64,000 nt of DNA from an uncultured virus (IMG/VR IMGVR_UViG_3300042898_003801). Lineage: Duplodnaviria > Heunggongvirae > Uroviricota > Caudoviricetes. The notes beneath the pieces were generated by a model. The model did no database searches. It saw nothing but the letters and a program-made list of their open reading frames with translations, and was not told the DNA's origin. The stretch spans positions 1 through 64,000 of IMG/VR virus record IMGVR_UViG_3300042898_003801. One strand, given 5' to 3'. Within the stretch, counting starts at the first letter, position 1. The number at the start of each line of letters is the position of its first letter. The translations under genes and the position numbers were made by a program. Below are positions 1 to 64,000 of the stretch, piece by piece.

Positions 1-446
1 CCATTGGGCACCAAGTTGATATTGCCATTGGTATTGGTGGTTAGAACAGTGTTGTTGGCAATTTGGATATTGCTGTTCACTGGACCTGCAGCAAATATTT
101 GGTCAAAGTTTACATTAACTGCCGTAAAAGCCGTGATCAATGATTCACCTGGAGGTACAGTGTTGATGATCTGTTGACCACCCGAACTAAAAACCGCAGT
201 CATGTTGCCCGAAGCGTTGGAAACTGCGTATGTTGCACCACCTGGCAAACTGGATAGGGTTATTGTGCTTGTGGGATATCCTGGTATCACTGTGCCAATG
301 TAATAGGTGGCATTGGCCGTGATGCCACCAAACGTGTTGCCCGAAAACACAATGGGCAGACCCGAAAACATATTGTCCACGGAATTGACGGTTATGATAT
401 TTCCAACAGGATTGGCAGCAGTGGCGTAAATGGTATATTGTGTCAT
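1..446 (-). CDS. Virion structural/fibre-type protein, N-terminal part (runs off the left edge)
   Basis: My translation from ATG at 446: MTQYTIYATAANPVGNIITVNSVDNMFSGLPIVFSGNTFGG..., open to base 1; N/T/G-rich; TAAATA upstream on the minus strand (470-475). Not in the ORF track. Confidence 0.7.
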   Translation of the reverse strand, partial: MTQYTIYATAANPVGNIITVNSVDNMFSGLPIVFSGNTFGGITANATYYIGTVIPGYPTSTITLSSLPGGATYAVSNASGNMTAVFSSGGQQIINTVPPGESLITAFTAVNVNFDQIFAAGPVNSNIQIANNTVLTTNTNGNINLVPN

Positions 447-499
447 TGAAGTAAATCAACCTTTATTGTTATTTATGGTTAAACTTGGTTCTAAAACTG

Positions 500-528
500 T
501 TGCGTAGATTCTGCAATCGTGTTATACT
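500..528 (+). promoter_or_regulatory. sigma70-type promoter
   Basis: TTGCGT-17nt-TATACT with TG extension; AAGGAA RBS before ATG 584. Confidence 0.6.
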
Positions 529-583
529 AGCATCATACTGTTAGTTAACAGTTATTTTAAATTTAAAAAGGAAAACTTAAATT

Positions 584-856
584 ATGATCACTCGTTTTAG
601 TCCAAAAACAAAAACCTACAAACTGTTCACAGCATTGCACAGTGGCGAAACTGTTACTCCTGCCCAGGCTGAGAAACGTTTTGGTATCAAGAACATTTCT
701 GCCGAAGCCAGCAGAATCCGTTCCGCTGGATTTGCAGTGTATTGCAACACCCGTAAAGCTGGCAACGGTGTAATGGTATCAGAATACGCCATTGGCAAAC
801 CTTCACGCAAGGTTGTGGCTGCTGGTTACCGAGCATTGGCCATGGGCCTGGTGTAA
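584..856 (+). CDS. Small winged-helix/HTH-like DNA-binding protein
   Basis: 90 aa, basic; GETVTPAQAEKRFGIKNISAEASRIR resembles an HTH; strong RBS. Confidence 0.65.
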   Translation: MITRFSPKTKTYKLFTALHSGETVTPAQAEKRFGIKNISAEASRIRSAGFAVYCNTRKAGNGVMVSEYAIGKPSRKVVAAGYRALAMGLV

Positions 857-881
857 TTCTTAGTTTAGGCTAGGAAGTTGT

Positions 882-910
882 AAAAACCCTGCATTATGTA
901 GGGTTTTTTA
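882..910 (+). terminator. Rho-independent terminator
   Basis: AAAAACCCT-gcattatgt-AGGGTTTTTT. Confidence 0.75.
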
Positions 911-939
911 TTGACCTAAAAATCACAACAGTGTAAAAT
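911..939 (+). promoter_or_regulatory. sigma70-type promoter
   Basis: TTGACC-17nt-TAAAAT. Confidence 0.7.
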
Positions 940-964
940 ATAGTTTTAGCCAAGTTTAATAACC

Positions 965-1426
965 ATGTCAAATTTCTTACTGCGTTGGTTGGAACGTCAT
1001 GACCGTAAACGTATCATAATGGATCGAGTCAATGACGCACCTTATTTAGAACGTTATTATGTTTTTTTAAAAGATCGTGCACGTTTTCCATTCAATGTGT
1101 TTTTACATCGATTCTTAAAAAGCGACCCAGATGATGTGCATGATCATCCGTGGCCGTATTTTACTCTCATTCTAAAAGGTGGCTACACCGAATGGATCCC
1201 GCATTTTAACATGCACGGTCAAAAAGTCATGGAAGTTGCAGTATGGCGCGGTCCTGGGCATTTTAGATTTAGCCGTGCAACCAGTTATCATCGTATTGAA
1301 ATAGATCCAACAGTTGACACATGGACACTGTTTGTTCCTGGCCCAAAACAACGAGACTGGGGCTTTTTGACTCGCACCGGATGGATAGAAAGCGAGCAGT
1401 ATCTTGCTCAACGGGCTCAACAATGA
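965..1426 (+). CDS. Cupin-fold protein
   Basis: HDHPW...GGYTE...HRIE...WTLF cupin-like metal motif. Confidence 0.65.
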   Translation: MSNFLLRWLERHDRKRIIMDRVNDAPYLERYYVFLKDRARFPFNVFLHRFLKSDPDDVHDHPWPYFTLILKGGYTEWIPHFNMHGQKVMEVAVWRGPGHFRFSRATSYHRIEIDPTVDTWTLFVPGPKQRDWGFLTRTGWIESEQYLAQRAQQ

Positions 1427-1581
1427 TTTACTTAAATATTGCCATAGTGATGCTGACCGGGTACTGGTTAGTGACCTTTGATTACACAGAACGCCGGATC
1501 ACTTATATTTTTGATGGTATAATTTTTAGTTGGAATTTGGCAGAAATTTTGTTGTACGTAAATAAACTATTGGGGGAATAA
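1423..1581 (+). CDS. Small membrane protein
   Basis: ATGA overlap with upstream stop; hydrophobic, 52 aa. Confidence 0.5.
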   Translation: MIYLNIAIVMLTGYWLVTFDYTERRITYIFDGIIFSWNLAEILLYVNKLLGE

Positions 1582-1582
1582 G

Positions 1583-1942
1583 ATGGACATCAACATTGGT
1601 GATATTGTGATCGGTATGGTATTCGGTATTGTGTTATCCATAATGACATTTAACTGGATAATGAACAGAATTGGTGCACAAATTGCTGCCGAACTAGAGC
1701 AGGCACTGCCTGACAACATAGGTGTCACTGTTGAGGTTGACCAAAATGTAATTTACTGCTATAATAGCGAAACAAATCAATTTCTCTGTCAAGGGCAAAC
1801 ACTGAAAGAAATACAGGAAGCATTCCAATCAAGATTTCCCAACATCAGTGCTTATATTGTTGGCGGAGATCCTGCAGTTGTGGCACAGTGGAAAAAAGAA
1901 ATAAAAAATGAAATTAGCAATCACATCAGATCTACATCTTGA
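1583..1942 (+). CDS. Hypothetical protein with N-terminal TM helix
   Basis: ORF with GGGGA RBS; hydrophobic N-terminus. Confidence 0.6.
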   Translation: MDINIGDIVIGMVFGIVLSIMTFNWIMNRIGAQIAAELEQALPDNIGVTVEVDQNVIYCYNSETNQFLCQGQTLKEIQEAFQSRFPNISAYIVGGDPAVVAQWKKEIKNEISNHIRSTS

Positions 1943-2705
1943 ATTCAGCGACATTGTTCTTGAGAACAATGAGTCAGCTGATGTGTTGATTCTTGGCGGT
2001 GATATCTATGTGGCAGACTCACTGACATCTGCAGTGACAGACTTTTTTCAGCGTGTGAGTTTTCGATTCCCTGAAACTATCTACGTCATGGGAAACCACG
2101 AACACTATCATGGAGACTATGCCAAAAGTGCTGAGCGTATTCAAAACATGTTGGATTCGTTGAACATCCGCAATGTACATTTATTGGATCGTAGCACATT
2201 AAAACTTGGTGATATCACATTCATTGGTGGCACACTATGGACTGATTTTAACCAGCGTGACCCATTGACCTTGCACGCCGCAGGCTCAATGATGAGTGAT
2301 TTTCGCGGTGTTCGAAACACCAATGATCATGTAAGTTGGAAGTTTTTGCCTGTGCATGCTTTACAAGAGCACACAGACATGATCAACTATATAAAACTAG
2401 TGCTAGATAATCGTCGGGCCAACAACATACATGATCCAAATGTTGTGGTAGTAGGTCATCATGCTCCGAGTTTTCAAAGTATCGCAGAGCAGTACCAGGG
2501 TGACAAAGTGATGAATGGATGTTTTGCAAGTGATCTAAGCAAGCTGATTCTGAACTATCCAGAGATTGTGCTTTGGACTCACGGGCACATGCATGATGAG
2601 TTTGACTATGAAATTGGCACCACACGAGTGGTCTGCAACCCAAGAGGCTATCATGGATATGAAACCCGAGCCAACAATTTTGTCATCAAATATGTTGATG
2701 TCTAA
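1908..2705 (+). CDS. Calcineurin-like metallophosphoesterase
   Basis: SDLH, GGD, GNHE, HH and HGHMH motifs. Confidence 0.9.
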   Translation: MKLAITSDLHLEFSDIVLENNESADVLILGGDIYVADSLTSAVTDFFQRVSFRFPETIYVMGNHEHYHGDYAKSAERIQNMLDSLNIRNVHLLDRSTLKLGDITFIGGTLWTDFNQRDPLTLHAAGSMMSDFRGVRNTNDHVSWKFLPVHALQEHTDMINYIKLVLDNRRANNIHDPNVVVVGHHAPSFQSIAEQYQGDKVMNGCFASDLSKLILNYPEIVLWTHGHMHDEFDYEIGTTRVVCNPRGYHGYETRANNFVIKYVDV

Positions 2706-2716
2706 TTGTACTCACA

Positions 2717-3019
2717 GTGAAATTGATAAATGGATTGAATTTGCCGAGCATGAGATTTAGTTTTCAAGAGTGTCCAAGTTGGTTTACTAACTATGTAGTA
2801 GATGAATTTTTAGATGAGTTTCATTCTGGTGCTCATGCTACAAATGCAGTAAGTGATTCATTGAATGATTCTACACAGAGAGACAAGTTATTGGATTATG
2901 CAGTAGAATTTTTTACTGCCAAAGGGATTTGTGTTAAAAAGCAAGATCGTCAAATTTGGTTTGACATAGATGAAAATGATCCAAAATATTTTTGGCTTAT
3001 ATTAAAATGGAGTGAATGA
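2717..3019 (+). CDS. Hypothetical protein
   Basis: ORF in operon, overlaps next start. Confidence 0.5.
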   Translation: MKLINGLNLPSMRFSFQECPSWFTNYVVDEFLDEFHSGAHATNAVSDSLNDSTQRDKLLDYAVEFFTAKGICVKKQDRQIWFDIDENDPKYFWLILKWSE

Positions 3020-3279
3020 TGAGCAAACGAATTTATGAACTTGCTGAGCAAGCCGGAGCCTATTGCGAATCACTCAGAGGTGGCGATTATAAACCGCCAG
3101 TACTGGATGGCATGAACTTGGAAAAGTTTGCTGAGTTATTGATTCAGGAGTGTGCTGACTTTGCGTACCAGCAATCGATCTACTGTAAAGGTGTTCCATG
3201 GAATCAAGTTATTAAACAACATTTTAACATGGAAATAACAGACGCTGATCGAGCACCGTATTTTAGGACAACCACATGA
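3016..3279 (+). CDS. Hypothetical protein
   Basis: ATGA-coupled ORF; LAEQAG...KFAELLIQEC phage-type motif. Confidence 0.6.
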   Translation: MMSKRIYELAEQAGAYCESLRGGDYKPPVLDGMNLEKFAELLIQECADFAYQQSIYCKGVPWNQVIKQHFNMEITDADRAPYFRTTT

Positions 3280-3953
3280 AAATTTACAAAAGCAACTACC
3301 GATATCATTGGGTCAGTCCATATACCATTCTAAAAGCAGTTTGCTTTTGGGAAAAGGACGATGATGTTTTTTACAATCACGAAGATACGCCCGGCCACAA
3401 ATACGACAAATGGGTGGCCCGTTTAGAACCCATTTGCAAGGCCTGGATGAAGTTTTTAGACTTTGTTCATCCCAAGATCAACTATGTAAAAATTGACAGA
3501 TACGATACCTGGAGCATGGATCATACCCTGGCTGACATAATCTTGCCCATGCTCAAACAGTTGAAGACAACCAAGCATGGCTCTCCCAGTGTGGATGACC
3601 AGGATGTGCCTGAAGGACTAGGATTGAGAAGCACAGAAGCCGGACCCAAGGAAAACGAGTGGGACACCGACGATAACTGGTTCAAGCGTTGGGATTGGGT
3701 GTTGGATGAAATGATCTTTGCGTTTGAACACAAGGTCGACGATTCCTGGCAAGATGCTTTTCGCTCAGGCGAATTTGATCACAAAACAGTTGCCTGCGAA
3801 TGGGACAAAAATGGCAAAGCCACCATGTACCACTGGGAAGATGGTCCAAATCACACATACAAATGTGACTACGAAGGCATGAAAAAAGTAGAGGAACGTA
3901 TGCAAAACGGATTTGCATTGTTTGGCAAGTATTATCAAAATCTCTGGGACTGA
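3276..3953 (+). CDS. Hypothetical phage protein
   Basis: 225 aa, coupled at both ends; DTWSMDHTLA and FGKYYQNLWD motifs. Confidence 0.7.
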   Translation: MKIYKSNYRYHWVSPYTILKAVCFWEKDDDVFYNHEDTPGHKYDKWVARLEPICKAWMKFLDFVHPKINYVKIDRYDTWSMDHTLADIILPMLKQLKTTKHGSPSVDDQDVPEGLGLRSTEAGPKENEWDTDDNWFKRWDWVLDEMIFAFEHKVDDSWQDAFRSGEFDHKTVACEWDKNGKATMYHWEDGPNHTYKCDYEGMKKVEERMQNGFALFGKYYQNLWD

Positions 3954-4423
3954 TGGAAGAAAATAACTCAGCCAAAGGCCGTGCCAGTTTTGATATAACT
4001 ACAGGCAACACTTTGGTTAATTTTATTAACCGAAACGTCACACCATATCCTACCGAAGCTGGTGGTCCTAAATTTGATCTGATTCCTATAGAGAAACAGA
4101 AAGACATAATGATCAATCATGCTAGGATGTATGCCCAGCAAGAGTATGATAGAATTATGGAATTGGTTACAGTATTACAGAAACAAGCAGAAGACATCAA
4201 ACGCAGACTTGATGTCACTGACATGGTTTATGCAGCAGAATATCAATTTCAAATTGTTATGGGCCAGTATTATTGGTTAGCGTTTGACACAAGAAAGCAA
4301 AAAATGATTTTATCACTTCACGGTCCAACTGAATGGAGCACAGGTAAACCAGAAAACTATGACTACATAACACAAGTCAAGTACATGGGCGACCATACCT
4401 GGATGGAAATTCAACATGACTGA
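3953..4423 (+). CDS. Hypothetical protein (DUF2452-like)
   Basis: Coiled coil followed by YWL...LSLHGPTEW...DHTW. Confidence 0.55.
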   Translation: MEENNSAKGRASFDITTGNTLVNFINRNVTPYPTEAGGPKFDLIPIEKQKDIMINHARMYAQQEYDRIMELVTVLQKQAEDIKRRLDVTDMVYAAEYQFQIVMGQYYWLAFDTRKQKMILSLHGPTEWSTGKPENYDYITQVKYMGDHTWMEIQHD

Positions 4424-4685
4424 ACCGCAAAGTTCTGCAGTTTTTGCATCACATGTGAAACAATTACTAGCAGACACAGATCACAAAAAAGATCTTTGTG
4501 TTTACAAAAAAATTCCATTGATCGAATACACGGCATGGAAACAACAGTTTTCTTGGGATGCACTGTACGGTCTACGTTATGCTCAAAGTTTTTGCAATCA
4601 TTTTAACATAACAGACAACATACTGTACCACGACACAAACATTGATCGAGCAGATAAGTATATAAAGGAACAGTATCTTGAATAA
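4416..4685 (+). CDS. Hypothetical protein
   Basis: Overlapping ORF in operon. Confidence 0.55.
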   Translation: MTEPQSSAVFASHVKQLLADTDHKKDLCVYKKIPLIEYTAWKQQFSWDALYGLRYAQSFCNHFNITDNILYHDTNIDRADKYIKEQYLE

Positions 4686-5112
4686 ACGTCTTTATTTTGC
4701 GTATGGTGCCAATATGAATCGTGCGGTCATGCGCCGCCGATGCCCTACCGCTCAGCCGATCAAAGCCATGATGTTACAAAACTGGCAATTGGAATTCTAC
4801 AGCCATGCCACCATAATTCCGGTCAACGGTGCACAATGTGCCGGTGTACTGTGGTCGTTGACACCGCAGGACGAAGATGAACTGGATCATTTTGAAGGAT
4901 TTCCGCATTATTATTCAAAACGTGATTGGCGTCAAAATGGTAGTGATTTTTTCTTTTATGAAATGAACGGTCCACTGGGCGGTTATCCTGGCGAACGTTA
5001 CGTAAATGATATTGGCTTATCTTATACTCAGTGGCGCTTGCCCGAAAAATTATTTGATGCGGCCATTGATCGAGTGTACACCAGATATGATCAAGAATAT
5101 CCTGCCACCTAA
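4678..5112 (+). CDS. Gamma-glutamylcyclotransferase (AIG2-like) family protein
   Basis: YFAYGANM and GVLW...LDHFEG motifs. Confidence 0.85.
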   Translation: MNKRLYFAYGANMNRAVMRRRCPTAQPIKAMMLQNWQLEFYSHATIIPVNGAQCAGVLWSLTPQDEDELDHFEGFPHYYSKRDWRQNGSDFFFYEMNGPLGGYPGERYVNDIGLSYTQWRLPEKLFDAAIDRVYTRYDQEYPAT

Positions 5113-5114
5113 TC

Positions 5115-5351
5115 ATGCTATTAGATCCTCCGGTTAGTTATCTCCGAGAAGCAGTGAGTTTTAGTCATGCCTGCGAAATCACCAAACCATTTGGAGAAAT
5201 TGAATATATTTTAGCTTGGTGCAAATTAGGAATGGACGATGAATGGCGTTGGCAATTGATAGAAACCAGTTCTGACCGCACTCCGGGAAAATATATCTTT
5301 TATTTTGATTCAGAACGGGATTACCTGGCATTTGTAATGCGGTGGCACTGA
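5115..5351 (+). CDS. Hypothetical protein
   Basis: 78 aa, WC...FYFDSERDYLAFVMRW. Confidence 0.6.
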   Translation: MLLDPPVSYLREAVSFSHACEITKPFGEIEYILAWCKLGMDDEWRWQLIETSSDRTPGKYIFYFDSERDYLAFVMRWH

Positions 5352-5352
5352 G

Positions 5353-5381
5353 TTGACACCAATTCAAATGTGTGCTATAAT
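5353..5381 (+). promoter_or_regulatory. sigma70-type promoter (consensus)
   Basis: TTGACA-17nt-TATAAT with TG extension. Confidence 0.85.
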
Positions 5382-5410
5382 TTAACTGTTATAAACTCTT
5401 TGGATAAACC

Positions 5411-5656
5411 ATGATGAGCCTTTTGAACTTGACACTACGCCCTACTGTAATATTTGATGTAACAAATGTTGAACATAGAAAAACTGTTGAACAATTTTTT
5501 CGTACTGGCACCTGGCGGCGTACTGATGTAATTTTTTTGTTGGAAACTCCCTACTATGATTTACCGGCAATGGTTACTGCTAAACTTACAGATTATTATC
5601 TTCAATGTGAATTTGCCCCGTCAAAAGACAAGAAAAAACAAATTCAGGTGTTATGA
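5411..5656 (+). CDS. Hypothetical protein
   Basis: ORF downstream of promoter. Confidence 0.6.
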   Translation: MMSLLNLTLRPTVIFDVTNVEHRKTVEQFFRTGTWRRTDVIFLLETPYYDLPAMVTAKLTDYYLQCEFAPSKDKKKQIQVL

Positions 5657-5985
5657 CCCATACTTTTATAGCCATGTGGGACTGCAATGGTCTTGAATAC
5701 CTCGATGACGTCACTGCAGATGAACAACGAGTCATGTGGGAACGACTACAAGGCAAGTCCAGCCCAAGACATGCACTTGCTAACCCATTCCATCTCAGAC
5801 TCAGGGCACAGGCAAACCCTCAGCGCAACTACGAGATTTACTTGTTTTCTGTTGATGATGGAATAACCAAACAGGATCTAGTGGAAGCATTTGATACAAA
5901 TCCCCAATACATAGTGGATCATATACGCAAAAATGGCGAATGTTTTTACAGTGACCGCAACACCAACAAAAGAGTGATTGCCTAG
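5653..5985 (+). CDS. Hypothetical protein
   Basis: WDCNGLE...RAQANPQRNYEIY; ATGA coupling. Confidence 0.65.
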   Translation: MTHTFIAMWDCNGLEYLDDVTADEQRVMWERLQGKSSPRHALANPFHLRLRAQANPQRNYEIYLFSVDDGITKQDLVEAFDTNPQYIVDHIRKNGECFYSDRNTNKRVIA

Positions 5986-5986
5986 G

Positions 5987-6015
5987 TTGACAACTGCTTT
6001 GTTTTTTAGTACAAT
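5987..6015 (+). promoter_or_regulatory. sigma70-type promoter
   Basis: TTGACA-17nt-TACAAT. Confidence 0.75.
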
Positions 6016-6085
6016 TACAACTGTTTGATAGAGTGGCTTCGTGCTGTTTTAAAAAACAATTTTATTAATTTTAAAGGAAATTCAA

Positions 6086-7276
6086 ATGACAACAACTGTC
6101 AATGCTATCACTTTGCCTCGTACTGTGAACAGAGGTGCCAATCCGTTTGCACCCATTGTGCTACAACAAAATCGTCGACTTACTCCTAACCAGGCTCGGG
6201 CCATTTATGTGCCGCTGACTCAAAGAGCCGCAAAGGCCAATGCCAATACCAAGGTTCAAAAAGCCGTTGCAGATTTAAAAGCTCGTCTTGCTGGACAAAC
6301 ATATACACAGGAGCATTTTGGTGAACTCCTGCTGGTACCAGCCAGTGAAATTGACATCAATGTTGAGATCCAACGTGATGAGGAAGCCGACCATCAAGCA
6401 GACATTCTTGAACGTTTTGATCCACGCATTATCATGCCTGTGATGTGCACCAAATTGGCCAATGGTAGATACAGTGCCTGGGAAGGCCAGCAAAGTTCTT
6501 GTATCATATTCCACTTGATGCAGGCTGGATTGGTCAGCCCAGACCATTTGATCCAGATCAAATCTTTTGATGAAGACATGGCAGTTCCTGGCAGTGATCT
6601 CAAAGGCGAAGCAGTAGGCAACTATGGATTCCGACAGATCAATGGTGGCATGCGCAAACCCATTGATGCATTTCACCTGCATCGCAGTCGTGTAAACGGT
6701 GTTAGACTGTACAATTCAGAATTTACTGAAGATGTGCAAAGTGAAGAAATCCAGCAGATACTTGAAAACAACAGTATGTTTCCGGCCAAGGCCAGTGCAG
6801 CTCAAAGCAATCAGGCCACACCGGGCATGGTCACATACCTGCATGGTTGTAACTTGATTGCTGGACACGGCACAGAACAAAAAGTGTTTGATTTGGCCAA
6901 GCAAGATTTGGACTGGGCACTAGCCTGGCACAATCGCTATTACCCAAACGAAAAAGGTGTAGATGGCGGTTTTATTTTGGCATTTGGTCGACTGCATCAT
7001 GCGGCTCGTGTCAACAAACCTGCAGTCAAACTGGATGCAGCAATGGAAAATGATCTGTTCAACATGTTCAAAACACTGTATGGTTCACCCAAGGCCTTTC
7101 ATAAAGATTGTAAACAACGTCTGGAGTCATTTCAGTATGCCAACAATCTAAACAAATCCTGGAGTGACAGTTGTCTCACTCCAATTTTGGTGCTGGACTA
7201 TCTTGATGCCAAAAAGTATGCTGGCAAATTGAACATGCCTGTGGTACCTGGTATGAATCTGTATGCAGGAATCTAA
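6086..7276 (+). CDS. ParB/Srx-like (DGQHR/DUF6551-like) domain protein
   Basis: IDINVEIQRD...FDP...YSAWEGQQ resembles the QR...DGQH pattern; strong RBS. Confidence 0.55.
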   Translation: MTTTVNAITLPRTVNRGANPFAPIVLQQNRRLTPNQARAIYVPLTQRAAKANANTKVQKAVADLKARLAGQTYTQEHFGELLLVPASEIDINVEIQRDEEADHQADILERFDPRIIMPVMCTKLANGRYSAWEGQQSSCIIFHLMQAGLVSPDHLIQIKSFDEDMAVPGSDLKGEAVGNYGFRQINGGMRKPIDAFHLHRSRVNGVRLYNSEFTEDVQSEEIQQILENNSMFPAKASAAQSNQATPGMVTYLHGCNLIAGHGTEQKVFDLAKQDLDWALAWHNRYYPNEKGVDGGFILAFGRLHHAARVNKPAVKLDAAMENDLFNMFKTLYGSPKAFHKDCKQRLESFQYANNLNKSWSDSCLTPILVLDYLDAKKYAGKLNMPVVPGMNLYAGI

Positions 7277-7625
7277 ACCTTATTACTTTTATCTGTGGCG
7301 CCATCGTTTTGTTGATGATGCTACAGATAACATCCTAACCAGGACTTGTTTTGGCATCACTGGCAACCCAACAGGCCGTACACAAGGCTACGAAGGTCAT
7401 GTTGGGCACACAGTAAAATTCACAGGTTTATGGACAGGTCCAGAACGGCTTGTACGTGAACTAGAAAACAGAATCAAATCTGATTTTTATCAACACATTG
7501 TAACAGGCACTAATGGATTTAGATACGAGTGGATCAACGAAAACATTGACCATCAAGCGGTACACGGATGGGTAGAATGGGAAATAGAAAATACATTCAT
7601 TGGAATAGAACGTGTCACTGATTGA
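7263..7625 (+). CDS. Divergent GIY-YIG/T5orf172-like protein
   Basis: YFYL...FGIT.N..GR..GY...LE..IK...EWI pattern. Confidence 0.5.
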   Translation: MQESKPYYFYLWRHRFVDDATDNILTRTCFGITGNPTGRTQGYEGHVGHTVKFTGLWTGPERLVRELENRIKSDFYQHIVTGTNGFRYEWINENIDHQAVHGWVEWEIENTFIGIERVTD

Positions 7626-8766
7626 AACCTATTACAATAACATCTGTGCAGAGTGGGGAGTGATCCCCACTTCTGACGAATACACTGGTTACGAATCTGT
7701 AGATAGTCAACTCCGAGTGTTGAGCAAACAGGCATGGACTGCTGCAGACGATGCCGGCAAAGAAGCCATACAAGAAGCGGCATTTCAAATATATAGATCA
7801 GTTGGCATTGTTCCTATAACTTATTACAGTTTAGAAGGATGTCGTCAACAGATTCATGCAGTGGCTGCGGCAAAAAAATCGGTTAAAAATAGCACTTTGG
7901 CCATTGGCGGTTCAGCAGGATCAGCATTTGGCCGTTTTTGGTTTCCCAACATGCAGGATGCCAAATGGAACAACAATGACACTGTGAGTATTCGGTCACG
8001 GTTCAATCATGACAACAAACTCAGACGTGCCATTAAGATCTGTTACAAGTTCCGTGACAATGGAGATCAAGCAGTTCATCCTCGGAGTCTTAGAACCGCA
8101 CTGGAATTGGTCAACGGCGGTACCATACAGAATTTCAAGCCAATGAATGCTCAGGCCATATGGGAATACATTTGTCCGGTGTTTCGCGGGCAAGTGTTGG
8201 ATTTTAGCTCAGGCTACGGTGGCCGCATGCTGGGAGCATTGACCAGTAATCTACGCTATCATTATTCGGGTATAGATCCCAACACTCGCACCTATCAAGG
8301 TCTCGTGGCACTGGGCGAATTGATCACTGATTGTGGAATGGGTGCCGGATATGAAATGCACAACTGCGGCAGTGAAGAACTGGAGTCAGCACCTGACGCA
8401 TACGATGCAGCATTTTCAAGTCCGCCTTATTTCAATCTGGAAACCTACTGCGATGAACCCACTCAGTGCATGAATCGCTATCGTAACCTTGATGCTTGGT
8501 TTGAATCTTATGTTGTGCCCACATTGCAAATGATACATCGCAGCTTGTGTTCAGATGGCATATATGCAGTAAACATAGCAGATTATAAAAATGGCAAAGA
8601 GCAGTTTGAAATTGTGGATCGATGGAAAGAAATAAGCAAGCAGGTCGGTTTTGAATACCAAGAAACTGTGAACATGTTATTGACCACACGACCCGGAGTA
8701 GGAAATAACAGAGCTGAGCAGGCTACAAAATCTGAAGGCATTTATATTTTTACCAAAAAACAATAG
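7612..8766 (+). CDS. Amino (N4-C/N6-A) DNA methyltransferase
   Basis: Motif I LDFSSGYGGR, GIDPN, motif IV FSSPPYF. Confidence 0.85.
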   Translation: MSLIETYYNNICAEWGVIPTSDEYTGYESVDSQLRVLSKQAWTAADDAGKEAIQEAAFQIYRSVGIVPITYYSLEGCRQQIHAVAAAKKSVKNSTLAIGGSAGSAFGRFWFPNMQDAKWNNNDTVSIRSRFNHDNKLRRAIKICYKFRDNGDQAVHPRSLRTALELVNGGTIQNFKPMNAQAIWEYICPVFRGQVLDFSSGYGGRMLGALTSNLRYHYSGIDPNTRTYQGLVALGELITDCGMGAGYEMHNCGSEELESAPDAYDAAFSSPPYFNLETYCDEPTQCMNRYRNLDAWFESYVVPTLQMIHRSLCSDGIYAVNIADYKNGKEQFEIVDRWKEISKQVGFEYQETVNMLLTTRPGVGNNRAEQATKSEGIYIFTKKQ

Positions 8767-8847
8767 TTTGTCAACTAAATGTGTTGCCCAGGCGTTGTAT
8801 ATATGTAGGGATAGAAATTTCTACATTAACCAAAAAGGAAACTTATC

Positions 8848-9069
8848 ATGAAATTAGTCGCAACTTTGATCGCTTCAGCATTTGCTGTCTCTGCTTTTGC
8901 CGCAGAACCTGCCAAGAAAGAAGAAAAGAAAGCTGATGCCAAGCCTGCTGCCACAGCACCTGCTAAACCAGCTGCCGCACCTGCACCAGCAACGCCTGCC
9001 AAAAGTGAGCCTGCTAAGAAGGACGCACCTAAAGCAGACGCCAAGGCAGCTGCACCGGCATCCAAATAA
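8848..9069 (+). CDS. Small exported Ala/Lys/Pro-rich protein
   Basis: Signal peptide MKLVATLIASAFAVSAFA; PAK repeats; AAGGAA RBS. Confidence 0.75.
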   Translation: MKLVATLIASAFAVSAFAAEPAKKEEKKADAKPAATAPAKPAAAPAPATPAKSEPAKKDAPKADAKAAAPASK

Positions 9070-9250
9070 TCTAGATGACAATGATGACTTCATAATAGAC
9101 GATGAAGTCACATTTGGACGTAATCGCAGGAGTTTAGAGTTTGGAAAAGTAGTACACGATGATGAAGAACTTTCTGATTATGTCCAAGATAGATTAGCAT
9201 TGGCAAGATCCTTGGCAATGCAAGCATACAAAAAAGCCCACGCTACGTAA
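8882..9250 (+). CDS. Overlapping +1-frame ORF with protein-like C-terminal ~60 aa (start uncertain)
   Basis: DDEVTFGRNRR...LSDYVQDRLALARSLAMQAY fills the gap to the terminator; no in-frame ATG after 9069 until near the end. Confidence 0.45.
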   Translation: MLSLLLPQNLPRKKKRKLMPSLLPQHLLNQLPHLHQQRLPKVSLLRRTHLKQTPRQLHRHPNNLDDNDDFIIDDEVTFGRNRRSLEFGKVVHDDEELSDYVQDRLALARSLAMQAYKKAHAT

Positions 9251-9267
9251 AAGTGCCTGGGCTTTTT
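9231..9267 (+). terminator. Rho-independent terminator
   Basis: AAAAAGCCCA...TGGGCTTTTT inverted repeat. Confidence 0.65.
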
Positions 9268-9284
9268 ATTTGAATATATACACT

Positions 9285-10187
9285 ATGTTAGAATATGAAC
9301 TGTCACAAACAGGCATTGGGTCAACACTGTCAATATTGTCAATGCTGTTGCATTCTGGAGAACCCATTACTCTGCATACGCCAGCATCAAACACAACTCT
9401 TAGAGAAATAAAAAAAATCTTTCAAATTGAACAATTGACCATTGTTGACAAACAGGCATTGGAAGATGATCTAATATTAAAATGCACAGACAAAGGTAAA
9501 TTTTTTAGTCCGTATCTTCATAATGATAATTTGGCTTTGTTTGGTAAACAATATCCTATCTCTGACCAGCGCAAACCATGCATTGGATTGGCCACCTGGG
9601 ACCTGCAGTATGAATTTGCAAACAATGCATTTCCTTACAATCGATTATATTCAAAAGAATTCTGGAGTGAAATTTTTCAGTTGGCGCAATCAGCGGGATA
9701 TGATGTCATAACATTTAACAGATTAGATACCAGCATTGAACAAAAAGTCTGGCAGCTAAATGAACTATGTGATTGTGTGATTGGCTACGAAGGCGGCATG
9801 TGTCATCTTGCTCACACATTGTCAATCCCTACTGTAATAATGCCCTGGCATCATTATGAGGATGGACGTTCTCCTGACTCTGATATGTTTTATGTACCAC
9901 AAAAATTACACCTAGATCCCAAAACTTATTTTGTCAAAGACGAGCAAGAAATACTGTCTTGGACTCCAACATATTTTGCTGAACTAATAACACAGTTGCA
10001 CGACAGTCAGGGAAATAGTGTATTTTTTAATAGTGACCTTATTATAAGCCCGCCCAATCTTAAAAGTGTTGCAATAAAAACTGTTGATGGACAAGAGTTA
10101 AACATAGTGTTGTCACAGTTTGAATTAGATTTCATTAAAAAATACATAAAAAATATTGCAATTGCCGGAATCAAATATTCCATATAA
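9285..10187 (+). CDS. GT9 (heptosyltransferase-like, GT-B) glycosyltransferase
   Basis: CDCVIGYEGGMCHLAHTLSIPTV matches the GT9 C-terminal motif. Confidence 0.6.
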   Translation: MLEYELSQTGIGSTLSILSMLLHSGEPITLHTPASNTTLREIKKIFQIEQLTIVDKQALEDDLILKCTDKGKFFSPYLHNDNLALFGKQYPISDQRKPCIGLATWDLQYEFANNAFPYNRLYSKEFWSEIFQLAQSAGYDVITFNRLDTSIEQKVWQLNELCDCVIGYEGGMCHLAHTLSIPTVIMPWHHYEDGRSPDSDMFYVPQKLHLDPKTYFVKDEQEILSWTPTYFAELITQLHDSQGNSVFFNSDLIISPPNLKSVAIKTVDGQELNIVLSQFELDFIKKYIKNIAIAGIKYSI

Positions 10188-10198
10188 AGTAGGATAAT

Positions 10199-10960
10199 AT
10201 GTCACGAATAATAGCGTTTGGAGATAGTTTTGTTGTGGGCGACCAAGATGATTTTGGCCCTGCTGATATAAACTACAATCCAAAATTTCCACCAACACAC
10301 AACATGCCGCCGATTGAAAGAGAAGAATATCTTAAAAACAATGTTAGTTTTGCGGCCATTATTGCAAAAAAATTAAATTGCGAATTTCTTAACAAGGCAG
10401 GAAGAGGACATAGCAATTTTTACCAGTTGGATAGATTAATGAGAATTATCTACAATGGATTATTAACAGAAAAAGACACAATATTGTTTGGGATTACCAC
10501 CACCTATAGAGATAGAAGAAGTCTGTCAGTCAATAATAAAGGTATAAATGACAATGGATTAGTAGAAAATCAGAATTTACGTTTTGTTGAGATATTTGAT
10601 TTATTTTATATTATATCTGCATTGGATCAAATATCTAAGAAATACAAAGTAAATATAATCAAATTTAATTTATTTGATAATCCATTGTATAGTTTTGAAG
10701 ATCATTTAAATAGTTTTGATAAGATTCTTGAAACTGACAATTTCTTGGGTCATCAGTTTAATAATAATACTCTAGTAGATATACTCAATGATACTTGGGG
10801 GCAAAATTATAATAAAAGGCCACCTTATCACACTGAATTAACAGTATCGGATGCATACAAAAAATATTATACATGGAATAATCATCCTTCAATATTGGGA
10901 CATCAGAAAATTGCAGATTGGTTTTTACAAAATATCAACTGGTCCGATTTAATAAAGTAG
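10199..10960 (+). CDS. SGNH/GDSL-like hydrolase/acyltransferase
   Basis: IAFGDSF, G.SN, HPS..GH; AT-rich. Confidence 0.7.
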   Translation: MSRIIAFGDSFVVGDQDDFGPADINYNPKFPPTHNMPPIEREEYLKNNVSFAAIIAKKLNCEFLNKAGRGHSNFYQLDRLMRIIYNGLLTEKDTILFGITTTYRDRRSLSVNNKGINDNGLVENQNLRFVEIFDLFYIISALDQISKKYKVNIIKFNLFDNPLYSFEDHLNSFDKILETDNFLGHQFNNNTLVDILNDTWGQNYNKRPPYHTELTVSDAYKKYYTWNNHPSILGHQKIADWFLQNINWSDLIK

Positions 10961-10978
10961 TGCTAAAAAACAACACCT

Positions 10979-11006
10979 AAAACCCTGTATTTTATAGGGG
11001 TTTTTT
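10979..11006 (+). terminator. Rho-independent terminator
   Basis: AAAACCCT-gtattttat-AGGGGTTTTTT. Confidence 0.65.
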
Positions 11007-11032
11007 GTGGCTAAAATACAACAAAATTTTGG

Positions 11033-11061
11033 TTGACCCAAAATGCCCGATTTGCTATAAT
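11033..11061 (+). promoter_or_regulatory. sigma70-type early promoter
   Basis: TTGACC-17nt-TATAAT with TG extension; ATG 6 nt downstream. Confidence 0.85.
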
Positions 11062-11067
11062 ACTAAC

Positions 11068-11382
11068 ATGAAGACAAGAAAACGCCGTCAAGACACCAAG
11101 CATGCAGTTTACATGTTAGTAAACACTAACACCAATGAGTCATATATTGGCATCACTGTATGCGGCTCGCAAGTAAAAAAAGCATTGAAAGTTCGCTTCC
11201 AAAAGCATGTGCGTCGCGCACTGACTGAAAACAAAACGTGGGCTTTATGCAACAGCATCCGCGAACACGGAGCAGAAGCTTTTGCAGTACTTTTAGTTGA
11301 CATTGTGCGTGGACGCAAACCAGCTCATGCAGTAGAACGCGAGCTAATCAATGGCGAAAATCCAGCTCTGAACAGTCACTAA
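11068..11382 (+). CDS. GIY-YIG nuclease domain protein
   Basis: AVYMLVN...YIGIT...RFQKH...E.ELI...LN. Confidence 0.75.
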   Translation: MKTRKRRQDTKHAVYMLVNTNTNESYIGITVCGSQVKKALKVRFQKHVRRALTENKTWALCNSIREHGAEAFAVLLVDIVRGRKPAHAVERELINGENPALNSH

Positions 11383-11386
11383 ACGG

Positions 11387-11439
11387 TTGACCCAAAACAC
11401 AAGATCGGTTATAATAACAGCATGTTAAGCAAAAAGGAG
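11387..11439 (+). promoter_or_regulatory. sigma70-type early promoter plus RBS
   Basis: TTGACC-17nt-TATAAT then AAAAAGGAG. Confidence 0.85.
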
Positions 11440-11445
11440 TTCAAA

Positions 11446-11763
11446 ATGGTAGATGAAAAGTACAAATCTCAGTTTTATTTAGACTGGACCAATGATGAAA
11501 CTGGTCCAGTTGCTCGCTGGCATTCCAACGATAAAATTCCTTTTGCAGACATGTTGCAAAATTTTGTAGATGCAGGTTGGATGGATGCTCAGATACAATC
11601 CAACAGTTTGGCTCAACGCATAATTGAAGACCGTGCCGCTATTGAAGCTTATCGTGCCAACTATCGTGGTCCTAGCACAGAAGAAATGTTAGAAGCCCGC
11701 GCCGAATTTGGCCCTGGTGCCCGAGTGGTAAATGTGTTGACCGGCGCATCATATACAGTTTAA
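11446..11763 (+). CDS. Early hypothetical protein
   Basis: Strong RBS; EMLEARAEFGPGARVVNVLTG. Confidence 0.7.
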   Translation: MVDEKYKSQFYLDWTNDETGPVARWHSNDKIPFADMLQNFVDAGWMDAQIQSNSLAQRIIEDRAAIEAYRANYRGPSTEEMLEARAEFGPGARVVNVLTGASYTV

Positions 11764-11773
11764 GGAGAGACAG

Positions 11774-12142
11774 ATGTTTACAGTATGGGAAGACATGACA
11801 CAATTAGAGCAGGCCCAAGCTACCTTTTGGGACATGTATAAAGATGCTTACGGCTTCCGTCCCCGTCACATTGACACCTCTACCTGGACTCTTGAGCAGT
11901 TCGATGCAGAGTTCGAAGGTCTCGGTGTAGCAATCGATGCGGCCGACCAAGAACGCAAAACAGCCGAAGCTCGGGCTGTAGAAACATTTGAGCGCCGTGT
12001 TGCTGAATTGATCAGCATGGGTGCCAAAGACTTGGCCATGGCCATGCGTTGGATCCACGAAGCAGAAGAGACCAACGGTGACGACAGTTACCTTGCTTGG
12101 ACACTGGGCTTGCCCTATATGTACTTCCGCAAAGCGGGTTAA
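11774..12142 (+). CDS. Early hypothetical protein
   Basis: TAAGGAG RBS; WDMYKDAYGFRPR. Confidence 0.75.
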   Translation: MFTVWEDMTQLEQAQATFWDMYKDAYGFRPRHIDTSTWTLEQFDAEFEGLGVAIDAADQERKTAEARAVETFERRVAELISMGAKDLAMAMRWIHEAEETNGDDSYLAWTLGLPYMYFRKAG

Positions 12143-12152
12143 GGAGAATTCA

Positions 12153-12386
12153 ATGAAGACAGGTTACAAAGCAGAATACAATGGTTGTACATACGAAGTC
12201 GAGCACGGTGATGCGTTTGATCGTGGTTCAGCAGACAGCTACTACGGTCGCCCACGTAGACCGCACAAAGGCGGAGTGGGTGGTGATTCGGGTTCTTTAA
12301 ACATAAACCTTACACCGCAAGAGATTGCAGACTACATGGCCGGTTACGACTGGAACGAAGCCGACGGCAACAAAAAGGATTGGTAA
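12153..12386 (+). CDS. Early hypothetical protein
   Basis: TAAGGAG RBS; HGDAFDRGSADSYYGR. Confidence 0.7.
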   Translation: MKTGYKAEYNGCTYEVEHGDAFDRGSADSYYGRPRRPHKGGVGGDSGSLNINLTPQEIADYMAGYDWNEADGNKKDW

Positions 12387-12631
12387 TGAATGATTTAGAA
12401 TTGCATGGGCTGAACGCTCGCCAACAGGTGCTGGCAGACATCATGTGGAGTCTTGAAGAATACGACCAAGTTCAGGCCTTTATCAACACCTTGCCCAAGC
12501 GAGAAAAGATTGAGTGTGAAGGCATCATTGAAATGATGAAAATGGCCGTAGTTGAACAATGCCGCACTGGCGTTGAAAACACCAAAGAAGCTGATAAAAT
12601 TATTAAACAAATACGTTCTAAAAAGGATTGA
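12386..12631 (+). CDS. Early hypothetical protein
   Basis: TAATG coupling to upstream gene. Confidence 0.6.
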   Translation: MNDLELHGLNARQQVLADIMWSLEEYDQVQAFINTLPKREKIECEGIIEMMKMAVVEQCRTGVENTKEADKIIKQIRSKKD

Positions 12632-12632
12632 T

Positions 12633-12806
12633 ATGGGACAGATGAAATCATTGTTTGTGGAGTTTTTAGAGAAATACGAATCATGCACTCCGGAAGAAAT
12701 TCAGGAAGAGCTAGACCTGTACAATAGTCTGCAGAGTCGAGGTGTGACTGACGAAATTCGTATTTCATTCTTGGAACAATTATTGACTAATAAAGAGGTG
12801 GCATAA
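12633..12806 (+). CDS. Early hypothetical protein
   Basis: AAGGA RBS; MGQMKSLF... Confidence 0.55.
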   Translation: MGQMKSLFVEFLEKYESCTPEEIQEELDLYNSLQSRGVTDEIRISFLEQLLTNKEVA

Positions 12807-13078
12807 TGGATATCAAAGAAATCAACAATGCAATCATGTTCAATGGATTAACCAATGAGCAGTTGGAATCTGTTATGATGGCAGTGAAATTTGCTCGAAC
12901 CCAACTGGTAATCAACAACAAACGGTCGTTGTGTATTGGGGATCGTGTTAAGTTTACCAGCAATCGCAATGGCCGTACTTATCTTGGCACAGTTGAAAAA
13001 ATTGCCATCAAGTATATCACAGTTCACACCGGCGGCTCTTTGTTTAGAGTTCCAGCAAACATGTTAGAGGCGGCATGA
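12806..13078 (+). CDS. Hypothetical protein with SH3-like C-terminal domain
   Basis: GAGG RBS; IGDRVKF...GTVEKI..KYITV...RVP. Confidence 0.6.
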   Translation: MDIKEINNAIMFNGLTNEQLESVMMAVKFARTQLVINNKRSLCIGDRVKFTSNRNGRTYLGTVEKIAIKYITVHTGGSLFRVPANMLEAA

Positions 13079-13091
13079 TAGCCGAGTTAAA

Positions 13092-13319
13092 TTGTTTTTT
13101 GTAGTGTATCGGGTGAAATCGGGTCACTGCATAAGTGTGTATGATCGCGAAAGTTCAGCCAAGGCTCAGGTCACACGAAATAATCGTGTCCTGATGATGG
13201 ATATATTACGGGGTGAAAACCGACCAATTAATTGGTGGCCAGGCCGTCGAGAAGAATGGGCCTATTGCAATTATGCAGACTATGCAGCCCATTTTTACAA
13301 GGCCTACAAAGCCAAATAA
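13092..13319 (+). CDS. Early hypothetical protein
   Basis: ORF filling gap; TTG start. Confidence 0.45.
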   Translation: MFFVVYRVKSGHCISVYDRESSAKAQVTRNNRVLMMDILRGENRPINWWPGRREEWAYCNYADYAAHFYKAYKAK

Positions 13320-13346
13320 GTGTTGCAAAAAAACAACACAAAAAGG

Positions 13347-13399
13347 TTGACCAAAAACACCCGTTTTGCTATAATAGAAGTATAGTAAGAAACAAGGAG
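13347..13399 (+). promoter_or_regulatory. sigma70-type early promoter plus RBS
   Basis: TTGACC-17nt-TATAAT, TATAGTAA, AAGGAG. Confidence 0.85.
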
Positions 13400-13405
13400 T
13401 TAAAG

Positions 13406-13669
13406 ATGACTTTAAGATACGAAACAGTTGGTGAAATGATCACTCAGCACCAGCAAGAAAAATTTGAAAGCGATGTAACTTACATTGTTCGTCCGTTGCT
13501 AAATGACAACGAACATGCTGGTTTTTTTGGAGAAACTGGCACCTTGTTTGCTGCTTGTTCTGAGTTGACTGCCCAGACCATTTTTGACCGATTGATCCTG
13601 GAATTTGGTGTGGGAAAAGTGCAACTCAACGGCCCAATTCAAGGCGAATACGCCTATGATTTTGTGTGA
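13406..13669 (+). CDS. Early hypothetical protein
   Basis: Own promoter and RBS. Confidence 0.7.
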   Translation: MTLRYETVGEMITQHQQEKFESDVTYIVRPLLNDNEHAGFFGETGTLFAACSELTAQTIFDRLILEFGVGKVQLNGPIQGEYAYDFV

Positions 13670-13675
13670 AAACGG

Positions 13676-13728
13676 TTGACCAAAAATACCCAATTTGTTA
13701 TAATAACAGCATAGTAAGTAAAAAGGAG
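13676..13728 (+). promoter_or_regulatory. sigma70-type early promoter plus RBS
   Basis: TTGACC-17nt-TATAAT, ATAGTAA, AAAAAGGAG. Confidence 0.85.
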
Positions 13729-13734
13729 ATAGTT

Positions 13735-14088
13735 ATGCAAGCAGTCGCAACAGTGATCACAGAGCAGTTGGTACAAGACGCTACCAACGAAGCAGGCATC
13801 CAAGCCCGTACTGCCGCCAAGGCATTCCACGCCAAGCATGGCGATCGTGATGCTTGTGGCTTTGCCTGGGTTAACGTCTACGGCGTTCGCTCAAACAGCA
13901 AGCTGGGCAAGTGGTTGGCAGCCGCAGGCTTCCGCAAAGACTACACGGGTGCCTTGTGCCTGTGGAACCCCAGTGGTTTCCCTACACAAAGCATCAGCAT
14001 CTTGGAAGCCGGCGCCGAAGCCTACGCCGAAGTACTGAAGAACAAGCTGGGTCTGGATCGTGTTTACGCAGGTTCACGGTTAGATTGA
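13735..14088 (+). CDS. Early hypothetical protein
   Basis: Own promoter and RBS; CGFAWV...QS...EAGA.AYA.VL...SRLD. Confidence 0.75.
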   Translation: MQAVATVITEQLVQDATNEAGIQARTAAKAFHAKHGDRDACGFAWVNVYGVRSNSKLGKWLAAAGFRKDYTGALCLWNPSGFPTQSISILEAGAEAYAEVLKNKLGLDRVYAGSRLD

Positions 14089-14141
14089 TTGACCAATAAA
14101 TTCCGATCTGTTATAATACTTGTATAGTAATTAAAAAGGAG
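14089..14141 (+). promoter_or_regulatory. sigma70-type early promoter plus RBS
   Basis: TTGACC-17nt-TATAAT, TATAGTAA, AAAAAGGAG. Confidence 0.85.
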
Positions 14142-14147
14142 TTCAAG

Positions 14148-14426
14148 ATGAGTTATGTAATTGTTGCCAAAGGTACTGGTCTTATTGTCACAGACGGTCC
14201 CAACCGAACTCGTGCCTACAAAACTTTTGGTGCCGCCAAAGCCACCCGCACTCGTCTGTGTAACAAGGCAGGTTGGAACGAAAGCCAACTGAACATTGTA
14301 GATCGCGGCACTTACACTGCACCCCGGATCACTGTTCGCAATTTAATGACAGGCAAGCCGGTAGAGATTGATGCAGACACTCCGTGGTCATGCAACCCGG
14401 CTTCGGAAACTTATTGGAGCATGTGA
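14148..14426 (+). CDS. Early hypothetical protein
   Basis: NLMTGKPVEIDADTPWSCNPASETYWSM C-terminal motif. Confidence 0.75.
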   Translation: MSYVIVAKGTGLIVTDGPNRTRAYKTFGAAKATRTRLCNKAGWNESQLNIVDRGTYTAPRITVRNLMTGKPVEIDADTPWSCNPASETYWSM

Positions 14427-14509
14427 TGACAGATTTAGAAATTATTGTAACAACAGCAGTGGTCGTTGTGATCTTTGCTGTGAAGGTTTGGATTCTCACA
14501 AAGATTTAA
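14426..14509 (+). CDS. 27-aa single-TM peptide
   Basis: TGATG coupling, GGAG upstream; MTDLEIIVTTAVVVVIFAVKVWILTKI. Confidence 0.5.
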   Translation: MTDLEIIVTTAVVVVIFAVKVWILTKI

Positions 14510-14530
14510 GGCAACAAAAGGAGCAAAAAG

Positions 14531-15238
14531 ATGCAATATTATATGCCAGGCAAATACCCAAAATCAACTCGTTCAGCCGCACCCGGTACCAAGTATCCAG
14601 TGGCCCTGGTTTGGGCAGCGGCCATTGCAGCACATCGTATCAATGATAACCGTTATATCAAGGCCACTGAATGGGATCACCAAGCAGATCCACCTGTGTT
14701 GAAATTTAAAACCAGTCGCGAAGTGTTTGCAGAATTGCTGACTGACCCAACTCAGTTGACTGCCGAAGATTACCAAGCTGGTCAAGAGTGTTTGGATTGG
14801 GTGCGTGGTGACTTCACTGTCAAAGCCCTAAAAGGTCAATTGAGCGAATTTGATCTAAGTGTGCAAAAGGTCGTTGCAGTAGAGGAAAGTTTTGATTCCA
14901 ATTTGGATCGACTGGCCTTGGCCATTGTTCCATGCTTGCCAGCAAGCCAAGCTCGTGGCCAGGCTCGTGCAGAAACAGATTCGAGACTGCGTCAAACTGC
15001 CAATGAACACATTGGCCGTGTGGGTGAAAAAGTCAGTTTAGAAGTAGAAGTTTTGAGAGCTTCTTACAGCGCCAACTACAATGTTTGGTTTGTAGCTGCG
15101 GTTGATAGTCAAAATCGTAGTGTGTTTTTTAGCTACCGCGCTCCTATTGAAACAGGACCCGGTACAAAGATCCGTGGCACTGTCAAAGCTCACCGTGACA
15201 ATAACACCACCCAACTCAACCGTGTGAGCATTATCTAA
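14531..15238 (+). CDS. Hypothetical protein with C-terminal OB-fold-like domain
   Basis: IGRVGEKVSLEVEV...IRGTVKAH...TQLNRV. Confidence 0.6.
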   Translation: MQYYMPGKYPKSTRSAAPGTKYPVALVWAAAIAAHRINDNRYIKATEWDHQADPPVLKFKTSREVFAELLTDPTQLTAEDYQAGQECLDWVRGDFTVKALKGQLSEFDLSVQKVVAVEESFDSNLDRLALAIVPCLPASQARGQARAETDSRLRQTANEHIGRVGEKVSLEVEVLRASYSANYNVWFVAAVDSQNRSVFFSYRAPIETGPGTKIRGTVKAHRDNNTTQLNRVSII

Positions 15239-15247
15239 GGAAATATC

Positions 15248-15376
15248 ATGAGCAAACTCATAATTGGATTCATTTTAGGCTTGGTGGTCAGTGCCGTTGG
15301 ATTTTCGGGCATTGCTCGAATGTTTGACAAGGGCGTTCAGACCATCCAAACTCAAAGCAAAGAATTGGCCCAGTGA
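15248..15376 (+). CDS. 42-aa membrane-anchored peptide
   Basis: TAAGGA RBS; MSKLIIGFILGLVVSAVGFSGIARMFDKG... Confidence 0.65.
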   Translation: MSKLIIGFILGLVVSAVGFSGIARMFDKGVQTIQTQSKELAQ

Positions 15377-15412
15377 TTCGGGCAAACCCAATCAAAATTA
15401 TTGCAAAAAGAC

Positions 15413-15441
15413 TTGACCATAAACTGTTCTTTTGCTATAAT
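15413..15441 (+). promoter_or_regulatory. sigma70-type promoter
   Basis: TTGACC-17nt-TATAAT with TG extension. Confidence 0.8.
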
Positions 15442-15512
15442 ATTGATATGTTGTGTGACAAGCAACATGTATTTTAACTTAAACTTTATAGGCAACTTTG
15501 AAAGGCAACACC

Positions 15513-15860
15513 ATGTCAACAACTGAAAAACTCTTCTCCGTCGCAGGCACTGCAACTAATCCTGATGGCACTACCAAAGCTCGCTTTGCGAATGATTTGG
15601 TATCTCGTCATAAGATTTTGAACAAGTCTGGTTGCACAGATATCAATCTGATTGAACTTCCACATGCAATGACCAAATTGCAGGCTTTGCAGTTCTTGCA
15701 AGACACACAGGGCTACACTGGCGATGCCAGCTATGCAGTAGCCAACAAATTGGCAGAAAAAACCAAACTTGCCAAGAAAGGCGAATTGACTGTCAGTGCT
15801 TCAAGTGTGAAGTCTGGCAAAACACCTGCCAAGGCTGTTAACTCAGCAGTAGAAGCCTAA
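15513..15860 (+). CDS. Hypothetical basic protein
   Basis: FSVAG...KARFAND...LIELP..MTK; Lys/Ala tail. Confidence 0.7.
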   Translation: MSTTEKLFSVAGTATNPDGTTKARFANDLVSRHKILNKSGCTDINLIELPHAMTKLQALQFLQDTQGYTGDASYAVANKLAEKTKLAKKGELTVSASSVKSGKTPAKAVNSAVEA

Positions 15861-15879
15861 TAGGAATCTACTCCAACAC

Positions 15880-15903
15880 AATGGCACTTCGGTGCCATTT
15901 TTT
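15880..15903 (+). terminator. Rho-independent terminator with UUCG loop
   Basis: AATGGCAC-TTCG-GTGCCATT followed by T-run. Confidence 0.85.
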
Positions 15904-15933
15904 ACGATTTTTAAATCTGTCATAATTAATTGT

Positions 15934-16179
15934 ATGCTCGATGAAAACACCCAAGAAGAAATAATCCGTATAGCTACCATGCATCTCATGTTGGTATTGT
16001 ATCGAGAAGGTATAACTAAAATCCATATGGGCGGTCTCATGCGTGTTTTGGGTGTGCCCAATGACACTGCAGCTGAACACGACAATGAAGAAGTCATAAT
16101 AGACGATGAATTTGCTAAATATGTTGAGCAATTGACTGCGCTTGCTTGTAGTCAGCCTGCCAATCAATCCTTGCACTAA
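15934..16179 (+). CDS. Hypothetical protein
   Basis: HMGGLMRVLGV motif; TAATTA 5 nt upstream. Confidence 0.6.
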   Translation: MLDENTQEEIIRIATMHLMLVLYREGITKIHMGGLMRVLGVPNDTAAEHDNEEVIIDDEFAKYVEQLTALACSQPANQSLH

Positions 16180-16422
16180 ATGTCCCAACCCAAAGATAAA
16201 CATGGTGAAGCCATGTTTATAATATTACTCAGAACGTCTCAGGCTAGAAATTTATTCACTGCCTGGATCAACGACAATAAAAATGCTCGTGCCAGAATCG
16301 ATGATGGACGTATGTATTTGTTTGATCATAATTCATTGAACTTGTTTATGGTGACCTGGCGCCACAATTGGGACGATGTAACTATATGGGATACTTGGAA
16401 TCGTCGACACATACATGGGTGA
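16180..16422 (+). CDS. Hypothetical protein
   Basis: Abutting ORF; IWDTWNRRHI. Confidence 0.6.
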   Translation: MSQPKDKHGEAMFIILLRTSQARNLFTAWINDNKNARARIDDGRMYLFDHNSLNLFMVTWRHNWDDVTIWDTWNRRHIHG

Positions 16423-16425
16423 TTT

Positions 16426-17145
16426 ATGTCGCAATTTATAAAATTACAAGTTTCGTTCCCTCCTGGAGCAGGAGGCAATTGGCTTGCAAGTGTGTTAAGT
16501 TATTGTGTTTACCCTGATTATAGTTGGGCAGCTCAAAAAATAAATTTTCATAACATATATAAAATTGAGTTAGGTCACCATCCAATGATTACAGATAATA
16601 CATTGTCCATTGGAAATAACTCTTACAAATATAATTTTTGGAAATTATATCTGCATAAACAAATATTACGCAACTCCAAGTACACACGTATTGGAGGGAA
16701 AAAATTTATAGTAAATCCTCACAAACAAACTATTAACAACAAAGATAATTTTTTCTGGTTAATTGATCAATGTAGATGTATACAAAACTATCAATGTCCT
16801 GGAAAATTTCAAATTGATTGGCAAGATTTATTTGTTGATCCTAATCGTGCCTGGACTGCTATCTGTAATTTCCTTGAATACAATCACAAAAAAAATCATA
16901 TTGATTTTCCTCAATTTAAAATTGCATTAGATAGCTATACAAAAACTTGCCAGGTTGTAAATTACAAAACAAATGTTAATCATAGGTTGTTTTTAATATG
17001 GAGTTTGGCATTTTTACAAAATAATAATTACACTGCACCATTTGATGTATTTGAAAAATTCGGGTCGGAAGAAATGACGACCTGGGTTCATAAATTCCGC
17101 CCGATGATTTTAGAGTACACACAGCAAAATACGTTTTCAATTTGA
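16426..17145 (+). CDS. Sulfotransferase-like (P-loop) protein
   Basis: N-terminal FPPGAGGNWL; later I.W.DLF; AT-rich. Confidence 0.45.
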   Translation: MSQFIKLQVSFPPGAGGNWLASVLSYCVYPDYSWAAQKINFHNIYKIELGHHPMITDNTLSIGNNSYKYNFWKLYLHKQILRNSKYTRIGGKKFIVNPHKQTINNKDNFFWLIDQCRCIQNYQCPGKFQIDWQDLFVDPNRAWTAICNFLEYNHKKNHIDFPQFKIALDSYTKTCQVVNYKTNVNHRLFLIWSLAFLQNNNYTAPFDVFEKFGSEEMTTWVHKFRPMILEYTQQNTFSI

Positions 17146-17156
17146 TTAAACAAAAT

Positions 17157-17184
17157 TTGACAAGTGTGCAAAATGTTGTATAAT
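17157..17184 (+). promoter_or_regulatory. sigma70-type promoter
   Basis: TTGACA-16nt-TATAAT. Confidence 0.7.
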
Positions 17185-17209
17185 TACTATACATTTAAAG
17201 GAAACACAA

Positions 17210-17401
17210 ATGACACAACATGAACAAATCGTAGCCGCTTATGAAACTTACCTTGCCGAAAATGCCAAGTTTACAGAAAAAGGTGTCAAAGCCGCAGCGG
17301 CCCGTGCTAGAAAAGCCCTGCAGGAAATGAGCAAAGGTATCAAAGAGCGTCGTAAAGAAATTACCGCTGAAAAAGAAACATTAGCAACTGCCAAACCCTA
17401 A
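17210..17401 (+). CDS. Histone H1-like (Hc1-type) small DNA-binding protein
   Basis: KF.EKGVKAAAARARKAL.E..K..KE.RK motif. Confidence 0.7.
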   Translation: MTQHEQIVAAYETYLAENAKFTEKGVKAAAARARKALQEMSKGIKERRKEITAEKETLATAKP

Positions 17402-17450
17402 TCCGGGTACCGCTTTGTAAATACTGCTGGTTGAATATAAAAGTAATTGC

Positions 17451-17942
17451 ATGGATTTAGCAAAATCTAACAACACCACTCACTACAGTGAAGATACCAT
17501 TTCTATAGATTCAATAGACGCACCTGCTACCATTGGTGCTATTGACTCTATAACTGTATCATCACTTGGTAACACAACTGGTACCTACTCCATTGACAAT
17601 CCTTACTTAATCAATGGTGGTAGCACTATTAGTGCGGTCACAGGGGCCAACGGCTACAGTTATGCCAACTGGAACACACAGGCTGGCACCATTGTTCCCA
17701 GCGGAACAATCAGTCTCCAAGGTGAAAATGCTGACATCCGGGTCAACGGTGTAAGCCTGATGGATACATTAAACACCATTGCAGAACGCTTGAATATTTT
17801 ACACCCAAACCCAGAACTAGAAACAGAATGGGATCAACTTCGAGAACTTGGCGAGCAGTACCGAGAACTAGAAAAACAACTTAAAGAAAAATCAGAGATG
17901 TGGGAAAAGCTAACTGCAATGCCACCACCGATTGTTGATTAA
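17451..17942 (+). CDS. Hypothetical protein
   Basis: ADIRVNGVSL...ERLNIL.PNPELE..W..L; coiled-coil C-terminus. Confidence 0.65.
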   Translation: MDLAKSNNTTHYSEDTISIDSIDAPATIGAIDSITVSSLGNTTGTYSIDNPYLINGGSTISAVTGANGYSYANWNTQAGTIVPSGTISLQGENADIRVNGVSLMDTLNTIAERLNILHPNPELETEWDQLRELGEQYRELEKQLKEKSEMWEKLTAMPPPIVD

Positions 17943-18115
17943 GTGTGTAGTTAACGACAAAAATGTACCAGAATTTCCGGTATAACAGTCCATTAACAAA
18001 GTCAGAACTAAGTATTTGCGGGGGCAGAAAACCCAATCTGCTAATTTATATATTGGCAATAGGTCACAATCATACATCTGCCCCTTCTTATCAATCCAGT
18101 TAAAAGGAGAACAAG

Positions 18116-18694
18116 TTGAATAATTCAACCAACAGCATCTGCACCATCTTAGAAACATGGGGTAGTGTATTAGTAAAATTTGTAAGTCTCTTGATGGTTA
18201 TTATGATAGTGGTAAATTTTACAACTTATCATCTTGACAATCTAAAAGCAAACAACGCATTACATAAACCAGAACATGTGAGCGCAAAAGAGCGCACCCA
18301 ACAATTAGAATGCCTGACTCGTAATATCTATTGGGAAGCAGCTGGTGAGCCGTTTGAAGGTAAAGTAGCAGTGGCACAGGTTACTATGAATCGAGTGGAC
18401 AGTGGAAAATTTGCCAGCAATGTGTGCGGAGTAGTTTATCAAAAGAACATTGTATACGAAAAGGTAATTTGTCAGTTCAGCTGGTACTGTGAAGGCACAC
18501 ACAAAACTAAATCTGTGCATGGAGCCATGTGGAAAGAAAGCGAAGAAGTAGCCAAAAAAGTACTGCTTGAAGGTTTTCGATTGCCTAGTTTACAAAAGGC
18601 CATGTATTTTCATGCAGTGCATATAAAACCACAATGGGGTAAACCTGTTGTTGCTCAAATTGGAAATCACATCTTTTACGGAGAAAAAATATGA
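18116..18694 (+). CDS. Cell wall hydrolase (SleB/Hydrolase_2)
   Basis: CL..NIYWEA.GE...G..AVAQVT.NR, CQFSW, YFH, IGNHIFY; N-terminal TM. Confidence 0.9.
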   Translation: MNNSTNSICTILETWGSVLVKFVSLLMVIMIVVNFTTYHLDNLKANNALHKPEHVSAKERTQQLECLTRNIYWEAAGEPFEGKVAVAQVTMNRVDSGKFASNVCGVVYQKNIVYEKVICQFSWYCEGTHKTKSVHGAMWKESEEVAKKVLLEGFRLPSLQKAMYFHAVHIKPQWGKPVVAQIGNHIFYGEKI

Positions 18695-19014
18695 AATTTG
18701 GATTAACTTTTATTGAATCTGCAGTTCAAGGATTTAGACAATTTATTGACGAACATTTACCTAAAATTTCAGCTGAAACGCTGGGATGGTTGGCCACTGT
18801 TATTATTCATTGTGCAACCATCCCTACTTTGTTGAGCCTATTAACCGGACTCAGTGACCGCACACCCAATTTGGACATTGTGCTATTCATGTGGGCAGGA
18901 CTTATCCTAATGTTTGGCCGAGCAGTCATACTCAAAGACGCACTTAACATCATTACCATTGGTATGGGATTTATGGCACAGGCTGTTTTAATGGCTCTAA
19001 TACTATTCAAATGA
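18691..19014 (+). CDS. Three-TM membrane protein
   Basis: Three hydrophobic segments; coupled to the hydrolase gene. Confidence 0.65.
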   Translation: MKFGLTFIESAVQGFRQFIDEHLPKISAETLGWLATVIIHCATIPTLLSLLTGLSDRTPNLDIVLFMWAGLILMFGRAVILKDALNIITIGMGFMAQAVLMALILFK

Positions 19015-19583
19015 TTGAAAATTTATTTGTTATATTTGCACCAGGACTTGGCGGCAATCATCTAGCAAATTTAATTGGATTATCTAGTAGATTTACACGC
19101 AATACTGATCTTAGTAAATATCGGCCGGGCATAAAAACTGCACATCTGGCTGATATATCAAATCTACAAGAAAAATCTTTGTTGGATAATTTGCCACAGT
19201 TACAGATCCAAAGCAACGTGTTATGTGGACATTTAGCAGAATATCTTTGGATACAACAAAAACAAATTGATAAATTTTTTATAAATCGTAAATTTTTAAT
19301 AATAACATTTCCAAAAAAAAATACTGCAGCTTATGATAGGCTGCTAAAATTTTGTCCAAATTTTAAGAACTATTGGTTCCATGAACAAACCAGTTTATAC
19401 TCTGTTCAATATATGGAAAAATTATTTGGTGAAAAAGATTTTTTTACACTGAATGCTGAAGATATATTTACAGAACAAGTTGATCAAATAATCAAATTTA
19501 TAGAATCAGAACTTGTTACGCAAATTGATGCAAAACTTGCCCAAAAGTTGCACACTATATGGTATAAATCAGTAACAGGTTGA
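19011..19583 (+). CDS. Sulfotransferase-like (P-loop) protein
   Basis: FAPGLGGNHLAN; paralogue of 41451..42068. Confidence 0.45.
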   Translation: MIENLFVIFAPGLGGNHLANLIGLSSRFTRNTDLSKYRPGIKTAHLADISNLQEKSLLDNLPQLQIQSNVLCGHLAEYLWIQQKQIDKFFINRKFLIITFPKKNTAAYDRLLKFCPNFKNYWFHEQTSLYSVQYMEKLFGEKDFFTLNAEDIFTEQVDQIIKFIESELVTQIDAKLAQKLHTIWYKSVTG

Positions 19584-19608
19584 CCAATAACTAATAACTT
19601 GTTATAAT
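19580..19608 (+). promoter_or_regulatory. sigma70-type promoter
   Basis: TTGACC-17nt-TATAAT; -35 contains the upstream TGA stop. Confidence 0.8.
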
Positions 19609-19639
19609 TGACTATTCACACATGATTACAGGATAAATT

Positions 19640-20032
19640 ATGAGCATGCATTTACACCATCCTTCGTTGAGTCTAAATGGTAAACGCAAGGGCAAGATAA
19701 AATTTCGTAATGCCGATGAAGCACGTAAGGCCCGTGAGCTAGATGCGTCATGGAAAGAATTGCTTAAAAAACAAGGCATCGAAGCTGAAGAAAAAAAGCG
19801 TAGTCGTGCCATGAAAGCAGAGACCTTGACTTATAGCCTTCCTACTCCTATAGGTCGTACAGATACAAAACATATTCCTAGTTTAAATTCAGGCGCCGGT
19901 GTTGCCACAGTAGCACCAGCAAAAGTTTACACAGGCACCAAAGTCAAAGGTATTGCTACAATGCATAAATCAAATGCAGTACCGGTTTTCAGTGACGAAC
20001 AAGCCATAGATATTTCAAGGATGAGACGATGA
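19640..20032 (+). CDS. Conserved-type myovirus hypothetical protein
   Basis: YTG...GIATMHKSNAVPVF...ISRMRR motif. Confidence 0.7.
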   Translation: MSMHLHHPSLSLNGKRKGKIKFRNADEARKARELDASWKELLKKQGIEAEEKKRSRAMKAETLTYSLPTPIGRTDTKHIPSLNSGAGVATVAPAKVYTGTKVKGIATMHKSNAVPVFSDEQAIDISRMRR

Positions 20033-20388
20033 AATTTGACCTACAAGCATTTAATAAAAGCGAAACTTGGCGTTTACTCCAGGGCAACGCTGGCAATTGG
20101 TACCAAGAAGCCAGTGAGCCGGACCGGCAAAAATTGCAAAATTGGATGTATGGTATGCTCAATGAATCCACAGTTCAAATTGAGTTTACCAAAGCTGATG
20201 GAAGTATGCGCTCAATGACCTGCACTTTAAACGAGACCTTGGGTGCTAAACATGTAAATAAAGAGCCTGTAAACCAATCCAAAACCGTAGACAAAAAAGA
20301 AACCTGTGCAGTTTGGGATTGCAACGCCAATGGGTGGCGTAGTTTCAGATGGGATAGATTACAAAAGATAGCGGTCACAATTGAGTAA
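20029..20388 (+). CDS. SH3 beta-barrel (WYL_2/DUF2693-like) protein
   Basis: FTKADGSMR.M.CTL...VWD....WRSFR. Confidence 0.75.
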   Translation: MKFDLQAFNKSETWRLLQGNAGNWYQEASEPDRQKLQNWMYGMLNESTVQIEFTKADGSMRSMTCTLNETLGAKHVNKEPVNQSKTVDKKETCAVWDCNANGWRSFRWDRLQKIAVTIE

Positions 20389-20599
20389 AGACGATTTTAT
20401 AAAGATGGATGGTGTGGTAATAGAAGTGTTACGAAACACTACATACCGAGTAAAACTAACAGGTATTGAAAATACTGTACTAGCCTCATTGAATGGGCGT
20501 ATGCGCCAAAACAACATCAAAGTATTGGCTGGTGATATAGTAGAGATGGAGTTTAGTCCTTACGATGTAACTCGTGGACGCATAGTAAGACGTAGATAA
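20381..20599 (+). CDS. infA: Translation initiation factor IF-1
   Basis: MSKDDFIKMDGVVIEVL...GRMRQNNIKVLAGD.V..E.SPYD.TRGRI. Confidence 0.92.
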   Translation: MSKDDFIKMDGVVIEVLRNTTYRVKLTGIENTVLASLNGRMRQNNIKVLAGDIVEMEFSPYDVTRGRIVRRR

Positions 20600-20600
20600 T

Positions 20601-21212
20601 TTAAAATTTAAATTTATTTAATAGATAATCGGCTGCTATCCGATGCGAAGATTGTTTTGGATGCGACCCGTTGAATTCATAATTATTCTTTTTACACCAG
20701 GTTAAAAATCCATGATTATCAAACAACACCACACGATTCCAATCAATTAGAATTTTCAATGAACTGATATAATTATCCGGTTCTGCTAACAAATTACTGG
20801 CAATGATATCGTCGTAGTCAAATGTAAACATGTAAGGTATACCACGAGCAACAAGGAATGTCTGTGCTAATATAATTTCCTTCAAGGATGAAGATATTCC
20901 GGTATACTCCCATTGGCCAGGACCTTGATACCAGTGTTCTTCAAATCCGCAACCGGGTTTGTATGTTGCCCTGCTGGTACCCACCCATCCTTGTTCAGTT
21001 CTGAACTCGTGTCGTATAGTTGTTGTCCAATCCACCAGCACAAAATCATCAGATTCGTAGCTTTGGTATAACACCATTCTGGCAATTTTGTGATTGGAAT
21101 TGACAGGTTTGATTCGTGACACATAATCACGAGACAGATGTGTTGCTATCAACTCTGGAAATGAGTTTTTTTCCATTATAATACTGGATCCAAATGCAAC
21201 AAGTCTAGACAT
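20601..21212 (-). CDS. SGNH-like hydrolase/acyltransferase
   Basis: VAFGSS, SN..I.R, WT...R.E, HP...H. Confidence 0.6.
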   Translation of the reverse strand: MSRLVAFGSSIIMEKNSFPELIATHLSRDYVSRIKPVNSNHKIARMVLYQSYESDDFVLVDWTTTIRHEFRTEQGWVGTSRATYKPGCGFEEHWYQGPGQWEYTGISSSLKEIILAQTFLVARGIPYMFTFDYDDIIASNLLAEPDNYISSLKILIDWNRVVLFDNHGFLTWCKKNNYEFNGSHPKQSSHRIAADYLLNKFKF

Positions 21213-21213
21213 A

Positions 21214-22293
21214 CTAATACCTTTCATTTAACCAGATTCGAGAAATTTTTCCAGACGGACTCACTGGTATCAAGTCAATCTGTTCTAGCACTCGTGGCCA
21301 ACAATGTTGTCCTAGGCCAATTAAAAAATCTTTAATGGTCTGTGAATCACAGGTGCCAGTGTACAAACACTTGACACAATCTGTGCCAAAAATCACACAG
21401 TCTGTGAGATTGTCAATGTTGGATTTCAGTTGATATTCCAAGCTCACTGGATTAACTTTGATGCCGCGAACATTGATTTGATCTTTGCTGCGCCCTAATA
21501 TACGATAATATCCAGCCTCATCACGATCGGCCAAATCGCCAGTGTCGTACCATCCAGGAGCAAACACAGTAGAACCTTGAATGTAGAGATGTCCGTCCAC
21601 AATATCAGCTTCTATTCCGTCGGGCAAACCCACAGTGCCCGGTCGTTGTTCTCCATGCAAAGGATTGGTAAAACATTGACTCAAGGACTCAGTCATACCA
21701 AATGCTTCTATCACAGGCACCTGATATTTTTCTGACAGATGCTGATACAATTCCGTGGGCAAAGCCGCACTGGCAGATCTTATAAATCTCAAATGATCAA
21801 AATCCATTTGAGAAATAACTCGTAAAAAATCAGGAATAGCACTGATAAAAGTTGGATCATAGTCAGGCATGGACTTGATATTTTTTACAGGCATATAGTG
21901 TATTTCGCACCGGGCCTGTTGTATAGCCCAATACATTCCTTGTCCGTGTGCATGCCACAGAGGCATTATGCTGACATACCGATCATTTGCAGTGATATCA
22001 TAGGCAGAACAGATTCGCTGAGCCAATGTATTCACTTGATCTTGAGTAAAACTACAAAACTTGCTGTCTCCGGTGGTACCACTGGTATACCAAAGCAAGC
22101 GTTCGTTGCAGTAGTCCGCACCGTCTCTGTAGCTTTCACCTTGGTTGGTGATTAATAAACTATAGTCAGCATTGTCTAATAAATATTTTTGTCTTGATGC
22201 AGCCGCATCAGGATTGATGATCATGATACTGTAATCATCTAATTGATTGATATAATCCTGAGGGTTGTTTGCACAAATAACTGCTCGTTTCAT
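21214..22293 (-). CDS. AMP-dependent synthetase/ligase (ANL superfamily), compact
   Basis: YTSGTTG..K, PLWHAHG, FGMTE, YDTGD, GR.KD.I...G, SGKI. Confidence 0.88.
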   Translation of the reverse strand: MKRAVICANNPQDYINQLDDYSIMIINPDAAASRQKYLLDNADYSLLITNQGESYRDGADYCNERLLWYTSGTTGDSKFCSFTQDQVNTLAQRICSAYDITANDRYVSIMPLWHAHGQGMYWAIQQARCEIHYMPVKNIKSMPDYDPTFISAIPDFLRVISQMDFDHLRFIRSASAALPTELYQHLSEKYQVPVIEAFGMTESLSQCFTNPLHGEQRPGTVGLPDGIEADIVDGHLYIQGSTVFAPGWYDTGDLADRDEAGYYRILGRSKDQINVRGIKVNPVSLEYQLKSNIDNLTDCVIFGTDCVKCLYTGTCDSQTIKDFLIGLGQHCWPRVLEQIDLIPVSPSGKISRIWLNERY

Positions 22294-22332
22294 GTCAATA
22301 CTTATTGGCTCAAAATAAACAAGTAAAAGAAA

Positions 22333-23043
22333 ATGACAACTAAAAAAATTATAGGATTTGGCGATAGTTTTGTCTATGGCTCAGAACAAGAAAACAACGA
22401 CGACGGATCTTTGGGATGGCCGGGTCGCGTTGCCAACAATTTAAATTGTGAATATCATACTAGGGCAAACTCCGGATGTGGGAACGATTACATTGCACAG
22501 CAAATTTATTCTTGGTTTGCACAAAATCCAGTTGAAGACACCTTGGCAGTTATAAACTGGACTTGGATCAGTCGTTGGGATTATTATGTTTTTGACCATA
22601 AAACTTGGATTACCTTTGGCCCTACTTGTGTGCCAGCACGTCTTAAAGACTTGGTAGACCGCACTCAGGCTAAAGAAATGGTCGAGTTTTATCATTCACG
22701 AATCAATGCTGGCATACTATGGAATAAATTACGAAATTTACAAATAATATATGCGGCACAATCATATATGAAACAAAAAAATATCAATTGCATACAAACC
22801 TACATGGATTATGACATGTTTGATATTTCTTGTGAACACAAGGATTTGACTCCCGATTACATCAACGAACTGCAAAAACTAGTATATCCAGAACTAGAAT
22901 TATTTGAAGGGCAAAATTTTGTAGACTGGTCCAGAAAAAATGGATTTTTTGTGTCCAAGGGAGGAATGCATCCATTGGAAGATGCACACATTGCCGCGGC
23001 AGCTCTGTGGCAAAACCGATATGCAAATGCACTAGGCGCATAA
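22333..23043 (+). CDS. SGNH-like hydrolase/acyltransferase
   Basis: GFGDSF, GCGN, WTW..RWD, HPLEDAH. Confidence 0.7.
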   Translation: MTTKKIIGFGDSFVYGSEQENNDDGSLGWPGRVANNLNCEYHTRANSGCGNDYIAQQIYSWFAQNPVEDTLAVINWTWISRWDYYVFDHKTWITFGPTCVPARLKDLVDRTQAKEMVEFYHSRINAGILWNKLRNLQIIYAAQSYMKQKNINCIQTYMDYDMFDISCEHKDLTPDYINELQKLVYPELELFEGQNFVDWSRKNGFFVSKGGMHPLEDAHIAAAALWQNRYANALGA

Positions 23044-23051
23044 ATACCCAT

Positions 23052-23606
23052 ATGCACTACGAAATACGACAAGATTTAAATCTAGTAGAGGCCAGTACAC
23101 GGCCTGCCAAGCTGGAAACTACACCGCTGCCTTACGGTGAGAAAGACCTGGAGCCAGTATTGAGTAAAGAAAGTTTAGAATACCATTACGGGCATTTGGC
23201 CAAAGGCTATGCAAAGCGTTACAACGCAGGCGAAGGCAACGCAGATTTTAATCGTGCTGGTAGCTTTTTACACAACAAATTCTTTCCGCAATTGCGCCCG
23301 CCCAAAGGCGCCAACCGGCCACGGGGTGCGGTGCTGGCCTTAATTGAAGAGAATTTTAAAACCTATGAAGATTTTAAAATTGCAGTTAAAGAAACAGCAA
23401 TGAAAATTCAAGGTTCTGGATGGGTGTATTTGAGCACCAATGGCACAATTAAAACTATACCCAACCATGCTGTTCGCACAGACATTTGTGTGCTGATTGA
23501 TTGGTGGGAGCATGTTTGGGCCACTGATTATCAGTGGGACAAAGAAAAATACCTGGATAATATTTGGAAGATTATCGACTGGGATGTTTGTAACGAAAGA
23601 CTATGA
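23052..23606 (+). CDS. sod: Fe/Mn superoxide dismutase
   Basis: LPY...LEP, HYGH, LHN.FF, QGSGW, DWWEH. Confidence 0.88.
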
Positions 23607-23929
23607 TGACACTGACTGAATCAGCTACAACTAGGATACAAGACCTTATTGCAGAAGAAGGTAATCCTGCACTTAAACTGCGTGTATTTGTACAAGGTGG
23701 CGGATGCTCCGGTATGCAATACGGCTTTACTTTTGACGAAGTTGCCAACGAAGATGATTGGGATCTTGAATTCAACGGTGTCAAAGTACTGGTGGATTCA
23801 ATGAGCGGCCAATATTTAACTGGTGCAACTGTAGATTTCAAAGAAGATCTACACGGCAGTAGTTTTGTTATTCAAAATCCCAACGCAGAAACCACCTGTG
23901 GCTGCGGCAGCAGTTTTAGTCCAACCTAA
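23603..23929 (+). CDS. erpA: A-type Fe-S cluster carrier ErpA/IscA (HesB family)
   Basis: [16 protein letters not shown]...[12 protein letters not shown]. Confidence 0.9.
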
Positions 23930-23986
23930 TTCCTCAAAGTTCGCAGGCTAGCAAATCTGCTAAATACTAGCAGAGGACGACTATCC

Positions 23987-26143
23987 ATGACTCAACAGAT
24001 TATCTACGTAGGTACTGCACCCAATGATGGTGCTGGTGATCCTATACGAACCGCGTTTATAAAAACCAATGACAATTTCAGTGAGTTGTATGCTCGTGTG
24101 CAGGTTGATCCACCAACCACTTTAATAGGCAAAGTGGGCGACGAAATTGGCTACTATTCTCCTACAGCTGATTATTTGTACTATTGTTTTGCCAATTACG
24201 ATGGCTCAACTGTGATTTGGGCCCAGATTACAGCTATTGGAAATATATCTGCTACCAAGATAGAAAATGGTACCAGTGTTATAGAAATCATTGATCCCAA
24301 TGGCAACGCTAATGTCAGCATAAACGGCACTGGCAATGTGGCAGTTTTTGCCAACACTGGCGTTTATGTGTCTCAACTCAGTGCCATTGGTAATATTTCA
24401 ACTGCTAACTATGTTCTTGGAAATGGTGCATTTTTAAGCGGATTGCCAGCAACTTATAGCAATGCCAATGTTGCAGACTTTTTACCTGTGTACAGTGGCA
24501 ACATTGCTGCGGCATATGTTTCGTCGTCGGGCAATGTTGTAGGCGGTAATCTTTTAACTCTGGGCAATGTATCAGCCCAGGGCACAATCAACGCTCTAGG
24601 CAATATTGTCACCAGTGGATATTTTGTTGGCACGTTTGTGGGCAATGTCACAGGCAATTTTGTGGTTCCAGGGGCCAACACCCAGGTTATTTTCAACACC
24701 AGTGGCAATGCTGATGCAGTAGCAGGAATGACCTACAACAAAGATGCCAACACATTTGCTGTGCTGGGAATTGTATCTGCTCAGGCCAATGTTATAGGTG
24801 GCAATTTACTAACTGCTGGATTGATCTCAGCTTCGGCCACAATCACTGGCGGCAATTTGGCCACTGGCGGCACTGTGAGTGCCAGTGGCAATGTTATAGG
24901 TGCAAATCTAGTGACTGCAGGAATTGTCACTGCCACAAACACCATCACTGGCGGCAATTTGGCCACTGGCGGCACTATAAGTGCTAGCAGCAACATAACC
25001 GGCGGCAATTTACTTGCCAGCGGATTGATTTCGGCTGCCGCAAATATCAATTCAAATGCCACAATAAATGTAACTAATAATATCAACGCTGGCGGAAACA
25101 TAACCGCAACCAATTACACAGGAACACTGGTCAGTGTGGCAGGCAATGTCACTGGCGGCAACATACGCACCGCTGGATTGATCAGTTCAACTGGCAACAT
25201 AACTGGCAATTACATTCTTGGCAATGGTGCCTGTTTGACCGGCGTTATAACCAGTGTGGCAAATATCAATAATGGCACAAGCAATATCAGTATTCCGTCC
25301 ACCGACGGTAATATTATTGTCAGTGTCAACAACAACAGTGAAATAGTAACATTTACCAACACCGGTATATTGGCCAATGGTATAGTATCAGTTGTTGGTA
25401 ATGTGACAGGTGGTAATCTTTTAACTGTGGGATTGATTAGTTCAACTGGCAATATGACCGGTGGTAACATAAGTGCTACTAACCATACAGGAACCACTAT
25501 AAGCGTCACCGGCAACATAACTGGTGGTAATATAGCCACTGCTGGATTGATCAGTACCAGTGGTAATGTCACCAGCAGTAATATCAATGCTAATGTATAC
25601 GGAGTAACTGTCAGCGCCAGTGGTAATGTAACTGCTGGCAACCTATCAGTGGCCACTGGCACTATCACAGTTGGCAATATTGTCAATGCAAACGGTAACG
25701 CAGTTGGTAATATTGGTAGTGCTGCAAATTATTTTAACACAGTATTTGCATTGGCCACATCAGCTCAGTACGCTGACTTGGCAGAATGTTACCTAGGTGA
25801 TGCATACTATATGCCAGGAACAGTGGTGAGTTTTGGCGGTGTCGCCGAAATTACGTTTTGTGATACAGATCAAGATCCAGCAGTGGCCGGAGTTGTATCT
25901 ACTAGGCCAGCGTACCAGATGAATACCGGGTTAACAGGTGACCATGTGACCACAGTGGCACTAATGGGGCGAGTTCCTTGCCAAATACAAGGCCCGGTTG
26001 TTAAAGGTGCATTAATGGTGTCAGCTGGTAATGGTCGTGCTCGGGCACAGATAAATCCACCAGCAGGAACCATAATTGGCAAGGCACTGGAATCCTTTGA
26101 TGGTGATGTTGGAACAATTGAAATTGTAGTTGGAAGAGTTTGA
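23987..26143 (+). CDS. Tail fibre/virion fibre protein with repeat shaft and C-terminal chaperone-like domain
   Basis: N-terminal GTAPNDGAGDPIRTAFIKTNDNF; GNITGGN repeats; C-terminal YADLAE.Y...GVVS..P...G.VP...IIGKALE (peptidase G2/IMC-like). Confidence 0.75.
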   Translation: MTQQIIYVGTAPNDGAGDPIRTAFIKTNDNFSELYARVQVDPPTTLIGKVGDEIGYYSPTADYLYYCFANYDGSTVIWAQITAIGNISATKIENGTSVIEIIDPNGNANVSINGTGNVAVFANTGVYVSQLSAIGNISTANYVLGNGAFLSGLPATYSNANVADFLPVYSGNIAAAYVSSSGNVVGGNLLTLGNVSAQGTINALGNIVTSGYFVGTFVGNVTGNFVVPGANTQVIFNTSGNADAVAGMTYNKDANTFAVLGIVSAQANVIGGNLLTAGLISASATITGGNLATGGTVSASGNVIGANLVTAGIVTATNTITGGNLATGGTISASSNITGGNLLASGLISAAANINSNATINVTNNINAGGNITATNYTGTLVSVAGNVTGGNIRTAGLISSTGNITGNYILGNGACLTGVITSVANINNGTSNISIPSTDGNIIVSVNNNSEIVTFTNTGILANGIVSVVGNVTGGNLLTVGLISSTGNMTGGNISATNHTGTTISVTGNITGGNIATAGLISTSGNVTSSNINANVYGVTVSASGNVTAGNLSVATGTITVGNIVNANGNAVGNIGSAANYFNTVFALATSAQYADLAECYLGDAYYMPGTVVSFGGVAEITFCDTDQDPAVAGVVSTRPAYQMNTGLTGDHVTTVALMGRVPCQIQGPVVKGALMVSAGNGRARAQINPPAGTIIGKALESFDGDVGTIEIVVGRV
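24842..24976 (+). repeat. 33-bp exact direct repeat within 51-nt-period coding repeats
   Basis: atcactggcggcaatttggccactggcggcact at 24842-24874 and 24944-24976. Confidence 0.85.
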
Positions 26144-26148
26144 ACACC

Positions 26149-28722
26149 ATGTCACAACCAGTTTGGGTAACACAACCAGGCAGTTTAGGAACAATTCCAG
26201 AAGGAGTATTTTACTCTATTCCATTGGTTGCTGTTGCACCTGCTGACACAGTCTACTATCAAGTGATTGCTGGTGCCTTGCCCACTGGAATGTTTGTGAA
26301 TGAATCGGGTATACTGGGTGGCAATCCATCTGCGCAGGCCACTGCACAGGGTGTTCCTGCACCAGTGCCCATTGATATCACCAGCAAATTTGCCGTCAGA
26401 GCCTACACCGAAAAAGTTATTGCAGGACGCACTGTGATTGATCGACTAGCAGATCGAACATTTACTATCACAGTCACAGGCCAAAATACACCAGTGTTTG
26501 TGACTCCGCCCGGAACCATTGCAACCTATTACGATGGCACACAAGTTAGTGATCTACAGGTGCAAGTGTTTACTCCAGATATCTATGCTGAGGAAGTGGT
26601 AACACTGATCAGTGGATCTCTCCCTCCTGGGTTAACCATATCAACATCTGGAATCATTTCCGGATATGTTGGTGAAAACACCACTGTTACTCCTACTCCA
26701 ACGGAGACCAATTATCCGTTTACTCTCAGAGTCACCAATGGCGTAGCCGGTGATGTGCGAGCGTTTAATATTCTTGTTTATGCTCGCTCTGCAATGACAG
26801 CAGACAACACAGTAATCACTGCAGACAATACCTTTATAACTGCAGATGTTAGCCCACAAATTCCGCCAATTATACTAACACCCACTGGATCCATTGGCAC
26901 AACAAGAAGCAACAATTTCTACACATTTCAATTCACAGGTGTTGATTTCAATGATCAAGCATTTCAATTCATAGCTAATACTACTCCAACAGGGTTGACT
27001 CTGGATCCTAATTCAGGATGGTTGTACGGATATATTCCACCATTGGGCTTGGCATCCATAACATACCCGTTTTCAGTCAGAGTTTACGAAACTGCCAACC
27101 CAGATGTTATCAGTAATCCTTATAATTACAGTTTAACTGTGACTGGGCCGTTAAGCGGCGAAGTCACTTGGTTAACACCTAGTAATTTAGGCACAATAGA
27201 CAATGGTACAACCAGTACACTTTATGTGGCAGCAATCAGTGCATCTGGATTGAGTCTGCAGTATCAACTGGTGTCGGGCAGCGCCAGCAGATTACCACAA
27301 GGTCTTGAATTGTTAACATCAGGCGACATAGCCGGACGTGTGAGTTTTGATACATTTGCTCTGGATGGTGGTACCACTACATTTGATGTTACAACTAATC
27401 CATTGTACAATACTGTTATAAATCCTGCAACCAGTACCACCGAAACAACATTTGATCTTAGCTGTACATTTACAGTCAATGCCTTCAGTGTCAATGGTGT
27501 AGTGAATGCCACGCAGACATTTACCATAACAGTGATACGCCAATTCAATGAACCTTTTGACAATCTGTACATACAGGCCATGCCTCCGCAGAATGACCGA
27601 ACATTTGTAAACACATTCTTACAAAATTCCACTATATTCCCACCAAGTTCTATTTACAGATACAATGATCCCAACTTTGGTGTTGCACGTAATATTTTTT
27701 ATTATCATGCCTATGGGCTAACTGCAGCCACGCTAGATGACTATGTGTCCAGTTTGAATTTGAATCACTATTGGAAAAATTTAGTTCTAGGCAGCATACA
27801 AACTGCACAGGCTTTGGATGACAATGGAAACATTTTATACGAAATAGTTTATAGTAAGATCATTGACGATCTTGTGAACAATCAAGGCCAAAGTGTGGGC
27901 AAAGAAGTTACACTGGCATACCCTGTACAGGGTGCAGACAGCACAGAAATTACCACAGTGTATCCCAACAGCTTGGTCAACATGCGAACCCAGGTTATTG
28001 ATGTTGTTGGACAAGTCAGTAATGTACTACCTCGTTGGATGGTCAGCAAACAAACAAACGGCCAGGTACTGGGTTTTATTCCTGCCTGGGTAATTGCCTA
28101 CTGTAAACCCGGACAAAGCGGACAGATTGCCTACAATATTAAAACTGCCATTGGTGATGCACTTAATGTGGTTGATTACCAAGTTGATAGATACGAGTTA
28201 GATAATTTATTAACTAAAAATTGGAATAGAGAAGAACAACAATGGATTCCAACACCACCAAGTTGGGTAAGTTTTGATGTACAATGCCACTATCAATTGC
28301 CAGTGCCAAATGATTCCAGTTTGATATTTACAGGCGGAATAAATTATGCCGTCGGAGACCGCATACGTATCCTGGGTAGCCAGATTGGCGGAGTCAATGG
28401 TGTGTATAACCCTGATCTAGATGAATATGGCAACAATGTAATAATCACCGTGGAACAAGTGGACGAATTCGGTACCATACAACAAGCCCGTGCCCAGGGT
28501 CTAGCACCGTTGAATTCCGCAGGAGAACTTTTTTACAATATTGTAGGCACAAACATCACAGGTACAGGTACAGGTGCAACTTGGGATATAGAAACAGTGC
28601 CAGGCGTGGCCACCACGTTTGACGGCAATAGCATGCAGTTTACTGCACCAGTAGATATGTATTCAAACACTCAAGCCTACGATAAATACCTTGTATTCCC
28701 CAAACGGAACATTTTAGAATAA
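26149..28722 (+). CDS. Baseplate/virion structural protein with Ig-like repeats
   Basis: Repeated W.T..G.LGT, G.LP.GL....G.I.G, TTFD motifs; ends DKYLVFPK. Confidence 0.7.
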   Translation: MSQPVWVTQPGSLGTIPEGVFYSIPLVAVAPADTVYYQVIAGALPTGMFVNESGILGGNPSAQATAQGVPAPVPIDITSKFAVRAYTEKVIAGRTVIDRLADRTFTITVTGQNTPVFVTPPGTIATYYDGTQVSDLQVQVFTPDIYAEEVVTLISGSLPPGLTISTSGIISGYVGENTTVTPTPTETNYPFTLRVTNGVAGDVRAFNILVYARSAMTADNTVITADNTFITADVSPQIPPIILTPTGSIGTTRSNNFYTFQFTGVDFNDQAFQFIANTTPTGLTLDPNSGWLYGYIPPLGLASITYPFSVRVYETANPDVISNPYNYSLTVTGPLSGEVTWLTPSNLGTIDNGTTSTLYVAAISASGLSLQYQLVSGSASRLPQGLELLTSGDIAGRVSFDTFALDGGTTTFDVTTNPLYNTVINPATSTTETTFDLSCTFTVNAFSVNGVVNATQTFTITVIRQFNEPFDNLYIQAMPPQNDRTFVNTFLQNSTIFPPSSIYRYNDPNFGVARNIFYYHAYGLTAATLDDYVSSLNLNHYWKNLVLGSIQTAQALDDNGNILYEIVYSKIIDDLVNNQGQSVGKEVTLAYPVQGADSTEITTVYPNSLVNMRTQVIDVVGQVSNVLPRWMVSKQTNGQVLGFIPAWVIAYCKPGQSGQIAYNIKTAIGDALNVVDYQVDRYELDNLLTKNWNREEQQWIPTPPSWVSFDVQCHYQLPVPNDSSLIFTGGINYAVGDRIRILGSQIGGVNGVYNPDLDEYGNNVIITVEQVDEFGTIQQARAQGLAPLNSAGELFYNIVGTNITGTGTGATWDIETVPGVATTFDGNSMQFTAPVDMYSNTQAYDKYLVFPKRNILE

Positions 28723-28734
28723 ACAGGACACATT

Positions 28735-29628
28735 ATGACCAGTGCAATTAACCCAAACAACATCGACGGCGCTTATCCAGTGGCCGGACAGGACAACAAC
28801 AGTCAAGGTTTTCGTGACAACTTCACCAACACTTCGACTAATTTTCAATATGCAGCCAATGAAATAACTGCGTTACAAAATAATTCTGTGCTAACAACAG
28901 ACCTTGCAACCAGTACTCAACCTGTGTTTAATAACTTGTTGGCTAGCACAATAAGCAATGGCTTTTTGCAAAATATGTACACACCATTGGTTGCATTGGG
29001 TACCCTCAGCGGCGCAGTGACCATGAACTATGCACTTGGGTCGTTTCAAACGCTGACCACCAGTGGTGCAATAACATTGGGATTCAGCAATTTTCCAGCT
29101 GCTGCTAAAGTTGCAACCATGGCACTGCAAATTACTATTGTCAGTACCGCACATACACTACAATTACCTGCTGCGGTCACAGTTAATAATGCCGGTATAC
29201 AAGGCATCAATACGTCCACCAACATCATAACGTTTGCTGCAGTAGGAACATATGTTTTCCAATTTACCACTAGCAATGGTGGTTCAACTGTGTCTGTTGC
29301 CCAGGCCAATGAACAGATCACACCTTTTAACAATAGCTCAGAAGATCTGGCTCCAAGCACAGGTGCAAGCCTGGCCACTACTGCAAGTTATTTTACCACT
29401 GCAGGCACTGAAGCAGCAACATTGGCAGCAGGCGTTGCAGGACAAATCAAAACTTTTAGTGCAGTGGATATCACTGCTGGCAACATGGTCATTACTGTGA
29501 CCAATGCAGGGTGGAAATCGTCTGGAACTGGTACAATCACATTCAGCACAAGAGGATCTGGGTGTACCTTGCAGTATGTCAACTCCAAATGGTTCTGTAT
29601 TGGCAATAACGGTGCAGCGTTTGCTTAA
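28735..29628 (+). CDS. Virion structural protein
   Basis: YPVAGQDNNSQGFRDNF N-terminus; TAAATA upstream. Confidence 0.7.
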   Translation: MTSAINPNNIDGAYPVAGQDNNSQGFRDNFTNTSTNFQYAANEITALQNNSVLTTDLATSTQPVFNNLLASTISNGFLQNMYTPLVALGTLSGAVTMNYALGSFQTLTTSGAITLGFSNFPAAAKVATMALQITIVSTAHTLQLPAAVTVNNAGIQGINTSTNIITFAAVGTYVFQFTTSNGGSTVSVAQANEQITPFNNSSEDLAPSTGASLATTASYFTTAGTEAATLAAGVAGQIKTFSAVDITAGNMVITVTNAGWKSSGTGTITFSTRGSGCTLQYVNSKWFCIGNNGAAFA

Positions 29629-29637
29629 CCAAACCCG

Positions 29638-29666
29638 TTGACTAACAGTCAACACTGTTGTACAAT
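29638..29666 (+). promoter_or_regulatory. sigma70-type promoter
   Basis: TTGACT-17nt-TACAAT, ATG 6 nt later. Confidence 0.7.
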
Positions 29667-29672
29667 TAGTAG

Positions 29673-29894
29673 ATGGAACATCCGTTAATCTCTAATTTAA
29701 ATGATCTAACAGAAGAACAACTGTTAGAAAAAATTACCGAACTACAGAAAAAATTAAGCATTGCTTATCGCACAGGCAATGCTGATCTTTGCAATCAAAT
29801 ACGCATGGCCATTGAAAGTTTTCAAACCAAATATCAAGATAAAATACGGCGAGATGACAACAACAACTTTGACGAAATAATCAACATTTCATGA
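29673..29894 (+). CDS. Hypothetical coiled-coil protein
   Basis: MEHPL...; coupled to next gene. Confidence 0.65.
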   Translation: MEHPLISNLNDLTEEQLLEKITELQKKLSIAYRTGNADLCNQIRMAIESFQTKYQDKIRRDDNNNFDEIINIS

Positions 29895-30496
29895 ACGCAA
29901 GAATTTCAACAGATCTCCATTTCATTGCCGGAGTGTATTACGACGGAGTCCTGCAGATGAATTCCTACATACTAAAACTCTGGATGATGACTTGCACTGC
30001 TGACGCCGAAAGTCATAACATAGCATTTGAGCGAATAAAATATTTTGTGTACAATCAACTTGACAGTTCAATTTTGATCAACAGTGAGCACCAAGAACAG
30101 TGTGAAAAATTTGTTGCAGCAGGACTAAAAGTAACCACAATGCCCACAGAACCAGTTGATCAATTGGTGGGGATTATGTTATACTACAAGCTCAACTCCA
30201 TAATGGAAGGTCGAATAACTGTGGCAGAAACTGAAATAAGCAGTACTCTAGGCGATGCTATGGTTTATCTACATAATGAAATAGAAAATCTAGAAATAGA
30301 CAATCAGCCAGATTGGTGGAAATCTGCAGACCTTGATCACTGTGACACTGATCTACTAGACACTGACAAAATAGTATCAATGCCACATTTGCAATCATGG
30401 AAAAAATTAGATCTAGATTGGCCTGCCACTGTGGATCAAAACACAGTTGGAAACACTGTGGTATTTGCAGATTTTAGCAAGAATGATACAGAATAA
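29891..30496 (+). CDS. Hypothetical protein
   Basis: 201 aa ORF coupled on both sides. Confidence 0.65.
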   Translation: MNARISTDLHFIAGVYYDGVLQMNSYILKLWMMTCTADAESHNIAFERIKYFVYNQLDSSILINSEHQEQCEKFVAAGLKVTTMPTEPVDQLVGIMLYYKLNSIMEGRITVAETEISSTLGDAMVYLHNEIENLEIDNQPDWWKSADLDHCDTDLLDTDKIVSMPHLQSWKKLDLDWPATVDQNTVGNTVVFADFSKNDTE

Positions 30497-31007
30497 ATTT
30501 GGTGAAATGATATTTGATGAAACAGACATATGTGATCTGTTGATGCAAGGACGTGATTTTAAAAGTCTCAAAGGTATGTTGGTTGATAGTTCAGTGGATA
30601 TTGAAAAAATAGTAAGTTTTGTTGAAAATTTTCCAGACACTTTAGTTCATTATAAATTTGATAGTGAAAACAGTACAGCAGTTCCGGACTGGGATAGGGT
30701 TCAACAACAGACTTGGTTCATGCCTGATGAATATCGTCAGTTAGATATTGCTCAATTTGTGTTAGATCTGTGCACCGGCGAGTCAGAGCTACAACGATGT
30801 GGAGAAGAATTGTTGTTGTATCAAGAACGCAGTTTATTTCCTTTGTTACAGTATCTAAAATATCTAGTGGATGTTATGACTCAAAATCAAGTGATCTGGG
30901 GAGTTGGCAGAGGATCCAGCGTGGCCAGTTTTGTATTGTACAAATTAAAGGTTCATCGCATTGACAGTTTGTACTATAATTTAGATGTATGCGAATTTTT
31001 GCGTTAA
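30483..31007 (+). CDS. DNA polymerase III alpha (DnaE)-like fragment
   Basis: R..EEL..Y...L.YLVD......WGVGRGSSVAS.VLY.L.V..ID...Y.L...FL. Confidence 0.75.
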   Translation: MIQNKFGEMIFDETDICDLLMQGRDFKSLKGMLVDSSVDIEKIVSFVENFPDTLVHYKFDSENSTAVPDWDRVQQQTWFMPDEYRQLDIAQFVLDLCTGESELQRCGEELLLYQERSLFPLLQYLKYLVDVMTQNQVIWGVGRGSSVASFVLYKLKVHRIDSLYYNLDVCEFLR

Positions 31008-31034
31008 ATATGCAATCGTTTAAAGGAAATAATT

Positions 31035-31508
31035 ATGACCAATAGAACTTATAAAACAGCCCAAGGAAAAACAGTTGATTTGGGTCAACTTATATTAAAA
31101 AATGAAACTGTTAGGGCAGTGGGCAACATGAATGTCAATGCACGTGGCGATCTATTAGACAGTTCAAATCGAGTTATTGATTCTAAAAATCAACAAATAC
31201 AACGCCAACATCAACAACAAATTGTCAACAATGTGTCTGACCGAACTGTGCATACCAGTAATGTACATGCTAGACGAGCCAGAAAAGCCGCGCAACAAGA
31301 TACGCCCACAGTTGATACTGACCTTGAAGATGCACCAGTGGACATTGTGCCCGAGATAACACCTGAGCCCGTGGATACAACTCCAGTTGATACTGCACCC
31401 GGCGGTGGACTGGCAGCAGCCATTGCTCGATCAAGAACAGTGGTACAAGAAAAAGAAAAAACACCAAGAGAAATCAAACAATTCAAACCCGGAGTAAACA
31501 GAATTTAA
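31035..31508 (+). CDS. Hypothetical late protein
   Basis: YKTAQGK.VD...AVGNMNVNARGD; TAAATA and RBS upstream. Confidence 0.7.
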   Translation: MTNRTYKTAQGKTVDLGQLILKNETVRAVGNMNVNARGDLLDSSNRVIDSKNQQIQRQHQQQIVNNVSDRTVHTSNVHARRARKAAQQDTPTVDTDLEDAPVDIVPEITPEPVDTTPVDTAPGGGLAAAIARSRTVVQEKEKTPREIKQFKPGVNRI

Positions 31509-31510
31509 CC

Positions 31511-31897
31511 ATGACAAAACTAGCATTTGCGCCGCACCGATTTAACAAATCACAAATACATCCATTGAACAACAGTGTCATAGTGTCTGACATGTTGTTT
31601 GATCAACGCATCACAAGTGGAGGAATTATCCTACCCAATGATAACGGCACAGGATCTGGTATTCGTCCACGCTGGGGTCAGGTGTATGCCATTGGTCCAG
31701 ATCAACTGGATGTCAAAATAGGACAATGGATCTGTGTAGCGCACGGTCGCTGGACTCGAGGTATTGATATTGAGGATGAAGATGGAAAGAAAACTCTGCG
31801 CAGAATTGACCCTGACGATATCTTAATGGTGTCTGACACTTTTGTGGAAGACGATACCATGAGTGATGCAGTCAACGTGACCAAGAAAGAACGCTAA
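31511..31897 (+). CDS. groES: GroES-like co-chaperonin
   Basis: PL...VIV...TSGGIILP...G.VYAIGP....VKIG...DIL. Confidence 0.8.
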   Translation: MTKLAFAPHRFNKSQIHPLNNSVIVSDMLFDQRITSGGIILPNDNGTGSGIRPRWGQVYAIGPDQLDVKIGQWICVAHGRWTRGIDIEDEDGKKTLRRIDPDDILMVSDTFVEDDTMSDAVNVTKKER

Positions 31898-31900
31898 CTC

Positions 31901-32983
31901 ATGTATGCCAATGGCATAGAAAAAGTCGAAATAGAACTGACCACACGATGTAATGCATCATGTCCGCAATGTTCAAGAAATTATTTCGGAGGAAAAGTTT
32001 GGCCAACGCTACCAATTGTTGATTTAAAATTAAGTGTTTTAAAAGAAAAACTTAGTAAATCATTTTTATCAACTTTAAAACAAATTGATTTAATAGGAAC
32101 CTATGGTGATCCTTGCATACACAAAGATTTAATAGCCATTGTAACATGGATACATGAATCCACAGATGCCAAAATAGTTATCAGTACCAATGGTAGTTTG
32201 CGCAGCACTGATTGGTGGCACAAGCTTGGCAGTACACTGCGATCGCAAGATCGTGTGCTGTTTGGAATTGACGGACTAGAAGACACTAATCATTTGTATA
32301 GAAAAGGTACTAACTTTAAAAAAATTATTGCCAATATGACTGCATTTAATAATGCAGGTGGAAAAAGCATTTGGAGCTATGTTGTATTTCAACACAACGA
32401 GCATCAAATTGACAAGGCAAAAAAACTAAGTGAGGAATTGAATTGTTATGGTTTTGCAGTAAAACCCACCAACAGATTTGTAAACAAACAACACAACTTA
32501 ATTGAAAATTTTCCAGTTGTAAATAAAAATGGAAAAACAATTTATTGGTTGCAACCTCCTACAAATACTGCATATATTAATCCAGGTTACAAAAAGTATA
32601 AAGGACTCAACGAAGGTCCTGGTGATTACAATAACTATTTAAAAAATACTCAAATTGATTGTTTTGGAGTAAAAATTAAATATGTTGTAATTTCTGCCGA
32701 AGGATATGTTTTTCCGTGTGGATGGTTGCAGGACAGACTGTATGGATATGAAGCAGAATCGCACCCTGACAGGCAACGGTTACTTGATCTAATAGAAAAA
32801 TCGGGCGGGTTTGACAGTATTAATATACGTTACAAATCTGTAACTGAAATTCTTGCTGGTGATTTTTTTAAAAGTATTAAAGATTCATGGACCAATGAAT
32901 ATCGTCTTGATAGATGTGCCAATCAATGCGGTGCACACAATTTATTTGGTGCATCTTATAATAATATTAAAGAACTGTTATGA
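31901..32983 (+). CDS. Radical SAM enzyme with C-terminal Cys (twitch/SPASM-like) domain
   Basis: CNASCPQC, GDP, STNG, GIDG, VFPC, C..QC. Confidence 0.88.
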   Translation: MYANGIEKVEIELTTRCNASCPQCSRNYFGGKVWPTLPIVDLKLSVLKEKLSKSFLSTLKQIDLIGTYGDPCIHKDLIAIVTWIHESTDAKIVISTNGSLRSTDWWHKLGSTLRSQDRVLFGIDGLEDTNHLYRKGTNFKKIIANMTAFNNAGGKSIWSYVVFQHNEHQIDKAKKLSEELNCYGFAVKPTNRFVNKQHNLIENFPVVNKNGKTIYWLQPPTNTAYINPGYKKYKGLNEGPGDYNNYLKNTQIDCFGVKIKYVVISAEGYVFPCGWLQDRLYGYEAESHPDRQRLLDLIEKSGGFDSINIRYKSVTEILAGDFFKSIKDSWTNEYRLDRCANQCGAHNLFGASYNNIKELL

Positions 32984-33522
32984 CTACAGTAGCACTGGTA
33001 GGCGGTGGCGATTTGGCCGACGTTTTTTGTGAAAAAAATAAAAACAACTACAAGATTAAAATTTATACACATAGCAATTTTGACATAACTGATCAAGATA
33101 ATTGCAACGCACTGGTTGATCAGCTGTTAGATTTCCATGCAATTGTTATCACAGCAGGATACATGGGCAATGATATATGGAAAATGTGGCTAACCAACAC
33201 AGTAGGACCGTCGTATATAATTAATAAATTGATTGAAAAAAATTATAGTGGACATGTTATAGTGATATCGAGCAATGCGGGAAACTGGACCAGTTGGCCA
33301 GATATTGATCTTACTAGATTATCCTATAATAATACAAAAAATGCAATAAGCAATTTTGTACACGGAGTAAAACAAAAAAACTATAAAGGAAAATATTCCG
33401 TGATTGAGCCATCAAAATTTAAATCGTCAATGAGTAATTTTCAAGGTCATGATATCAACACAATCGTCAATGTGTTGGAATTCATGCTAGCCAATGATAC
33501 AATTTGGAATGTAAAAATTTAA
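32980..33522 (+). CDS. Short-chain dehydrogenase/reductase-like protein
   Basis: VGGG, ITAG, ISS, YNNTK (YxxxK). Confidence 0.7.
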   Translation: MTTVALVGGGDLADVFCEKNKNNYKIKIYTHSNFDITDQDNCNALVDQLLDFHAIVITAGYMGNDIWKMWLTNTVGPSYIINKLIEKNYSGHVIVISSNAGNWTSWPDIDLTRLSYNNTKNAISNFVHGVKQKNYKGKYSVIEPSKFKSSMSNFQGHDINTIVNVLEFMLANDTIWNVKI

Positions 33523-33523
33523 T

Positions 33524-33745
33524 ATGGGATTTCAGAAACCTGATTTGTTTAAAGCACAGTATGCTATTCAAAAAACTTTGGGCGAAATACATAGCCCCTA
33601 CAACGATGGATGGACAGCCTCCGGTTGCAAACAAGAACTTTATATGTTAAAATGTTGGTTAGAAGATGAATATAATCAACTTCCAAAATTTTCAGGAGAA
33701 GAAAAATGGGAACAGGAACGTATAGTAGAGTTATTAAGGAAATAG
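33524..33745 (+). CDS. Hypothetical protein
   Basis: SPYNDGWTAS.CK motif. Confidence 0.6.
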   Translation: MGFQKPDLFKAQYAIQKTLGEIHSPYNDGWTASGCKQELYMLKCWLEDEYNQLPKFSGEEKWEQERIVELLRK

Positions 33746-33746
33746 T

Positions 33747-34664
33747 ATGAAAGCGTTATGGACAGAGTTGTATAGGCCCAACACACTAGATGGCTATGTA
33801 TTTAAAGATACCGCACAACGAGAACAAATAGAAAGTTGGGTACGAGAAGGATCAATTCCGCATTTGTTATTTTCTGGTGCGCCTGGCGTAGGAAAAACCA
33901 CACTGGCTAAAATTTTAATTAATCTACTAGACATTGACACATATGACGTCCTGGAAATCAATGCCAGTCGAGAAAATTCAGTGGACACAATTCGTGACAA
34001 GATCACAGGATTTGTACAGACCATGCCATTTGGCCAATTCAAAGTGGTACTGTTAGACGAAGCAGATTATATCACACCCAATGGGCAAGCAGCTCTACGC
34101 GGAGTCATGGAAACATATCATGCGTCGGCTCGATTCATACTTACTTGCAATTACCCTAATCGGGTTATTCCTGCTCTGCACAGTCGGTGTCAAGGATTTC
34201 ACATTGACAGAATTGATCTCACTGAATTTACTGCTCGTATTGCCACTGTTCTTGTGGAGGAACATGTGGAGTTTGAGTTAGATACCCTAGACACTTATGT
34301 GAGATCAACTTATCCAGATTTGCGTAAATGCTTAAACACCTGTCAGATGAATTCTACCACAGGTACATTGATAGCGCCACAAAATACTGGCGTCGGATCA
34401 CAAGACTGGAAATTGTCAGCAGTAGATTTGTTTAAAACAGGTCGCATACTTGAAGCTCGAAAGCTCATGTGTGCTAATGCTCGAGCAGAAGAAATGGAAG
34501 AAATGTTTCGTTGGTTGTATGACAATTTAGATCTTTGGGGGAAAGACCAAGAAACACAGGATCAAGCAATTATCATTATTCGTCAAGGATACGTTAATGT
34601 TCCATTGGTGGCGGATCAAGAGATAAATTTGAGCGCAACATTATGTGAGTTGTCAAGACTATGA
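33747..34664 (+). CDS. Clamp loader AAA+ subunit (RFC small/T4 gp44-like)
   Basis: W.E.YRP, GAPGVGKTT, INAS, DEAD, SRC. Confidence 0.93.
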   Translation: MKALWTELYRPNTLDGYVFKDTAQREQIESWVREGSIPHLLFSGAPGVGKTTLAKILINLLDIDTYDVLEINASRENSVDTIRDKITGFVQTMPFGQFKVVLLDEADYITPNGQAALRGVMETYHASARFILTCNYPNRVIPALHSRCQGFHIDRIDLTEFTARIATVLVEEHVEFELDTLDTYVRSTYPDLRKCLNTCQMNSTTGTLIAPQNTGVGSQDWKLSAVDLFKTGRILEARKLMCANARAEEMEEMFRWLYDNLDLWGKDQETQDQAIIIIRQGYVNVPLVADQEINLSATLCELSRL

Positions 34665-34972
34665 GATATATGATTTTAACTTATTTCAAACAGGCATCTG
34701 GTAAAATTGATGAGGTCATGTCGTTGTCTAAACGAATAAAGCCCACAGATTTACAAACGGCAAGTATCATACTTGACTTTCGTGATCAAGTTGTGCTAAA
34801 ATGTATGATAGACGGCAAATCAATGCCCCGTGATTGGGACACAATTGTTTCTTATTATTACGAGCACTACAAATCAATCATGGAACGATTATTTAAGGAA
34901 AATGGACATGAACTTAAAATGGAAGAAAAGCCAGTTGAACAAACAACTGGCAATGCAGTTCCAACAGAATAA
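34661..34972 (+). CDS. Hypothetical protein
   Basis: Coupled to clamp loader gene. Confidence 0.65.
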   Translation: MRYMILTYFKQASGKIDEVMSLSKRIKPTDLQTASIILDFRDQVVLKCMIDGKSMPRDWDTIVSYYYEHYKSIMERLFKENGHELKMEEKPVEQTTGNAVPTE

Positions 34973-34984
34973 GTCGATAAGTCG

Positions 34985-35836
34985 ATGAGTTATTTTAATT
35001 TATTAGTCAAAATACACAAGAATCTTTCATCTCCAGCAAGATCGTGGTATCATGAATCATTGCACAATAAAGACACTTTGTTAATCACAGCTGGGGACAG
35101 TTGGACCTGGGGAGATAGTCTTTTTGACATTGACGCCGAAGCTGGTAAGCAAGATCATCCTGACAGAGTTAATAAAATATATGGTGCATTGCTAGCGAAA
35201 AAACTAGATGCTGATTTTATCAATCTTGCCAAGTGTGCCGGTGCCAATATAGAGTTTTGTGATTGGGTAAAAAGTCTTTTACCAATGGTTGAAACAAAAT
35301 ATAAAAAGATTATTGTGGCAATTACTCTCACCGAGAACTGCCGAGAAGCACATTGGGATAGAGTTTGGGTTCCTGAAGAGCAGCCCAGTCTTGAAGAATA
35401 TTTGTGTGAATACGAAAAAAATATGTTTGAGAATCTTGCTCAGACATTCAAGCAACACAGTTCAATTCAATTTGTAGTTTCTAGAAACTTTACCTACAGT
35501 TTTGACAGTAACATTTCGGTACTCAAGGATTATCTCACTGAAAAAATCTGGGTCGATTGTTTAGCCGAGTATCAGAGCAATCAAGATTATCCCACTGATG
35601 TTAGGTTTCTTTCTAGTATTGCACTGGTGCCATTGCACAAGCTACTCAAAGATATTGACCTATATAAAAAATATAAATTTCAATTTATGAGTTTATATGC
35701 CAGCAGTGAGTTGGCAATCTCATGGTTAGAGAAAAGTAAGTTGAATTACCAAAAAGCCACAAAACACCCAACCGAACTTGGGCATGAGATTTGGGCAGAT
35801 TATCTATACAATACAATCACTGCCCGTTTGCATTGA
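34985..35836 (+). CDS. SGNH-like hydrolase/acyltransferase
   Basis: AGDSWTWG, NLA..GAN, HPTELGH..WA. Confidence 0.7.
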   Translation: MSYFNLLVKIHKNLSSPARSWYHESLHNKDTLLITAGDSWTWGDSLFDIDAEAGKQDHPDRVNKIYGALLAKKLDADFINLAKCAGANIEFCDWVKSLLPMVETKYKKIIVAITLTENCREAHWDRVWVPEEQPSLEEYLCEYEKNMFENLAQTFKQHSSIQFVVSRNFTYSFDSNISVLKDYLTEKIWVDCLAEYQSNQDYPTDVRFLSSIALVPLHKLLKDIDLYKKYKFQFMSLYASSELAISWLEKSKLNYQKATKHPTELGHEIWADYLYNTITARLH

Positions 35837-35861
35837 CTTAATATTATACTTCTGTTATTAT
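35833..35861 (+). promoter_or_regulatory. sigma70-type promoter
   Basis: TTGACT-17nt-TATTAT with TG extension; -35 contains upstream stop. Confidence 0.6.
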
Positions 35862-35882
35862 AAACTACAAAGATGGAGTGAT

Positions 35883-36494
35883 ATGTATAAAGATTTTAAA
35901 AATTCTGACCAATTGATCTTAGTCGACTGCGACGGTGTACTGCTTAATTGGGAGTATGCTTTTGCAATCTGGATGGAATCACATGGATTTGAGTCAGTTC
36001 CGGGTGGTGAATTAAACTACAACATTGGCGAACGTTATAATATCTCTCATGAACAGGGTCGAAAACTGATCAAGATGTTTAATGAAAGCGCCGCAATTGG
36101 TTTTCTTCCACCATTGCGCGATGCCATGTACTATGTTAAAAGATTACACGAAGAACATGGTTATGTTTTTCATTGCATTACCAGTCTTAGCACAGATCCC
36201 AACGCACAGAAATTACGCAAGATGAATCTTGACAAATTGTTTGGCGATACAGTATTTGAAAAGATTGTGTGTTTACCCACAGGTGCTGACAAACACGAAG
36301 CACTCGAGCCTTATAGAGACTCTGGTTGCTGGTGGGTCGAGGACAAGCCCGAAAATGCCGAAGTTGGCCATGCAGTAGGATTAAAATCATTGATCATTGA
36401 GCACGGGCATAACATGCACTATCATAATGAACACATCACGATAGTAAAAAACTGGCGTGATGTGTATCAAATTATCACTGATCAATCAGTGTAA
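35883..36494 (+). CDS. HAD-family 5'(3')-deoxyribonucleotidase-like protein
   Basis: DCDGVLL, ITS, K, VEDK..N. Confidence 0.8.
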   Translation: MYKDFKNSDQLILVDCDGVLLNWEYAFAIWMESHGFESVPGGELNYNIGERYNISHEQGRKLIKMFNESAAIGFLPPLRDAMYYVKRLHEEHGYVFHCITSLSTDPNAQKLRKMNLDKLFGDTVFEKIVCLPTGADKHEALEPYRDSGCWWVEDKPENAEVGHAVGLKSLIIEHGHNMHYHNEHITIVKNWRDVYQIITDQSV

Positions 36495-37216
36495 AGTTTT
36501 AATACGGATCCTATGATCTCGTGTCGCTGAATATCGCGAGCTGACAACTCGCACACAGCAATACCATTTACACCCCCTTCCTCCAGTCTTTGACAAAGGT
36601 CCATAAGGCCATTGTCGCCATTACTACGGTCGGCTTGTTCTATGTCTCCAGTGATCACAATTTTACTGTGTACACCTATACGGGTCATCAGCATCTTGGT
36701 CTGGGCGGGTGTTGCGTTTTGCATTTCATCTGCAATGATCCATGAGTTCTTGAAAGTTCTACCTCTCATAAACGCCAATGGGGCTATTTCTATCACTTGA
36801 TCTTCTATCATGCCTGCAATTTCCGGCGGGCGATAATACTCTCGTAACACATCCAATAACGGACGAGTCCACGGTTCCATTTTGGCAACCAAGTTGCCGG
36901 GTAAGAATCCATGTTGTTCACCTTCTACACCCACTGCTGGGCGTGTTAGTACTATACGTTCACAATCTCCTTCTTTTAGTGCTTTTACAGCGGCCTGCAT
37001 GGCAAGGTAAGTTTTACCAGTACCAGCGGGTCCTACTGTGACTACGATGTGTTGCGCTTCATCTTGAAGAGCCAGCACCAAGCGTTCCTGGTTCCTAGTT
37101 CTAGGAACCAATTCTACTCTGCGAGTGGATATTTTTGGAAGTGCTTGATTAAAACTTATAGTGTTTTCTACTGGATTCATATGACGATGTGCTTTTGCGG
37201 CTCTTTGTCTGCTCAA
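36482..37216 (-). CDS. phoH: PhoH-like ATPase
   Basis: GPAGTGKT, RPAV, GFLPG, MRGRTF, DEMQN, GD..Q.D. Confidence 0.95.
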   Translation of the reverse strand: MSRQRAAKAHRHMNPVENTISFNQALPKISTRRVELVPRTRNQERLVLALQDEAQHIVVTVGPAGTGKTYLAMQAAVKALKEGDCERIVLTRPAVGVEGEQHGFLPGNLVAKMEPWTRPLLDVLREYYRPPEIAGMIEDQVIEIAPLAFMRGRTFKNSWIIADEMQNATPAQTKMLMTRIGVHSKIVITGDIEQADRSNGDNGLMDLCQRLEEGGVNGIAVCELSARDIQRHEIIGSVLKLYTD

Positions 37217-37386
37217 GTGCTATTCTCCATATGGTTAAATGCCAACAATTACTGCTGGCAAAGTATTTAGGCATAGGCAACCAAAAGTTTAGTGGGTATT
37301 GATATTTTGTAAAATTGAACTAAGTATTAGGCTGTCCTGTAACATCATTTTATTACCACTATGATAATAATCTTAAATAACAGTGC

Positions 37387-38037
37387 ATGTTAACTTCGAT
37401 CAAAGAAATTTCAAATCACCCGATTGTAATATTATTGTACCAAGCTGGATCTAGCGGCGAATTCTTATCGTATGCGTTGACCCAAAGCATTAGTCAATTT
37501 ACAAAAATGAAAACGCTTTGGGAAAATAATAATCGATGTGTAGTTCAAGATTATTTTGGAAGAACCCTATTATTTGGACCAATCACTGAAGATATTTTAT
37601 TGCCTAGGATTAATTTGTTTTTTGAAATGGCCAAATCAAAAGGTGTAAGGCACATGGGATTATCGCATCACAATCCGCATCAAATTGATTTTATTAAAAA
37701 TTACGGTGCAACATGGCCTGTAATTGAAATTACAACCTTACAACCTGTAAGCATTAAGTTTCGAAAATTAGCTGGTGCTAGCAAAATACCCAAAAAGTAC
37801 CAGTTAAGCCCTTTCAACGAAAATGAAGAAGTCACCACTGCGTTGGATATAGGATTCATCCCAGATCATCATTTGCAGATAGAATGGAGTGAATTATTTT
37901 TAACCGATATTCGCACAACATATTTTAAAATATTAAAATTTCTTGATTGCGCCGGTGATGTGGATTATTTTGTTGATATAGTTAATGATTATGTCAACAA
38001 CAATCAAAACTTAATACAGTCTGTTTATGAAAATTAA
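37387..38037 (+). CDS. Sulfotransferase-like (P-loop) protein
   Basis: YQAGSSGEFL; I.W.ELF...I..FL; AT-rich. Confidence 0.4.
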   Translation: MLTSIKEISNHPIVILLYQAGSSGEFLSYALTQSISQFTKMKTLWENNNRCVVQDYFGRTLLFGPITEDILLPRINLFFEMAKSKGVRHMGLSHHNPHQIDFIKNYGATWPVIEITTLQPVSIKFRKLAGASKIPKKYQLSPFNENEEVTTALDIGFIPDHHLQIEWSELFLTDIRTTYFKILKFLDCAGDVDYFVDIVNDYVNNNQNLIQSVYEN

Positions 38038-38737
38038 ACATTTACGCACCATTGGAGATGGATTTTGTTTTAATCATTACTGGCCAATGTGGAGCCAGTT
38101 ATTGGCAGAAATTTTAGACTGTGAATGGCAAAATTTTTCATTGCCTGGACTTGGCAATGAAGCTATAGCCAACATTGTGCTTGATCAGGTGTCAGCCGAA
38201 GATTTACCAAACACCTTATGGGTGATTCAGTGGGCCGAACCTAAAAGACTAGATTTTAGAGTAGATACTATTAACCCTGCATTTTTAAAAGAAACAGAGT
38301 CAGACCCAATTTACTATAAAAACTTTATCACCACAGCGCAAGGAAGGAAATACTGGTCTAGTAGTGCTAGTATTTTGCCTTGGGTAGCCGAACAACGAAA
38401 TTTAATAACATTAGAACAATACCAAGATCGACAAAAATTATTTGAATTAGCAGTTACACATGCATTGGAAAAAGCTGGCGTAAAATGGCAATATATCTCT
38501 ACCCCGGCCATGATGAGTTTTTTAAAACAAAGCAAGTATTTTGATCTTGATGTAGGAGAAATACAACCAGTGAGTTCCGTACATTTGGACTTTTTAGAAC
38601 AGTTTGTACTACCGAGATTAGACATTGATACCTCCAGATTGGATAATATTCGTGAAAAAACACTTCTCGTCGATCAAGAACGCAAACATAGCAATCAATT
38701 TGTGCCTTGGGACAGAAATATGCATAAACGAGTTTGA
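38027..38737 (+). CDS. SGNH-like protein (nucleophile Ser replaced)
   Basis: IGDGF, WS.LL, GLGN..I, QW...R.D, QP...H. Confidence 0.55.
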   Translation: MKIKHLRTIGDGFCFNHYWPMWSQLLAEILDCEWQNFSLPGLGNEAIANIVLDQVSAEDLPNTLWVIQWAEPKRLDFRVDTINPAFLKETESDPIYYKNFITTAQGRKYWSSSASILPWVAEQRNLITLEQYQDRQKLFELAVTHALEKAGVKWQYISTPAMMSFLKQSKYFDLDVGEIQPVSSVHLDFLEQFVLPRLDIDTSRLDNIREKTLLVDQERKHSNQFVPWDRNMHKRV

Positions 38738-38751
38738 CCATAAATAATCAT

Positions 38752-39354
38752 ATGGGACTCAAAGATCAAGAATTATTTAAAGACCACAGTGATTACTGGC
38801 AGGTTGCGGAGAACATCCGCGACATCTATCTTTCTGAAGGCAGTTTGTTAAGTTTGTTAGACTTTGAAAGAGTACTTGATGAACTGGATTTATATGCTTT
38901 TAAAAACTGGGCTATTGGCGAACTGGTGCAAGGTCCTGATATAGGCAAGTATCGTGTGGGTTGTATTTTTATGTGGCCAGAAAAACTCATGCCAGACCCG
39001 CGTGGTGCAAAACGTTTACTGCCATTTGACTGTGAAGTTCGCTATAAAAAAACCAATATGAAAATTCCTGTTAAAATTGAAGACCCTAGTGATTTTCGCC
39101 CAGGCACGCACAAGGCCAAAATTGTAGAGAAAAAAGTTTGGCTGGTAGAAATAGTCATGCCCAAGGCACTGATGAGTGACATACGCACCGGTTCAGTTGA
39201 ATTAGAGGATCAAGATATCGATCTTGAAGATTTAGATAGCGCCTACGAGCAAGATCTAGATCAACAGTCATTCCAGACTGATAATAATGCACAACAACAA
39301 AATGCACAACAACAGCAATCACAAACAGCCATCCAGCCACCAGTCGCTATTTGA
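38752..39354 (+). CDS. Late hypothetical protein
   Basis: LLDFERVLDELDLYAFKNW..GELV.GP...MPDP.G..RL; TAAATA upstream. Confidence 0.75.
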   Translation: MGLKDQELFKDHSDYWQVAENIRDIYLSEGSLLSLLDFERVLDELDLYAFKNWAIGELVQGPDIGKYRVGCIFMWPEKLMPDPRGAKRLLPFDCEVRYKKTNMKIPVKIEDPSDFRPGTHKAKIVEKKVWLVEIVMPKALMSDIRTGSVELEDQDIDLEDLDSAYEQDLDQQSFQTDNNAQQQNAQQQQSQTAIQPPVAI

Positions 39355-39874
39355 AAGCCTAGGATACAAGGATCTTGAGGGTTTGTTAAAACCCACAATT
39401 CACGTTGACGAATTTTCTAGTAAAATGGGCGATGACGATGATATTATTGTGTTGAGTTTTTTTGTGCGTGATCAACAAGCTGCCAAGGACCTAATGAACT
39501 GGTTTGAAAAAGGCTATGACTTTGTGGTTGACGCAGACAAAAGCCCAGGAGAAATTCGTCCCAATCGTTATTTGGTCTATGTAGAAATACGTCGCCGTAG
39601 CACTGCTGCTGGTCATGTAGAAACACTGTTGACAGATTTAGACACGCTGACAGAATTTGGGTCAGACGATTGGTTAATGCATTACGATGGAAAAGAAGTG
39701 CCATTCTCACGTGACGCATTTGAATCTATGGTGCCAATGAGTCCAAAAGCATATCGCAAAATACACGATGAAGATCTCAACGAAGTTCGTGTGGCAGCTG
39801 GATTACCTACAAAATCTATCTATGAAAAAGACGATCCTGCCATTCGAGCAATGCAACACGCTGCAGGAATTTAA
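39287..39874 (+). CDS. Late hypothetical protein (start uncertain)
   Basis: DEFSSKMG.D...F..GY.FV.DAD.S.GE. Confidence 0.7.
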   Translation: MHNNKMHNNSNHKQPSSHQSLFESLGYKDLEGLLKPTIHVDEFSSKMGDDDDIIVLSFFVRDQQAAKDLMNWFEKGYDFVVDADKSPGEIRPNRYLVYVEIRRRSTAAGHVETLLTDLDTLTEFGSDDWLMHYDGKEVPFSRDAFESMVPMSPKAYRKIHDEDLNEVRVAAGLPTKSIYEKDDPAIRAMQHAAGI

Positions 39875-39906
39875 ACATTGTTCTAAAACTAGGTATATAA
39901 TTACCT

Positions 39907-40635
39907 ATGATACTTAAAAGTTTTGGATGTAGTTTTATTTTTGGTAGCGAGTTGGCAGAAGACAGAATGCACACGCGGATGTATCCTTCGCCAGACGAGA
40001 AAAACAGGCAACATGTTACTGGGAGTCGGTTAACATGGCCAGCATTACTTGCAAAACATTACAATTATCAATATCAAACATATGCGAAACCAGGGTCTGG
40101 CAATCTACAAATTTTAGAACGCATGATGAGTCATTTTGCTGACCCAGTGAATGACGATACAATTTGTGTTGTTGGTTGGTCTTGGATAGATCGATTTGAC
40201 TATTGTGTAAAAAATTCTACATGGCCAGGAGCACCATGGGCCACTATAATGCCAAATGACGAGAACGAAACTGCTAAAATTTATTATAGAGATTTACACT
40301 CTGAATTACAGGATAAGTTGGTTAATTTATTGTATATACGTCAAGCAATTGATTTTCTCAAAGAAAAACAAATTCCATTTTTAATGACCTACATGGATCA
40401 TCTGTTATTCGATACTCGATGGAATACCACGCCAGCAGTGACAGAACTGCAAACATATATAAAACCATATATGACAACATTTGAAGGATTAAATTTCCAA
40501 GAATGGACCAAAAAAAATAATTTTCCTATAGGTAAAAATGGTCATCCATTGGAATCGGCTCATCAAGCTGCTAGTGAGTACATAATCAAACTTTTTGGTA
40601 CGAAAAGTATAGGCGTTCATTGCCATCCTTCTTGA
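39907..40635 (+). CDS. SGNH-like hydrolase/acyltransferase
   Basis: FGCSF, TWP..L, GSGN, WSW..RFD, HPLESAH; paralogue of 22333. Confidence 0.7.
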   Translation: MILKSFGCSFIFGSELAEDRMHTRMYPSPDEKNRQHVTGSRLTWPALLAKHYNYQYQTYAKPGSGNLQILERMMSHFADPVNDDTICVVGWSWIDRFDYCVKNSTWPGAPWATIMPNDENETAKIYYRDLHSELQDKLVNLLYIRQAIDFLKEKQIPFLMTYMDHLLFDTRWNTTPAVTELQTYIKPYMTTFEGLNFQEWTKKNNFPIGKNGHPLESAHQAASEYIIKLFGTKSIGVHCHPS

Positions 40636-41311
40636 ATTCTAATAATTTAAGATTGTATTTTTCAGCAAATTCATTTACTATTTCAAACGTCCAAGGGAAT
40701 ATATCCACATAAGGACCTGTCTTGTGTGTGATTCCTGGATTGGCACGTAAATAAAATTTACCTCCAGTTATCAATAAATCCACGCAGTGGGAAAACCTTG
40801 CTTCAATTTCGTCTTGGCTGTTAAAGTTAATTGATCCCAGTGCAAGTATGTGATCGTGTTTGTGCTTAACTTTATAGTCTAATATGTCAACTTCAAAGTC
40901 TGCACAGTTATTATAAGGATCGATTCCTACTAGGTTCTGTATGCGTCCTTTGAATGGATGATATCCACACCCTACATCTAAAACCGCCTGGGGATTTTGT
41001 TTATTAATTTCTTCAGCCAGTGCCCATCCGGTGTAGTCATAATCGCCAGTGCGCGGTTTCCAAATTTCAGCAAAAAACCTGTGCGTGTAACGCTCGCTTA
41101 GATCATCCACAATAGTTTTTAATGTACCTATATAATCACACGGTAAACTGAGTTGGGCATCTACTGCGTCTTTAAACTTGCCATAGCGAGCAGGAGTCCA
41201 CGGCAACTGATCCACGTGTGTGTCTTTGTCTATGACAATATTCTGGTATTTTGGTAAATTAAAAGCTGTGTGCAAATTTTCTTTAATCAAGTTAAAAATT
41301 TTAGTATTCAT
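40586..41311 (-). CDS. Class I SAM-dependent methyltransferase with N-terminal extra domain
   Basis: VLDVGCG, GIDP, LGSINF. Confidence 0.8.
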   Translation of the reverse strand: MNTKIFNLIKENLHTAFNLPKYQNIVIDKDTHVDQLPWTPARYGKFKDAVDAQLSLPCDYIGTLKTIVDDLSERYTHRFFAEIWKPRTGDYDYTGWALAEEINKQNPQAVLDVGCGYHPFKGRIQNLVGIDPYNNCADFEVDILDYKVKHKHDHILALGSINFNSQDEIEARFSHCVDLLITGGKFYLRANPGITHKTGPYVDIFPWTFEIVNEFAEKYNLKLLEFKKDGNERLYFSYQKV

Positions 41312-41450
41312 TAGATTTTTCTCATATTAGATAAATAATTTTACAACAGAGACAAAAATTTTGCCTCTGTTGTGTTTTTTCATATATATTTAAGGAGAAT
41401 TTATGAACACAAAAGATTTTGTCTGACAGAATTAAAACATTACTTTTTAA

Positions 41451-42068
41451 ATGAAACACATTAAACAATATAAAACATTAGGAATATTATTTGCTCCTGC
41501 ACTTGGTGGAAACCATATTGCTAACATGATTTCAACTTCTCCTCACGTGGAAAATAGAATTAAAACTGCCCAGTACGAGCAAAATCTAATAGATTTATAT
41601 AGTAATTCAAAAGGATACATGTTTCATGCTGAGGAATTTTTAAATTTTAGTTCAGAGGATTATACTAAATCGTATAATTTGGTTTTAGAAAATAAATTGT
41701 CTACTGTTTTGCCAGGCCATATGGAAGATGCATATTGGGTTTTGAATAAATTAAAACCACTGGGCAAAATGGGGTTTATTACTATGGAAGTATTCAATAT
41801 AGATATTTTTAATTTTTATAAAAATATTAATACTAGATCCTACGTAGAAAATTATAATCCCTATATATATCGATTTATGTACACTAAAGATGTTGCATCA
41901 CGATTATTAGATATACCAATGGACGATGGGTATGTTATTGACGCTGAAAAAATAATCCAGCCGGACATCACTGAATTATTAAACAATTTAAATGATGAGT
42001 TACAGTTGGATATGAATCTTACACTGTGCAAAGAGTTGCACAGCATGAGATATAAAAAAATACATTAA
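41451..42068 (+). CDS. Sulfotransferase-like (P-loop) protein
   Basis: FAPALGGNHIAN...PGH; AT-rich. Confidence 0.45.
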   Translation: MKHIKQYKTLGILFAPALGGNHIANMISTSPHVENRIKTAQYEQNLIDLYSNSKGYMFHAEEFLNFSSEDYTKSYNLVLENKLSTVLPGHMEDAYWVLNKLKPLGKMGFITMEVFNIDIFNFYKNINTRSYVENYNPYIYRFMYTKDVASRLLDIPMDDGYVIDAEKIIQPDITELLNNLNDELQLDMNLTLCKELHSMRYKKIH

Positions 42069-42080
42069 AAGGAAAAACAA

Positions 42081-43058
42081 ATGAAAAAAATACTAGCACT
42101 GATACTTGCTACCGCAAGCATGTTAGCACAGGCATGGGAACCAACCAAGCCAGTACAAGTCTATATCGGTAACACGCCTGGAGCCGGGAACGAAATGGCC
42201 TTTAGAAAACTAGCACAGATTGTACAAAAAGAAAATCCTAAATTTGTCTATGTTGTACAAAACATTCCCGGAGCAGACTCAGTCATAGCCAACAACCGGT
42301 TTTTAGAAGCCACAAACGATGGGCATACCATTAACTTGCCAAGTCACATGAGCAGTTATGTTACAAATGATATCTGGGAAAAGTCAATTAAGAAATACAA
42401 CTACGACAGTTTCGTAGATGTGTTGACCATGGGTAAATCACCATTGGTGTTGGTTGCTAATCCCAAGAGCGGCATTAATACTCCACAGGAGTTTGTGAAG
42501 TATATTCAATCTGGTAGAACTATTAGCATTGCTGTAGGCGGTGGAGCACATAGAACAGCATTTGAATATTTGATGGACAAAGGTCGAGGCAACAAAGACA
42601 CAGTCAAACCCATCAAGTTTAACGGACCAATGCCTGCTGTGACCAGCGTGGCATCATTTGATCCTAAGACAGGAGGAACAGAATTTGGCATCATTCCCAT
42701 TGCTGTGGCCAAGGCCTTGGTGGATGCAGGCAAAGTCAAACCCATTGGATTCACTGGTACACGTAAGATGGCACAATTTCCAGAAGTTCCGTTGTTGAAC
42801 ACCATTGCACCTGGGATCAATGTGTATGCGGCTTGGTCAATTCAATTGCCTCCTGGCACAGACAAGGACATTGTGGCCTGGTATCAACTGCAATTCAGTC
42901 GTGCAGTTCGTAGCGCAGAATACAAAGAGTACATGGATGCCAACGTTATATTCTACGCAGAAGATGAACTTACTCCTGCAGGATTAAAGCGCAACATGGA
43001 CGAACTACGTGCTACCTTTTTACCAGTACTGAGTCGAATTGATTTAAGTAAAGAATGA
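42081..43058 (+). CDS. Bug/TctC tripartite tricarboxylate transporter substrate-binding protein
   Basis: Signal peptide; W.PTKPV......PGAG, V.N.PGA, DGHT, P.VLV, P.VP, PPGT...V. Confidence 0.85.
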   Translation: MKKILALILATASMLAQAWEPTKPVQVYIGNTPGAGNEMAFRKLAQIVQKENPKFVYVVQNIPGADSVIANNRFLEATNDGHTINLPSHMSSYVTNDIWEKSIKKYNYDSFVDVLTMGKSPLVLVANPKSGINTPQEFVKYIQSGRTISIAVGGGAHRTAFEYLMDKGRGNKDTVKPIKFNGPMPAVTSVASFDPKTGGTEFGIIPIAVAKALVDAGKVKPIGFTGTRKMAQFPEVPLLNTIAPGINVYAAWSIQLPPGTDKDIVAWYQLQFSRAVRSAEYKEYMDANVIFYAEDELTPAGLKRNMDELRATFLPVLSRIDLSKE

Positions 43059-43684
43059 AATATATCTTTGTAGCCGGTGCTCCGGGCTCTAAATGGAGCA
43101 GTGTGGTCAAAAACATCTACTATAGTCCTAGCATTGATCGTTCGGACTATAGAGATGAATGGACCTATTATCATGACGCTTCGGGCACCCGGGAACTAAT
43201 GCATCTGGGTGCTTACTTTGACCCAGGTATGATTTCTCCCTTGCCCGAAGATTTAACAACATTAGATAGAGAACAATTGGAAGAGATATTTGCCGAGCCG
43301 TTTCAATTTAAAGAATCCAAGGGTACGCGAATTATCAAAAGCCATGTGTTTTCAAATCATATTGATTATCTGAGAAAATTGTTCCCCGAAGTGCCCATTG
43401 TGATTGTGCATCGCAATGACGATTCGTGCCTGGGCTGGTGGGTAAAATGCGGGCATTTTGATATCACATATCCTGACTATCATGAGTATTTCAAAGATCT
43501 CAAACACATGGCCCAAATCATTCGAAGACAAAATGCTGATATTTTGGCGGCTTGGTGGAAATACAATGATAAACCTGTAATGGACAATAATCTCCGATTG
43601 GCAGCGGCCCTGGGCATAGAACCACCTCCTGCAGAATACACACAAGAATACGTAGTAAGCGATATAAGGGTAAAAGTAATATGA
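43055..43684 (+). CDS. Sulfotransferase-like (P-loop) protein
   Basis: IFVAGAPGSKWS; IIKSH; IVIVHR. Confidence 0.5.
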   Translation: MKYIFVAGAPGSKWSSVVKNIYYSPSIDRSDYRDEWTYYHDASGTRELMHLGAYFDPGMISPLPEDLTTLDREQLEEIFAEPFQFKESKGTRIIKSHVFSNHIDYLRKLFPEVPIVIVHRNDDSCLGWWVKCGHFDITYPDYHEYFKDLKHMAQIIRRQNADILAAWWKYNDKPVMDNNLRLAAALGIEPPPAEYTQEYVVSDIRVKVI

Positions 43685-44340
43685 TAACAGACGAATTTAA
43701 AAGCAGTTGGGATTTTACAAAGAGTTACAGTACATATCATTTTGACAGCGTCAAAATAGATCGATTTGAAGATGTGATTGCACATCTAGGACATATTGAA
43801 CCCACATGGCAAGCTGATCTTGAAGACATTGTTGCTAACTCAAACCCAGCCACTTGGGAAACTCGCGGTTACAAAGGTGAAGGTATTCCTCCTCCGCGTG
43901 AAGATTTGTTGGCAGAAGAATATGATATTGAACGGGTAGGCGCTGATCCCAAAATGATCATCACCCATATCAATTGGCGTATTCCCGATTCGTTGCAAGC
44001 AATTACTGCGGCATTTGGCCTAGATGATTGCATGGAACGCATACACGTACAGCAACCTGGAGAAGTGTGGAACCTACACATAGATAAACTGCAGAAATGG
44101 TGCCCTGAAGATCCGTCAAAGATAGGACGTTATTTTGTACAATTAACAGACTGGCAACCTGGGCAGTTCTGGGAGTATGGTAATTATCACTGGAACCAAT
44201 GGCGTGCCGGCGATGTCAGCACATTTGACTGGGCCAACATGCCACACTCTACAGCCAATGCTGGCCATTATCCCAGAGTTACATTCCAGTTAACTGGTGT
44301 TATTACAGAAAAGACTAAAGCATTTTTAGCCACACTATGA
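43681..44340 (+). CDS. 2OG-Fe(II) oxygenase/double-stranded beta-helix protein
   Basis: PG.V..LHID...PHSTAN....R..FQ.TG (HxD...H). Confidence 0.65.
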   Translation: MITDEFKSSWDFTKSYSTYHFDSVKIDRFEDVIAHLGHIEPTWQADLEDIVANSNPATWETRGYKGEGIPPPREDLLAEEYDIERVGADPKMIITHINWRIPDSLQAITAAFGLDDCMERIHVQQPGEVWNLHIDKLQKWCPEDPSKIGRYFVQLTDWQPGQFWEYGNYHWNQWRAGDVSTFDWANMPHSTANAGHYPRVTFQLTGVITEKTKAFLATL

Positions 44341-44963
44341 AAACTCTATTAATCATTACTGGTCCGCAAGGGTCTGGTAATCATTTATGGTCAAAAATCT
44401 TTGCGCTACACCCAGATGTGTATGGCTGGCACACCCTGTTACATGAATACTGGATAGGGCATGATCAAGAACCTTTTGCAGATTGTTGGGCTGATCCCGA
44501 CGAGTTAAAAGAATTTGACTGGGGTGAATGCAAGTACTTTGTCACAAGTGTAAGTACTCCGTACATGCTCAACGGTGAACGTACCATACCCAACATTGTG
44601 CGTTTTGCTGCCACAGCCCTGGGACTGGGCATACGGGTAAAAATTGCCATCATTGGACGTGATCGTAATATATTACAGTATCAAGAGACTCGTGTACGTG
44701 GAGAACCCACATTCGATATAGCACTAGCAGAATATGAAAAATTAACAACATGGAATCCTGTATTCTTAAGTTATGAATTGTTGCATCTTTATGGTGATCT
44801 TTATCTACAACAGCTATCTGATCAATTGGAGTTCCCTATTGATTATTCTAGTCCCCAACTGGAAAATATTTTACAGGATGATACAAACAGTAAGTACTTT
44901 CAACCAGTGACACATCATCCTACAGATGATTTAGCACGACATACTTCAAGGAAATGGCGATGA
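44337..44963 (+). CDS. Sulfotransferase-like (P-loop) protein
   Basis: IITGPQGSGN, F..HP, IIGRD, FLSYE. Confidence 0.55.
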   Translation: MKTLLIITGPQGSGNHLWSKIFALHPDVYGWHTLLHEYWIGHDQEPFADCWADPDELKEFDWGECKYFVTSVSTPYMLNGERTIPNIVRFAATALGLGIRVKIAIIGRDRNILQYQETRVRGEPTFDIALAEYEKLTTWNPVFLSYELLHLYGDLYLQQLSDQLEFPIDYSSPQLENILQDDTNSKYFQPVTHHPTDDLARHTSRKWR

Positions 44964-45757
44964 CAGCACAACGTATATTAATCATGGGCTTGCCCGGCGC
45001 AGGCAAAACATATCTAGCACAGCACATATTAGACCACTTGCAGGCAGAACGCAAACGTGTGCATTGGCTCAATGCCGACGATGTGCGTAAAGAATACAAC
45101 GACTGGGACTTTACTGAAGCAGGCCGTATTCGACAGAGTGTGCGTATGCGTACACTAGCAGATTCATTCACTGACGTAGACTACGTAATCTGTGACTTTG
45201 TTGCACCACTGGTAGAAATGCGCAACAACTTCAAAGCAGACTGGTGTGTGTGGGTTGACACCATTGACAAAGGTCGTTTTGAAGATACCAACCGAGCGTT
45301 TATTCCTCCAGAAGTTTATGACTTCCGTATTACAGAACAAAAGTCAGAGAAATGGGGTGAATTCATCGCCGCACACATATTAGATAATAGACGCCGTCCT
45401 GTGTTTGATTGGCAACGAGAAACTGTACAGATGCTGGGCCGTTGGCAACCGTGGCATGCCGGTCATCGTGCGCTGTTTGAACGTGCTATCGCTAAAACTG
45501 GACAAGTGGTTATTCAAATACGTGACTGTCAGGGATGGCAAGGTAGTAACCCGTTTGAAATAGACAAAGTCAAATCATTTATCAAACGTGATTTGGACAT
45601 GCTATATCAAGGTCAATATGAAATTCAAGTTGTGCCCAACATTGTTAATATCACTTACGGTCGAGATGTGGGTTATAAGATTGAACAAGAATCATTTGAC
45701 GAAAAAACTCATGCTATCAGCGCCACTGAAATTAGAAAACAAATGGGACTCAAATAA
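44960..45757 (+). CDS. Adenylylsulfate-kinase-like domain fused to HxGH nucleotidyltransferase domain
   Basis: GLPGAGKT, NAD.VR, F...GR, FVAP, F.PP; then GRWQPWHAGH...ISATEIR. Confidence 0.8.
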   Translation: MTAQRILIMGLPGAGKTYLAQHILDHLQAERKRVHWLNADDVRKEYNDWDFTEAGRIRQSVRMRTLADSFTDVDYVICDFVAPLVEMRNNFKADWCVWVDTIDKGRFEDTNRAFIPPEVYDFRITEQKSEKWGEFIAAHILDNRRRPVFDWQRETVQMLGRWQPWHAGHRALFERAIAKTGQVVIQIRDCQGWQGSNPFEIDKVKSFIKRDLDMLYQGQYEIQVVPNIVNITYGRDVGYKIEQESFDEKTHAISATEIRKQMGLK

Positions 45758-45808
45758 AGAAACTTTTAATTATTGTTTTTTACTTTCAGAAAATAATATA
45801 ATCATCTA

Positions 45809-46711
45809 ATGACCGAATTAATAAAGCCTTGTGAGTCTATTCTTAACTCAACAAGAATTATATTAAGAGCCAATGAAAACTGTTTGTTTTCTGGCATAGA
45901 TTCTGCGGAAGCTAATTCTACATTGGCCTTTAAAGAAAAAAAACATTTTCGAAATTACCCACATCCAATAGAGTATCATTATAACAGCCGTGGATTTAGA
46001 GATCAGGAATGGCCAGACACTATGATAGAATTACAAAATTCAATTTGGTGCATAGGTGATAGTTTTACTGCTGGAGTAGGTTTACCATTTACGCATACAT
46101 GGCCACAGGTACTACAACAAACAACAGATCAACGAACTATTAATGTAAGTTTAGATGGCGCTAGTAATAACTGGATTGCAAGACACACTTGTGCAATTAT
46201 CAATGAAATTGCTCCTCGGAATTTAATAGTGCAGTGGAGTTATTCGCACCGCCGAGAAGCTGATATCAAAGTGGCATTAGATCCAATATGGAGAGAATTT
46301 TATAATGCTATAAAAGGCACTGATTGGCCACCTTGTGAATCATTTGATTTGTTTAATACATTGCCCATTAATATACAAATTGATCTACGCAATGATCCGC
46401 GGTTTAACTCGTGGCACAAGGAATTTGATCTAGAAACGCCGCGTAGAATATATGAAGTTGATTCAACTCCCGAAGAAAACATTGCAAATACACAAGCGGC
46501 AATTGATGCAATCTGTTCTACTTCCACAACCACCAATATTATACACACGTTTATACCAAATTGGCACAACACCAACAAGTATCAATTGAACTTTCACGGG
46601 TATCCTGTGATCGAAAATTTTCCTGTTTTAGACTTAGGACGCGACTATTTTCACTATGATATTACAACTGCTACTAATTTAGCAAATCAATTAGTAGGAT
46701 TACTATTATAA
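45809..46711 (+). CDS. SGNH-like hydrolase/acyltransferase
   Basis: YNSRGFRD, IGDSFT.G.G, GASN, DYFH. Confidence 0.7.
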   Translation: MTELIKPCESILNSTRIILRANENCLFSGIDSAEANSTLAFKEKKHFRNYPHPIEYHYNSRGFRDQEWPDTMIELQNSIWCIGDSFTAGVGLPFTHTWPQVLQQTTDQRTINVSLDGASNNWIARHTCAIINEIAPRNLIVQWSYSHRREADIKVALDPIWREFYNAIKGTDWPPCESFDLFNTLPINIQIDLRNDPRFNSWHKEFDLETPRRIYEVDSTPEENIANTQAAIDAICSTSTTTNIIHTFIPNWHNTNKYQLNFHGYPVIENFPVLDLGRDYFHYDITTATNLANQLVGLLL

Positions 46712-46713
46712 TA

Positions 46714-47838
46714 CTAGTCATTGATCCAAACTAGGTCACTCAGTGCCAACTGTTTTTTTGGAATATCATTATAGGTTATTAACGATTTATTTGCAGACTC
46801 AGCAGACGTCCAGTTAGTGTGTTCTAATTGTGCAGCCTGTGTCAATGTTTCTGGATGATATGATATTGCATATGACGGTTGATTGATGCCAACCCATTTG
46901 TTATAATTCAACAAACATTGATCTATATTAGTAATGAGGTCAGCTTTTTCTTTAAGCGTATGTAATTTTATTGGAATTCCAGACATTACAATACCATCAT
47001 CTTGCAGATCTTGAATGAATATTCTGCACTGGGTATAATCATCTATGTTTAATTTGATAAATGATTTTTCTTCATCACTGAATTCATGATTAAATGGTAT
47101 TAAACTTAACAAATAATGTACACGATTCCAATCATGCCAATTAATGTTAAATCTATCTTGCCATGTTAATAAATTTTTTTTATCTTTAAATACATTTAAA
47201 TTCAAAATAAATTTTTCAATTTCAGGCAAATCTCTTTCATATTCAAAATAACTATTCACATTAAAGTGACGATCAACCCAGTCAAGATATTCGTGATAGT
47301 GTAGTAAATATTTTTCCATAACATCGTTTTGAACATGTATTTTGTTTTCATGAATATTTTTAAATATTTCATATTTTTGTTCAACTGAGTATACATTTAG
47401 ATTTTTTGACTCTCCAGCAATGGCCCAACTCATTGCATGCTCAAACAAATTTTTTCTACGACAAGATATAATGTGAAAATTATCATTTAAATATTGATAA
47501 AATGCCAATTGGTCATTTAATGAATCATTTCGGTTTTTAATATGATAGTGTGCCAATCTTGCAGTGACGTCATGTTTACAATTTTCTAATAGATTAACAA
47601 TAGTTTCTAAGCTTTGAAAGTATCCCCATCCTGCTTGCGGCCGGGCTTCCATGGACTGTTTTTTGCCTAGCACAGTTTGATTAAATTTTGTATTATGATA
47701 CGGTATTAGCCCGTTGGTTAACTCATGCAAATTAATAGTCAACGGATTGTAGTTTTCGTTGATATTTGCATAAACTGTAACTAGTCGTTGTAACAGCGTG
47801 CTGCCCACTCGATCCGGAGTTAAAATTAAAACATTCAT
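46714..47838 (-). CDS. Sulfotransferase-like protein (Stf0-like motifs)
   Basis: LTPDRVGSTLL; RRKNLFEHAMSW; F.YE; start at MNVLIL. Confidence 0.6.
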   Translation of the reverse strand: MNVLILTPDRVGSTLLQRLVTVYANINENYNPLTINLHELTNGLIPYHNTKFNQTVLGKKQSMEARPQAGWGYFQSLETIVNLLENCKHDVTARLAHYHIKNRNDSLNDQLAFYQYLNDNFHIISCRRKNLFEHAMSWAIAGESKNLNVYSVEQKYEIFKNIHENKIHVQNDVMEKYLLHYHEYLDWVDRHFNVNSYFEYERDLPEIEKFILNLNVFKDKKNLLTWQDRFNINWHDWNRVHYLLSLIPFNHEFSDEEKSFIKLNIDDYTQCRIFIQDLQDDGIVMSGIPIKLHTLKEKADLITNIDQCLLNYNKWVGINQPSYAISYHPETLTQAAQLEHTNWTSAESANKSLITYNDIPKKQLALSDLVWIND

Positions 47839-47947
47839 AGTTTTACTTATAGACAGAATAAATACTTGTCTAAGAATCAAAGGAATGACATGGCAATAAC
47901 TCAACAATACACGCAGATACTGCCTTGTTATATTCCAGGAATATAAC

Positions 47948-48571
47948 ATGAGCCAACTTACTTGGATGTTTAGTTTAATTCCAGACGGCATTTTTGTACT
48001 TTGTACCTATGCAATATTTGCACTGGGTTTGCTGTTGTACATTGCTTCAAAACTGGTGCAATGGATTCCTATAATGATGCAATATCGCATACCTGCAGAA
48101 CTTGTGGGTGTGTTGTGCTTGTGCGTTGGGGCTTATTTCTTTGGCTGGCGCGGCAATGAAGAGAAATGGCTAGATCGTATTAAAGAGCTTGAAGAAAAGG
48201 TTCAGATCGCCGAAGCTAAGAGCCGTGAAGTCAATACCGTAATTGAAACCAAATTTGTTACTAAGATCAAAGTTGTAAAGGAAACAGTATATGCAAACCG
48301 AGAAATCATTCGTGAAGTTGCTGGGGCTCAGCTTGATAGTCAGTGTACTTTGCCTCGGTCTACAGTCGTGCTCCACGACAGTGCCAGTCGTAATGAAGTG
48401 GCCCGAGGTCCCGACAGTGTTGATGGAACCCCCTCGGGAGTTGAAGCCCATCGACTCCTTGAAGCCGTCATTGACAACTACGGAAGCTGCCACGAAAACA
48501 TTGAAAAATTAAAAGCCTGGCAAGAATGGTATCGAACACAAAAACAAATATTTGAAGGAGTGAGTAAATGA
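47948..48571 (+). CDS. Inner-membrane spanin (Rz-like)
   Basis: N-terminal TMs, coiled coil, C..P...V.LHD.A; directly upstream of endolysin. Confidence 0.65.
   Translation: MSQLTWMFSLIPDGIFVLCTYAIFALGLLLYIASKLVQWIPIMMQYRIPAELVGVLCLCVGAYFFGWRGNEEKWLDRIKELEEKVQIAEAKSREVNTVIETKFVTKIKVVKETVYANREIIREVAGAQLDSQCTLPRSTVVLHDSASRNEVARGPDSVDGTPSGVEAHRLLEAVIDNYGSCHENIEKLKAWQEWYRTQKQIFEGVSK
48312..48512 (+). CDS. Embedded outer-membrane lipoprotein spanin (Rz1-like)
   Basis: +1 frame inside Rz-like gene; GTG start, hydrophobic signal, lipobox LQSC, Pro-rich mature part. Confidence 0.6.
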   Translation: MKLLGLSLIVSVLCLGLQSCSTTVPVVMKWPEVPTVLMEPPRELKPIDSLKPSLTTTEAATKTLKN

Positions 48572-49185
48572 GTACAATATTGACCCGAGAGCAACTGAAA
48601 CAGATGGTCAAAAATCCCCATATTGATCACTGGTATGATGCACTGGAGCAGTTGCTAGATGATTATGAAATCAACACGCCACAACGTGTGGCGGCGTTCA
48701 TAGCACAATGCGCACATGAGTCGGGCAACTTTGCGTTCATCAAAGAAAATCTCAACTACAAAGCAGCCAGCTTGAGAAAAGTTTTCCCTAAGTATTTCCC
48801 TACAGACGCACTTGCGGCACAGTATGCCAACAAGCCTGAAATGATTGCCAACAGAGTGTATGCCAAGCGCATGGGCAACGGTCCTGAAGAATCCGGAGAT
48901 GGCTGGAAGTACTGCGGTCGTGGACTTATTCAATTAACAGGCAAAGACAACTACACATTCTTTGCTGGCAGTTTGGGCATTGAAGAAGAAGAAGCTGCCG
49001 AATACCTGGCCACATTTGAAGGTGCTTGTCAAAGTGCCTGTTGGTTCTGGGAACAAAACAATCTAAATCGCTTTGCTGACGCAGGCGATATTCGAGGGCT
49101 CACCCGAGCAATCAATGGTGGTTATATTGGTCTAGAAGATCGTATCAAACACTATGAGCATGCATTACATGTAATGGGAGTATAA
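48568..49185 (+). CDS. Glycoside hydrolase family 19 endolysin
   Basis: AAFIAQCAHES, ENLNY, GRGLIQLTG..NY, WFW, INGG..GL.DR. Confidence 0.92.
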   Translation: MSTILTREQLKQMVKNPHIDHWYDALEQLLDDYEINTPQRVAAFIAQCAHESGNFAFIKENLNYKAASLRKVFPKYFPTDALAAQYANKPEMIANRVYAKRMGNGPEESGDGWKYCGRGLIQLTGKDNYTFFAGSLGIEEEEAAEYLATFEGACQSACWFWEQNNLNRFADAGDIRGLTRAINGGYIGLEDRIKHYEHALHVMGV

Positions 49186-49188
49186 ATC

Positions 49189-49308
49189 ATGTTAGAAACA
49201 CTATTTTGGTTAGCATTAGGTGCATTTGTTGGATGGAATTTTCCTCAACCTGAATTTGCAAAACGTATACAAGCCCGTGTGATGGCTGTGTTTCGAAAGG
49301 ATCAATAA
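49189..49308 (+). CDS. 39-aa membrane peptide in lysis cassette
   Basis: GGGAG RBS; MLETLFWLALGAFVGWNFPQPEFAK... Confidence 0.65.
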   Translation: MLETLFWLALGAFVGWNFPQPEFAKRIQARVMAVFRKDQ

Positions 49309-49309
49309 A

Positions 49310-49852
49310 ATGGCAGAACAACAAGAAACTAAGCCACTGTCACGATCGGAACGTGAAGCACAGATCAAAGACAAAGCCGGACTGGTCATTGTATTCATGG
49401 CGTTGTTTTTAGCGGCCAACACATACATTGCCAATGGCTTTTCAAGCACAGCACAAACCAATCTGTTGCAGGCCAGCAACACCTACGGATTTTATCAAAG
49501 CAAAAGTATCAAGCAAACTCTTGCTGAAGGTCAGTTGGAAGAAGCCCGGAAGGGCGTGGATAAAGACCGTGTTGCCAAGCTAGAAGCCAAGATTGCCCGC
49601 TACGAAAGCGAACCTGAGACAGGCGAGGGCAAGAAGGAATTACTGGCCAAAGCACGAGCACAAGAAACCGCACGTGAAGCAGCCAGGGCACATGGTCCAT
49701 GGCTCACATTCTCAGGCATGCTGTTCCAGCTTGCTATTGTATTGCTGTCAGCAAGTATTTTAGCAGTCAACACCAAGATGTACAAGGCCAGTTTAGGCGT
49801 GGGTGCGATAGGTTTAATACTGATGGCCCAGGGCTATTGGTTATGGTTTTAA
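49310..49852 (+). CDS. DUF4337-like membrane protein
   Basis: TM - YQSKSIKQ - coiled coil - QLAIVL.S..I - TM. Confidence 0.7.
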   Translation: MAEQQETKPLSRSEREAQIKDKAGLVIVFMALFLAANTYIANGFSSTAQTNLLQASNTYGFYQSKSIKQTLAEGQLEEARKGVDKDRVAKLEAKIARYESEPETGEGKKELLAKARAQETAREAARAHGPWLTFSGMLFQLAIVLLSASILAVNTKMYKASLGVGAIGLILMAQGYWLWF

Positions 49853-49867
49853 TAACAAGGATTTAGT

Positions 49868-50386
49868 ATGACAGCAAAAATGAGTGAGAGTGAAAAGAAA
49901 AAAGAAGATTGGATGAATTCAAAATGGCGTCCTATGATGGGCTGGACCTATATGATCACCTGTATATTTGATTTTGTAGTGGCACCAATTCTTTGGAGTT
50001 TGACACAGAGTTTATTTCACGGCAGTGTACAAACCCAATGGCAGCCGTTGACTCTGCAAGGCGCTGGGCTGTATCACATCGCTATGGGTGCTGTGTTGGG
50101 TATTGCAGCCTACGGTCGTACACAAGAAAAACTCGGCGGAGCCAACAATGGCGGAATCAATCTACCACCAAATGCTGGAACAACATATGTGCCCCCAACT
50201 GCGGCAGTACAAACCATGCCCGGTGCATTTGGTACACCAACGGCAACAACAGTCACACAATCCTGGGGCAGTCCAGTCTCACCAGCACCTGGCTGGGGAA
50301 CAACCAACATCGGATCCAGTGGTGTAACCACTGGCTTTGGAGGCAAACTTGCTCCTCCACAACCTGACTTTTATCCAGAAAGATAA
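49868..50386 (+). CDS. Holin (GTA-type 3TM holin-like)
   Basis: W...WRP.MGW...LG..AYGRT.EK. Confidence 0.7.
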   Translation: MTAKMSESEKKKEDWMNSKWRPMMGWTYMITCIFDFVVAPILWSLTQSLFHGSVQTQWQPLTLQGAGLYHIAMGAVLGIAAYGRTQEKLGGANNGGINLPPNAGTTYVPPTAAVQTMPGAFGTPTATTVTQSWGSPVSPAPGWGTTNIGSSGVTTGFGGKLAPPQPDFYPER

Positions 50387-50388
50387 CT

Positions 50389-50604
50389 ATGAAAAAACTA
50401 TTAATTGCACTATCATTGGCAATGGCTGGTCAATTTGTCCAGGCAGATACACCGCCAAGGGAAACCAAAAAGATCTGTGTTGATGTCAAAGACAAAGAAG
50501 GTAAAGAAGTCATAGACCCAAAAACCAAAAAAGTCAAACAGAACTGCAAAGAAGTCAAGCAACACAAAAAACTTGAAGGTACAGATGTACCTGTGAAGAA
50601 GTAA
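50389..50604 (+). CDS. Small exported basic protein
   Basis: Signal peptide, two Cys, HKKLEGT. Confidence 0.65.
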   Translation: MKKLLIALSLAMAGQFVQADTPPRETKKICVDVKDKEGKEVIDPKTKKVKQNCKEVKQHKKLEGTDVPVKK

Positions 50605-50653
50605 TTGACCACTGCACTAAAATCCTGTATAATTATGTGTACAGGATTTTTTT
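50605..50653 (+). promoter_or_regulatory. sigma70 promoter overlapped by terminator-like hairpin
   Basis: TTGACC-17nt-TATAAT; AAAATCCTGTA...TACAGGATTTT plus T-run. Confidence 0.7.
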
Positions 50654-51442
50654 ATGACCGATCACTACGCCACACTGGGCGTTGCTAAAACTGCTACTGC
50701 AAATGAAATCAAACAGGCCTTTCGCCGGTTAGCCAGTCAGCATCATCCCGACAAGGGTGGCGACACAGCCAAATTCCAGGCCATCCAGGCCGCGTATGCC
50801 ACACTAGGCGATCCGCAGCAACGTGCCGCGTATGATAATCCTCGCCCACAAATGCCGCCTGGGTTTGGATTTCAATCCAATGGGCCATTTGATTTCAACA
50901 CAATATTCAACATGTTTGGCACAAGAATGCAATCGCCCGGGCAACAACGTCATCAACAGGCTCGCATGGATCTGTGGATCACAATAATGGACATTGCCAC
51001 AGGCGGGCGTAGAACTGTGAGCGTGGGCAGTCAACAGGGCACAATGACTGTGGAGATAGAAATTCCATTGGGCATAGAAGATGGCAACACAGTGCACTAT
51101 TCAGGTATTGGCCCCAGTGGAATGGATCTACTGGTCACTTACCGAGTGCATCCTCACCCTCGGTGGCAACGAAACGGACTAGCTCTTTCAACCAATCATG
51201 TGTTGCCTATCTGGGATCTGATACTGGGTTGTGATACTGTGTTTACAGACGTACAAGGCACAGAATTACTATTGACTATTCCGCCAAAAACTCAACCCGG
51301 AACTCAAATGAGAATGAAGGGTCGCGGCCTGCGGGCAAAATCTGGAATCGCTGGCGATATGTTAGTTGCTATACAAGCTCGTATACCCGACAACATATCC
51401 CCAGAACTCTTGGAAATGATAAAACAAAGTCAGACAAAATAA
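50654..51442 (+). CDS. dnaJ: DnaJ/CbpA-type co-chaperone (no Zn finger)
   Basis: J domain with HPD; C-terminal IP..TQPG...R..G.GL...GD. Confidence 0.9.
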   Translation: MTDHYATLGVAKTATANEIKQAFRRLASQHHPDKGGDTAKFQAIQAAYATLGDPQQRAAYDNPRPQMPPGFGFQSNGPFDFNTIFNMFGTRMQSPGQQRHQQARMDLWITIMDIATGGRRTVSVGSQQGTMTVEIEIPLGIEDGNTVHYSGIGPSGMDLLVTYRVHPHPRWQRNGLALSTNHVLPIWDLILGCDTVFTDVQGTELLLTIPPKTQPGTQMRMKGRGLRAKSGIAGDMLVAIQARIPDNISPELLEMIKQSQTK

Positions 51443-51512
51443 ATATTCGTAATGGTTGTATAAGTTTAAAAATCCTGTACAATAGTAATTGGGAATACAA
51501 GTAATAATATCC

Positions 51513-53786
51513 ATGCAAAATAATCCAGAAATTGAACAGATCCTTGAGTCAGCAGTTGCCATTGCTCATGCCTATAAACATGAATACGTCACAACCGAAC
51601 ATGTGTTGTTAGCATTGATACGTCACGATCCTTTTCGTCGTGTGGTAGAAAAGTTTGGGGCTGATGTAGCGTTATTTGATCAGGAGCTGACAAATTATAT
51701 CGGTAGCCTAGTAAGTTTAATCAAAGATCCTGCACCACAACCAAGGAAAACCAATGCGTTGGAGCGAGTGTTTAATCGCGCATTAACACAGGTACTGTTT
51801 ACTGGGCGCAAGCAAGTATCAACAATTGATTTAATGGTGGCCATGCTGGCAGAAACCAATGGACATGCACATTATTTCTTGTTGAAATACGGAATTAAGA
51901 AACAAGAGTTTATAGATTTCTGGCAGAGTAACTATACCCACGCCAGCGTGTCAATGAACGAAAATCAGGCCACACAGATATTAGAAGAGCATTGTACTAA
52001 TTTAACGCAATTGGCCAAAGAAGATCGACTAGAACCCATGATTGGGCGCAGTGTAGAACTAGAAGAAATGATCACAGTGTTGGCACGTAGATTCAAAGCC
52101 AACGTGCTGATGGTAGGCGATCCAGGTGTGGGCAAGACTGCAATCATTGATGGTCTTGCACAAGAAATTGCCGCTGACAGAGTTCCTGAATTTCTTCGAG
52201 GGCATGAAGTTTGGGGCTTGGAAATTGGCAGCTTGCTGGCAGGATCAAAATATCGCGGTGAGTTTGAAGAAAAGTTCAAACAGGTCATTGGAGCACTAGA
52301 AGCCAAGAAGAAATGTATTTTGTTCATAGACGAAGCACACACCATGATGGGTGCAGGTGCTGGTGGGCAAAGCAGTTTGGATTTTGCCAACATGTTGAAG
52401 CCAGCCATAACCAAAGGCAATCTCAAAGTGGTAGCCAGCACCACCTGGGAAGAATACTACGAGAGCTTTGAAAAAGATCGTGCGCTGATGCGTCGTTTCC
52501 ATCGTGTGGCAATTGACGAACCCACTCCCGGTACCACAGAACAGATCCTTATTGGGCTGAGTCCAAGATTAGAAAAGTTTCACAATGTGCTAATTGACAC
52601 TGCTGCCATAACTGCTGCAGTTGAACTGTCAGGCCGTTACATACACGATCGTAAGAATCCTGACAAGTCAATTGACCTGCTGGACGGTGCTTGTGCAAAA
52701 GAACGTGTTAAAGATCAAGGACAACTTACTATCACTCAAGAATTGATCATGGCACAGTTGGCTCGTACCACAGACATTCCAATTGATCGACTACAAAATG
52801 AACGTAGCACTAAAATTCTTGAATTAGAAAACAACATCAAGCAAAAGTTATACGGGCAAGACGAAGCAGTGGATTCAGTGCTTGAGCGAATTTACATTAA
52901 CTTTTCTGGCATTGGCAATGCTCGCCGACCTATTGCCAGCTTCTTGTTCCTAGGGCCAACTGGCACAGGCAAAACAGAATTGGCCAAACTGCTGGCGGAA
53001 AACTTGGACATGAAATTGCTCAAATATGACATGAGTGAGTACCAGGAGAAACACACAGTGTCAAGTTTGATTGGTGCACCACCTGGATATGTGGGATTTG
53101 AAGACGGCAATGTGGGTGGCGGCAAACTGATCAGCGATATCAGTAAGAATCCATTTAGTATTATTTTGTTTGATGAGATTGAAAAGGCACACCCAGATGT
53201 GATCAACATCATGTTGCAGATGTTGGACGAAGCAAGATTAACATCCAGCAATGGCAAAACTGTTGATCTTAAAAACGCCATTATCATTATGACATCTAAT
53301 TTGGGTGCGAGAGACAACGAGAATCATAACATTGGATTCAGTACTCTGTTAGAAAAATCTGGCGAAGAAGATCGGGCCATGAAAGAGTTTTTCAAGCCAG
53401 AATTGCGCAATAGGATTGATAGAGTTTGTAAATTTGCCAAACTTGACACACTGGCAATTAAGAAAATTGTGATCAAGTTTGTGGAAGAACTACAAACAAG
53501 TTTGGCAGCCAAACAAATACGATTGACATTGACCGAATCAGTGATTGATATGTTGGCCAACAAGGGCTATGATAAAAAGATGGGCGCACGTCCATTGGGT
53601 AGAAAAATCGACGAACTTATTCGTGTGCCATTGAGCAAGCGCATATTGTTTGATCGTCTTGAAAACTGTACCATTCACGCAGTGATGAAAGATGATAAAA
53701 TTGATTTTATGATAGAAGAAATTGCAAAACCCGTGGTCAACGAACAAGGATATATTGTACTTGATAACTTCAAACCTAAAATTTAA
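51513..53786 (+). CDS. clpA: ClpA-like AAA+ chaperone/protease subunit
   Basis: Clp N domain, GDPGVGKT, DEAH, GPTGTGKT, DEIEKAH, IGF loop, GARPL. Confidence 0.92.
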   Translation: MQNNPEIEQILESAVAIAHAYKHEYVTTEHVLLALIRHDPFRRVVEKFGADVALFDQELTNYIGSLVSLIKDPAPQPRKTNALERVFNRALTQVLFTGRKQVSTIDLMVAMLAETNGHAHYFLLKYGIKKQEFIDFWQSNYTHASVSMNENQATQILEEHCTNLTQLAKEDRLEPMIGRSVELEEMITVLARRFKANVLMVGDPGVGKTAIIDGLAQEIAADRVPEFLRGHEVWGLEIGSLLAGSKYRGEFEEKFKQVIGALEAKKKCILFIDEAHTMMGAGAGGQSSLDFANMLKPAITKGNLKVVASTTWEEYYESFEKDRALMRRFHRVAIDEPTPGTTEQILIGLSPRLEKFHNVLIDTAAITAAVELSGRYIHDRKNPDKSIDLLDGACAKERVKDQGQLTITQELIMAQLARTTDIPIDRLQNERSTKILELENNIKQKLYGQDEAVDSVLERIYINFSGIGNARRPIASFLFLGPTGTGKTELAKLLAENLDMKLLKYDMSEYQEKHTVSSLIGAPPGYVGFEDGNVGGGKLISDISKNPFSIILFDEIEKAHPDVINIMLQMLDEARLTSSNGKTVDLKNAIIIMTSNLGARDNENHNIGFSTLLEKSGEEDRAMKEFFKPELRNRIDRVCKFAKLDTLAIKKIVIKFVEELQTSLAAKQIRLTLTESVIDMLANKGYDKKMGARPLGRKIDELIRVPLSKRILFDRLENCTIHAVMKDDKIDFMIEEIAKPVVNEQGYIVLDNFKPKI

Positions 53787-54438
53787 ATCTGTTGATAAAG
53801 ATCGATTGTTTTATAATCAGTATCAATACTCTGTAAGCATTCCATTACAGGAAGTAAATGCGCTGAGAACAGAACTATCACACGAATCAATAGATCGTGC
53901 CATAGCTCGCAGACTAGCATTTTGGTCAACAATGCCAAATCGTGCCAATCGAGTGATTGAGTCAGACACAGTGGACCAATTGCATAAAATCTGTGATTTT
54001 TTATTGTCTATCACTGACCAATACAAACTGGTATTTTACTATAATCACTGGCTCACAATCTACACCAATAGTCTGGAATTGCTTGATCAAGTTGATGCAC
54101 TTGATTACGTTGATATTAAAAATTACAGTCAGGTCAATATCAATCGTCCCAAAGGTACAATATTGTTAAAAAATTCTGTGCATACCAAACGCAGTTATTT
54201 TCGTCAACGTACTATAAACAATCACGAAAGAAATACATTAATTAATTTTCTAATGTCTCAACAGGATTATATAAAATTAAGTCCGGGACTAAGAAATTGG
54301 ATGCATAAAGATCGAATTCATACCTATGTGCTTGACTATTTCTTTATTGATTATTCAGATGATCAATGGCTGACCATGTTAAGTTTGGTGCATCCAGGAC
54401 TGGTAAGAAAAACTGTACAAATCATACAAGATAAATAA
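53761..54438 (+). CDS. Hypothetical protein (start uncertain)
   Basis: Long ORF overlapping clpA end; LFYNQY.Y. Confidence 0.6.
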   Translation: MITSNLKFKSVDKDRLFYNQYQYSVSIPLQEVNALRTELSHESIDRAIARRLAFWSTMPNRANRVIESDTVDQLHKICDFLLSITDQYKLVFYYNHWLTIYTNSLELLDQVDALDYVDIKNYSQVNINRPKGTILLKNSVHTKRSYFRQRTINNHERNTLINFLMSQQDYIKLSPGLRNWMHKDRIHTYVLDYFFIDYSDDQWLTMLSLVHPGLVRKTVQIIQDK

Positions 54439-54444
54439 TACACT

Positions 54445-54612
54445 ATGGCAAAAATACACGAAGAAATACTTGTAATCAAACTATCAAAATTGGTCAAAGA
54501 CAGCGGCGAAAATGTGCCTGTTATTGCCAACAAAGATTTGGAAGATGCACTGACCGCAGTGGCTCAAGAGCTTGTTGGTACCGGTGTTATTGTAGAAATT
54601 GAACAGGCCTAA
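54445..54612 (+). CDS. Small late protein
   Basis: MAKIHEEILVIKLSKLVKD...VAQELVG.GVIVEIEQA; TAAATA 7 nt upstream; below ORF-track cutoff. Confidence 0.7.
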   Translation: MAKIHEEILVIKLSKLVKDSGENVPVIANKDLEDALTAVAQELVGTGVIVEIEQA

Positions 54613-54983
54613 TGTCCACATATTATACCACTGTTGTACTGTTGCCCACTACCACCTATGGTACAGCATCGGGCAACTATGATGGTAGTAGTCAAGACTT
54701 TTTTGGCAATGCAGTGCCTGCAGTCAATTATTATGGCGGGCAAGGGTACGTTCAAACCATAACCTACAGTGTGACCAATTTCACTGGAACAATAACCACA
54801 CAGGCTACCTTGAGCGATCAACCAGAGCAGGCTGCCTGGTTTGATATTGACGTTTACGGAGACGGATCTTCGGTCATACCCGCAGACTATCATCCTGTGA
54901 GCATTTTAGGCAATTTTGCATGGTTACGAGTGAAAGTCACTGGATTTGAATCTGGCACAGCAAACGTAGTTGCATCATATTAA
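54612..54983 (+). CDS. Virion structural protein (putative)
   Basis: TAATG coupling; F.G.I..QATL...P....WF...GNF.W.R. Confidence 0.6.
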   Translation: MSTYYTTVVLLPTTTYGTASGNYDGSSQDFFGNAVPAVNYYGGQGYVQTITYSVTNFTGTITTQATLSDQPEQAAWFDIDVYGDGSSVIPADYHPVSILGNFAWLRVKVTGFESGTANVVASY

Positions 54984-55005
54984 AACGTGACATAAATATG
55001 TTACA

Positions 55006-56574
55006 ATGAATTATCTTGTAATATATCCCGGACGTTTCCATCCTTTTCATCGCGGTCATCGTGCCAGCTATGAATATCTTGCTAAAAAATACGGTGCTGA
55101 TCATGTGTACATTGCCACCACTGGTGTGCAAGCACCTGTAACCAGTCCATTTACCTTTGCTGACAAAGTTAAAATGATTACTACACTGGGCATTCCTGCC
55201 GGACATGTGGTCAAGGTTACTAATCCTTATCAAAGTCGAGAAATAACAGATTCAATTCCCACAGAAGAAAAATCCAAAACTGTGCTGATATTTGCACTCA
55301 GCGCCAAGGATGCAGAACGCTTTAGCTTTGCTCCTAAAAAAGACGGCACACCCAGTTATCTTCAGTCCATGCCTGCCAATCTCAAGCAGTTGACGCCAAT
55401 GACTGAGCATGCTTACGTAGAAATTACACCCACAGTTAATTTCAAAGTACGTGGTCAAGATGCCAACTCAGCCAGCCAAATCCGCAGTTTTTATATCAAA
55501 GGCAACAACAACGATCGAGATCAAGTTATAGCCGACCTATATGGTGAAGCTTACCCTGAGTTACGAGACATATTTGATAATCAACTGGGTGTCAGTGAAC
55601 GAGTACAGAATATAGTCCGAGAAGCCAAGTTACTTAACACTACAAAAAGCATAGCACTGATAGAACGCATATTGACCAAAGAGCGTCGTGCGTTGAACGA
55701 ATTTAGTGTCAACAGTGGCGATGATGGTTCCAGTGATGACCCATATCAGTATCCCAAGCCCGAACATTATGCCCGTAGCATAGATTACTTTGGTCAATTT
55801 GAAGCAGAACACTTTGACGAAGAAGATATGAATGATGCCACAGGCGAGTTCAAGGGTTACTGGTACTACGATGGCAAGCCGAGACAAATTGCCTATTTCA
55901 AGTTTGACAATCCCGAGCGCACCGGCAGTAATCATCCGGGCATGGGCTGGTACTATGAGCCACAAAACGAAGGTATAGCGGAGGCTAAAAGAAAGGAAAA
56001 GAAAAAAACTTCAAGATCCTTAGGCAGATATTTCTTTCCAGGTTACGGATACTATGGCAGTGGAGAATCTGGTGAAGGTGGCGGGGATGGGGGAGGTGAA
56101 GGTGTTGACCGGGGCATGGCAGAAGCAGAAAAAACAGCCAAAATCTTTCATCCACAGTATGTAGATGTATATTTTCTTAATGGTCCAAGAAGAACTCCCA
56201 CACTGGTCAATCGCCGAGTTCCGTACAATTTAATTGATAGATATTTAAAAGTAGTTGTTAAAAAATACAATCTGCATCAAGGTCGTTTTGAATTCAGAAA
56301 CGCCGAAGAACCACACATGGCCGAAGAATTCAGACCCACTGATGGCCAGGCTATGAATATACGTAGACAAACTGCACAAAAAATGAATCCAGTTACCGAC
56401 AAATTTGTTTGGAAAAGACCCAATCAAATAGGCGGTAGTCACAGTGAGAACGAACTTAAATCGTTGAATTTTAAATATTCAACAAAATACAACATGTGGG
56501 GCGGCACACAACAGATGTGGGATCGTCTGTCTGGTGCACTAAAAGAATCCACCGATTACCTTGAAGAAAAATAA
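55006..56574 (+). CDS. Modular late protein with N-terminal HxGH cytidyltransferase-like domain
   Basis: YPGRFHPFHRGH, SPF.F..K, SASQIR; further modules separated by xAE linkers. Confidence 0.75.
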   Translation: MNYLVIYPGRFHPFHRGHRASYEYLAKKYGADHVYIATTGVQAPVTSPFTFADKVKMITTLGIPAGHVVKVTNPYQSREITDSIPTEEKSKTVLIFALSAKDAERFSFAPKKDGTPSYLQSMPANLKQLTPMTEHAYVEITPTVNFKVRGQDANSASQIRSFYIKGNNNDRDQVIADLYGEAYPELRDIFDNQLGVSERVQNIVREAKLLNTTKSIALIERILTKERRALNEFSVNSGDDGSSDDPYQYPKPEHYARSIDYFGQFEAEHFDEEDMNDATGEFKGYWYYDGKPRQIAYFKFDNPERTGSNHPGMGWYYEPQNEGIAEAKRKEKKKTSRSLGRYFFPGYGYYGSGESGEGGGDGGGEGVDRGMAEAEKTAKIFHPQYVDVYFLNGPRRTPTLVNRRVPYNLIDRYLKVVVKKYNLHQGRFEFRNAEEPHMAEEFRPTDGQAMNIRRQTAQKMNPVTDKFVWKRPNQIGGSHSENELKSLNFKYSTKYNMWGGTQQMWDRLSGALKESTDYLEEK

Positions 56575-56624
56575 TGCCTGTGTTATACTAGAGTAAATAT
56601 TTCACAATTTACTAAAGGAACCTC

Positions 56625-57521
56625 ATGGCAGACGAACAAGCAAAACCTACCACAGAAACCCCAGTGGCGCCGGGTCAGCAACAAATCCAAGTCAACATTG
56701 ACTATTTAAAAACCACAAGGGTGCACATTTGCATGCCCTGTTATGGTGGTATGCTCACAGAATCTACGTTTATGAGTTATATCAAATGGAGCAATGCCGC
56801 TCGTCAGTTGGGCATTGACTGGACCATGGAAACCATGACCAATGAAAGCTTGATCAGTCGTGCTAGAAACACCCTGACTGCTAAATTCTTGCACAACAAG
56901 GATTCCACACACCTGATGTTTATTGACGCAGACATTGGGTGGGAACCCTGGCACTTGATGGTATTGCTAGATCGTCAAGTTGATGTGATTGGCGGACTGT
57001 ATCCTATGAAAAGCCTGCCAGTCAAATGGTGTGTGAATGGATTCGACGGTGCAGAAGAAGGCCCCAATGGCCTACAAGAAGTTACCAAAACAGGTACAGG
57101 ATTTTTATTGATCAAACGCGATGTGTTTGAGAAAATGGATGCTCATCCTGCGGTGAAACCGTTTATGAATGATATTGGATTGCCAGTGGAACTTAATCCG
57201 CACATGAAAACCTACTTTGATACCGCAGTACGTGAAAATCGTTACTACTCAGAAGACTGGACATTCTGCGAAAACTGGCGTGATCTAGGTGGTAAAGTAT
57301 GGGTAGACAAACGTGTGCTGCTGAAACACACAGGAACTTATGTGTTTGATTTTGCCACACAAGATAACTTGTACAAAGAACTGCACAATTTGGCCTTGGC
57401 CAACGGCGCAGCCCTGGGCGGTGCTGCGGGTGTTGCTGCACCAGTGGATGTTCCCAAGCCTGTGGAAGCCAAAGTTTTAGCATCAAGCACTTCTAAAAAG
57501 AACAAAACCAAAGCCAAGTAA
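56625..57521 (+). CDS. GT-A glycosyltransferase-like protein
   Basis: PCYGG, ESLISRARN, FIDADI, G.GF.LIKR, SEDW.FC. Confidence 0.75.
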   Translation: MADEQAKPTTETPVAPGQQQIQVNIDYLKTTRVHICMPCYGGMLTESTFMSYIKWSNAARQLGIDWTMETMTNESLISRARNTLTAKFLHNKDSTHLMFIDADIGWEPWHLMVLLDRQVDVIGGLYPMKSLPVKWCVNGFDGAEEGPNGLQEVTKTGTGFLLIKRDVFEKMDAHPAVKPFMNDIGLPVELNPHMKTYFDTAVRENRYYSEDWTFCENWRDLGGKVWVDKRVLLKHTGTYVFDFATQDNLYKELHNLALANGAALGGAAGVAAPVDVPKPVEAKVLASSTSKKNKTKAK

Positions 57522-57543
57522 CTATTCGGTAAATACAGTTCGT

Positions 57544-60500
57544 ATGAACATCACCGAATTAGATTCCTATAACCTTGCCGACGCAGTAAAATTCAATGAC
57601 AAATTGAACCCTGTGATCTGGCAAGGCCAGCACATGCGCCCCGAAGTTCGCGATCAACTGCTGACCATTGCAGAAGATTTTCGCGAACATCTTGGGCTTG
57701 CCAACATAGACGTCAAAGACATCACAGTGCTGGGTAGCAATGCCGGCTACACATACACTCCACATTCTGACATTGATCTACATTTGGTAGTTCGAATGCC
57801 ACATGCCGATAACGAAGTGTACCGTGAATTGTTTGATGCTAAAAAGTACCAATATAATGACACCCACAACATCACCATTGGCGGATATGAAGTTGAGCTT
57901 TATGTAGAAGACGCAGACAAGCCTGCAGTCAGTCAAGGTGTGTTCAGTGTGTTGAACAACGATTGGGTGCATATACCACGACAAAGACCTGCCACAGTGA
58001 ATGACAATGCAGTTCGCAGCAAATACAATGATCTCAAGCACAGAATTGATTCAGCAGTTGCTGGCAAAAATTTGACCAAAATCTCACAGTTGATTGACAA
58101 AATCAAACGCATGCGCTTGGCCGGATTGGCCCAAAACGGCGAACTGGGCGGAGAAAATCTTGCGTACAAAATGCTACGTACACAAGGTGATATTTCTCGA
58201 TTGCATGATGCACGTAATGCTGCACATGATGAAGAGTTAAGTCTAGTAGAATCCACCATAATGTCCAAGCCCAGGATGACCTATGGATTTAATAGCAAAA
58301 AGAAGCTGGCCGAAGTAGAAATAACTCCGGATGGTGTTAGCCCTAGTACCAAAATGTTCTTGAGTGAAACCGATGATGAAAGTATTTTACGAGATTTTGT
58401 GGCATTCTGTGCAAAAGAACTTGAATTAGAAACAGAACCACAAATACGATTGCGTAGAGATCCAGCTTGGTCAGCACGAAACCGAACATTTGGTCGTTAT
58501 GATCACGACACAAACCAATTGGAAATCAGCATAGGCAATCGGCACATCATGGATGTGTTGCGTACCTGCGCACACGAACTCACTCATCAACGTCAAGGTG
58601 AAACACAAACAATAGCGCCCGACTCTGGACACACAGGATCACCTGAAGAAAATGAAGCCAATGCAGCAGCCGGCATTATCATGCGTCGATACGGTGCCAT
58701 GCATCCGGAACTGTTTGAAAAGTCCACAGTGGCAGAAGCCAGTGGGTATATTCCTACCACTGCTGAAATGCATGATCCCAGATTTGAGATGGCCATTACT
58801 CAGGATGTACGTCCTGGCGCCATTGGTCGTGCAGCCAATGCTTTTTTACTAAACACCGACGCACAAGGTCATCCACAAGAACTACGCCCAGACGGCCTGG
58901 TCAAGCGATTGGCTGAACAGTTGGCCGCTTTCAAACGACCATTGAGTGAAGCTGAACAACTAGACGAAATCAACATGGGTGGCAAAAGCCTAAGAAAGTT
59001 GTCAAAGTCTGTTGATGCACGAGCCGGCATTGAATTTGAAATGATTGTGCCCAATGTTGAAGGCGGCGAGTATGATTTTCAGCCAGAGCCTGATTATGAC
59101 AATTACAACGAAACTGCCCGGGATATTGATGGAATCATTGAATTTTTTGATGACCGCGATTTTAACGGCGCCAGAGCCATAAGAGAGTTGCGAACTGAGC
59201 TTGAGTCAAATTACCTTGATTGGCGTGAAACTAAAATTTACGAAGACTGGACCGATAACGGATTTGATTTCTTTGCTGAATGGGTGGCCAACAACATTGA
59301 TCCAGAAGAAATTATTGCTTACCTTGACAAAGATTCAGACTATAACATAACCAAAGACGACATACTGAACTATTCCAATTATCTGTGGGAAGAAGCCGGC
59401 GAATCCAGAGACGAAGCTCTTGAAGAATTTAGAGATGAAAAAAAGGATGATGGCGAGTATGACGAAGAACAATGGTTGAGATCTGAAGGCATACGAGACA
59501 TGCAGGATGTAGAAAGTGCTTATAGTACTAGGATTACTTGGCCCCACTGGACCGAAGACGATGGCATGGGCGATGGCACTTACAGTATAGAAGCAGTGGC
59601 TGAAAGTTTTGAAAAGGCCATTGGTCGACCAGTGATGTGGGGCGACGATTATCACAACATAGATCGCGACGATGCATATAGTCAAGGTGCGTATATTGTT
59701 GAGCCTGACGGCAGCTTAGAAGCCAATAGTGGCAATGATCGCGGATTAGAATTTATTAGCCCACCCTTGCCTCTGGATGAACTGGCCAAGGACATGCAAA
59801 AAGTCAAAAAGTGGGCCGACTCCAATGGTTGCTATACCAGCAAAGCAAACAAAACTGGCCTGCATATCAATGTGAGTGTACCGGGACTTGATGCAGAAAT
59901 GAAAAATCTTGATCTTGTCAAACTGGCATTGTTGTTGGGTGACAACTATGTGGCTAAAGAATTTGGAAGATTGGGTAATACCTACGCCAAGTCAGTGTAC
60001 AATATTGTCATGAACAATATAAAAAATCGTCCCGAAACTGCAGAAGTTTTGTTGGATCGCATGCGTGAAAATCTAAGCAAAGCTGCCACTCGTGTGATAC
60101 ACAACGCCCAGACAGACAAGTACAGTTCAATCAATGTCAAAAATGGCTATATTGAATTTAGATCTCCAGGTGGTGATTGGTTGGATGCAAACTTTGATAA
60201 GATTCAAACGACACTAGAACGATTTGTTGTGGCCACTGATGCAGCAGTGGATCCTGCAAAGTATCGACAAGAGTATCTAAAGAAACTGTATCGTGCATTG
60301 AGTGGCACAGAGATTGAACACGGTAGAAATCCTGCTACCGGAAAGAAAACTTTTAAGATTGCTACCGAAGCAGACTTTGCTAACCTGTTGTCAGAATACA
60401 TGGCTGGAAAAATCAACCGAGAGGAATTGACAAGAATTGCCGCGGAGCAACGTCAACTCGGCCAAGACAAGCCCAAAGACAAACAACAGTATCGCATGGT

Positions 60501-61971
60501 CAATCCTGACACCTATCAAGAATATGCAAGGTTCACTGCTACCAGTGCCGAAAAGGCTGATGCACAGGCCAAACTCTATGCCGCTGAAAACGACATTGCT
60601 TTTTACAACTATATTGTTTTAGATTCCGGCATGCAAGTAGTGGGCGGAGATATACGCCACACTGCAACTCCTGGGCGACAAAGTGATCCCAATGGTCGTT
60701 ATGAAATTATAAATCGTGCCACCGGAGCGGAAGCTCGGCCAAGATTCATGTTCAGTGCGGTACCACAACAAATACCCTATGTGTTGCAGGCCTGGGCCAA
60801 CAGAAACGGCACTGCACCCACAGACTGGACAGTGATCGACACAGAAAGTGGCATTGAAGTAAATTCAACAACACCAACAACTGTTGGCGCTTCAAGAGTT
60901 GAACCACTATGGACAGTGAGCTTGCTAGACAACATGGCACGCTATGTAGAAGTTCGTGCACCAAATGAACTGTCAGCATTGGCGGCTGCGCATGAAACTG
61001 ATCCAACAAACTTCCCAATGACAGTGACCACAGATGATGTTATCATTACTCCAAGGGCACAACAATTACCAACTCCACGTCCGATACCGGGTGTAGAAGA
61101 CGTTCCACTTGATCTTGAATTTGCACAAAGGACTGTTCCAGGATCTACTATAGACCTAGCACAACAACGAGCAACACCCGGTACATTCACTGGTGCGTGG
61201 AAAGTAGTAGACAGCAACACTGGAGAAGAACTCCACAGATTCAGCGGTATAGGCAACAGCCAAGAAGATGCTAACAGAGTTGCTGGACAATGGGTACGAA
61301 GCAACAGTATTGCAGTTCCCACTGAAGTGTATCCAATAATGAGTGAGTCAGTGACTGAATCATTTATCAATGCTTTGATCAAGCTTGATCAAGAACCTTG
61401 GGCTCTGACTGAATCTACAAATAATTTTGAAATCAAAAAAAGCAGTTTGTTTGATAAAACAGTACAGAACAAATCAGAGCAACTTCCTGATTTAGCAAAT
61501 AAAATACAAGAATTTTTAAAGTTTAAAATGGTCACGCCAGGTCAACCCTGGGGCAACGACTCTCCGTTTATTGCTGCAGGACCACTGGGGTCTGCAATAC
61601 CAAAATTACGACACGCACATTTAACCAGAGACCTTAGTTTATATTATACCATTGAAGGTCGCAATCCCACAGTCATCAAACTGTATGGCGTATTCAATCA
61701 TCACGAAAGTGGCACAGGAACTCCTAAGAATATTAACAAACAAAAAAACTTAGCAAGACAATTGGTCAATCAGGAAGTTGCTGAAACTAAAAATCCCAAC
61801 ACAACCTATAAACTATGGTCTGCTCCTGTAAAAATAAAACAGCCGACCTACACAGGCTACATTGATGTTGCTGTGACTGCACAAAATGCACATTTGGCCA
61901 GACAATTAATGAAAGCACAGTACGGTGTGGCAGACTGGGAAATTGGTAGTGTAAAAGAAGTAAAAGTATGA
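57544..61971 (+). CDS. 1475-aa multidomain protein: nucleotidyltransferase + HExxH peptidase-like + amidoligase + RelE/YafQ-like
   Basis: GSN....SDIDLH; HELTH; GIEFE, DGSL, E.ISPP, GLHIN, KY, IEFR; RHAHL..D..L.Y...L.G..H. Confidence 0.75.
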   Translation: MNITELDSYNLADAVKFNDKLNPVIWQGQHMRPEVRDQLLTIAEDFREHLGLANIDVKDITVLGSNAGYTYTPHSDIDLHLVVRMPHADNEVYRELFDAKKYQYNDTHNITIGGYEVELYVEDADKPAVSQGVFSVLNNDWVHIPRQRPATVNDNAVRSKYNDLKHRIDSAVAGKNLTKISQLIDKIKRMRLAGLAQNGELGGENLAYKMLRTQGDISRLHDARNAAHDEELSLVESTIMSKPRMTYGFNSKKKLAEVEITPDGVSPSTKMFLSETDDESILRDFVAFCAKELELETEPQIRLRRDPAWSARNRTFGRYDHDTNQLEISIGNRHIMDVLRTCAHELTHQRQGETQTIAPDSGHTGSPEENEANAAAGIIMRRYGAMHPELFEKSTVAEASGYIPTTAEMHDPRFEMAITQDVRPGAIGRAANAFLLNTDAQGHPQELRPDGLVKRLAEQLAAFKRPLSEAEQLDEINMGGKSLRKLSKSVDARAGIEFEMIVPNVEGGEYDFQPEPDYDNYNETARDIDGIIEFFDDRDFNGARAIRELRTELESNYLDWRETKIYEDWTDNGFDFFAEWVANNIDPEEIIAYLDKDSDYNITKDDILNYSNYLWEEAGESRDEALEEFRDEKKDDGEYDEEQWLRSEGIRDMQDVESAYSTRITWPHWTEDDGMGDGTYSIEAVAESFEKAIGRPVMWGDDYHNIDRDDAYSQGAYIVEPDGSLEANSGNDRGLEFISPPLPLDELAKDMQKVKKWADSNGCYTSKANKTGLHINVSVPGLDAEMKNLDLVKLALLLGDNYVAKEFGRLGNTYAKSVYNIVMNNIKNRPETAEVLLDRMRENLSKAATRVIHNAQTDKYSSINVKNGYIEFRSPGGDWLDANFDKIQTTLERFVVATDAAVDPAKYRQEYLKKLYRALSGTEIEHGRNPATGKKTFKIATEADFANLLSEYMAGKINREELTRIAAEQRQLGQDKPKDKQQYRMVNPDTYQEYARFTATSAEKADAQAKLYAAENDIAFYNYIVLDSGMQVVGGDIRHTATPGRQSDPNGRYEIINRATGAEARPRFMFSAVPQQIPYVLQAWANRNGTAPTDWTVIDTESGIEVNSTTPTTVGASRVEPLWTVSLLDNMARYVEVRAPNELSALAAAHETDPTNFPMTVTTDDVIITPRAQQLPTPRPIPGVEDVPLDLEFAQRTVPGSTIDLAQQRATPGTFTGAWKVVDSNTGEELHRFSGIGNSQEDANRVAGQWVRSNSIAVPTEVYPIMSESVTESFINALIKLDQEPWALTESTNNFEIKKSSLFDKTVQNKSEQLPDLANKIQEFLKFKMVTPGQPWGNDSPFIAAGPLGSAIPKLRHAHLTRDLSLYYTIEGRNPTVIKLYGVFNHHESGTGTPKNINKQKNLARQLVNQEVAETKNPNTTYKLWSAPVKIKQPTYTGYIDVAVTAQNAHLARQLMKAQYGVADWEIGSVKEVKV

Positions 61972-62252
61972 CACAGCAATTTGTGAAAGTTGTGGCTGAT
62001 GTTCACTGTGATTATGAGACTGGTCAACTGCCTATCTATAGACTGTATGTGAACAATGAATTGTTCACAGAACGCACATGGATCTGGGAAAATGTTTATC
62101 TTGAAGAAATGATACCTATATTGGCAGAACCTGGTGATTACAAGATCCGTTATGAGCTGGTACCGGGCACTTCTGCAGGGTTAAATATACAGAACTTGCG
62201 AGTAGCAGAAGGCACTGCTACCATACAAGATTCCACAGTGAGGATAAGATAA
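61968..62252 (+). CDS. Hypothetical protein
   Basis: P.YRLYVNNELFTERTW motif. Confidence 0.7.
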   Translation: MTQQFVKVVADVHCDYETGQLPIYRLYVNNELFTERTWIWENVYLEEMIPILAEPGDYKIRYELVPGTSAGLNIQNLRVAEGTATIQDSTVRIR

Positions 62253-62449
62253 TGCGAGCACAAGAATTTATACGTGAAAATGCATCAGCAGGTGCCACAG
62301 GTTCAGGCAGTATCGCCACCGTTGCCACACCCATGGGCGGTGTGATTTCTCGAAATGCCGGCAGTTTCTTTGCCGGGCATAAATACTCTAATGACGAGAC
62401 TCCAAACACGCCAGAGTCTTACAAAACATACAAGAAACGGAAAAAGTAA
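62252..62449 (+). CDS. Small late protein
   Basis: MRAQEFIRE N-terminus; TAATG coupling both ends. Confidence 0.65.
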   Translation: MRAQEFIRENASAGATGSGSIATVATPMGGVISRNAGSFFAGHKYSNDETPNTPESYKTYKKRKK

Positions 62450-62889
62450 TGTTAGCTGATTTGTTAAAAACACTGTTGGGAACACAGTTTGCACACTATG
62501 TGAAAGCACATGCTTTTCATTGGAATGTAGAAACTCCTGACTTTTATCAGTATCACAAGTTTTTTCAGAAAATATATGAAGATGCCTATTCTGCAGTGGA
62601 TCCCATAGCAGAATATATCCGTAGCCTGGGCGAATATGCACCAGGCAGTATGGAACGTCTTTTAGAACTCAGTGTAATACCCGGACAAAGCAAAATACCT
62701 CGCGCCCGACTCATGGTAGAAGAATTGCTGGCCGACAGTGAAATCTTGGTTGATTTGTTGAACCAATGTTTTACTGCCGCCACCCAAGAAAACAAACAAG
62801 ACATTGCCAATTTCATTGCCGAAAGATTGAGTCAAACCAACAAGTTTGCCTGGCAACTACGTGCAACACTAAAAGAGGTAAGGGCGTGA
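62449..62889 (+). CDS. dps: Dps (DNA-binding ferritin-like protein)
   Basis: K.H.FHWNV...F..YH.FF..IY....D.IAE.IR.LG...K..W.L. Confidence 0.9.
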   Translation: MLADLLKTLLGTQFAHYVKAHAFHWNVETPDFYQYHKFFQKIYEDAYSAVDPIAEYIRSLGEYAPGSMERLLELSVIPGQSKIPRARLMVEELLADSEILVDLLNQCFTAATQENKQDIANFIAERLSQTNKFAWQLRATLKEVRA

Positions 62890-62890
62890 T

Positions 62891-63505
62891 ATGGATTCTG
62901 AATTCCGCAGCATAGTTGAACGTTTGGCCGTTCTTGAAGGACGAATAACTCCGGTCACAGTCCGGCATGGGCTTAATGCTCAGCAGAAATCTGCACATCA
63001 ATTGCCTGCGCTGTTCAAGCCCAAAACTGTGTCAGTACTGAACGCAAAAACTGATCCTAAAAATCCCATGGCAGGATACATGGTAGGCGATAGTGTACAA
63101 GACGATCGAGACGTTGTGGAAGATGTGGTTGACAAGGTAAAACGAAGCCTCACTGACTATTTGAAAAATCTTGAAGATGAAATACGAGTTGACAGCGACC
63201 TAAAAGATAAAACACACAACGACACAGATCTCAAGCAAAAATCTGCTGAGATTCGCGACCTAGTGCCAAAAATCCAAAAGCAAAACACAGATGAAGGCTA
63301 TCCTGTCATAGCCATTGCCATGGAAGACGGCAGCAATTGCGAATTGCATGGAGATGAAAACACAGGTTATGAAATTCGTCGCGGTGGTCGTGCATTGAAA
63401 ACTCGTTTTGAAAATGTAGATCATGCACGTATGGCAGTGGAAATGTTTAATGCACGTATGCGAGCACGTCATCCCGAACAACAAGATTACATTGAGGAAA
63501 AATAA
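62891..63505 (+). CDS. Late hypothetical protein
   Basis: QLPALFKP motif; ends DYIEEK. Confidence 0.7.
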   Translation: MDSEFRSIVERLAVLEGRITPVTVRHGLNAQQKSAHQLPALFKPKTVSVLNAKTDPKNPMAGYMVGDSVQDDRDVVEDVVDKVKRSLTDYLKNLEDEIRVDSDLKDKTHNDTDLKQKSAEIRDLVPKIQKQNTDEGYPVIAIAMEDGSNCELHGDENTGYEIRRGGRALKTRFENVDHARMAVEMFNARMRARHPEQQDYIEEK

Positions 63506-64000
63506 TGTTAGTACAAGACCTATTTGAAAATCGCACGAATGATGCATACAAGGTATTTCAGCAACTGGCTGTTGCAGTGAATCGTAGTCAAGACATTGAT
63601 TTAAAAATAGGTCGCGAAATGATGCCTATTGCTTATTGGCAAGCCAGACATTTGTTGGGTCAATACAAAAGCATTGTTAAAAATCAAGGTCCAGATGCTG
63701 GCATGACATTTTTGTCTGATTACAACACAATCTCTGCAGCATTGGATGCCATGGATGCTAAACTGGCCAGTTATAAAAATATTGGATCTGTGCCAGGTCA
63801 ACGTGGTGTGGCCGAAAATGAAGAACAAAACCCAGTGGCCGGTGCTATCACTAGAAGGATACTGACACAACGCACAGACTTATTGAGCAAGTATGGCCCT
63901 GTGTTGGTAACACAGGCCATTGATGATGTTGCAGACTTTGTGGGTGATACAGAAGAAATTGGCTCCAGTGACGTCAGCGGTTGGGTTCAGCAAGTTGAAC
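63505..64000 (+). CDS. Late modular protein, N-terminal part (runs off the right edge)
   Basis: My translation: MLVQDLFENR...GVAENEEQNPVAGAITRRI...EEIGSSDVSGWV, open to window end. Confidence 0.7.
   Translation, partial: MLVQDLFENRTNDAYKVFQQLAVAVNRSQDIDLKIGREMMPIAYWQARHLLGQYKSIVKNQGPDAGMTFLSDYNTISAALDAMDAKLASYKNIGSVPGQRGVAENEEQNPVAGAITRRILTQRTDLLSKYGPVLVTQAIDDVADFVGDTEEIGSSDVSGWVQQVE

Follow-up and report, generated by a model that had tools for sequence, protein, structure and literature searches.

A late gene of a T4-like jumbo phage as a probable polyprotein precursor of head-internal proteins

Gene organization

The window, i.e. the whole stretch of 64,000 nt that was analysed, originates from a giant lake virus of bacteria, a T4-like jumbo phage. 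It contains a late gene built from several modules, flanked by genes with similar joints:

55006..56574, + strand: upstream late gene; cytidylyltransferase-like domain, then cassettes joined at the same hydrophobic-x-Glu motif; probable polyprotein
57530..57535, + strand: T4-type late promoter core TAAATA; start codon 8 nt further on
57544..61971, + strand: complete 1475-aa ORF; predicted to encode a polyprotein precursor for head-internal proteins
57544..57561, + strand: N-terminal M-N-I-x-E-L, candidate capsid-targeting signal
57544..58251, + strand: Pol-beta nucleotidyltransferase (NTase), residues 1-236, with C-terminal helical bundle; ends L-x-E236; motifs GSN 57733, SDIDLH 57766, ELY 57895
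58252..58368, + strand: short, poorly folded spacer, residues 237-275; extra motif sites at E257 and E275; relatives carry insertions here
58369..58737, + strand: minimal zincin, residues 276-398; ends V-A-E398; motifs HELTH 58573, E369 58648
58738..58968, + strand: conserved small module, residues 399-475, about 70 aa; low-confidence fold; sites E469 and E475
58969..60318, + strand: Amidoligase_2/glutamine-synthetase-fold ligase, residues 476-925, with acidic helical insert; motifs GIEFE 59026, EPDGSL 59701, EFISPP 59749, GLHIN 59857, KY 60118, IEFR 60151
60319..61347, + strand: helical connector, then four small beta-beta-alpha-beta domains (about 981-1268) that differ between relatives; ends I-M-S-E1268
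61348..61413, + strand: short helical pre-segment ending W-A-L-T-E1290; many relatives carry it together with the RNase-like cassette
61414..61785, + strand: candidate YafQ/RelE-like RNase-fold cassette, residues 1291-1414; ends V-A-E1414; accessory
61786..61968, + strand: last 61-aa basic module; encoded separately in most relatives, with a targeting-like leader
62252..62449, + strand: 65-aa gene; leader ends I-R-E; NASAG comes next, as at the start of the mature capsid protein of a relative
63505..64000, + strand: first part of a string of small modules, 1084 aa in all, whose joints end in Glu; runs to G000 66759

The 1475-aa ORF is real. An earlier note had described it together with its late promoter 8 nt before the ATG, its motifs from GSN to IEFR and the acidic insert, all of which were located. 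The conserved small module (58738-58968), the last module (61786-61968) and the Glu-ended border motifs had escaped it. Of 55 distinct homologous genes, 53 have TAAATA at most 30 nt upstream of the start (about 1.3% by chance). The neighbourhood comprises DnaJ, ClpA, Dps and glycosyltransferase-like genes.

A chimeric assembly is ruled out. The gene is identical in two other viral contigs, the core order recurs in homologs (see below), and every module border is bridged by contigs of four runs, none of which is marked as a possible source. No joint was found inside the gene; none of these contigs covers it completely.

The set of homologs amounts to 1202, found in T4-like phages of about 340 kb; architectures were counted in the top 120. 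Because the homologs are kin, neither these counts nor the motif counts given below are independent. The NTase-zincin-ligase core order is kept in 119 of the top 120. This core is common to a family of more than 1200 proteins and not a one-off. The RNase-like module occurs in 3 of the top 120 and the last module in 1; judged from these architectures, both are swappable accessory cassettes. Relatives have swapped in chitinase/lysozyme-like, deaminase, Nudix or LysM cassettes.

Catalytic core

Residues 1-236 belong to the Pol-beta NTase superfamily: G-S, D-x-D and the third acidic residue are present, G64-S65, D76, D78 and E118 are invariant in 55/55 homologs, and NTP_transf_2 matches all 55. 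Foldseek lists aminoglycoside NTases and CD-NTases in the top rows for the NTase model (best E 0.0012). In the zincin, H344-E345-x-x-H348 and E369 are all invariant. Its model matches proabylysin (4jiu; prob 1.00, E 0.011), with Z-scores of 9.2 for the YbeY-like 1oz9 and 8.8 for Wss1. Foldseek against the PDB gave no match at E <= 0.001 for either model, and profile searches of alignments A3 and A5 against PDB sequences yielded nothing significant; the fold calls for NTase, zincin and ligase rely on the agreement among top rows and on VIA Z-scores. The small module that follows the zincin is present in 120/120 homologs and has no family match.

Residues 476-925 are a GS/GCS-fold amidoligase. 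The Pfam match to Amidoligase_2 (PF12224) reaches 25.3 bits (cut-off 22), and the model gives Z-scores of 10.7 with GS, 8.8 with Dop and 7.9 with PafA. E497, E499, E720, D722, E736, H774, R809, K859, E871 and R873 are invariant (72/72). They comprise the ExE, E, H, R and ExR of the catalytic set of GS/GCS-fold amidoligases. The acidic insert (59059-59613) consists of 31% Asp and Glu. The earlier note had named four enzymatic modules: NTase, zincin and ligase are confirmed, each with catalytic residues that do not vary; the fourth, the YafQ-like domain, is weakly supported (see below).

Tail domains and accessory cassettes

The ligase and the four tail domains are probably one product because no conserved motif lies between them. 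The tail domains match no named family; their Atlas clusters are unnamed, with scores of at most 0.82. A common family comprising them and the last module is suggested by secondary structure, the sole basis of this proposal since none of their iterated profiles found another.

A YafQ-like identity of residues 1291-1414 is hinted at by several searches. A PDB profile matches YafQ/HP0892 with E 0.007 over about 90 residues, and the Atlas score is 0.89 with 10/10 named matches in one clan. Pfam YafQ matches 11/96 homologs of the module (best E 4e-5) and does not match the window's own module; the last 205 aa, searched as a single sequence against the PDB, gave no match either. H1357, D1363 and H1386 are conserved. 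In an alignment to YafQ/RelE toxins, H1386, D1363 and H1359 coincide with His87, Asp67 and His63/50. The Asp67 and His87 equivalents are conserved as in the ribosome-dependent RNase toxins YafQ and HP0892; unlike these, the module has His1357 at the position of HP0892 Glu58, lacks the C-terminal Phe, has an extra GTG-P-N tail and resides in a phage cargo cassette. Among 11 neighbours scanned, no antitoxin gene was found.

Elsewhere, this RNase-like module mostly stands alone. W-x-hydrophobic-x-E precedes it in 28/87 homologs, and the border motif lies within 22 aa in 62/87 vs 12% inside the domain; 60/147 homologs start at most 14 aa from the domain. The pre-segment is possibly a propeptide.

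The last module occurs as 43 distinct stand-alone genes, 37 of them with a leader, a pattern found in 12/437 ORFs of the relative G001; in 27/43 the leader has no cut site. In one homolog (L065), the module is inserted between the zincin and the module behind it. Its match to DpnD-PcfM is weak (5/32, best E 0.011).

Module borders

The modules are joined at hydrophobic-x-Glu. At E5, E236, E398 and E475, this motif is present in 33/33 diverse homologs, compared to a tripeptide background of 1.5%. Within the leader, which resembles the M-R-A-x-E-F leaders of neighbouring genes, E5 and L6 are both invariant (33/33). Anchored counts in the top 120 gave 118/118 at the ligase start and 95/95 at the NTase end. 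Of 105 homologs, 55 end behind the last small domain; the other 50 continue, 48 of them with the Glu. At the E398 border, counted in 110 of the top 120 (10 lack the anchor), P1 is Glu in 96/110 and P3 is L, V or I in 93/110, and P2 can be any of ten residues. Besides L and I, border P3 positions also include V and M. The predicted model places E257/E275 and E398 in low-confidence linkers and E236 where a predicted helix ends. The whole protein has 26 matches, many of them inside domains, as the motif is short and common.

Insertions follow the same borders. All 41 inserts of at least 45 aa within residues 1-930 are located at borders, none within a domain, and 11/41 carry the motif at both edges (null mean 2.7, max 9). 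At the E398 border, the motif stands at the start of all 17 inserts (background 18%), and 11/17 have the strict motif at the right edge. Unanchored tests such as the count at both edges gave a weaker signal; 368/1059 and 342/1007 alignment edges were near a motif (null means 156 and 171), and the ungapped edge test is noisy, as it scores divergent loops of the ligase and of the tail domains as edges too. Any multidomain protein is expected to take up inserts at its domain borders.

A fixed 12-base DNA linker accounts for 56/103 G-V-A-E sites in relatives (0.6% expected). It does not explain the joints here because no exact copy is present in the ORFs of this genome.

The core modules can also be split up or change their order, and the same modules are found as separate genes with T4 capsid-targeting-like leaders. 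Split forms gain the leader at the same border (L054, L034, L075). In two cultured phages, the ligase is directly preceded by a leader ending in L-x-E, of 9 residues in RsoM2USA_26 and 13 in Atu_ph07 gp196. Fused and split forms are in this respect equivalent.

These data bear on whether the protein acts as one intact multidomain effector, in which the Glu motifs are merely uncut leader-end remnants of gene fusions. Such remnants are expected when leader-bearing genes fuse, the core order is stable, and, according to Iyer et al. (PMC5512222), the zincin-containing vRNAP of phage N4 is packaged uncut. However, remnants should decay, yet P1 Glu and hydrophobic P3 are kept while P2 and the flanks vary freely; splitting and reordering of the core modules also speak against a single effector, which we consider unlikely. 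The polyvalent effector of the earlier note is better read as a precursor that would be cut into separate proteins.

Proposed processing and packaging

The prohead protease gp21 of T4 cuts after L/I-X-E, and T4 internal proteins carry targeting leaders of 10-19 residues (PMC9026906). The border motif equals this signal. Homologs of gp23 and gp21 are both encoded in 4/5 near-complete relatives; a prohead protease gene was found in 0/5 fragments, which include the virus's own 75-kb, 22%-complete record. In the relative G001, the prohead protease gene lies at about 204405-205052. The capsid propeptide of a relative ends L-K-E before NASAG, that of Atu_ph07 L-M-E before NATAG. Since the enzymes are joined at sites matching a head-maturation protease signal, separate head-packed proteins are probable. 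We estimate a probability of about 0.68 that the gene encodes a precursor polyprotein from which the prohead protease cuts head-internal proteins.

Cutting might instead be performed by the embedded zincin, either before packaging or after entry, as in the autoprocessing proposed for P1 DdrB-like proteins. The HExxH+E zincin is intact in 120/120 homologs, and Iyer et al. (PMC5512222) propose such a role. The identity of the motif with the gp21 signal and the capsid-propeptide site makes autoprocessing improbable, as do zincin-less neighbouring strings and single genes with the same joints, and ligase genes that are split from the zincin and keep the same border. Two neighbouring strings are, by their sequences, themselves probable polyproteins: gene 55006..56574 would be the second and the 1084-aa string the third.

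Virion delivery of the encoded modules is indirectly supported by the late promoter and a virion-detected ligase homolog. Atu_ph07 gp196 was found in virions with 14 peptides and 30.2% coverage; its mass is 57.93 kDa computed and 57.94 listed. The preparation was PEG-purified and also yielded 1-3 peptides of RecA-like, SSB and RNR proteins. The gp196 evidence concerns a stand-alone ligase and not a cut polyprotein. RsoM2USA ORF26 is absent from the ten bands identified.

A late protein that is not ejected, i.e. a core filler or a late modifier of phage or host molecules in the cytoplasm or during head assembly, would share the late promoter and fit the DnaJ, ClpA, Dps and glycosyltransferase-like neighbours. 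Scaffold and core proteins are likewise cut at many such sites, and the acidic insert resembles core proteins. By contrast, invariant catalytic residues argue against a filler, the swapped-in cassettes fit conflict cargo, and the ligase homolog persists in mature virions, so that this reading has little to recommend it.

According to the preferred reading, a head-internal polyprotein, the precursor would be expressed late and brought into the prohead core by its N-terminal leader. A gp21-type protease would then cut after hydrophobic-x-Glu at the module borders. About six products are predicted: NTase (26 kDa), zincin (14 kDa), small module (8 kDa), ligase with the four variable domains (90 kDa), YafQ-like RNase fold (14 kDa) and basic module (7 kDa). 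They would probably be ejected with the DNA and act early, as T4 IPI-III and Alt do. Most likely, the ligase would couple a carboxyl group of glutamate to an amine of a host protein or metabolite, with the variable tail domains aiming it. The NTase may nucleotidylate a host protein, an RNA or a small molecule, and the RNase fold may cut RNA. With cleavage at every joint, in-frame gain, loss, fusion or splitting of modules would leave their neighbours unharmed.

A more far-reaching version remains tentative and is rather doubtful as a whole: a cassette cargo system of T4-like jumbo phages in which one leader loads a string of enzymes, the head protease frees these, and cassettes are exchanged in frame where the cuts fall, in relatives at the fixed 12-base linker, so that the kit is updated. 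It would include a virion-borne ligase that modifies host proteins upon entry by PafA-like tagging, aimed by swappable tails, and an RNase silenced by its propeptide until it is inside the capsid.

Relation to known systems and significance

T4 IPI-III and Alt (PMC9026906) are a close parallel: late genes, a short N-terminal leader, L/I-X-E sites, here known from sequence alone, variable cargo, and gp21 and gp23 homologs in related genomes. Unlike the gene described here, with at least six modules per chain and internal sites, each of them sheds terminal propeptides and yields a single product. Pfam and PHROGs searches gave no sequence match of the protein to IPs or Alt. The heads of the giant phages SPN3US and phiKZ likewise contain many protease-processed ejection proteins cut after Glu; in contrast to the present case, all 14 sites reported in the consulted portion of the source (PMC10052503) remove terminal propeptides, and no multi-enzyme string is described there.

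With polyvalent proteins, as far as the available part of the survey (PMC5512222) describes them, the protein shares unrelated enzymatic domains in one chain (2-15 domains), variable architectures, a zincin with HExxH and helix glutamate, a Pol-beta NTase and a candidate BECR-fold RNase-like domain. Delivery with the DNA is a prediction there and would apply here as well. The same excerpts ascribe processing to an embedded zincin or fused assemblin, present the NTase as minimal, ArdC-N-linked and located in firmicute elements, and describe neither an amidoligase nor a prohead-protease joint. Pfam matches to the hallmark domains (LPDs, PBECR, ArdC-N, ART, methylase-helicase) were not found here. 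Phage Amidoligase_2 (PF12224) proteins such as Atu_ph07 gp196 and RsoM2USA_26, whose GS/GCS fold includes PafA and Dop, agree in fold, catalytic set, acidic insert and the border after L-x-E; unlike these stand-alone proteins, the ligase here is part of a fused string, with four small variable domains behind it. The freely readable literature yielded no paper on this protein or on protease-cut enzyme strings in phage heads.

If the cutting is confirmed, phages load sets of enzymes in a single step as genuine polyproteins that the head protease processes, which would link T4 internal proteins to polyvalent proteins. The joint motifs would then mark exact boundaries for expressing each enzyme, and Atu_ph07 gp196 makes a virion-borne amidoligase testable in a cultured phage. 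Leader and joint motifs together would provide a sequence rule to list injected proteins across uncultured jumbo phages.

Conserved joints in a predicted polyprotein

Hydrophobic-x-Glu sites between its modules suggest that the 1475-aa protein is a polyprotein packaged into the phage head and cut by the head protease. Judging from sequence, we assign this reading a probability of about 0.7. The gene is organized as follows:

57544..61971, + strand: ORF of 1475 aa
Residues 1-236: nucleotidyltransferase (NTase)
Residues 276-398: zincin
Residues 399-475: small module
Residues 476-925: ligase, followed by tail domains to 1268
Residues 1291-1414: RNase-like module
Last 61 aa: last module

The ORF was confirmed, all motifs listed in the earlier note are present where it had placed them, and the late promoter TAAATA (57530) indeed lies 8 nt before the ATG. 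Of 55 distinct homologous genes, 53 have TAAATA at most 30 nt from their start. A chimeric assembly was ruled out because the gene occurs at 100% in two other viral contigs, at least half of its words are present in 24 lake metagenome runs (7 of these possible sources), and every module border is bridged by contigs of four runs not marked as sources. These single contigs cover parts of the gene, none the whole, with no joint inside it.

Among 7998 candidates scored, 1202 proteins (811-2582 aa) matched. In the best 120 of the 1202, the NTase, zincin, small module, ligase and last tail domain are common to 119 or 120, and the RNase-like module (3/120) and the last module (1/120) are accessory; in place of these two, other homologs have GH19, deaminase, LysM or Nudix cassettes. 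Homologous loci are located on contigs of up to 353 kb. The nearest cultured phages with pieces of the protein are RsoM2USA and Atu_ph07 (ligase) as well as cyanophages, Lak, Molly and Cr30 (NTase).

All 33 homologs compared keep the motif at E5, E236, E398 and E475. Other matches within the protein are mostly unconserved; E720 is kept in 26/32, but this residue is catalytic and precedes a Pro. With fixed anchors in the best 120, the motif is found at the ligase start in 118/118 (2 unanchored) and at the NTase end in 95/95 (25 unanchored). Of 105 proteins anchored at the last tail domain, 55 end after it, and Glu is present in 48 of the 50 that continue. The background is 1.5% in all three cases, and the sequences are kin, so these counts are not independent events. 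Unanchored edge tests point in the same direction, more weakly. At the E398 border, P1 is Glu in 96/110 and P3 is L, V or I in 93/110, with ten different residues at P2. All 17 inserts at this border start with the motif and 11 end with its strict form. Inserts of at least 45 aa within residues 1-930 lie without exception (41/41) near 250, 389-399 or 444-472.

In relatives (L005-L079), one fixed 12-mer codes 56 of 103 G-V-A-E joints (0.6% expected), a possible sign that some lineages have a route of exchange at the DNA level; the 12-mer was not found in the own genome.

Predicted folds of the modules

The proposed Pol-beta-type NTase is supported by a structure model of residues 1-475 (pLDDT 76), in which residues 1-236 resemble aminoglycoside nucleotidyltransferases and CD-NTases (best Foldseek E 0.0012). 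NTP_transf_2, a weak Pfam match here, is matched in 55/55 aligned homologs. The HExxH peptidase-like module is a minimal zincin according to the same model: residues 276-390 match proabylysin (probability 1.00), with VIA Z-scores of 9.2 (YbeY-like), 8.8 (Wss1) and 8.6 (SPRTN-type). Autoprocessing by this zincin (PMC5512222, available text) is a possible alternative source of cuts at the joints. T4 gp21, the prohead protease, cuts after L/I-X-E (PMC9026906, available text), which resembles the motif found here.

The amidoligase likewise held up. Amidoligase_2 exceeds the Pfam cut-off, and a model of residues 476-1268 (pLDDT 80) resembles glutamine synthetases (Z 10.7 over 196 aligned residues, rmsd 4.3), glutamate-cysteine ligase, Dop (Z 8.8), PafA (Z 7.9) and phage amidoligases in BFVD including that of Atu_ph07 (E 2e-13). 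Its acidic insert is helical in the model. Downstream of the ligase, the model shows four small beta-beta-alpha-beta domains, for which iterated profiles, Atlas and a family search named no relatives. Catalytic-type residues are invariant in NTase, zincin and ligase.

A YafQ/RelE-like RNase fold of residues 1291-1414 is plausible, not secure. Together with the last module, this region has 303 relatives at E <= 0.001. Pfam YafQ is matched by 11/96 aligned members, their profile matches HP0892 (E 0.007), Atlas returned RelE-clan families only (0.89), and the equivalents of His87 and Asp67 are kept; the C-terminal Phe is missing (residue roles: PMC4652777, PMC7584586, available text). A short helical segment ending W-x-hydrophobic-x-E often accompanies the cassette (28/87 homologs with a longer leader) and may be a propeptide. 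The motif lies at most 22 aa from the domain in 62 of these 87, versus 12% inside it; however, 60/147 homologs begin close to the domain.

Leaders and split genes

Elsewhere, the modules fused here are encoded as separate genes, which then start with a leader of the type M-R/K-x-x-E-F/I. It is present in 37/43 stand-alone last-module genes and in 49/148 matches from the combined RNase-like and last-module search, versus 12/437 ORFs of a relative (G001). According to the available text of PMC9026906, T4 internal proteins have targeting leaders of 10-19 residues. In L054, the gene breaks in two at the border of small module and ligase, and the ligase half carries such a leader; L034 has a second, also leader-bearing ligase gene; L075 is split after the zincin, and in L065 the last module is inserted there. 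The stand-alone ligases RsoM2USA_26 and AUZ94978.1 of Atu_ph07 have leaders of 9 and 13 residues ending L-x-E at the E475-homologous border. The own genome has five or six genes with such a leader, all of them at 62-72 kb, just downstream of the 1475-aa gene.

An intact effector that acts uncut is possible. Against the polyprotein reading stand the shortness of the motif, the position of E236 at the end of a predicted helix, and the 27/43 last-module genes that have a leader without cut site. Cutting by a head protease agrees with the border conservation and with the capsid proteins, in which L-K-E before NASAG (G001, residue 43) and L-M-E before NATAG (Atu_ph07) are, by analogy with T4 gp23, probably maturation sites; the G001 scaffold has many such sites. 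Homologs of gp23 and gp21 are encoded by four of five near-complete relatives' records. The own record, 22% complete, contains no prohead protease gene, which lies outside it.

The neighbourhood comprises (G000, whole own record):

Window 50654-53786, 62449-62889: DnaJ, ClpA-like chaperone and Dps/ferritin genes, bordering the cluster at about 59-63 of 75 loci
Window 55006-56574: cytidylyltransferase-like gene preceded by a late promoter, C-terminal half a cassette row joined at the same Glu motif as in the 1475-aa protein; homolog adjoins the 1475-aa gene in 68/75 loci
Window 56625-57521: immediately upstream of the 1475-aa gene, a conserved glycosyltransferase-like gene (phrog_1574), 75/75 loci
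Window 62252-62449: 65-aa protein that after its leader begins NASAG, like the mature capsid proteins of G001 and Atu_ph07; homolog in 43/75 loci
G000 63505-66759: string of 1084 aa, made up of small modules that are mostly basic
G000 66756-68243: 495-aa three-module string
G000 68916-70901: a second member of the amidoligase family found here, 661 aa, own late promoter, L-D-E before the domain start

Both strings have a targeting-like leader and Glu-ended joints, and homologs of the 1475-aa protein contain some of these modules as cassettes. Two ligase genes are also found in L034 and L076.

Virion data and proposed function

AUZ94978.1 is gp196 of Atu_ph07 by gene order (portal = CDS 198, 1755 bp) and mass (57.93 versus 57.94 kDa). 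Gp196 is listed as a virion protein on the basis of 14 unique peptides that cover 30.2% of it (Supplementary Table S5, PMC6102473). The list comes from PEG-purified particles, includes low-level non-structural proteins and gives no N-terminal peptide for gp196 in the available text. The ten bands identified in the available text of PMC8504454 do not include RsoM2USA ORF26. A core protein that is not ejected is a possible alternative.

Atu_ph07 gp108 (L113 16924-19515), a motif-rich 98-kDa virion protein, reached its highest abundance in the smallest gel band, as would fit cutting at many internal sites; several more of the virion proteins on the list migrated at sizes well under their mass.

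In the reading preferred here, the precursor would be made late in infection, brought by its leader into the prohead core, cut into about six products and ejected with the DNA. Ligase and tail domains should stay one chain because no conserved site lies between them, and the variable tails would pick the target. That packaging, cutting and ejection all occur and that the action is host-directed is, taken jointly, slightly favoured. Anti-defence roles of the modules are a guess by analogy with the T4 head-internal proteins, IPs and Alt.

The 1475-aa protein falls within the broad definition of polyvalent proteins (PMC5512222, available text) and would work like T4 internal proteins. Neither the architecture nor internal head-protease joints are described in the available text of PMC5512222, PMC7824862, PMC9503650 and PMC10052503, and our literature search found nothing closer to this architecture. 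Added here are the confirmation of folds, the equivalence of fused and split genes, cultured phages included, and the detection of a ligase homolog in virions.
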